This document shows, in pieces, positions 1-20,000 of a stretch of DNA of 20,000 bases. This DNA is from an uncultured virus (IMG/VR IMGVR_UViG_3300022074_000023) (Duplodnaviria > Heunggongvirae > Uroviricota > Caudoviricetes), in IMG/VR virus record IMGVR_UViG_3300022074_000023. One strand, written 5' to 3'. The notes under the pieces are model-generated. The model saw only the letters and a program-made list of their open reading frames with translations. It was not told where the DNA came from and searched no databases. The number at the start of each line of letters is the position of its first letter. The first letter of the stretch is position 1. A program made the translations under genes and the position numbers.

Positions 1-173
1 ACATGATGTCAGTGACTGGTGATAAAGTATCAGCAGTAGATTTAAATAAAGTTGTGATGATAAATTCTTCAAAGAAAGAACAGAAATCAAATGTTCTCTC
101 TAGTAATGACCTGGCATATCAAGAAGCAAGACGCCAAAGAAAAGTGCGTAAATTGGATTTTGAAATAAAGTGA
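1..173 (+). CDS. 3' part of a hypothetical phage protein (probably starts before the window)
   Basis: Open frame 3 (MMSVTGDKVSAVDLNKVVMINSS...EARRQRKVRKLDFEIK*) ending at TGA 171-173, overlapping the GTG start of the next gene (GTGA). Confidence 0.7.
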   Translation, partial: MMSVTGDKVSAVDLNKVVMINSSKKEQKSNVLSSNDLAYQEARRQRKVRKLDFEIK

Positions 174-664
174 CTTCTTTTGATGTTGGATATTTGGATA
201 AGTTTGAAATAAGAACTTATTATAATATTTTACCTGAGGAAGAAAGACTTGTATTACGTTATAAAGGTGGACTAAATTTAAAAAGAATATCAGGTGCCCC
301 CGGATTACAAACTTACCCAAATCTTCATCTATTATCTGAAGAATCTGATTATCTTATCAATAAGGTCAGAGAAAAAGTTGGGATAGAAAATCAAGTATTA
401 ACATCTTGGATTAATTATACTGATCATCGGTTTTCATATGAATTTTGGCATAATCATAATCGACCACATTATCATGAATTTACTTGTGTCTATATGATAG
501 AGAATCCTGAAAATGTTGGAACTTGGTTTAAGTATGGTGATAAAATATATAAAAGTAAATGTCCTACTAATTCAGCAATTACTTTTTCAAAACGTTTAGA
601 CCATACGGTCCCTCCAATTACAAAAAAATCAAGATATAGTTTGGCTATAGATTTTCATATGTAA
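170..664 (+). CDS. 2OG-Fe(II) oxygenase superfamily protein (putative)
   Basis: 164 aa. WHNH (HxH metal ligands), distal His in LDHTVPP and C-terminal RYS (RxS 2-oxoglutarate motif), typical of cyanophage 2OG-Fe(II) oxygenases. Confidence 0.7.
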   Translation: MTSFDVGYLDKFEIRTYYNILPEEERLVLRYKGGLNLKRISGAPGLQTYPNLHLLSEESDYLINKVREKVGIENQVLTSWINYTDHRFSYEFWHNHNRPHYHEFTCVYMIENPENVGTWFKYGDKIYKSKCPTNSAITFSKRLDHTVPPITKKSRYSLAIDFHM

Positions 665-755
665 TTTTTGTGTATCAACACAATACAATATAAAGTGAAT
701 ATGTAATGCATATATATCCTAAAGCATCTTATTTTCACCTAATCATAACAAAATG

Positions 756-784
756 TTGCTATAGCTGCTTGCATGGGTTATGAT
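756..784 (+). promoter_or_regulatory. sigma70-like (early/host-type) promoter
   Basis: TTGCTA (756-761), 17 nt spacer, TATGAT (779-784), upstream of ORF 828, which has a GGAG Shine-Dalgarno. Confidence 0.5.
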
Positions 785-827
785 GCTACCATGCAGTTGA
801 CTACAAAAACTACAACGGAGTACCAAT

Positions 828-1109
828 ATGACCGAAGACAGGGAACTGTCCGACCTTAAATTAGAAAGGAAGGAATGTCCTAAGTGTCGTGCCATTTGGA
901 TAAATGGTGAACACTACTGGTCTGGGACTGGAAACAAAGGCAATGAATTAGATCTTGCTGGATTAGTGTGTAACAATTATGGGGATCATACTTGTATCAA
1001 TCCATTAAAGGGATATGAAGGTGGTGATACTTGGGAAAAACGTCTTGAAACATTAAATGGATTGGATGACCTAAAGGAGGGGTATGAAGATGGTGACTGG
1101 TATGTTTAA
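828..1109 (+). CDS. hypothetical protein with CxxC and two further Cys (possible metal binding)
   Basis: 93 aa ORF, SD GGAG, ECPKC...VCNNYGDHTC. Confidence 0.8.
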   Translation: MTEDRELSDLKLERKECPKCRAIWINGEHYWSGTGNKGNELDLAGLVCNNYGDHTCINPLKGYEGGDTWEKRLETLNGLDDLKEGYEDGDWYV

Positions 1110-1320
1110 GGATTGGGGTAAGGGAAATGAACCTCCCGAATGGACAACTAAAGTTGAAGTGCAGGAGATGATAGATACTGCTATACGAAGACATAATCGT
1201 AATGCTGGTATCATCAGTATGTTCGTTGGGTTCTTTATTCTAGGACTTTTCTCTGAAGGTCTTCTTAGATTGATTGGAGCTATACCCCCACTATTCCCAT
1301 GGATGGATATACATTTATAG
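1090..1320 (+). CDS. small hypothetical membrane protein
   Basis: AGGAGG at 1075-1080 best fits ATG 1090 (alternatives 1084, 1102). Hydrophobic stretch IISMFVGFFILGLFSEGLLRLIGAI. Confidence 0.75.
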   Translation: MVTGMFKDWGKGNEPPEWTTKVEVQEMIDTAIRRHNRNAGIISMFVGFFILGLFSEGLLRLIGAIPPLFPWMDIHL

Positions 1321-1502
1321 AATGGGTAGGAGTTGCTACTGCATTTTTGTTTGGAATCACTATGATATGTCAAGGACATTTTATCTTTCATCAGAAACAT
1401 GGCTACTCCAGAAAAGAAACAGAAGACCCAGAAGCAAGAGACCGAGTTAGACGCCAAGTCGAAGCGGCAATTAGAGATCGAAAAGATGATTCATCCTCAT
1501 GA
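1299..1502 (+). CDS. small hypothetical membrane protein
   Basis: 67 aa, N-terminal TM-like segment (WVGVATAFLFGITMI), charged tail, overlaps neighbours. Confidence 0.7.
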   Translation: MDGYTFIEWVGVATAFLFGITMICQGHFIFHQKHGYSRKETEDPEARDRVRRQVEAAIRDRKDDSSS

Positions 1503-1665
1503 TGATCCTCCTGATCCAACTGCAAACATGGGTAATTACAATTTCCCACAAATGTTATTTGCATTTTGCCTTGGGTTTGTAACTATGTTTGTTTTGGCAG
1601 TTGACGAAATTAATGATTTCAAAGGATGCCCACTACCAGAGTACTTCCAAGAAAACGTTAAATGA
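1486..1665 (+). CDS. small hypothetical membrane protein
   Basis: Likely start ATG 1486 (MIHPHDDPP...), not 1399. TM-like MLFAFCLGFVTMFVLAV. Stop overlaps next ATG (ATGA). Confidence 0.65.
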   Translation: MIHPHDDPPDPTANMGNYNFPQMLFAFCLGFVTMFVLAVDEINDFKGCPLPEYFQENVK

Positions 1666-1820
1666 AACCAGACGAAAAGAGAGAGTTCTACAAAGGACTT
1701 CGAGAGCGTATCAAACAACTCAGAATGGAGCATTTGTTTGAAGAACCATGTTCTTTATATGAACCTGAGTGGAATGATGATGATGAGGAACCCGATCAAT
1801 TCATAGGAGAAAACATATGA
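1662..1820 (+). CDS. hypothetical protein (52 aa, not in ORF track)
   Basis: MKPDEKREFYKGLRERIKQLRMEHLFEEPCSLYEPEWNDDDEEPDQFIGENI*, with ATGA overlaps at both ends. Confidence 0.7.
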   Translation: MKPDEKREFYKGLRERIKQLRMEHLFEEPCSLYEPEWNDDDEEPDQFIGENI

Positions 1821-2023
1821 ATTTTACGCTATTGTTATGTCTGTCTCCACTAGTCATTATCTACATAGTAATGAAATTTGCTGTGTGGTTATCTGCCGTA
1901 AACACCGAATCAAGTTATGTCAGAAAAGAACCTTCCAGAAAAAGAGGACCCTTCGTGGAGAATGCATATGCAGACGTTGATGAGGAGGAAGAGGAGTATG
2001 GAGATCGCACAGATTATCGATAA
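1817..2023 (+). CDS. small hypothetical membrane protein
   Basis: 68 aa, SD AGGAG, N-terminal TM segment, acidic tail. Confidence 0.75.
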   Translation: MNFTLLLCLSPLVIIYIVMKFAVWLSAVNTESSYVRKEPSRKRGPFVENAYADVDEEEEEYGDRTDYR

Positions 2024-2132
2024 TGCAATTCAAGAATATTATGATGAGAAGGGTCAACCAGTTCCTCAATGGAAAATGAAACATGATCCTGATTGGTGGA
2101 TAGAATATCTTCGTGAATTGGAGGAACAATGA
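1998..2132 (+). CDS. hypothetical protein (44 aa)
   Basis: MEIAQIIDNAIQEYYDEKGQPVPQWKMKHDPDWWIEYLRELEEQ*. Purine-rich SD-like sequence before ATG 1998; ATGA overlap with next gene. Confidence 0.65.
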   Translation: MEIAQIIDNAIQEYYDEKGQPVPQWKMKHDPDWWIEYLRELEEQ

Positions 2133-2212
2133 GTTTATTATTCATATTTGTTTTTATGACATTATTGATGGCAGGAATGCAACTTACATGGCCAGGGAGG
2201 TATAGAGGATGA
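2129..2212 (+). CDS. very small hydrophobic peptide (27 aa, not in ORF track)
   Basis: MSLLFIFVFMTLLMAGMQLTWPGRYRG*. SD GGAGG upstream; ATGA overlaps at both ends. Confidence 0.6.
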   Translation: MSLLFIFVFMTLLMAGMQLTWPGRYRG

Positions 2213-2370
2213 TTCATTCAGCAGCACACTTTTCTGCATGGGTATTGAACACCTGGTGGACAATGGCAATTATGGGATGGTCACTGGTATTTGTTCCAAT
2301 TCTTGGAATGTGGGCAGTTCACAAATATGGATGGGAACATTGGGAACCATTTGCCAAACACCACAAATAG
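2209..2370 (+). CDS. small Trp/His-rich membrane protein (53 aa, not in ORF track)
   Basis: MIHSAAHFSAWVLNTWWTMAIMGWSLVFVPILGMWAVHKYGWEHWEPFAKHHK*. SD GGAGG upstream. Confidence 0.65.
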   Translation: MIHSAAHFSAWVLNTWWTMAIMGWSLVFVPILGMWAVHKYGWEHWEPFAKHHK

Positions 2371-2379
2371 TGCTATACT
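2351..2379 (+). promoter_or_regulatory. sigma70-like promoter with extended -10
   Basis: TTGCCA (2351-2356), 17 nt, TATACT (2374-2379), with TG at 2371-2372. Predicted start ~2385, where a hairpin begins. Confidence 0.65.
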
Positions 2380-2384
2380 TTGAA

Positions 2385-2465
2385 AGTTGAGAAGAACACC
2401 ACCCACCCTTCTCAACTGCGGTGACCCCCTTGGTAGTTCAGGGTTAGCGGCGATAGGAACTACCA
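2385..2465 (+). ncRNA. candidate structured RNA (hairpin + H-type pseudoknot) 5' of tRNA-Pro
   Basis: AGTTGAGAAG(2385-2394)/CTTCTCAACT(2408-2417), 10 bp; TGGTAGTTC(2431-2439)/GAACTACCA(2457-2465), 9 bp; crossing TGACCC(2422-2427)/GGGTTA(2441-2446). Confidence 0.5.
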
Positions 2466-2468
2466 CTT

Positions 2469-2542
2469 CGGGGTGTAGCGCAGTTTGGTAGCGCGGTGCT
2501 TTTGGGAAGCATAGGTCGCAGGTTCAAATCCTGTCTCCCCGA
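2469..2542 (+). tRNA. trnP: tRNA-Pro(UGG)
   Basis: CGGGGTG acceptor (one U-U mismatch), D arm TAGCGCAGTTTGGTAGCGC, anticodon arm GTGCT-TTTGGGA-AGCAT, T arm GCAGG-TTCAAAT-CCTGT; CCA not encoded. Confidence 0.92.
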
Positions 2543-2562
2543 TTCAATTTAATTTAATTGAT

Positions 2563-3255
2563 ATGAAACTGATTGAAGGAAAAGTAAAGACTGTTTATTC
2601 TACAGAAAGTGCTGATCAGGTATTGATTGAATATCACGATAAAGTCACTGCAGGAAATGGTGAGAAAGAAGACTATCCTGTAGGTAAAGGATCTTTATGT
2701 TGCCAGATAGCATCAATTTTATTTGAAAAGTTGCAGGAACTTGGTGTTCGCAATCACTACATTAGGCAGATTGGTCCTAATAAAATGTTATGTAAAAAAG
2801 TTGATATTATCCCTTTGGAAGTAATCTGTAGAAATAGAGCAGCAGGTTCCATTGTTAGGACTACAACTATCACTGAAGGTCAACCAATTATTCCTGCAAT
2901 TGTTGAGTTTTTCTTGAAAGATGATTCAAAGCATGATCCTCTTCTTACCAGGGATAGGGTAAGACTGATGGGTATTGATCCTACTCCTCTTGTAGAACAG
3001 GCATCAATGATAAACGAATATCTTTTGAACATCTTTAACATGATGGGATATGATCTTGTAGATTTTAAGATTGAGTTTGGTATTGATAATCATGGTGATT
3101 TATTTCTAGCTGATGAAATTTCACCAGACTCAATGAGATTGTGGGATAAAGTCAATCGAGATAGATTTGATAAAGACTTGTTTAGGAATGATGAAGGTGA
3201 TATTGTTCCAGCATATCAAAAGATATTGAACTCATTGCAACGTCGATTCGTTTAA
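2563..3255 (+). CDS. purC: phosphoribosylaminoimidazole-succinocarboxamide (SAICAR) synthase
   Basis: 230 aa: EGKVK, DKVTAGNG, IIPLEVICRNRAAGS, EFFLKDDSKHDP, LVDFKIEFG, LADEISPDSMRLWD, FDKDLFR. Confidence 0.96.
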   Translation: MKLIEGKVKTVYSTESADQVLIEYHDKVTAGNGEKEDYPVGKGSLCCQIASILFEKLQELGVRNHYIRQIGPNKMLCKKVDIIPLEVICRNRAAGSIVRTTTITEGQPIIPAIVEFFLKDDSKHDPLLTRDRVRLMGIDPTPLVEQASMINEYLLNIFNMMGYDLVDFKIEFGIDNHGDLFLADEISPDSMRLWDKVNRDRFDKDLFRNDEGDIVPAYQKILNSLQRRFV

Positions 3256-3272
3256 TTATACATACTACAAAG

Positions 3273-3440
3273 ATGGAAATTTACACCGTGGAACAGTGGC
3301 AAGAGAACTGGGAAGAACTGATGGAAAGAGTTGAGAAGGGAGAACATATTGGTGTGACAAACGGAAAAAATACTGCTATAATGATGCCTGCGGATGATGA
3401 ACTCATACGCATGTACAGAGACCACGAAGAAGGTTCCTGA
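3273..3440 (+). CDS. Phd/YefM antitoxin-like small protein (55 aa, not in ORF track)
   Basis: MEIYTVEQWQENWEELMERVEKGEHIGVTNGKNTAIMMPADDELIRMYRDHEEGS*. Pattern resembles the Phd/YefM N-terminal domain (TV.E....L.EL..RV..GE.I.IT..G...A.L.P). The CDS is better supported than the function. Confidence 0.6.
   Translation: MEIYTVEQWQENWEELMERVEKGEHIGVTNGKNTAIMMPADDELIRMYRDHEEGS
3354..3382 (+). promoter_or_regulatory. intragenic sigma70-like promoter for the tRNA pair
   Basis: GTGACA (3354-3359), 17 nt, TATAAT (3377-3382), with extended -10 TG at 3374-3375. Confidence 0.55.
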
Positions 3441-3515
3441 GGGATTGTCGCCTATCGGTTAAGGCCCACTGCTTATAACGGTGTGAACTGGGTTCAACTC
3501 CCAGCAGTCCTACCA
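3441..3515 (+). tRNA. trnI: tRNA-Ile(UAU)
   Basis: Acceptor GGGATTG/CAGTCCT + A + encoded CCA; anticodon arm CACTG-CTTATAA-CGGTG; T arm CTGGG-TTCAACT-CCCAG. Confidence 0.9.
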
Positions 3516-3588
3516 GCAGGTTTAGCAATCTGGTGAATGCAGCAAACTCATAATTTGCCTAAGGTGAGTTCGATCCTCACAACCTGCA
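3516..3588 (+). tRNA. trnM: tRNA with CAU anticodon (elongator Met; Ile2 not excluded)
   Basis: Acceptor GCAGGTT/AACCTGC + A; anticodon arm GCAAA-CTCATAA-TTTGC; T arm GTGAG-TTCGATC-CTCAC. No initiator features (paired 1-72, no three G-C anticodon stem pairs). Confidence 0.88.
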
Positions 3589-3589
3589 C

Positions 3590-3618
3590 TTGACGGTCCG
3601 CCGTCATTCCCTTATAAT
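3590..3618 (+). promoter_or_regulatory. sigma70-like promoter
   Basis: TTGACG (3590-3595), 17 nt, TATAAT (3613-3618). The -35 lies in the hairpin TGACGG-TCCG-CCGTCA. Confidence 0.75.
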
Positions 3619-3640
3619 ACTAAGGTCAACATTCAAAACA

Positions 3641-3859
3641 ATGACACTTACAGACAAATTCAAGAAAGACATTCAAACCCTTCGTGGTGCAGCAAATGGT
3701 GAACTGTTCCTTGATGTAAAGAATCCGAAACTTTTCAAAAAGGTTCGTCGTTATTATGAAAATGAAGGTGTAGTATTCTCTGGTGATCCTCTTGATGATT
3801 ATGAAATTTTGATGGAATATCTTTATAATGATCTTGAAACAGTTGAAGTAAGTTCATGA
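3641..3859 (+). CDS. hypothetical phage protein (72 aa)
   Basis: Start moved to ATG 3641 (MTLTDKFKKD...), downstream of the promoter; ATGA overlap with next gene. Confidence 0.8.
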   Translation: MTLTDKFKKDIQTLRGAANGELFLDVKNPKLFKKVRRYYENEGVVFSGDPLDDYEILMEYLYNDLETVEVSS

Positions 3860-4110
3860 ATGTTGTAAAAAAACCAACCGTTCTTCTTGAGCGGTTTCCC
3901 TATCGTTATATTCAAGTTGGCAAACTGGAAATCAACGGTATGCCAGACTGTCGCATTCAAAAGGCGGATTCTTATACGGGTCATTATAAGGATATGTATC
4001 TTTGTGATAATGAAATGCAGTTACTAACTGCTATGGAAGATCATGATTATACCTGTTGGTTAGATCCAGATGGTGTTCCTTGTTATGTAAAAGATGTCGT
4101 ATCAAAATAA
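3856..4110 (+). CDS. hypothetical phage protein (84 aa)
   Basis: Coupled ORF overlapping both neighbours. Confidence 0.8.
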   Translation: MNVVKKPTVLLERFPYRYIQVGKLEINGMPDCRIQKADSYTGHYKDMYLCDNEMQLLTAMEDHDYTCWLDPDGVPCYVKDVVSK

Positions 4111-4672
4111 AGATCATATCTATGTAAAAGAAAAAGCTGTTGATAGTTCATTCTGTGATATTGCTATTGATTGGCTTGATAATAATCCACTATGGACTAA
4201 TCCAAGTGGATTTTACATTGGATATACGCATCACATTCAGGATACTCAATTTCGATTTATTTTAGATATTGTTCATAAAAATTTTATAACCTATCGGGAT
4301 GAATGCCATCCTTTTCTACAGAAAATGTATTGTGGGTGGGGAATGGAAAGTACTTTTAATTTGCAAAAGTATAAACCAGGACAATCATATAATGCTGAGC
4401 ACATGGAGCATGGAAATGATGAATTAAGTTGTCTTAGAGTTCTTGGGTGGATGGTTTATCTAAATGATGTCAATGACGGTGGAGAAACATACTGGCCTCA
4501 GCAGAAATTTAAAAAATCTGCCAGAAAGGGTGATCTTTTAATTTGGCCTGCTGGTTGGACACACAGTCATTATGGTATTGTATCTAATACACAATACAAA
4601 TATATTCTTACTGGATGGTATTCTTATCATACTTTAATATCTGATGAAGAAAGGCGTGAGATGAACTTCTAA
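4094..4672 (+). CDS. 2OG-Fe(II) oxygenase (prolyl 4-hydroxylase-like)
   Basis: QKY.PGQ.Y..EHME (HxE), WMVYLNDVNDGGET, GDLLIWPAGWTHSH, KYILTGW. Confidence 0.88.
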   Translation: MSYQNKDHIYVKEKAVDSSFCDIAIDWLDNNPLWTNPSGFYIGYTHHIQDTQFRFILDIVHKNFITYRDECHPFLQKMYCGWGMESTFNLQKYKPGQSYNAEHMEHGNDELSCLRVLGWMVYLNDVNDGGETYWPQQKFKKSARKGDLLIWPAGWTHSHYGIVSNTQYKYILTGWYSYHTLISDEERREMNF

Positions 4673-4684
4673 TGGAAGGTGAAG

Positions 4685-4728
4685 CAGTCCCGGAGTGACT
4701 ATAAACCTGCCCTGGTCGGGACCCCTTA
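4685..4728 (+). ncRNA. structured RNA module A (copy 1 of degenerate repeat; manA/wcaG-type candidate)
   Basis: CAGTC-CCGGAGT-GACTATAAACCTGCCCTGGTCGGGACCCCTTA; AGTC/GACT stem; GC-rich stretch in AT-rich DNA; matches module B. Confidence 0.45.
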
Positions 4729-4738
4729 TCTAATTACT

Positions 4739-4963
4739 ATGATTAATTTTGATGACATGGAACTCATGCAACTTCAATTTTGCATGAGTCAAACAAAGAA
4801 GATGATGAGTTCTCCTGGTGAATATCGTCGCCATGAATCTATCACTCAAAAGGTGGAAGAGGAAATGCAGAGACGAACTGAAGAAACAGGAGCATATACC
4901 CGTGAAGGTGTATTGCGCCAACTTCAGAAGGACATTGAAGACCTTCAGTCACGGATGGACTAA
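4739..4963 (+). CDS. hypothetical protein (74 aa)
   Basis: Likely start ATG 4739 (MINFDDMELMQLQF...); the upstream GTG extension runs through RNA module A. Confidence 0.7.
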   Translation: MINFDDMELMQLQFCMSQTKKMMSSPGEYRRHESITQKVEEEMQRRTEETGAYTREGVLRQLQKDIEDLQSRMD

Positions 4964-4994
4964 AACAGTACTGGTGGAGTCATAAGACCCCTTA
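4946..4994 (+). ncRNA. structured RNA module B (copy 2 of degenerate repeat; manA/wcaG-type candidate)
   Basis: CAGTC-ACGGATG-GACTAAAACAGTACTGGTGGAGTCATAAGACCCCTTA; AGTC/GACT stem and GGAGTC/GACCCC stem. Confidence 0.5.
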
Positions 4995-4996
4995 AA

Positions 4997-5004
4997 ACTA
5001 AATA
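4997..5004 (+). promoter_or_regulatory. T4-type late promoter-like motif
   Basis: ACTAAATA, resembling the TATAAATA consensus, ~28 nt before ATG 5033. Confidence 0.4.
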
Positions 5005-5032
5005 CATACAAAATACTAAATGGATTGATACC

Positions 5033-5236
5033 ATGGCAACTAAAGGAACTGCAGCAAAATCAGCATCTGGCGCAGCTATGTCCAAATACGATGTTGAAGT
5101 TGAGGGAAGACTTAAAGCACTTGAAGCACAAGCACATTCAAAATGTGATGGCGGTGGAGACACTGCTCGTCTTGCTGCTTTAGAAGCAAAAGTTGATGAT
5201 CTCATTGGCAGACTTAGTAAGCAAATGGATTTTTGA
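5033..5236 (+). CDS. hypothetical small coiled-coil protein
   Basis: 67 aa with internal repeat RLKALEA / RLAALEA and Ala-rich N-terminus. Confidence 0.8.
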   Translation: MATKGTAAKSASGAAMSKYDVEVEGRLKALEAQAHSKCDGGGDTARLAALEAKVDDLIGRLSKQMDF

Positions 5237-5331
5237 GGTTTCTTGCTTTATCCCAAAAGCAAGTGGTGCGGATGGAGGTAACACTCCCGCCCTGTTTCTT
5301 GCTTCAGGTTAAAGAGCAAGTGGCGTGCATG
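5237..5331 (+). ncRNA. structured RNA module C, resembling cyanophage wcaG/manA RNA motifs
   Basis: Two tandem units GTTTCTTGCTT...AGCAAG-TGGYG (5238-5268, 5294-5325) forming CTTGCT/AGCAAG stems, with a central GGAG/CTCC hairpin. Lies upstream of an NAD-dependent epimerase (WcaG-class) gene. Family assignment is from memory, not a CM search. Confidence 0.65.
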
Positions 5332-5342
5332 AAAGACCTTTG

Positions 5343-5371
5343 AGGATGGTTGCATAAACCGTCCTTTTTTT
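5343..5371 (+). terminator. Rho-independent terminator
   Basis: AGGATGGTT(5343-5351)/AACCGTCCT(5357-5365) stem followed by a T run to 5371. Confidence 0.8.
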
Positions 5372-5378
5372 GTATAAT
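5350..5378 (+). promoter_or_regulatory. sigma70-like promoter for the glycan operon, overlapping the terminator
   Basis: TTGCAT (5350-5355), 17 nt, TATAAT (5373-5378), 22 nt before ATG 5401. Confidence 0.7.
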
Positions 5379-5400
5379 ACATACTATACACAATAATTTT

Positions 5401-6456
5401 ATGAATGAATTTCCTATGGAGGTTAAAACAGCATTAGTTTTAGGTGCTGGTGGATTTATTGGAAGTCACATGGTAAAAAGACTTCGTGAAGAAGGATACT
5501 GGGTGCGTGGAGTAGATCTTAAAGATACTGAATTTTCACCCACAGAAGCAAATGAATTTGTAACGGGAGATCTTCGTGATGTAGATTTTGTACGTCGTGT
5601 CCTTAAATTTAAAGGATACGTAGGAAACTTTTACGCATCTGTACCCGAAGAATACATAAGACCTTTTGATGAGATTTATCAGTTTGCTGCTGATATGGGT
5701 GGTGCAGGTTTTGTTTTCACGGGTGATAATGATGCAGAGATCATGCATAATTCTGCTGCCATTAATCTAAACGTGCTAGAATGTCAGCGTAATATGAATG
5801 ATGAGAAGGATGTAAATAATACCAAGATTTTCTATTCCAGTTCTGCTTGTATATACCCAGAGCACAATCAACTTGATCCCAATAATCCAGACTGTCGTGA
5901 AGAATCAGCATACCCAGCAAACCCAGACTCCGAATATGGATGGGAAAAACTCTTTAGCGAAAGACTTTACCTTTCTTATAACAGGAATCACAGTATTCCT
6001 GTTCGTATTGCTCGCTATCACAACATTTTTGGTCCAGAAGGAACCTGGGAAGGTGGAAGAGAGAAAGCGCCAGCTGCAATCTGCCGTAAGGTCTCTTACC
6101 TCCCGGAGCAGGGTGGAGCAATCGAGGTGTGGGGAGATGGCTTACAGACTCGTTCCTTCTTGTTCATTGACGAATGCATTGAAGCAACTCGACGGTTGAT
6201 GGATAGTGACTTTATTGGTCCTGTTAATATTGGTTCCGAAGAAATGGTTACGATCAATGAATTAGTTGATACTGTTGCTAAAGTATCTGGTAAGACTGTT
6301 CATAAAATAAACATTGATGGTCCGACTGGAGTTCGTGGTCGCAACTCTAACAATGACCTTATTCGCGAAGAACTTGGATGGGATTATTTCACAACCCTTG
6401 AAGAGGGTATCAGTAAAACTTACAAGTGGATTAATGATCAAATTAGTAATTCTTGA
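5401..6456 (+). CDS. NAD-dependent epimerase/dehydratase, GDP-mannose 3,5-epimerase-like SDR
   Basis: GAGGFIG, FAADMGGAGF, YSSSACIYP, YGWEK (YxxxK), GGREKAPAAICRK, IEVWGDGLQTRSF, GVRGRNS. Start at 5401 (or 5416). Confidence 0.92.
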   Translation: MNEFPMEVKTALVLGAGGFIGSHMVKRLREEGYWVRGVDLKDTEFSPTEANEFVTGDLRDVDFVRRVLKFKGYVGNFYASVPEEYIRPFDEIYQFAADMGGAGFVFTGDNDAEIMHNSAAINLNVLECQRNMNDEKDVNNTKIFYSSSACIYPEHNQLDPNNPDCREESAYPANPDSEYGWEKLFSERLYLSYNRNHSIPVRIARYHNIFGPEGTWEGGREKAPAAICRKVSYLPEQGGAIEVWGDGLQTRSFLFIDECIEATRRLMDSDFIGPVNIGSEEMVTINELVDTVAKVSGKTVHKINIDGPTGVRGRNSNNDLIREELGWDYFTTLEEGISKTYKWINDQISNS

Positions 6457-6970
6457 TGTAGATGGTGTTATGACCGATGGGGTCAAATACTATGATAGGG
6501 AAGGAACAGTAAAACTTAAAACTTTTTGTGATAAGGATTGGACAGCAATTAAAAGATTTCGTGCCATCGGTGTAGATATTGTATTTCTTACAGGTGATCC
6601 TTACAATGTAAGTATCTTAGAAAATAGAAATCTTCATGTGATTGCAAATCGTGGATCTGGTTTCCACAGTGATAAGAAAAATTATCTTGATGAAATACTT
6701 GAGCAGTATAATTGTAGTGTGAAAGAAACTGCTTATGTTGGTGATGATCTTTTTGATATTGGTATCATGGAGAGGATCAAGTATTCATATTGTCCAAGAA
6801 ATGCCCCCAGAGTGGTAAGAGAAAAATCAAACATTTTATCTGCAGAAGGCGGCAACAATCTTATCATGCATCTCTTTGATACACTTGAACTGAAAGGACT
6901 TATTCCCTTTGTCCCATATGATGAAGTTATCGATAAAATTTACGAACTTGATTTGAAGGAAAAGTTTTAA
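6434..6970 (+). CDS. HAD phosphatase, KdsC/YrbI (KDO-8-P phosphatase)-like
   Basis: MIKLVILDVDGVMTDG, LTG, AYVGDDLFD, GG motif near C-terminus; start ATG 6434. Confidence 0.85.
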   Translation: MIKLVILDVDGVMTDGVKYYDREGTVKLKTFCDKDWTAIKRFRAIGVDIVFLTGDPYNVSILENRNLHVIANRGSGFHSDKKNYLDEILEQYNCSVKETAYVGDDLFDIGIMERIKYSYCPRNAPRVVREKSNILSAEGGNNLIMHLFDTLELKGLIPFVPYDEVIDKIYELDLKEKF

Positions 6971-7641
6971 TGAAAGATATTTCACTTTATGGGCATTTGA
7001 CAATCGATACTATTCTTGATGGGGATGGTGAGAGAAAGACATTAGGTTCAATGGCAAATGTATGGAAGGCACTTCTCGAAGTTGATGCATCACTTGATAT
7101 TGGTTTATCGCCAATTGATGTAGGTCAAGCACTTATCTATGTTGATAAACCTGCCGCACAAAGATATTCAAAAGTCAATCTAAGTTTGGTTCAACATAAG
7201 GCAAAGATCATTGAGTCAAAGATTCATCATCTTATCTACCTTAATGAAATGACCCGTCATGATTTCATTCCTGCACTGGATGGAATTATCACTGCTGATA
7301 TCTGCCCAGGAAAATCTGTCAAGAAAGATCTTCTTCAGTATGTTGATTATCTTTTCATCTCTGATGAAGACATTGATGGCGATCTTTCTGAGTATGCAGA
7401 AGCAACCAAAGGTTGGGTAATCCTTCATAGTTCATCTGGTAGTATAGTGACCAATGGTCAGGAAGAATTCTTCTATAAAATGCCTGACGAATTGATGCTT
7501 ACAGATGTAAATGTTCTTGGTGCAGGTGATACATTTGCCTCCTGCTTCTTGCATAAATTATTAAAGAATGTAGGTAATATCCGCGACTGGATTGAATTTT
7601 CACATTTAAAGACGACTGAAATTATTAGGAATTCTATATGA
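6970..7641 (+). CDS. PfkB/ribokinase-family carbohydrate kinase
   Basis: N-terminal G...ID and C-terminal DVNVLGAGDTFASCF (PfkB signature 2). Confidence 0.82.
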   Translation: MKDISLYGHLTIDTILDGDGERKTLGSMANVWKALLEVDASLDIGLSPIDVGQALIYVDKPAAQRYSKVNLSLVQHKAKIIESKIHHLIYLNEMTRHDFIPALDGIITADICPGKSVKKDLLQYVDYLFISDEDIDGDLSEYAEATKGWVILHSSSGSIVTNGQEEFFYKMPDELMLTDVNVLGAGDTFASCFLHKLLKNVGNIRDWIEFSHLKTTEIIRNSI

Positions 7642-8795
7642 AACCAAATATCCTTGTCCCGATGGCAGGACTTGGGAGCCGCTTCATTAAAGAAGGGTTC
7701 AAAGTTCCCAAGCAATTAATTAATATCAAAGACAAACATCTGATTGATATCTCTCTAGACTGTTTAGATTATGAGGGATGTAATCTTATTTTTGTTGTTA
7801 GGGATGAAACTGTCTATAACTTTCATATGGATGAACTTCTCCGCAAGAAGTTTGGCGATGACATTAAAGTTGTAATCCTTGATAAACTTACTGAAGGGTC
7901 AGTTTGTAGTTGTCTATTTGCGGAAGAGTATATTGATAACGATGCACCTTTGATTATCCATACCTTGGATATTGAATTTGAACCTAAGTTTGATCCCCAT
8001 CTAATGAATAAATTGAATGGAGATGGACTTCTTCTTACTTTTAAATCAAATTCATCAAACTATAGTTATGCTAAGGTTGATAAGAATGGGTTTGTGACCC
8101 AGACCGCTGAGAAGAAAGCAATTAGTAATGATGCTTGTGTGGGTATCTACGGGTTTAAAAAGGGTTCAGACTTTTGCAAATATGCTCGCAATATGATCAA
8201 ACGTGATCTTAGAACTAATAATGAGTTCTATATCTCACCATTGTACAATCTTCTTATTGAAGATGGTAAAAAGATCCGCACTGAAGATGTGGATAAGATG
8301 CATGTTTTTGGTACGCCTGATGAGTTTCACTTTTACAAAGACAACGTTACTCGTCGTTTGGGTGATAAACCTATTGCCATTTGTTCTGATCATTCTGGGT
8401 TTGATGCGAAAGAAACCTTCAAAAAAGTCTTAGAAGATAACGGATACGAATATATCGACTTTGGCACTATTCTTAATAAAGATTGTGACTATAGAGATTA
8501 CATTGCACAAGCAGTGAAGTCTATTGGTGAACGTGATTGTGATTATGGTTTTGGGTTCTGCCGCACAGGTCAAGGAGTCAATATCTGTGCTAACAAATAC
8601 AAAGGCATTCGTTCAGCATTAATTTACGATACATTTTCAATGCAGATGGCCATCCGCCACAACTGTGCAAACTTCTTTGCCATTCCCTCTAGGGGAATTG
8701 ATTATGCAACATTAGATAAGTATCTTTATCTCTGTGCAAATCATACGTTTGATGGTGGTCGTCACCAGATTCGTATTCAGGAGTTGGAAAAGTGA
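7638..8795 (+). CDS. fusion: sugar-phosphate nucleotidyltransferase-like domain + RpiB/LacAB sugar-phosphate isomerase
   Basis: N-terminal ILVPMAGLGSRF...PKQLI...EKK...FGTP; C-terminal IAICSDHSG, FCRTGQGVNICANKYKGIRSAL, AIRHNCAN, FDGGRHQIRI. Confidence 0.88.
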   Translation: MKPNILVPMAGLGSRFIKEGFKVPKQLINIKDKHLIDISLDCLDYEGCNLIFVVRDETVYNFHMDELLRKKFGDDIKVVILDKLTEGSVCSCLFAEEYIDNDAPLIIHTLDIEFEPKFDPHLMNKLNGDGLLLTFKSNSSNYSYAKVDKNGFVTQTAEKKAISNDACVGIYGFKKGSDFCKYARNMIKRDLRTNNEFYISPLYNLLIEDGKKIRTEDVDKMHVFGTPDEFHFYKDNVTRRLGDKPIAICSDHSGFDAKETFKKVLEDNGYEYIDFGTILNKDCDYRDYIAQAVKSIGERDCDYGFGFCRTGQGVNICANKYKGIRSALIYDTFSMQMAIRHNCANFFAIPSRGIDYATLDKYLYLCANHTFDGGRHQIRIQELEK

Positions 8796-9112
8796 AACAA
8801 GCAAATATTGCTGACTTCAAAGCAGGATGGTTTGTGGGAGACTTTGAACCATCTATCTTTAAAAATCCATTCTTTGAAGTAGCACATCATAAGCACAAAA
8901 AAGGATGTGAAACATTTCCACATACACATAAGGTCACTAATGAACTGAACTATATTGTCAGTGGTGAATTGAAAGTTAATGGCAAGATTATGAGTGAAGG
9001 TGATATGTGGATATACGAACCGAATGAAGTTTCTGATGTTGAGTTTCTTGCAGATTCGGAACTTATTATAGTAAGATGGCCATCTATTCCTTCGGATAAG
9101 TATTTGGTATGA
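8792..9112 (+). CDS. cupin-domain protein
   Basis: 106 aa; GWFVGDF, HTHKVTNELNYIVSG (HxH...E cupin motif 1), GD...P motif 2. Confidence 0.8.
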   Translation: MKQANIADFKAGWFVGDFEPSIFKNPFFEVAHHKHKKGCETFPHTHKVTNELNYIVSGELKVNGKIMSEGDMWIYEPNEVSDVEFLADSELIIVRWPSIPSDKYLV

Positions 9113-9582
9113 AATTTATTGCACATCGGGGTAATATTGATGGACCCAACTTTGAAGAGGAAAACCAATTAGAGTATATTGAAAGAGCAATAGAAAAAGG
9201 TTTTGATGCTGAAATCGACATTTGGTATTTGCCACAAGCAGATCAACTTTATCTTGGGCATGACAAACCACAATACCTAGTCTCTTGGTTTTGGTTAGCA
9301 AAACACGTTGATAAATTATGGATTCACTGTAAGAACATTGATGCCTTGCATAAATTTGCTAACACAGGTGGATATAATTACTTCTGGCATGACACGGATA
9401 AATATACATTAACAAGTAAGAATTATATCTGGACGTATCCTGGTCAACCATATACACCTAAGTCTGTAATGGTCATGCCAGAAAATATGAAAGTATTTCC
9501 TGAGTTTAAAACTGAGTTTTCTGATATGAAAGCATATAATTGTTATGGTATTTGTAGTGATTATGTTGGGGAGATGAAATGA
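9109..9582 (+). CDS. glycerophosphodiester phosphodiesterase-like (PLC-like) protein
   Basis: IAHRGN, EN, EIDIW, LGHD, WIHCKN, GICSD. Confidence 0.75.
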   Translation: MKFIAHRGNIDGPNFEEENQLEYIERAIEKGFDAEIDIWYLPQADQLYLGHDKPQYLVSWFWLAKHVDKLWIHCKNIDALHKFANTGGYNYFWHDTDKYTLTSKNYIWTYPGQPYTPKSVMVMPENMKVFPEFKTEFSDMKAYNCYGICSDYVGEMK

Positions 9583-10205
9583 CATCAACTATTGCACCAT
9601 CATTTGGTGAACTGAAGAAGTATGATAAAATTAATGTTATTGATGTTGGTGCTGCGAGAGCATCTTTTCTTGTAGAATTAGAAAAATATTTTGATCTTGG
9701 AGATGTTTATGCTGTTGGCATTGATCCTTTTGATCATGGTGTGAAAGATCATTATGATAAATTCTATCAAGCATGTATTGATGATGTAAAAGAACCTGTT
9801 GAGATGGATTTCTATATGAATGCCATCGACGATCAGGCAAGTTCTCTTTGTGTCCCTGCGAAAGATAAAAAGAATGCATTTAGAGAACCAATCAAAGTTC
9901 AAGTTTTAAATCTAAATGACATCATTGAAGATAATATTCCGGAAGGAACGATTCATTTTTTAAAGATTGATGCAGAGGGAAAAGATCTTCATATTGTTAA
10001 GTCACTACGGAAAGATGTGCTTAATAGGATTAAGTATATTGCAGTAGAATGTCCGATGACTAAACCAAGACTTGAGGGTGAAGTTGTTAAAGAAAAGTGT
10101 ATCGAATACTTTCAATCAATTAACTTTGAAGTATTCTACTTTCATGATACTGATAATGGTAGTGATGTAAGTGACGTTGTATTTGTCAACGAGGTAGATC
10201 TATGA
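9579..10205 (+). CDS. FkbM-family methyltransferase
   Basis: VIDVGAA, IHFLKIDAEGKD, IAVE. Confidence 0.8.
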   Translation: MTSTIAPSFGELKKYDKINVIDVGAARASFLVELEKYFDLGDVYAVGIDPFDHGVKDHYDKFYQACIDDVKEPVEMDFYMNAIDDQASSLCVPAKDKKNAFREPIKVQVLNLNDIIEDNIPEGTIHFLKIDAEGKDLHIVKSLRKDVLNRIKYIAVECPMTKPRLEGEVVKEKCIEYFQSINFEVFYFHDTDNGSDVSDVVFVNEVDL

Positions 10206-10942
10206 AGGTAGCATTGTGCTTGTCTGGTCAACCTAGAGTTGTTGATACTGGATTTCATAAAATTAAACAATCTATTCTTGACGGAAATGATGTTGATATT
10301 TTCATTCATACTTGGTTTGATTCTGATAATTTAAGTACAAACTCTGTCATACCTGGAAGAGAGAATCATACATTAGATTCCTTGGCAATTAATAAACTTG
10401 AAAAGTATTACAATCCCAAAAAAATTTTGGTTGAGAAACCAAAGAAATGGAAACGTGATTATGGATTTACTGACAAGTGCTTTACAAATGCTTGGACTTG
10501 GGCTTTAGAAGTTCAGGGTGGACTAGATGTAGCGAAAGAATATATCAGTGACACTACGCATAGTATGTTCTATAGTATGATGATGGCAAATCAGTTAAAA
10601 GAACAATACTCCGTAGAGACCGGAGTAGAGTATGATTTGGTAATTAGAAATAGGATTGACTATTCCCCCCATGTTGTATTAGACTTAAGCAAAGTCAAAC
10701 TGGATGATGATGTTCTTGTCTATCAAGATCTAAAACAACCAGATGGAATGATTAGCGATTGGTTTGGTATGGGAACTACAAACACAATGAATGTGTTCTG
10801 TGGAGTCTATAATCATATCGGTCAATTAATACGTCAATCTAATGAAATGGATGGATATTGGTGCAATGAACTTCTTCTGAAGCATCATATCCAAAATAAT
10901 AAAATCAGAATCAGTCCAGTAGATTTTCAGGTACATTATTAA
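10202..10942 (+). CDS. hypothetical glycan-modifying / glycosyltransferase-like protein
   Basis: MKVALCLSGQPR, DIFIHTW, SMFYS, YDLVIRNRID, seen in viral and bacterial glycan loci; function uncertain. Confidence 0.6.
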   Translation: MKVALCLSGQPRVVDTGFHKIKQSILDGNDVDIFIHTWFDSDNLSTNSVIPGRENHTLDSLAINKLEKYYNPKKILVEKPKKWKRDYGFTDKCFTNAWTWALEVQGGLDVAKEYISDTTHSMFYSMMMANQLKEQYSVETGVEYDLVIRNRIDYSPHVVLDLSKVKLDDDVLVYQDLKQPDGMISDWFGMGTTNTMNVFCGVYNHIGQLIRQSNEMDGYWCNELLLKHHIQNNKIRISPVDFQVHY

Positions 10943-11880
10943 TGAAAAGCAAAATTATTCTTTGGGGTCCTCTTCATGGACAGAATACACATTCGTACAT
11001 TTACTGGGCGCTTGAACGTGCTTTTGAAAAACTGGGTCAAGAAGTATATTGGTTCAGCGACCAAAGTCATCCAAGTTCTGCTGATTTTGACTATAGTAAT
11101 TCTGTTTTTATCGTCGATAATCAGGGACTTACTGATAGGAATTGCCCTGTAAGAGATGACTGCATCTATTTTTCATACGACGAATTTAAGGATAATAAGT
11201 ATCTTGGTAGGGTTAAAAGTCTCATCAATTTTAGGGTTGCAGAATACAAGCAAGTTTTCAAAGATGATGAAAGATATTTTGAGATAGAAAAGGGTGTGAT
11301 GTTTGATACACAATCACCAGAACCTTATGATGTAATTCATCTTGCTTGGGCAACTAATATTCTTCCTGAAGAAATTGATCTAGATGATGTTAATAATGAA
11401 AGACATAATGAATATAATTTTGTAGGAACGGTTCACTGTCCACGTCCTAATGCACCACCACTTCATCAAGATTTTATTGAGATTGTAAAAAATAAAGGTA
11501 TAGAATTTAATCATTATGATCCACAGAAAGGAAAGACTGAGGAGAATGAAAATATTCGTTTAATGCAAAGATCTATTTTTGTTCCAGACTTCCGTCCACA
11601 GGAACAGAAAGATAACTGGTATGTTCCTTGTAGGGTTATGAAAGCAATTAGTTATGGATGTCTGACTGTTTCTGATGCAACTTATCTCCAAGATTTTATT
11701 GATGGTAGTCTTTTAGTTTCTGAAGATGCACAAGAAATATTTGATCTTGGGATGGCAAATAAAGACAATAAAGAATTAATTCTTCATCAAATGGAAGTGG
11801 TCAAACGGGATCATACATACATCAATAGGTGTAAGGGTTTACTTAAAATTGTTGAAAAAATTAATGCGGGGGCAAGATAG
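10942..11880 (+). CDS. putative glycosyltransferase (GT-B, CgeB-like C-terminus)
   Basis: FVGT, YVPCRVMKAISYG, HTYINR C-terminal pattern. Possible start is ATG 10943 region per ORF track. Confidence 0.6.
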   Translation: MKSKIILWGPLHGQNTHSYIYWALERAFEKLGQEVYWFSDQSHPSSADFDYSNSVFIVDNQGLTDRNCPVRDDCIYFSYDEFKDNKYLGRVKSLINFRVAEYKQVFKDDERYFEIEKGVMFDTQSPEPYDVIHLAWATNILPEEIDLDDVNNERHNEYNFVGTVHCPRPNAPPLHQDFIEIVKNKGIEFNHYDPQKGKTEENENIRLMQRSIFVPDFRPQEQKDNWYVPCRVMKAISYGCLTVSDATYLQDFIDGSLLVSEDAQEIFDLGMANKDNKELILHQMEVVKRDHTYINRCKGLLKIVEKINAGAR

Positions 11881-12470
11881 TGAGTTTAGTTGATATTATA
11901 GAAAAGAACAATCTTGATATTGCCACAGACAAAAATACCCTTCACAATTATGTAAAAGGTTTTTACGAAAAATATTTTGAACCATACAAAGATGCTGAAG
12001 TAAATTTGGTTGAAATTGGTGTATGGATGGGAGGATCAGTTAAACTTTGGTCTGAGTATTTTTCTAATGCAAGATCAATTATTGGAATTGAGTTAAACCA
12101 AGAATCTATATGGGATCAGTATAAAGAAGTTGAAAACTCAACATATTATTTTGGAGATGCTTATTCAAGAGAGATCTGTGATAGAATAAGTGATATTGAT
12201 ATTTTTATTGATGACGGTCCACATACTTTAGATAGTATGATAGAAGCTATCAAATTATATCTTCCTAAAGTAAATCCTGGTGGTATCTTTGTTATAGAAG
12301 ATATTCAGGATTTTACTTGGTTTGATGATTTGGAATCAACTGCTGCAACAGTAATAAAAGAACTAGATACTTGTTCCTACGTTTTAGAAAAAATTGATCT
12401 TAGGGAAATGGTTAATGTCTATGGCGAAACTCGATATGACGATTTGATGTTTGTTATTAAAGTGAAATGA
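11880..12470 (+). CDS. class I SAM-dependent methyltransferase (sugar O-methyltransferase-like)
   Basis: TDK...H.Y, LVEIGVWMGGS, DIFIDDGPH, PGGIFVIEDI. Confidence 0.85.
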   Translation: MSLVDIIEKNNLDIATDKNTLHNYVKGFYEKYFEPYKDAEVNLVEIGVWMGGSVKLWSEYFSNARSIIGIELNQESIWDQYKEVENSTYYFGDAYSREICDRISDIDIFIDDGPHTLDSMIEAIKLYLPKVNPGGIFVIEDIQDFTWFDDLESTAATVIKELDTCSYVLEKIDLREMVNVYGETRYDDLMFVIKVK

Positions 12471-13288
12471 TTGGATTTAATTTTCTTGGTAAAATGGGAC
12501 AACTGGGAAACCAGATGTTTGAATATGCTTCCCTTCGTGGTATTGCAAAGAATCGTGGATTTAACTTTTGTATTCCATATCATCGTGAAGTATTTGATGA
12601 TGGTATTGGGAATAAACTGCGGATTGAATTGTTTGATCCGTTTGTAATGACTAATGTCAACAACTTGAATATACAGTTGATTGATCAAGATAGACCAATT
12701 GTCAAAGAAAGTGGATTTGGATTCGATCAAAAATTATTTGATGAATGTCCAGACTGGGTATCGCTTCAAGGATATTTTCAAACTGAAAAATATTTCAAAG
12801 ATATTGAAGATGAAATCCGTGAAGACTTCACATTCAAGAATGAAATATCTTTATTGTGTAAGCACAATATGAGTGAAGTTGATAGACCGATTGCATTACA
12901 TATTCGTCGTGGAGACTTTCTAAGAAATTCACACAATCACACTAATCTTGGTTTGGATTATTATGCGAAATGTCTGAATAAATTTGAGGGTGATCGAACG
13001 GTGATTATTTTTTCTGATGATCCTGATTGGTGTAAAGAACAAGATTTATTTGAAGATGATAGATTCCTTGTTGCAGAAGGAAACGATAGTTACACAGATC
13101 TGTGTCTGATGAGTCTCTGTACTGATTTTATTATTGCCAACTCTACTTTTTCTTGGTGGGGTGCATGGTTATCAAAGAGCATGAATAAGACAGTATATAC
13201 TCCAGATCCTGAGATTTGGTTTGGTCCAAATAATGCACATTTGGATACAAGTGATATAATTCCAGAAGACTGGGTAGTTGTAAAATGA
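12467..13288 (+). CDS. glycosyltransferase family 11 (alpha-1,2-fucosyltransferase-like)
   Basis: GQLGNQMFEY, GYFQTEKYF, ALHIRRGD, IFSDDPDW, IIANSTFSWWGAWL. Confidence 0.92.
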   Translation: MIGFNFLGKMGQLGNQMFEYASLRGIAKNRGFNFCIPYHREVFDDGIGNKLRIELFDPFVMTNVNNLNIQLIDQDRPIVKESGFGFDQKLFDECPDWVSLQGYFQTEKYFKDIEDEIREDFTFKNEISLLCKHNMSEVDRPIALHIRRGDFLRNSHNHTNLGLDYYAKCLNKFEGDRTVIIFSDDPDWCKEQDLFEDDRFLVAEGNDSYTDLCLMSLCTDFIIANSTFSWWGAWLSKSMNKTVYTPDPEIWFGPNNAHLDTSDIIPEDWVVVK

Positions 13289-14070
13289 TTTATGTTACCG
13301 GTGCTGGTGGATTGGTTGGTTCTAGATTTTTAGAACTAACTGATAAGGAAGTAGTTCCTATTTCTTATAGGAATGAAGTCCCTGATGTTTTTGAATCCCA
13401 TGAAAAATCTTGCTTAGTTCATCTTGCTTGGTCATCAACCACTAGAAATACATATGATGATATTGAAGATGTCATGCAACATGATGTCTATAACACAAAG
13501 AAGTTGTTTGAATATTACGTAAACAAAAATCCAAACGGAAAGATAATCTTTATTTCTTCTGCTGGTGATTTGCATCTAGGTCATCAAAGAACAGTTCTAG
13601 AAGGTAACGAACCCTCACCACATTCTTTATATGGTGAATGTAAGATTCATGTAGAAAATATGTTGAAAGAACTTCCATGCAAAACGGTTGTTCTGAGGAC
13701 ATCGAATATTTGGGGTGCAAATGTTTCTGCTAACAGAATTAATGGATTGGTAGATAAGTTGATAAGTGTTTTAGATACCGATCAAGTAGTAGAAATATTT
13801 GCTAACCTAAAAACTAGAGTTGACTTAGTTCACCTTGATGATTTTGTTGATTTGCTGAATAAAGTCATTGATAGTGATTTAGTTGGTCAGCATGAACTTT
13901 TCTTGGTAGGAAGACAAAGTATCTGTCTTTGTGATATAATAGATATAGTATCAAGACGTGGATCGCTAAATCTTAGAATCAACCAGAAAGCAGAAAAAAC
14001 ATTTTTGCATATTGAAAATTTTAGGGTTAGAAAAACTTTTGATTGGGAACCTAAACATCTTCTAGAATGA
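13285..14070 (+). CDS. NAD-dependent epimerase/dehydratase (SDR)
   Basis: VTGAGGLVG, VHLA, FISS, YGECK (YxxxK), LRTSNIWG, DLVHLDD. Confidence 0.85.
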   Translation: MIYVTGAGGLVGSRFLELTDKEVVPISYRNEVPDVFESHEKSCLVHLAWSSTTRNTYDDIEDVMQHDVYNTKKLFEYYVNKNPNGKIIFISSAGDLHLGHQRTVLEGNEPSPHSLYGECKIHVENMLKELPCKTVVLRTSNIWGANVSANRINGLVDKLISVLDTDQVVEIFANLKTRVDLVHLDDFVDLLNKVIDSDLVGQHELFLVGRQSICLCDIIDIVSRRGSLNLRINQKAEKTFLHIENFRVRKTFDWEPKHLLE

Positions 14071-14798
14071 AAATTGCTATTACATTTTGGGGAACTCAAA
14101 AATACATTGAGTTTCTTCCGGAATGGTATGAAAGACTTGAAAAGTATTTTGTACCTGGAGTAGAAAAACAATATTTTGTATTTACTGACGGAGACCTTGA
14201 AGGTTGTCCAGATAATATTACTAAGATGGAAATACCACACTATGGATTTCCTACAACTTATCATAAAACATTTGAGGAAATGTTGCGACTTGAAAAAGAA
14301 GTTGTAGATTATGATTGGTTGGTTTCTGTTGATGCAGATCTTTATATTCAACAAACTGTTGAGTATGAAGATTTTTTTGCTGAGGATAAAAAATATCTTG
14401 CAGTGCATCATCCATGCCATGCAGTGGGATTCCAACCACATAATAAGGAACCAGGTTCTTACGACGTGAATCCACTATCGAACGCCTGCATTACGGAAGA
14501 CATTATGGATATGTCTGTCTATTATCAAGGATGTCTGTGGGGAGGAAAAGTTTCTCATATCTTTGATCTGATGAAACAGATTGATGAGTGGACTAAAGAT
14601 GATCTTAAGAAAAATGTTTCAGCAAGATTCTTTGAAGAAAGTTATATGAATAAGTGGTTCCTTACACATAAGGATGATACAAATACACTTCCACCTTCAT
14701 ATGCATATCCTGAGATGTTTGCAAAATATTGTGAATTTGATAATATTATGATGCATCTGGCAAAAGACAATAAAGCACTAGACAATAATCAATGGTAA
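14067..14798 (+). CDS. glycosyltransferase family 6 (ABO/alpha-1,3-Gal(NAc) transferase-like)
   Basis: KYIEFL, YFVFTD, DWLVSVDAD (DxD), HP, YYQGCLWGG, FEESYMNKWF (cf. WHDESHLNKY), LPPSY. Confidence 0.85.
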   Translation: MKIAITFWGTQKYIEFLPEWYERLEKYFVPGVEKQYFVFTDGDLEGCPDNITKMEIPHYGFPTTYHKTFEEMLRLEKEVVDYDWLVSVDADLYIQQTVEYEDFFAEDKKYLAVHHPCHAVGFQPHNKEPGSYDVNPLSNACITEDIMDMSVYYQGCLWGGKVSHIFDLMKQIDEWTKDDLKKNVSARFFEESYMNKWFLTHKDDTNTLPPSYAYPEMFAKYCEFDNIMMHLAKDNKALDNNQW

Positions 14799-14799
14799 A

Positions 14800-15564
14800 A
14801 TGAAGACAACAGTTTATTATCACATCTGGTCTCCTGCAGATACTGACCTCTGGAAGATCATGGTAGACGAACAGATCAAGCGTCTATATCGTTCTGGACT
14901 TCCTGAAGTAGCAACTGTGAAATGTGCTATAAATGGTCCACAAGCGTCCAGAATCAAGCAATTTGTTTCCTTGTATGATTGGATCAATATCATTGGTTGC
15001 AGGGACAGTGACGAAGAATATGAAGGGTTTACACTGAAGCATCTTTACGAAGATTGTGTAAATGAACGTGCTACTAAAGTGATGTACTTTCATACAAAAG
15101 GAATTAGTCACATGTGTGGCGTTCGTGATCAGTATTCTGACCGTAAGGTTCGGGCAATAAATAGTTGGAGACACCTCATGGAATGGGGGTGTATTGATAA
15201 ATGGAAGGAAAATCTTGATCGACTTGATACATATCAAGTTACCGGAGTAAATTATTGTCTAGACCCATGGCCACATATGAGTGGTAATTTCTGGTGGGCA
15301 AGAGCAGATTATATTTCAACACTACAGCATCCTACTGAAGATGCATTCGTTAGAGAGAAAGAAGACTTTGGTCCGATTGAAAGAATGAACTTTGAAAAAT
15401 GGGTGGGCATGAAAGACCCATCTGTTTCTAGTTTCTACAATCCACCATTTAGTTACGATTTCAAGGACATGACTCCTGATGTTCAACCTACGCCGCCAGG
15501 AGAACCACACTGGTTCTGGTTGTATCGTGACGACATTCATCCACACTATTTGAAAGAATCATGA
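14800..15564 (+). CDS. hypothetical glycosyltransferase-like protein
   Basis: YYHI, YEGFTL, YFHTKG, WRHLME, SGNFWWA motifs typical of viral glycan-locus proteins; function uncertain. Confidence 0.6.
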   Translation: MKTTVYYHIWSPADTDLWKIMVDEQIKRLYRSGLPEVATVKCAINGPQASRIKQFVSLYDWINIIGCRDSDEEYEGFTLKHLYEDCVNERATKVMYFHTKGISHMCGVRDQYSDRKVRAINSWRHLMEWGCIDKWKENLDRLDTYQVTGVNYCLDPWPHMSGNFWWARADYISTLQHPTEDAFVREKEDFGPIERMNFEKWVGMKDPSVSSFYNPPFSYDFKDMTPDVQPTPPGEPHWFWLYRDDIHPHYLKES

Positions 15565-16289
15565 CTGCAAAATTTGGATGTTTTCATACAGTTTATGAGA
15601 ACAAAAAAGCAACAGAATTTATTCTAAAAGAATTTAGAAAGTATCATCCAGATGCCCCATATACTATTTGTTGTGATGGTGGAGTAGATTATTCTGATCT
15701 TTGTGATAAGTATAATGTAAATTATGTTCATTCATATATGAGAATTGGGCGTAGGAATAGTGGTCATGAATCTGGCATCTATGGATTTACTAAGGATGAA
15801 AGTCTACATTGGATTCATATGTTCCGTGAGGCGGCACGCTATGTTCGTTCCAATGGTGGTACACATATGATTATGATGGAAGATGATGTTCTTACACAAG
15901 GTAAAGTAAAGATTCCTCCGGAATGGGAGTGTGCGGGATTTGATGTTCCTGGCAATAAAATTACACCAGAGTTACTTCAATACCTCAAAGCAAAGTATGG
16001 TGCCACTCCAAATGTAGACTGGTATGGTGCTGGTGGGGGAAGTATCTATAATATAGAAACCTTCTTAGACAACTATCATAAGATTTATGATTTCATTGAT
16101 TATGACTTTGATTATATTTTGAAGTTTCTTGATTATAGATTTGGATGGTTGGACCTTTATATGCAGATTGCATATTTTATTCTTGGAAAAGATTATTCAA
16201 TTAATTCTAATCTTACCGAAGTTTGGAAGACACCTAACTTTAGAGAAACTGATTTCTCGCTTGTACACGCATATAAGGAACTTTACTGA
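15561..16289 (+). CDS. putative GT-A-fold glycosyltransferase
   Basis: ICCDGG, MIMMEDDVL (DD metal motif), C-terminal VH; operon context. Confidence 0.6.
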   Translation: MTAKFGCFHTVYENKKATEFILKEFRKYHPDAPYTICCDGGVDYSDLCDKYNVNYVHSYMRIGRRNSGHESGIYGFTKDESLHWIHMFREAARYVRSNGGTHMIMMEDDVLTQGKVKIPPEWECAGFDVPGNKITPELLQYLKAKYGATPNVDWYGAGGGSIYNIETFLDNYHKIYDFIDYDFDYILKFLDYRFGWLDLYMQIAYFILGKDYSINSNLTEVWKTPNFRETDFSLVHAYKELY

Positions 16290-17266
16290 TGAAACTTGCA
16301 TTAATTGGACCAGGCATTATGCCTATCCCACCAACGGGATGGGGTGCCGTTGAAAGTCTTATTTGGGACTATGCACTTGAACTTGATGAACTGGGTCATG
16401 AAGGAACGATTGTTAATACTCCAGACTGGGATGAGATTATCAAATATCTGAATGAAGACTCATATGAATTTGCACATTTACATTATGATGTGTTTCATCC
16501 AATCATGGATAGAATTGCAAACGAAACAAATATTCCTAAGTTAGCAATTAGTAGTCACTATCCATATATTGACCAACCACATATGCATCGCCGTGATGGT
16601 TACGATCGCACGTTTGATTGGATTATCAATAATAAACGTTATTATATTTTCTGTATCTCTAAGAAAGATTATCAAACTTTCAAGAATTCTGGTGCAGATG
16701 AAAGTAGATTGCTGTTGTCTGAGAATGGTGCAAACCATAAACGATTTACCTATCGCAGCGAAGCAGTTCTTCCAGATCGTTCATTGTATCTTGGTCAGAT
16801 CTATCATCGTAAGAAGCAATGGTTGTATCAGGAAATCGATTCTATCGACTACGTGGGACAAGATACTGGTGCTACACCATTTGATCAAAGTAAAAACTAT
16901 CTTGGGGAATGGACTGATGAGTATAAGAGGGAACATTTTACCGACTTTGCAAGTCTTGTTCTTTTGTCAGATGGTGAAAACGGAACACCCTTGGTAGTTA
17001 AAGAAGCTATCATTAATGGACTAGGTGTGGTAATATCTAAGTATGCTGCACATGATTTGCCAGACGATCTTCCCTTTGTTACCGTAATTCCAGATGACAG
17101 ACTTACAGACATTCCATATGTCGAAAGTAAAATCAAAGAAAATCGCGAAGTATCAATTGGTATGAGAGATGAAATCCGCCAGTTTGGCATTGATAATTTC
17201 TCATGGGAAAGTCTTGTAAATCTTTATGCTGAAAACATTGAAAAGATGGAAGCAAATGCGAATTAG
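16289..17266 (+). CDS. glycosyltransferase, GT4-like (GT-B)
   Basis: PIPPTGWGAVE, LYLGQIYHRK, LLSDGENGTPLVVKEA, FSW. Confidence 0.85.
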   Translation: MKLALIGPGIMPIPPTGWGAVESLIWDYALELDELGHEGTIVNTPDWDEIIKYLNEDSYEFAHLHYDVFHPIMDRIANETNIPKLAISSHYPYIDQPHMHRRDGYDRTFDWIINNKRYYIFCISKKDYQTFKNSGADESRLLLSENGANHKRFTYRSEAVLPDRSLYLGQIYHRKKQWLYQEIDSIDYVGQDTGATPFDQSKNYLGEWTDEYKREHFTDFASLVLLSDGENGTPLVVKEAIINGLGVVISKYAAHDLPDDLPFVTVIPDDRLTDIPYVESKIKENREVSIGMRDEIRQFGIDNFSWESLVNLYAENIEKMEANAN

Positions 17267-18206
17267 TATTATTGGTCCAGCACTTCCAATCCCACCTGTA
17301 GGTTGGGGTGCTGTTGAGTCTTTGATTTGGGATATGAAATTATCTCTTGAAAAGATGGGACATCAAATTCAGATTGTAAATGTATCCGATCCTGCTCAAA
17401 TCATTAGGATGCTGAATAGATTCCGTCCGGATTTTGTTCATATCAATTATGATGATTGGATTCTTTTGTATTATTATATTCAGTATCCATGTGCAGTCAC
17501 AACTCATTTTGCTTATACTGAACGTCCTGAAATGATGGGCGATTATAAACCAAGGATATTTGATAATTTCTGGAGAGTTCAACCGAACGTATTTGGTCTT
17601 TCTAGTGGAATCAATGATGTCTATAATCTTCTTGCAAACATTCCAAGACATAAATTATTTTTGAATCCAAATGGTGTAATGTTGGATAACTTTAGGAAGA
17701 CTGACAGTCCTAAATTTTCTGATAGATCAATTTATCTTGCTAAGATAGATCATAGAAAACGCCAATTTAAATTTCAGAATATTGATAGTCTTTGGTATGC
17801 TGGAAATATTGCAGATCAAAGATTTGATAAATCTAAAAACTATCTTGGTGAGTGGCAAAAAGAATTTTTATATGATAATCTAACTGAGTATGGTAATTTA
17901 GTATTGCTTTCAGATGGTGAAGCACACCCTCTAGTTTGTATGGAAGCATTTGCTGCTGGACTTGGTGTGGTTGTTAGTGAATGGGGAACTGCTAATCTTG
18001 ATCTAGATAAGAAATTTATCACGGTCATTGATGAAGAAAAAATTGATGATACCGAATATATCGAGAAAAAAATTATTGAGAATAGAAACTATTCAATTGA
18101 ACATAGAGAAGAAATTCTTGACTATGCAAAAGAATTTGAATGGTGTAAAATACTAACAGATTATTATCTACCCAACGTACAGAAAGTTATCGATGGTTAC
18201 TCTTAA
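17256..18206 (+). CDS. glycosyltransferase, GT4-like (GT-B), paralog of upstream gene
   Basis: Start ATG 17256 (MRISIIGP); PIPPVGWGAVE, LLSDGEAHPLVCMEAFAAG, FEW. Confidence 0.85.
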   Translation: MRISIIGPALPIPPVGWGAVESLIWDMKLSLEKMGHQIQIVNVSDPAQIIRMLNRFRPDFVHINYDDWILLYYYIQYPCAVTTHFAYTERPEMMGDYKPRIFDNFWRVQPNVFGLSSGINDVYNLLANIPRHKLFLNPNGVMLDNFRKTDSPKFSDRSIYLAKIDHRKRQFKFQNIDSLWYAGNIADQRFDKSKNYLGEWQKEFLYDNLTEYGNLVLLSDGEAHPLVCMEAFAAGLGVVVSEWGTANLDLDKKFITVIDEEKIDDTEYIEKKIIENRNYSIEHREEILDYAKEFEWCKILTDYYLPNVQKVIDGYS

Positions 18207-19029
18207 AGAAACGCTGGACAAGAATAAGTCAGCATACAAATTGAATGGGTTTGGTCCTATTTACTGTATCAATCTTGATGGGCAACCGGAGAGATGGAAG
18301 TATATGGAGGAGCAGTTTGAATATTGGGAACTTACTAATTACGAACGTATCTCTGCATATGATGGTCGGGAAGATGATCTGAGTGATATTATTAAGGGAA
18401 GATATCCAGAACTAATGACTTCTGGTGAAGTTGGATGTGTAACTTCACATCTGAAAGCAATCAAACATTGGTTAGAAACATCAGATAGTCCTTATGCAAT
18501 CATAATGGAGGATGATTGTAACTTAGATTTAGTTAAGTACTGGAACTTTACATGGTATGATGCAATTGCTAGAGTTCCATATGATTGGGATTTACTTCAA
18601 CTTGCGATTATTTGTACAGGAGATATTCATGTTAAAATTCACAAAAGGTTTGTGAATGAATTTTCTACTGCTTGTTATGTAATTACAAGACATCATGCAG
18701 AAAAAATGATTCGTCTTCATTGTCGTGGAGACAAATACAAACTGGATAACGGTGTTCGTCCACGTCCAGTTGCAGATGATCTTCTTTATAATTCTGGCAA
18801 TTCATATTCAATTCCATTCCTTCTGTATAAAATTGAATTAGGTTCTAGTATTCATCCAGATCATGTTGATGCTTTTCATAAGGGTAATCACCAAGCAATT
18901 ATGAACTTTTGGCAAACCCAAGGTGCTAGCTTTACAATTGAGAACTTTATGGACTATAATCCTTACCTGGGTCGAACGGTTGAAAGTTCTGCCCAACAAA
19001 AACAAGATGCGGAAAACCAGACATCTTGA
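18193..19029 (+). CDS. glycosyltransferase family 25
   Basis: IYCINLD...ERW, RISAYDG, GEVGCVTSHL, IIMEDD, STACYVI. Confidence 0.88.
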   Translation: MVTLKETLDKNKSAYKLNGFGPIYCINLDGQPERWKYMEEQFEYWELTNYERISAYDGREDDLSDIIKGRYPELMTSGEVGCVTSHLKAIKHWLETSDSPYAIIMEDDCNLDLVKYWNFTWYDAIARVPYDWDLLQLAIICTGDIHVKIHKRFVNEFSTACYVITRHHAEKMIRLHCRGDKYKLDNGVRPRPVADDLLYNSGNSYSIPFLLYKIELGSSIHPDHVDAFHKGNHQAIMNFWQTQGASFTIENFMDYNPYLGRTVESSAQQKQDAENQTS

Positions 19030-19059
19030 CAAAATCCTGAAGATCCTTTAGGATAAATA
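19026..19059 (+). promoter_or_regulatory. overlapping sigma70-like promoter and late promoter-like motif
   Basis: TTGACA (19026-19031), 17 nt, TAGGAT (19049-19054); ATAAATA at 19053-19059. Confidence 0.65.
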
Positions 19060-19062
19060 AAG

Positions 19063-19085
19063 TGTCACATGTGACAGTTGTGACA
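19063..19085. repeat. perfect 14-bp palindrome plus extra half-site (operator-like)
   Basis: TGTCACATGTGACA (19063-19076) and another TGTGACA (19079-19085). Confidence 0.6.
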
Positions 19086-19116
19086 TTACTTAACACATAC
19101 TTACGAGGTACAACAA

Positions 19117-19494
19117 ATGTTCAAATCCGCAATCGCACTTGCTGCCGCTGCTCCTTTGATGGCAGCACCTGCCCTTGCAGGTCCCTACGTTAACGTGGAA
19201 TCGAATGCTTCCTGGGCTGGAGACGACTACGTTGGTGCAGTTACTGATATTCACGTTGGTTTTGGTGGCGATCTTGGCGAAGACGCATCCTGGTATATTC
19301 AGGGAGGACCTGCAATCCTTGCCCTTGACGGTGCTGAGAACGAGACCCGTTACTCTGGCAAGGTTGGTGTTGCTGCTAATCTGACTGATAGTCTTGGTGT
19401 CTATGGCGAACTTTCCGCAATCACTGCTACCGATTCTTTTGAAATGGATGATCTGGGTGTTGGTGGCAAACTGGGAGCAACTTTCTCCTTCTGA
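19117..19494 (+). CDS. small outer-membrane beta-barrel-like protein with signal peptide
   Basis: Sec signal MFKSAIALAAAAPLMAAPALA|G; alternating beta-strand patterns; C-terminal GKLGATFSF ending in Phe; SD GAGG. Confidence 0.75.
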   Translation: MFKSAIALAAAAPLMAAPALAGPYVNVESNASWAGDDYVGAVTDIHVGFGGDLGEDASWYIQGGPAILALDGAENETRYSGKVGVAANLTDSLGVYGELSAITATDSFEMDDLGVGGKLGATFSF

Positions 19495-19530
19495 TAGTTC
19501 ATGCCGTAACACACATTACGATATCCTAAC

Positions 19531-19555
19531 AACCTCCCTAACGGGAGGTTTTTTT
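19531..19555 (+). terminator. Rho-independent terminator
   Basis: AACCTCCC-TAAC-GGGAGGTT followed by TTTTT. Confidence 0.85.
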
Positions 19556-19558
19556 ATG

Positions 19559-19577
19559 GTTAAATTTGAATTAAGTG
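19559..19577 (+). promoter_or_regulatory. putative cyanobacterial-type Pho box
   Basis: GTTAAATT (19559-19566) and ATTAAGTG (19570-19577): TTAA cores at 11-nt period, ~35-50 nt upstream of pstS. Confidence 0.5.
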
Positions 19578-19610
19578 CTAATATATACCAAGGTTTATCT
19601 AACAAAAAAG

Positions 19611-20000
19611 ATGAAACTCAAAGAATTTTTTATTGCTACATTGACTGCACCTATTCTTATTGCTTGTGGTGCTGAAGAAAAGAAAGATACATTCAAACTG
19701 AATGGTGCAGGTGCTACATTCCCTGCTCCTCTTTACAATTCTTGGTTCGTATCTTTTGCAAAGGAGACTGGGAATAAAGTTAACTATCAAGCAGTTGGTA
19801 GTGGTGCTGGTGTTCGTCAGTACACTGCTAAGACTGTTGACTTCGGTGCTTCTGATGGTGCCGTAAGCGATGCTAAGCAGAAACTACCCATGGTTCACAT
19901 CCCCATGACTGGTGGTGCCATCGTTCCTGCTTACAACTATCCTGATTGTTATGTAAAGATGACTCAGACGCAACTTGCTGATGTCTTCCTTGGTAAGATT
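19611..20000 (+). CDS. pstS: phosphate ABC transporter substrate-binding protein PstS (5' part, runs off window; not in ORF track)
   Basis: MKLKRIFIATLTAPILIAC-G...LNGAGATFPAPLY..W...VNYQAVGSGAGVRQY...TVDFGASD...IPMTGGAIVPAYN. Confidence 0.96.
   Translation, partial: MKLKEFFIATLTAPILIACGAEEKKDTFKLNGAGATFPAPLYNSWFVSFAKETGNKVNYQAVGSGAGVRQYTAKTVDFGASDGAVSDAKQKLPMVHIPMTGGAIVPAYNYPDCYVKMTQTQLADVFLGKI

Follow-up and report, generated by a model that had tools for sequence, protein, structure and literature searches.

T4-like cyanophages kill a large share of the Synechococcus and Prochlorococcus of the ocean, and few of their non-coding RNAs are known. The closest described systems are of several kinds. 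Phage T4 makes two small RNAs, species 1 and species 2 (rnaC and rnaD), which are stable, co-transcribed with tRNAs and cut out by tRNA-processing enzymes. For MALAT1 and MEN-beta, an RNase P cut at the tRNA-shaped mascRNA makes the upstream 3′ end, which a triple-helical fold protects. ToxI and phage pseudo-ToxI are small pseudoknotted RNAs that neutralise proteins, some of them in phage counter-defence. The put RNA of phage HK022 is a structured RNA just 3′ of early phage promoters; it consists of two stem-loops and acts in cis on polymerase. Among cyanophage RNAs, those that could be confirmed are CfrI, PhotoRC-II, wcaG, manA and the glutamine riboswitch (PMC9964418).

Here we describe a locus in a 20,000-nucleotide stretch of uncultured virus DNA, the whole of which is called the window. 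Judged from sequence comparison, positions 2351-2468 are a real, conserved and previously unnamed pseudoknotted small-RNA gene of marine cyanophages. An earlier note on this DNA had proposed a candidate novel phage non-coding RNA, defined by a promoter and folded into a pseudoknot, and both the covariation of its homologs and a family-wide promoter now support that proposal. The RNA family is large (at least 456 copies), with a covariation-backed pseudoknot and its own strong promoter, and is yet unannotated. Its carriers include the growable model phages P-SSM2, S-SM2, Bellamy, S-SKS1 and SynMITS9220M01, so that its function is directly testable.

Organisation of the locus

The features of the locus are given below, where S1 and S2 are the two helices of the pseudoknot, and A1 and A2 are alignments of 119 and 148 distinct sequences, respectively.

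2351..2379, + strand: sigma-70-type promoter, with -35 TTGCCA (2351-2356), a 17-nt spacer and extended -10 TGcTATACT (2371-2379)
2385..2417, + strand: hairpin P1 at the RNA 5′ end, 10 bp with a 13-nt loop
2418..2421, + strand: conserved junction GCGG; pairs C2419-G2449 and G2420-C2448 extend S1, and G2421 faces G2447
2422..2427, + strand: S1 5′ strand TGACCC, paired with 2441-2446
2428..2431, + strand: loop L1, a nearly invariant CCUU, of which U2431 may alternatively pair with A2465 to close S2
2432..2439, + strand: S2 5′ strand GGTAGTTC, paired with 2457-2464
2440, + strand: one unpaired A separating S2 from S1, the same throughout A1 and A2 but part of the search patterns
2441..2446, + strand: S1 3′ strand GGGTTA, inside the S2 loop
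2447..2456, + strand: linker L3, GCGGCGAUAG, strongly conserved; C2419 and G2420 are paired with its second and third bases
2457..2465, + strand: S2 3′ strand GAACTACCA, paired with the S2 5′ strand
2466..2468, + strand: 3-nt spacer CUU before the tRNA, variable in sequence across the family
2469..2542, + strand: tRNA-Pro(UGG), no encoded CCA, 64.5 bits
2563..3255, + strand: purC (SAICAR synthetase; PF01259, E 2e-66), local cargo outside the conserved module
3273..3440, + strand: orphan Phd-like antitoxin gene (phrog_375, E 1.3e-9; PF02604, E 0.0038, below the family cut-off)
3441..3589, + strand: tRNA-Ile(UAU) and tRNA-Met(CAU), both tRNA predictions
3590..3618, + strand: next strong promoter, TTGACG, 17-nt spacer, TATAAT

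S1 is 6 bp long and is extended by a further 2 bp; S2 has 8-10 bp. With U2431-A2465 included, S2 joins TGGTAGTTC (2431-2439) to GAACTACCA and crosses S1, while the linker in the window reads GCGGCGATAG. Both the H-type pseudoknot of TGACCC/GGGTTA crossing a second helix and the linker lie where the earlier note had placed them, and the former is backed by covariation in the two alignments. Single-sequence folding, which leaves pseudoknots out of its model, gives the window's own sequence a minimum free energy of -24.5 kcal/mol (z = -1.33), and among 200 shuffled sequences 20 fold equally well. Because of this z value, the single sequence alone is weak proof of structure.

Promoter and 5′ hairpin

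The promoter at 2351-2379 scores 10/12 with the TG extension, and the predicted transcription start (~2385-2386) falls on the first base of P1. The same scan found 9 sites where 6.6 are expected, and the window alone is not above chance. Across the family, a promoter of at least 9/12 is present in 294 of 337 unique upstream regions, as compared with 36 of 337 on the reverse complement. The end of the -10 box is 5-7 nt 5′ of P1 in 254 of the 271 upstream regions where P1 could also be placed. The extended -10 promoter with a predicted start at ~2385 is thus present as described earlier, and its spacing to the hairpin is kept family-wide.

P1 was claimed as a perfect 10-bp hairpin at the start site, and indeed AGTTGAGAAG (2385-2394) is perfectly complementary to CTTCTCAACT (2408-2417). 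A P1 stem of at least 5 bp that abuts a conserved UGCGG occurs in 324 of 337 unique copies (137 of 337 when shuffled). The stem varies in sequence (GTTGA/TCAAC, GTGGT/ACCAC, GTCAG/CTGAC and others), and the loop is frequently GAGA (79) or GAAA (34).

Covariation of the two crossing helices

A covariation check on marine viral homologs had been suggested for this locus. In S1 and S2, 99.9% of cells pair in both A1 and A2, while only 12-52% pair in the control with a slid partner column. Changes on both sides occur at 12 of 18 pairs in A1 and 11 of 18 in A2, as counted in cells rather than independent events, and none of 500 shuffles reached the observed covariation score. Having two crossing helices that covary, the element belongs to the class of H-type pseudoknots.

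The helices differ in how they vary. S1 changes on both sides at 6 of 6 pairs in A1 and 5 of 6 in A2, with 99.7% of cells pairing. In S2 100% of cells pair. Two-sided changes occur at the five outer pairs; the inner GUUC/GAAC, which the search patterns fixed, is constant. The invariance of GUUCA, of the linker and of GGAAC is likewise partly imposed by these patterns, and the P-SSM2 copy, found by BLAST, differs at two pattern-fixed positions.

The extension of S1 also covaries at one of its pairs. At G2420-C2448, 115 of the 148 A2 sequences have G-C and 33 have U-A, with none unpaired, and the GAGGCG type of linker is accompanied by 5′ CTGCTG in 52/52 unique sequences, that is, with this pair switched to U-A. 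The neighbouring C2419-G2449 pair shows no variation.

The near-invariant unpaired stretches are UGCGG, CCUU, the single A and GCGGCGAYAG, with linker variants GAGGCGATAG, GCGGCTATAG, GCGGCGACAG and GCGGCAATAG; of 171 unique cores, 169 have CC at the start of L1. A recognition surface typically has unpaired nucleotides that are invariant in this way. By inference only, we propose that CCUU could form base triples with the inner pairs of S2 (GAA/UUC), which are invariant.

Two likenesses within the core were rejected. A sarcin-ricin-loop or GNRA-like mini-hairpin at the linker CGAUAG has U at the first loop position in 54 of 254 unique sequences and lacks the flanking bulged-G sequence. A free tRNA-like ACCA end does not hold either, with the CCA base-paired, its pairs covarying and CCA or ACCA terminal in just 64 of 171 unique cores. 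The ACCA that had been noted 3 nt before the tRNA is therefore present in the window but is not a defining end of the family.

A covariance model of the element scores 77.9 bits forward and 18.3 bits in reverse. The element is read as a + strand RNA because its G-U pairs fit this strand only and would be A-C mismatches on the other.

Distribution among marine phages

At least 456 copies were collected from marine viral contigs and named cyanophages, the latter including S-SM2, Bellamy, ACG-2014f, SynMITS9220M01, S-SKS1 and P-SSM2, among others. The carriers span T4-like myoviruses and the unrelated S-SKS1 (Llyrvirus). With the covariance model, one copy each was found in four complete phage genomes and the partial record G001, and no match in the five genomes of Syn9, S-PM2, P-SSM4, P-HM2 and S-RSM4. 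A search of 596 billion bases of cellular genomes gave 42 pattern matches, where by our own estimate ~35 are expected by chance; one of the 42 is a full copy, on an 832-bp contig (L264) binned into a metagenome-assembled genome. In its distribution the element is accessory and phage-specific. Four marine RNA libraries contain the element and its relatives, as contigs only and with DNA carry-over possible, some of them bridging the promoter; such contigs prove neither transcription nor a start site.

The earlier note did not recognise the element as a named family, and the Rfam 15 covariance models agree. At gathering thresholds the whole window gave nothing at 2385-2468; the element alone gave no match at E up to 10, and 20 diverse copies gave no family on the element. 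The only weak Rfam match was YrlA (RF02553; 21.8 bits, E 0.1, 2415-2525, with gathering at 69). This match is driven by the tRNA: another contig, L109, matches weakly on tRNA-Thr/Ala and not on the element, and none falls on the element alone. A Ro (rsr)-like family was not found among the scanned neighbouring ORFs.

The element is unannotated in every named phage record, and a full-text literature search did not find a description of the motif. The accessible parts of PMC10690425, PMC9964418 and PMC2864571 do not describe it. The first of these reports ~10,000 candidate structured RNAs from IMG/VR, which may include the element; in its readable tables, a part of the supplements, neither the conserved motif nor eight contig identifiers were found.

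Genomic context

Among the 456 copies listed, the downstream neighbour is tRNA-Arg(UCU) in 218 and tRNA-Pro(UGG) in 54; 172 have no adjacent tRNA and 12 are on records too short to tell. Thus 272 of the 456 listed copies (~60%) lie 0-7 nt 5′ of a tRNA, mostly 2-4 nt, with spacers of 0 nt (2 copies), 1 nt (11), 2 nt (99), 3 nt (126), 4 nt (27), 5 nt (5) and 7 nt (2). The earlier suggestion that tRNA 5′ processing would release the RNA fits the positions of these copies.

Beyond the tRNA, the order differs among relatives. In some, a hairpin and the next promoter come directly after tRNA-Pro; in those of the S-SKS1 type, an equivalent next strong promoter lies a few nt 3′ of S2. Four contigs (L015, L039, L114 and L121) have the order promoter, P1, pseudoknot, hairpin and next promoter with no other product. 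A strong promoter is present within 45 nt in 29 of the 172 listed copies without an adjacent tRNA, and a U-tract 3′ of S2 in only some copies. In the window and in S-SM2 the same gene string includes an orphan gene for a Phd-like antitoxin, which is annotated so in Bellamy.

Many tRNA-less copies, such as those of P-SSM2 and of a group with a DUF6561 gene, are 15-30 nt 5′ of a start codon. In that group the DUF6561 ORF begins 15-19 nt after the element where the ORFs are partial and 23-25 nt after it in 4 of 5 longer records, and DNA polymerase is next. The DUF6561 protein, which was considered as a candidate partner of the RNA, has a weak Sm_like match (E 0.019, below the cut-off), and its AlphaFold model (mean pLDDT 46.3) is too poor for a structure search. 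No DUF6561 homologue is present in the window.

A proposed self-contained RNA acting in trans

Our main reading, to which we give a probability of about 0.5, is that the locus is a self-contained small-RNA gene whose RNA is protected at both ends, is cut free by RNase P in copies with a tRNA behind them and binds a factor in trans. The analysis shows the structure, the promoter, the distribution and the gene contexts, and we infer the release by RNase P, the stability, the action in trans and the partner. From the strong early promoter of host (sigma-70) type, transcription would start with the first base of P1, and the transcript would fold into the H-type pseudoknot behind P1. RNase P is known to cut at the 5′ end of tRNAs, and because the tRNA is 2-4 nt downstream, this cut should free the leader as an RNA of ~83 nt in the window and of 62-73 nt in most relatives. 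In the other copies the unit stands alone, with a hairpin or the next promoter behind it.

With a triphosphate hairpin at its 5′ end and its 3′ end locked into the pseudoknot, the RNA should be shielded from host RNases at both ends and so should accumulate. The folded RNA could then bind, sequester or redirect a host or phage protein, as a decoy or sponge for host takeover or counter-defence. In this looser form, a protein-binding decoy is the most plausible putative function; if it is one, the RNA would be an RNA-based tool of host takeover or anti-defence in the marine carbon cycle.

A bolder version, which we regard as speculative and rather unlikely, makes the RNA a weapon. An abundant early small RNA, freed by the RNase P of the host and armoured by its 5′ hairpin and triple-helix-like pseudoknot, would mimic a cellular RNA surface. 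It would thereby trap a host RNA-directed defence or toxin nuclease (e.g. a PIN/VapC-type or another tRNA- or rRNA-cleaving enzyme), or capture a factor of tRNA processing or translation. Together with the replacement tRNAs and the orphan antitoxin, it would form a counter-defence cassette common to unrelated cyanophage lineages.

Alternative readings

The strongest rival, still a minority view with us, is that the hairpin and pseudoknot remain on the primary transcript and act there as a cis-acting 5′ module. Such a module could block 5′-end-dependent decay by RNase E/J, direct or time the maturation of the tRNA by RNase P, or modify polymerase like HK022 put. The element is always at the 5′ extremity of the transcript, right after the promoter, and its position 0-7 nt before a tRNA in 272 of the 456 listed copies would suit this role. 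So would the copies 15-30 nt before a start codon (P-SSM2, and those before the DUF6561 gene and then DNA polymerase), where no clear terminator separates the element from the following gene; near the start codon such tRNA-less copies are formally 5′ UTRs, which fits a role in cis and goes against our main reading.

On the other hand, stand-alone units are followed by a hairpin, a second strong promoter or both, which makes the downstream genes independent of the element. Lying after the element, this second promoter speaks against a role as leader for downstream genes. The tRNA clusters of Syn9, S-PM2, S-RSM4, P-HM2 and P-SSM4 lack the element, as does one tRNA-Arg(TCT) of S-SM2 itself, and there is a single copy per genome. 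A simple hairpin would be enough for 5′ protection, leaving the invariant unpaired nucleotides unexplained. The case for antitermination is weakened because cyanobacteria, to our knowledge, are reported to have no Rho.

Phage base-pairing small RNAs are known, and the conserved single-stranded GCGGCGAUAGG or UGCGG could be a seed against host or phage mRNAs. The conserved unpaired stretches of 5-10 nt and the strong early promoter would suit such an RNA. However, these stretches sit in a compact pseudoknot in which two linker bases are already paired, and marine picocyanobacteria, as far as we know, are reported without canonical Hfq. We consider a base-pairing function quite improbable.

The earlier note had also linked the element to purC and purine intermediates and offered an aptamer as one possibility. 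A pseudoknot with invariant junction nucleotides does resemble small riboswitch aptamers, purC is next in the window, and the P-SSM2 copy has purL and purM among the genes annotated nearby. A ligand-sensing riboswitch that controls downstream genes such as these is nevertheless very unlikely. The downstream partners have no common theme, the 218, 54, 172 and 12 listed copies counted above giving no support to the purine link, and no riboswitch model matches. An expression platform is also missing, with no terminator-like site found in 1800-3800 and no alternative pairing with a ribosome-binding site, and just 2-4 nt separate the element from the tRNA.

Self-cleaving ribozymes are common in phage and marine metagenomes, and a small, pseudoknotted, highly conserved element at a processing junction could free itself or the tRNA from the transcript, as had been suggested. 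This we rate as highly improbable, since no Rfam ribozyme family, hammerhead, twister, pistol, hatchet and HDV-like ones included, matches the element alone at E up to 10 or any of the 20 diverse copies, the spacer to the tRNA varies from 0 to 7 nt and in sequence, which is unfit for a fixed cleavage site, and the cut is already explained by RNase P.

Last, a conserved DNA site (for recombination, integration or protein binding) or mere chance would accord with the window alone being not significant and with tRNA genes being common recombination targets, but is nearly refuted by the compensatory changes in two crossing helices, the many G-U pairs, which the opposite strand would turn into A-C mismatches, the promoter at a fixed distance and the strand-specific model scores (77.9 and 18.3 bits).

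Comparison with known systems

The earlier note had entertained an antitoxin-like decoy; an antitoxin of the ToxI type is contradicted by the locus. ToxI consists of toxin-processed tandem repeats beside a toxin gene, whereas the element is a single copy in which no tandem repeat was found. A PADLOC scan of 13 neighbouring ORFs gave only two 2OG-oxygenase matches and nothing ToxN-like, and Pfam and PHROGs assigned the neighbours to purC, the Phd-like antitoxin and proteins of unknown function. HK022 put has no pseudoknot, while the element is pseudoknotted, often followed by a second promoter or hairpin, and present once per genome.

manA (RF01745) and wcaG (RF01761) are likewise structured RNAs of T4-like cyanophages, treated in PMC2864571. 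They are different folds and families, and neither model matches the element. wcaG is itself present in the window at 5234-5334, and in ACG-2014f and S-B05 manA lies between tRNA-Arg and the next tRNA, immediately behind the pseudoknot-tRNA-Arg unit.

T4 species 1 and 2 are small phage RNAs in a tRNA cluster beside tRNA-Arg, and the element has a tRNA next to it in 272 of the 456 listed copies. With lengths of 119 and 139 nt, the T4 RNAs lie 3′ of tRNA-Arg, whereas the element is a 5′ leader of 62-83 nt with its own promoter. There was no sign of homology to rnaC or rnaD in the one direction compared, the element's model against the T4 tRNA region (L113), where the best match (E 0.29) is on tRNA-Leu at 4371-4457 and not on either RNA.

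In MALAT1, a eukaryotic long non-coding RNA, the processing signal is a tRNA mimic, while the element comes from a phage and its tRNA is genuine. The likeness lies at the 3′ end, as the S2 3′ strand of the element ends 2-4 nt before the tRNA and is locked in the pseudoknot. If the element is stable as an RNA and owes its release to RNase P, it would be a bacterial-virus parallel to the 3′-end formation of MALAT1-mascRNA, and would also offer a comparison for the half-century-old puzzle of T4 species 1 and 2.

Layout of the element

The window, a piece of a T4-like cyanophage with Synechococcus phages as its best DNA matches, carries a wcaG RNA, three tRNAs, purC and sugar-nucleotide genes. The wcaG RNA (RF01761, 92.7 bits; 5234-5334) lies upstream of an NAD-dependent epimerase gene (5350-6456), its usual cyanophage context. 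The earlier note described a promoter, a hairpin (P1), two crossing helices (S1 and S2), a linker and tRNA-Pro, accurately and at the right positions.

Features of the element (2385-2468) and its surroundings
2351-2379: sigma-70-type promoter (TTGCCA, 17 nt, TGcTATACT; 10/12 with TG)
2385-2394 with 2408-2417: P1, a perfect 10-bp hairpin starting five bases after the promoter
Between P1 and S1: GCGG
2422-2427 with 2441-2446: S1, with one G-U pair
2431-2439 with 2457-2465: S2, crossing S1
Between S1 and the S2 3' strand: linker GCGGCGAUAG
2469-2542: tRNA-Pro(UGG), preceded by a CUU spacer

The window sequence by itself is insufficient to exclude chance; its nested fold (z = -1.33) is no better than chance from a single sequence, and promoter-like sites in the region are scarcely enriched (9 vs 6.6 expected).

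A 53-aa phrog_1184 gene (2209-2370) ends within the element promoter, the -35 box overlapping its last codons, and the same overlap was found in SynMITS9220M01 and S-SKS1 when the upstream genes in loci L001 and L112 were compared. Because the overlap is common to all three, phrog_1184, the small-RNA unit and phrog_552/phrog_481 form a conserved backbone, so the tRNAs and purC are insertions into it.

Copies and distribution

A BLAST search with the 56-nt core gave a single copy per record in 57 Synechococcus phage records, including S-SM2, Bellamy, S-SCSM2R, SynMITS9220M01, S-B05, S-H68, RB11-B, S-B43, many ACG-2014f isolates and S-SKS1; in none of the 57 is an RNA feature annotated at the element. 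With the S-SKS1 copy as query, P-SSM2, P-SSM5 and two records of single-cell marine viruses were also found, and scanning IMG/VR with patterns gave 104, at least 120, 104 and at least 120 loci. The matches listed make up 456 copies, with 171 unique cores. All IMG/VR copies were found by patterns fixing GTTCA, the greater part of the linker and GGAA(C), so the invariance of those letters is partly built in; the BLAST-found P-SSM2 copy deviates, with GCGGCUAUAG and GAAU.

A covariance model detected a single element per genome in P-SSM2, S-SKS1, ACG-2014f and S-SM2 (all complete), one in G001, the partial record nearest the window, and none in Syn9, S-PM2, P-SSM4, P-HM2 or S-RSM4 (0/5). The tRNA-Arg(TCT) of S-SM2 is without the element. 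The element occurs in T4-like myoviruses of both Synechococcus and Prochlorococcus and in the taxonomically separate S-SKS1. Among prokaryotes (one genome per species, ~186,000 species), the core pattern matched 42 loci, where we estimate ~35 by chance, and only one of them matched the whole model. This locus (L264), an 832-bp contig in an Acidimicrobiales MAG, is most probably a cyanophage fragment that was mis-binned. One copy per genome, absence from the five phages and near-absence from prokaryotes make the element phage-specific, single-copy and accessory.

Covariation and fold

Two alignments were used, A1 with 119 distinct cores and A2 with 148 of 165 distinct full-length copies with short P1, drawn at random. 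Counted in cells, which are inflated by related sequences and are not independent events, standard pairs form in 99.9% of the helix cells in both alignments, compared with 12-52% (A1) and 16-50% (A2) when the 3' partner is slid. Double-sided changes occur at 12 of 18 pairs in A1 and 11 of 18 in A2, the latter number being unremarkable, as 195 of 500 shuffles reach it. Covariation bore the fold out: the score is 0.461 in A1 (shuffled mean 0.186) and 0.530 in A2 (0.182), and 0/500 shuffles score as high in either. The diversity of pair types argues for repeated covariation events.

In A1, between three and six pair types are seen at each S1 pair; S1 reads TGACCC/GGGTTA in the window and CAGTTC/GGACTG in SynMITS9220M01. 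The five outer pairs of S2 covary, and the inner GUUC/GAAC is constant except for G-U in 18 sequences. An additional pair, G2420-C2448, appears as G-C in 115 and as U-A in 33 of the 148 A2 sequences and is unpaired in none, and the linker GAGGCG goes with 5' CUGCUG in 52/52 unique sequences. Together with the invariant C2419-G2449 pair, G2420-C2448 lengthens S1 over a G-G (or A-G, or C-G) step, with P1 adjoining the stack. The RNA strand is fixed by the many G-U pairs and the model scores (77.9 bits forward vs 18.3 reverse). The loop L1 (CCUU) is nearly invariant and parallel to the invariant S2 purine run GAA, a geometry in which major-groove base triples may form, as we propose.

Promoter and P1 across the family

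A sigma-70-type promoter scoring at least 9/12 is present in 294/337 unique 100-nt upstream regions vs 36/337 reverse complements. P1, with 4 bp as the minimum stem, could be placed in 271 of the 294, and its first base lies 5-7 nt downstream of the end of the -10 hexamer in 254 of these; for the remaining 17, the hairpin finder picked a longer stem extending upstream. A P1 stem of at least 5 bp abuts UGCGG in 324/337 regions vs 137/337 shuffled. The P1 sequence varies by lineage with pairing kept, GAGA (79) and GAAA (34) being frequent loops. Since MAFFT aligned P1 inconsistently, column-wise P1 covariation was left out of the statistics. No P1 was seen in S-SM2 or S-B05.

Downstream neighbours

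Among the matches listed, tRNA-Arg(UCU) follows in 218/456 copies and tRNA-Pro(UGG) in 54; 172 have no tRNA within 12 nt, and 12 records are too short. The spacer to the tRNA is 2-4 nt in 252 of the 272 tRNA-followed copies listed. The purC neighbour named in the earlier note is not a feature of the family. In RNA-library contigs of relatives, tRNA-Pro is directly followed by a hairpin and promoter, so purC, a Phd-like antitoxin gene, tRNA-Ile and tRNA-Met of the window are cargo that entered between tRNA-Pro and the 3590 promoter.

Copies without an adjacent tRNA are of three kinds. Stand-alone units run promoter, P1, pseudoknot, the same hairpin (TGCCAG...CTGGCA) and next promoter (loci L015, L039, L114, L121). 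In the S-SKS1 type, the next strong promoter starts a few bases past S2. A strong promoter lies within 45 nt downstream in 29 of the 172 listed copies without an adjacent tRNA. In the third kind, a start codon lies 15-30 nt downstream of the element, as at PSSM2_175 in P-SSM2.

One clade of the third kind, with linker GCGGCUAUAG, has the element 15-25 nt before a 101-118-aa DUF6561 / phrog_431 protein, followed by DNA polymerase gp43 (ORFs at L513 1575-1886, L514 1575-1880, L515 1576-1932 and L516 1141-1482; ~13 further partial ORFs). This protein, a possible RNA-binding partner of the element, has a weak Sm_like match (E 0.019, below cut-off) and an unusable AlphaFold model (pLDDT 46).

In ACG-2014f and S-B05, tRNA-Arg and the next tRNA are separated by ~210 nt of conserved non-coding sequence, which is a manA RNA (RF01745, 90 and 82 bits; L002 1665-1875, L109 730-940, L276 1-184), giving the order pseudoknot RNA, tRNA-Arg, manA RNA, tRNA. 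In P-SSM2, manA RNA lies ~1 kb upstream of the element. The tRNA-Arg after the element gives way to AT-rich sequence within the D-loop in L016, L043 and L085, and foreign sequence starts in its anticodon loop in L207, which suggests that a phage tRNA gene has taken up an insertion, either an intron or a mobile element.

The Phd-like gene of the window (55 aa, 3273-3440, phrog_375, E 1.3e-9) is an orphan: it sits between purC and tRNA-Ile and has no toxin gene next to it. A matching gene occupies the same place in S-SM2, and Bellamy has a similarly annotated one after tRNA-Pro; the S-SCSM2R gene annotated VapB46 was not confirmed by the family scan. A second near-consensus promoter (3354-3382; GTGACA, 17-nt spacer, TATAAT with TG; 11/12) sits inside this ORF, ~58 nt before tRNA-Ile, with no pseudoknot element after it.

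Proposed mode of action

We conceive the element as a trans-acting stable RNA, with a probability of roughly 0.5. Observed are a strong early promoter, a predicted transcript starting with P1, a pseudoknot that covaries and whose unpaired bases are invariant, a tightly adjoining tRNA in ~60% of copies, stand-alone units elsewhere and a patchy single-copy distribution. RNase P cleaves at tRNA 5' ends, RNases E and J are hindered by 5'-triphosphate hairpins, and 3' exonucleases are stalled by compact 3' structures. RNase P would thus leave a leader ending in a 3' hydroxyl 2-4 nt past S2, and the 5'-triphosphate P1 hairpin and compact 3' fold would make for an RNA built to persist, which could act in trans via its conserved surface, most likely by protein binding.

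A cis-acting leader module is a tentative alternative with about half that weight, suggested by the copies just before start codons. On the other hand, a second promoter or hairpin stands behind stand-alone copies, and many tRNA-bearing cyanophages lack the element. Action as a base-pairing small RNA is improbable, and a riboswitch somewhat more so, as a terminator and a shared downstream gene class are both missing. The earlier note's candidate novel phage ncRNA holds, whereas the ribozyme it also considered is very unlikely (the spacer varies, and ribozyme models give no match) and the element is not a ToxI-type array, there being no tandem repeat at the element and no defence or toxin neighbour. 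An explanation other than RNA is the least credible.

Comparison with known systems

The element, which the earlier note did not recognise as a named family, has no match in Rfam 15: no family was found at gathering thresholds, nor over 1.5 kb with E up to 10 except a weak YrlA match that rests on the tRNA, and none on the element alone or in 20 diverse copies. A full-text literature search gave no description of the motif, nor did passages of PMC10690425, PMC9964418 and PMC2864571; the motif may be included in the large catalogue that PMC10690425 drew from IMG/VR. The element represents a new family of RNA, which would belong with the small stable RNAs processed out of tRNA transcription units. 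This robust structured family occurs in culturable phage-host pairs, making its function accessible to tests.

T4 rnaC and rnaD flank tRNA-Arg on the opposite side, and the model does not match them. The nearest parallels are the T4 species 1 and 2 RNAs, stable RNAs excised from a phage tRNA transcript, and MALAT1-mascRNA, whose RNase P-made 3' end is then shielded by a compact fold; neither is a relative, and the likeness is in working principle.
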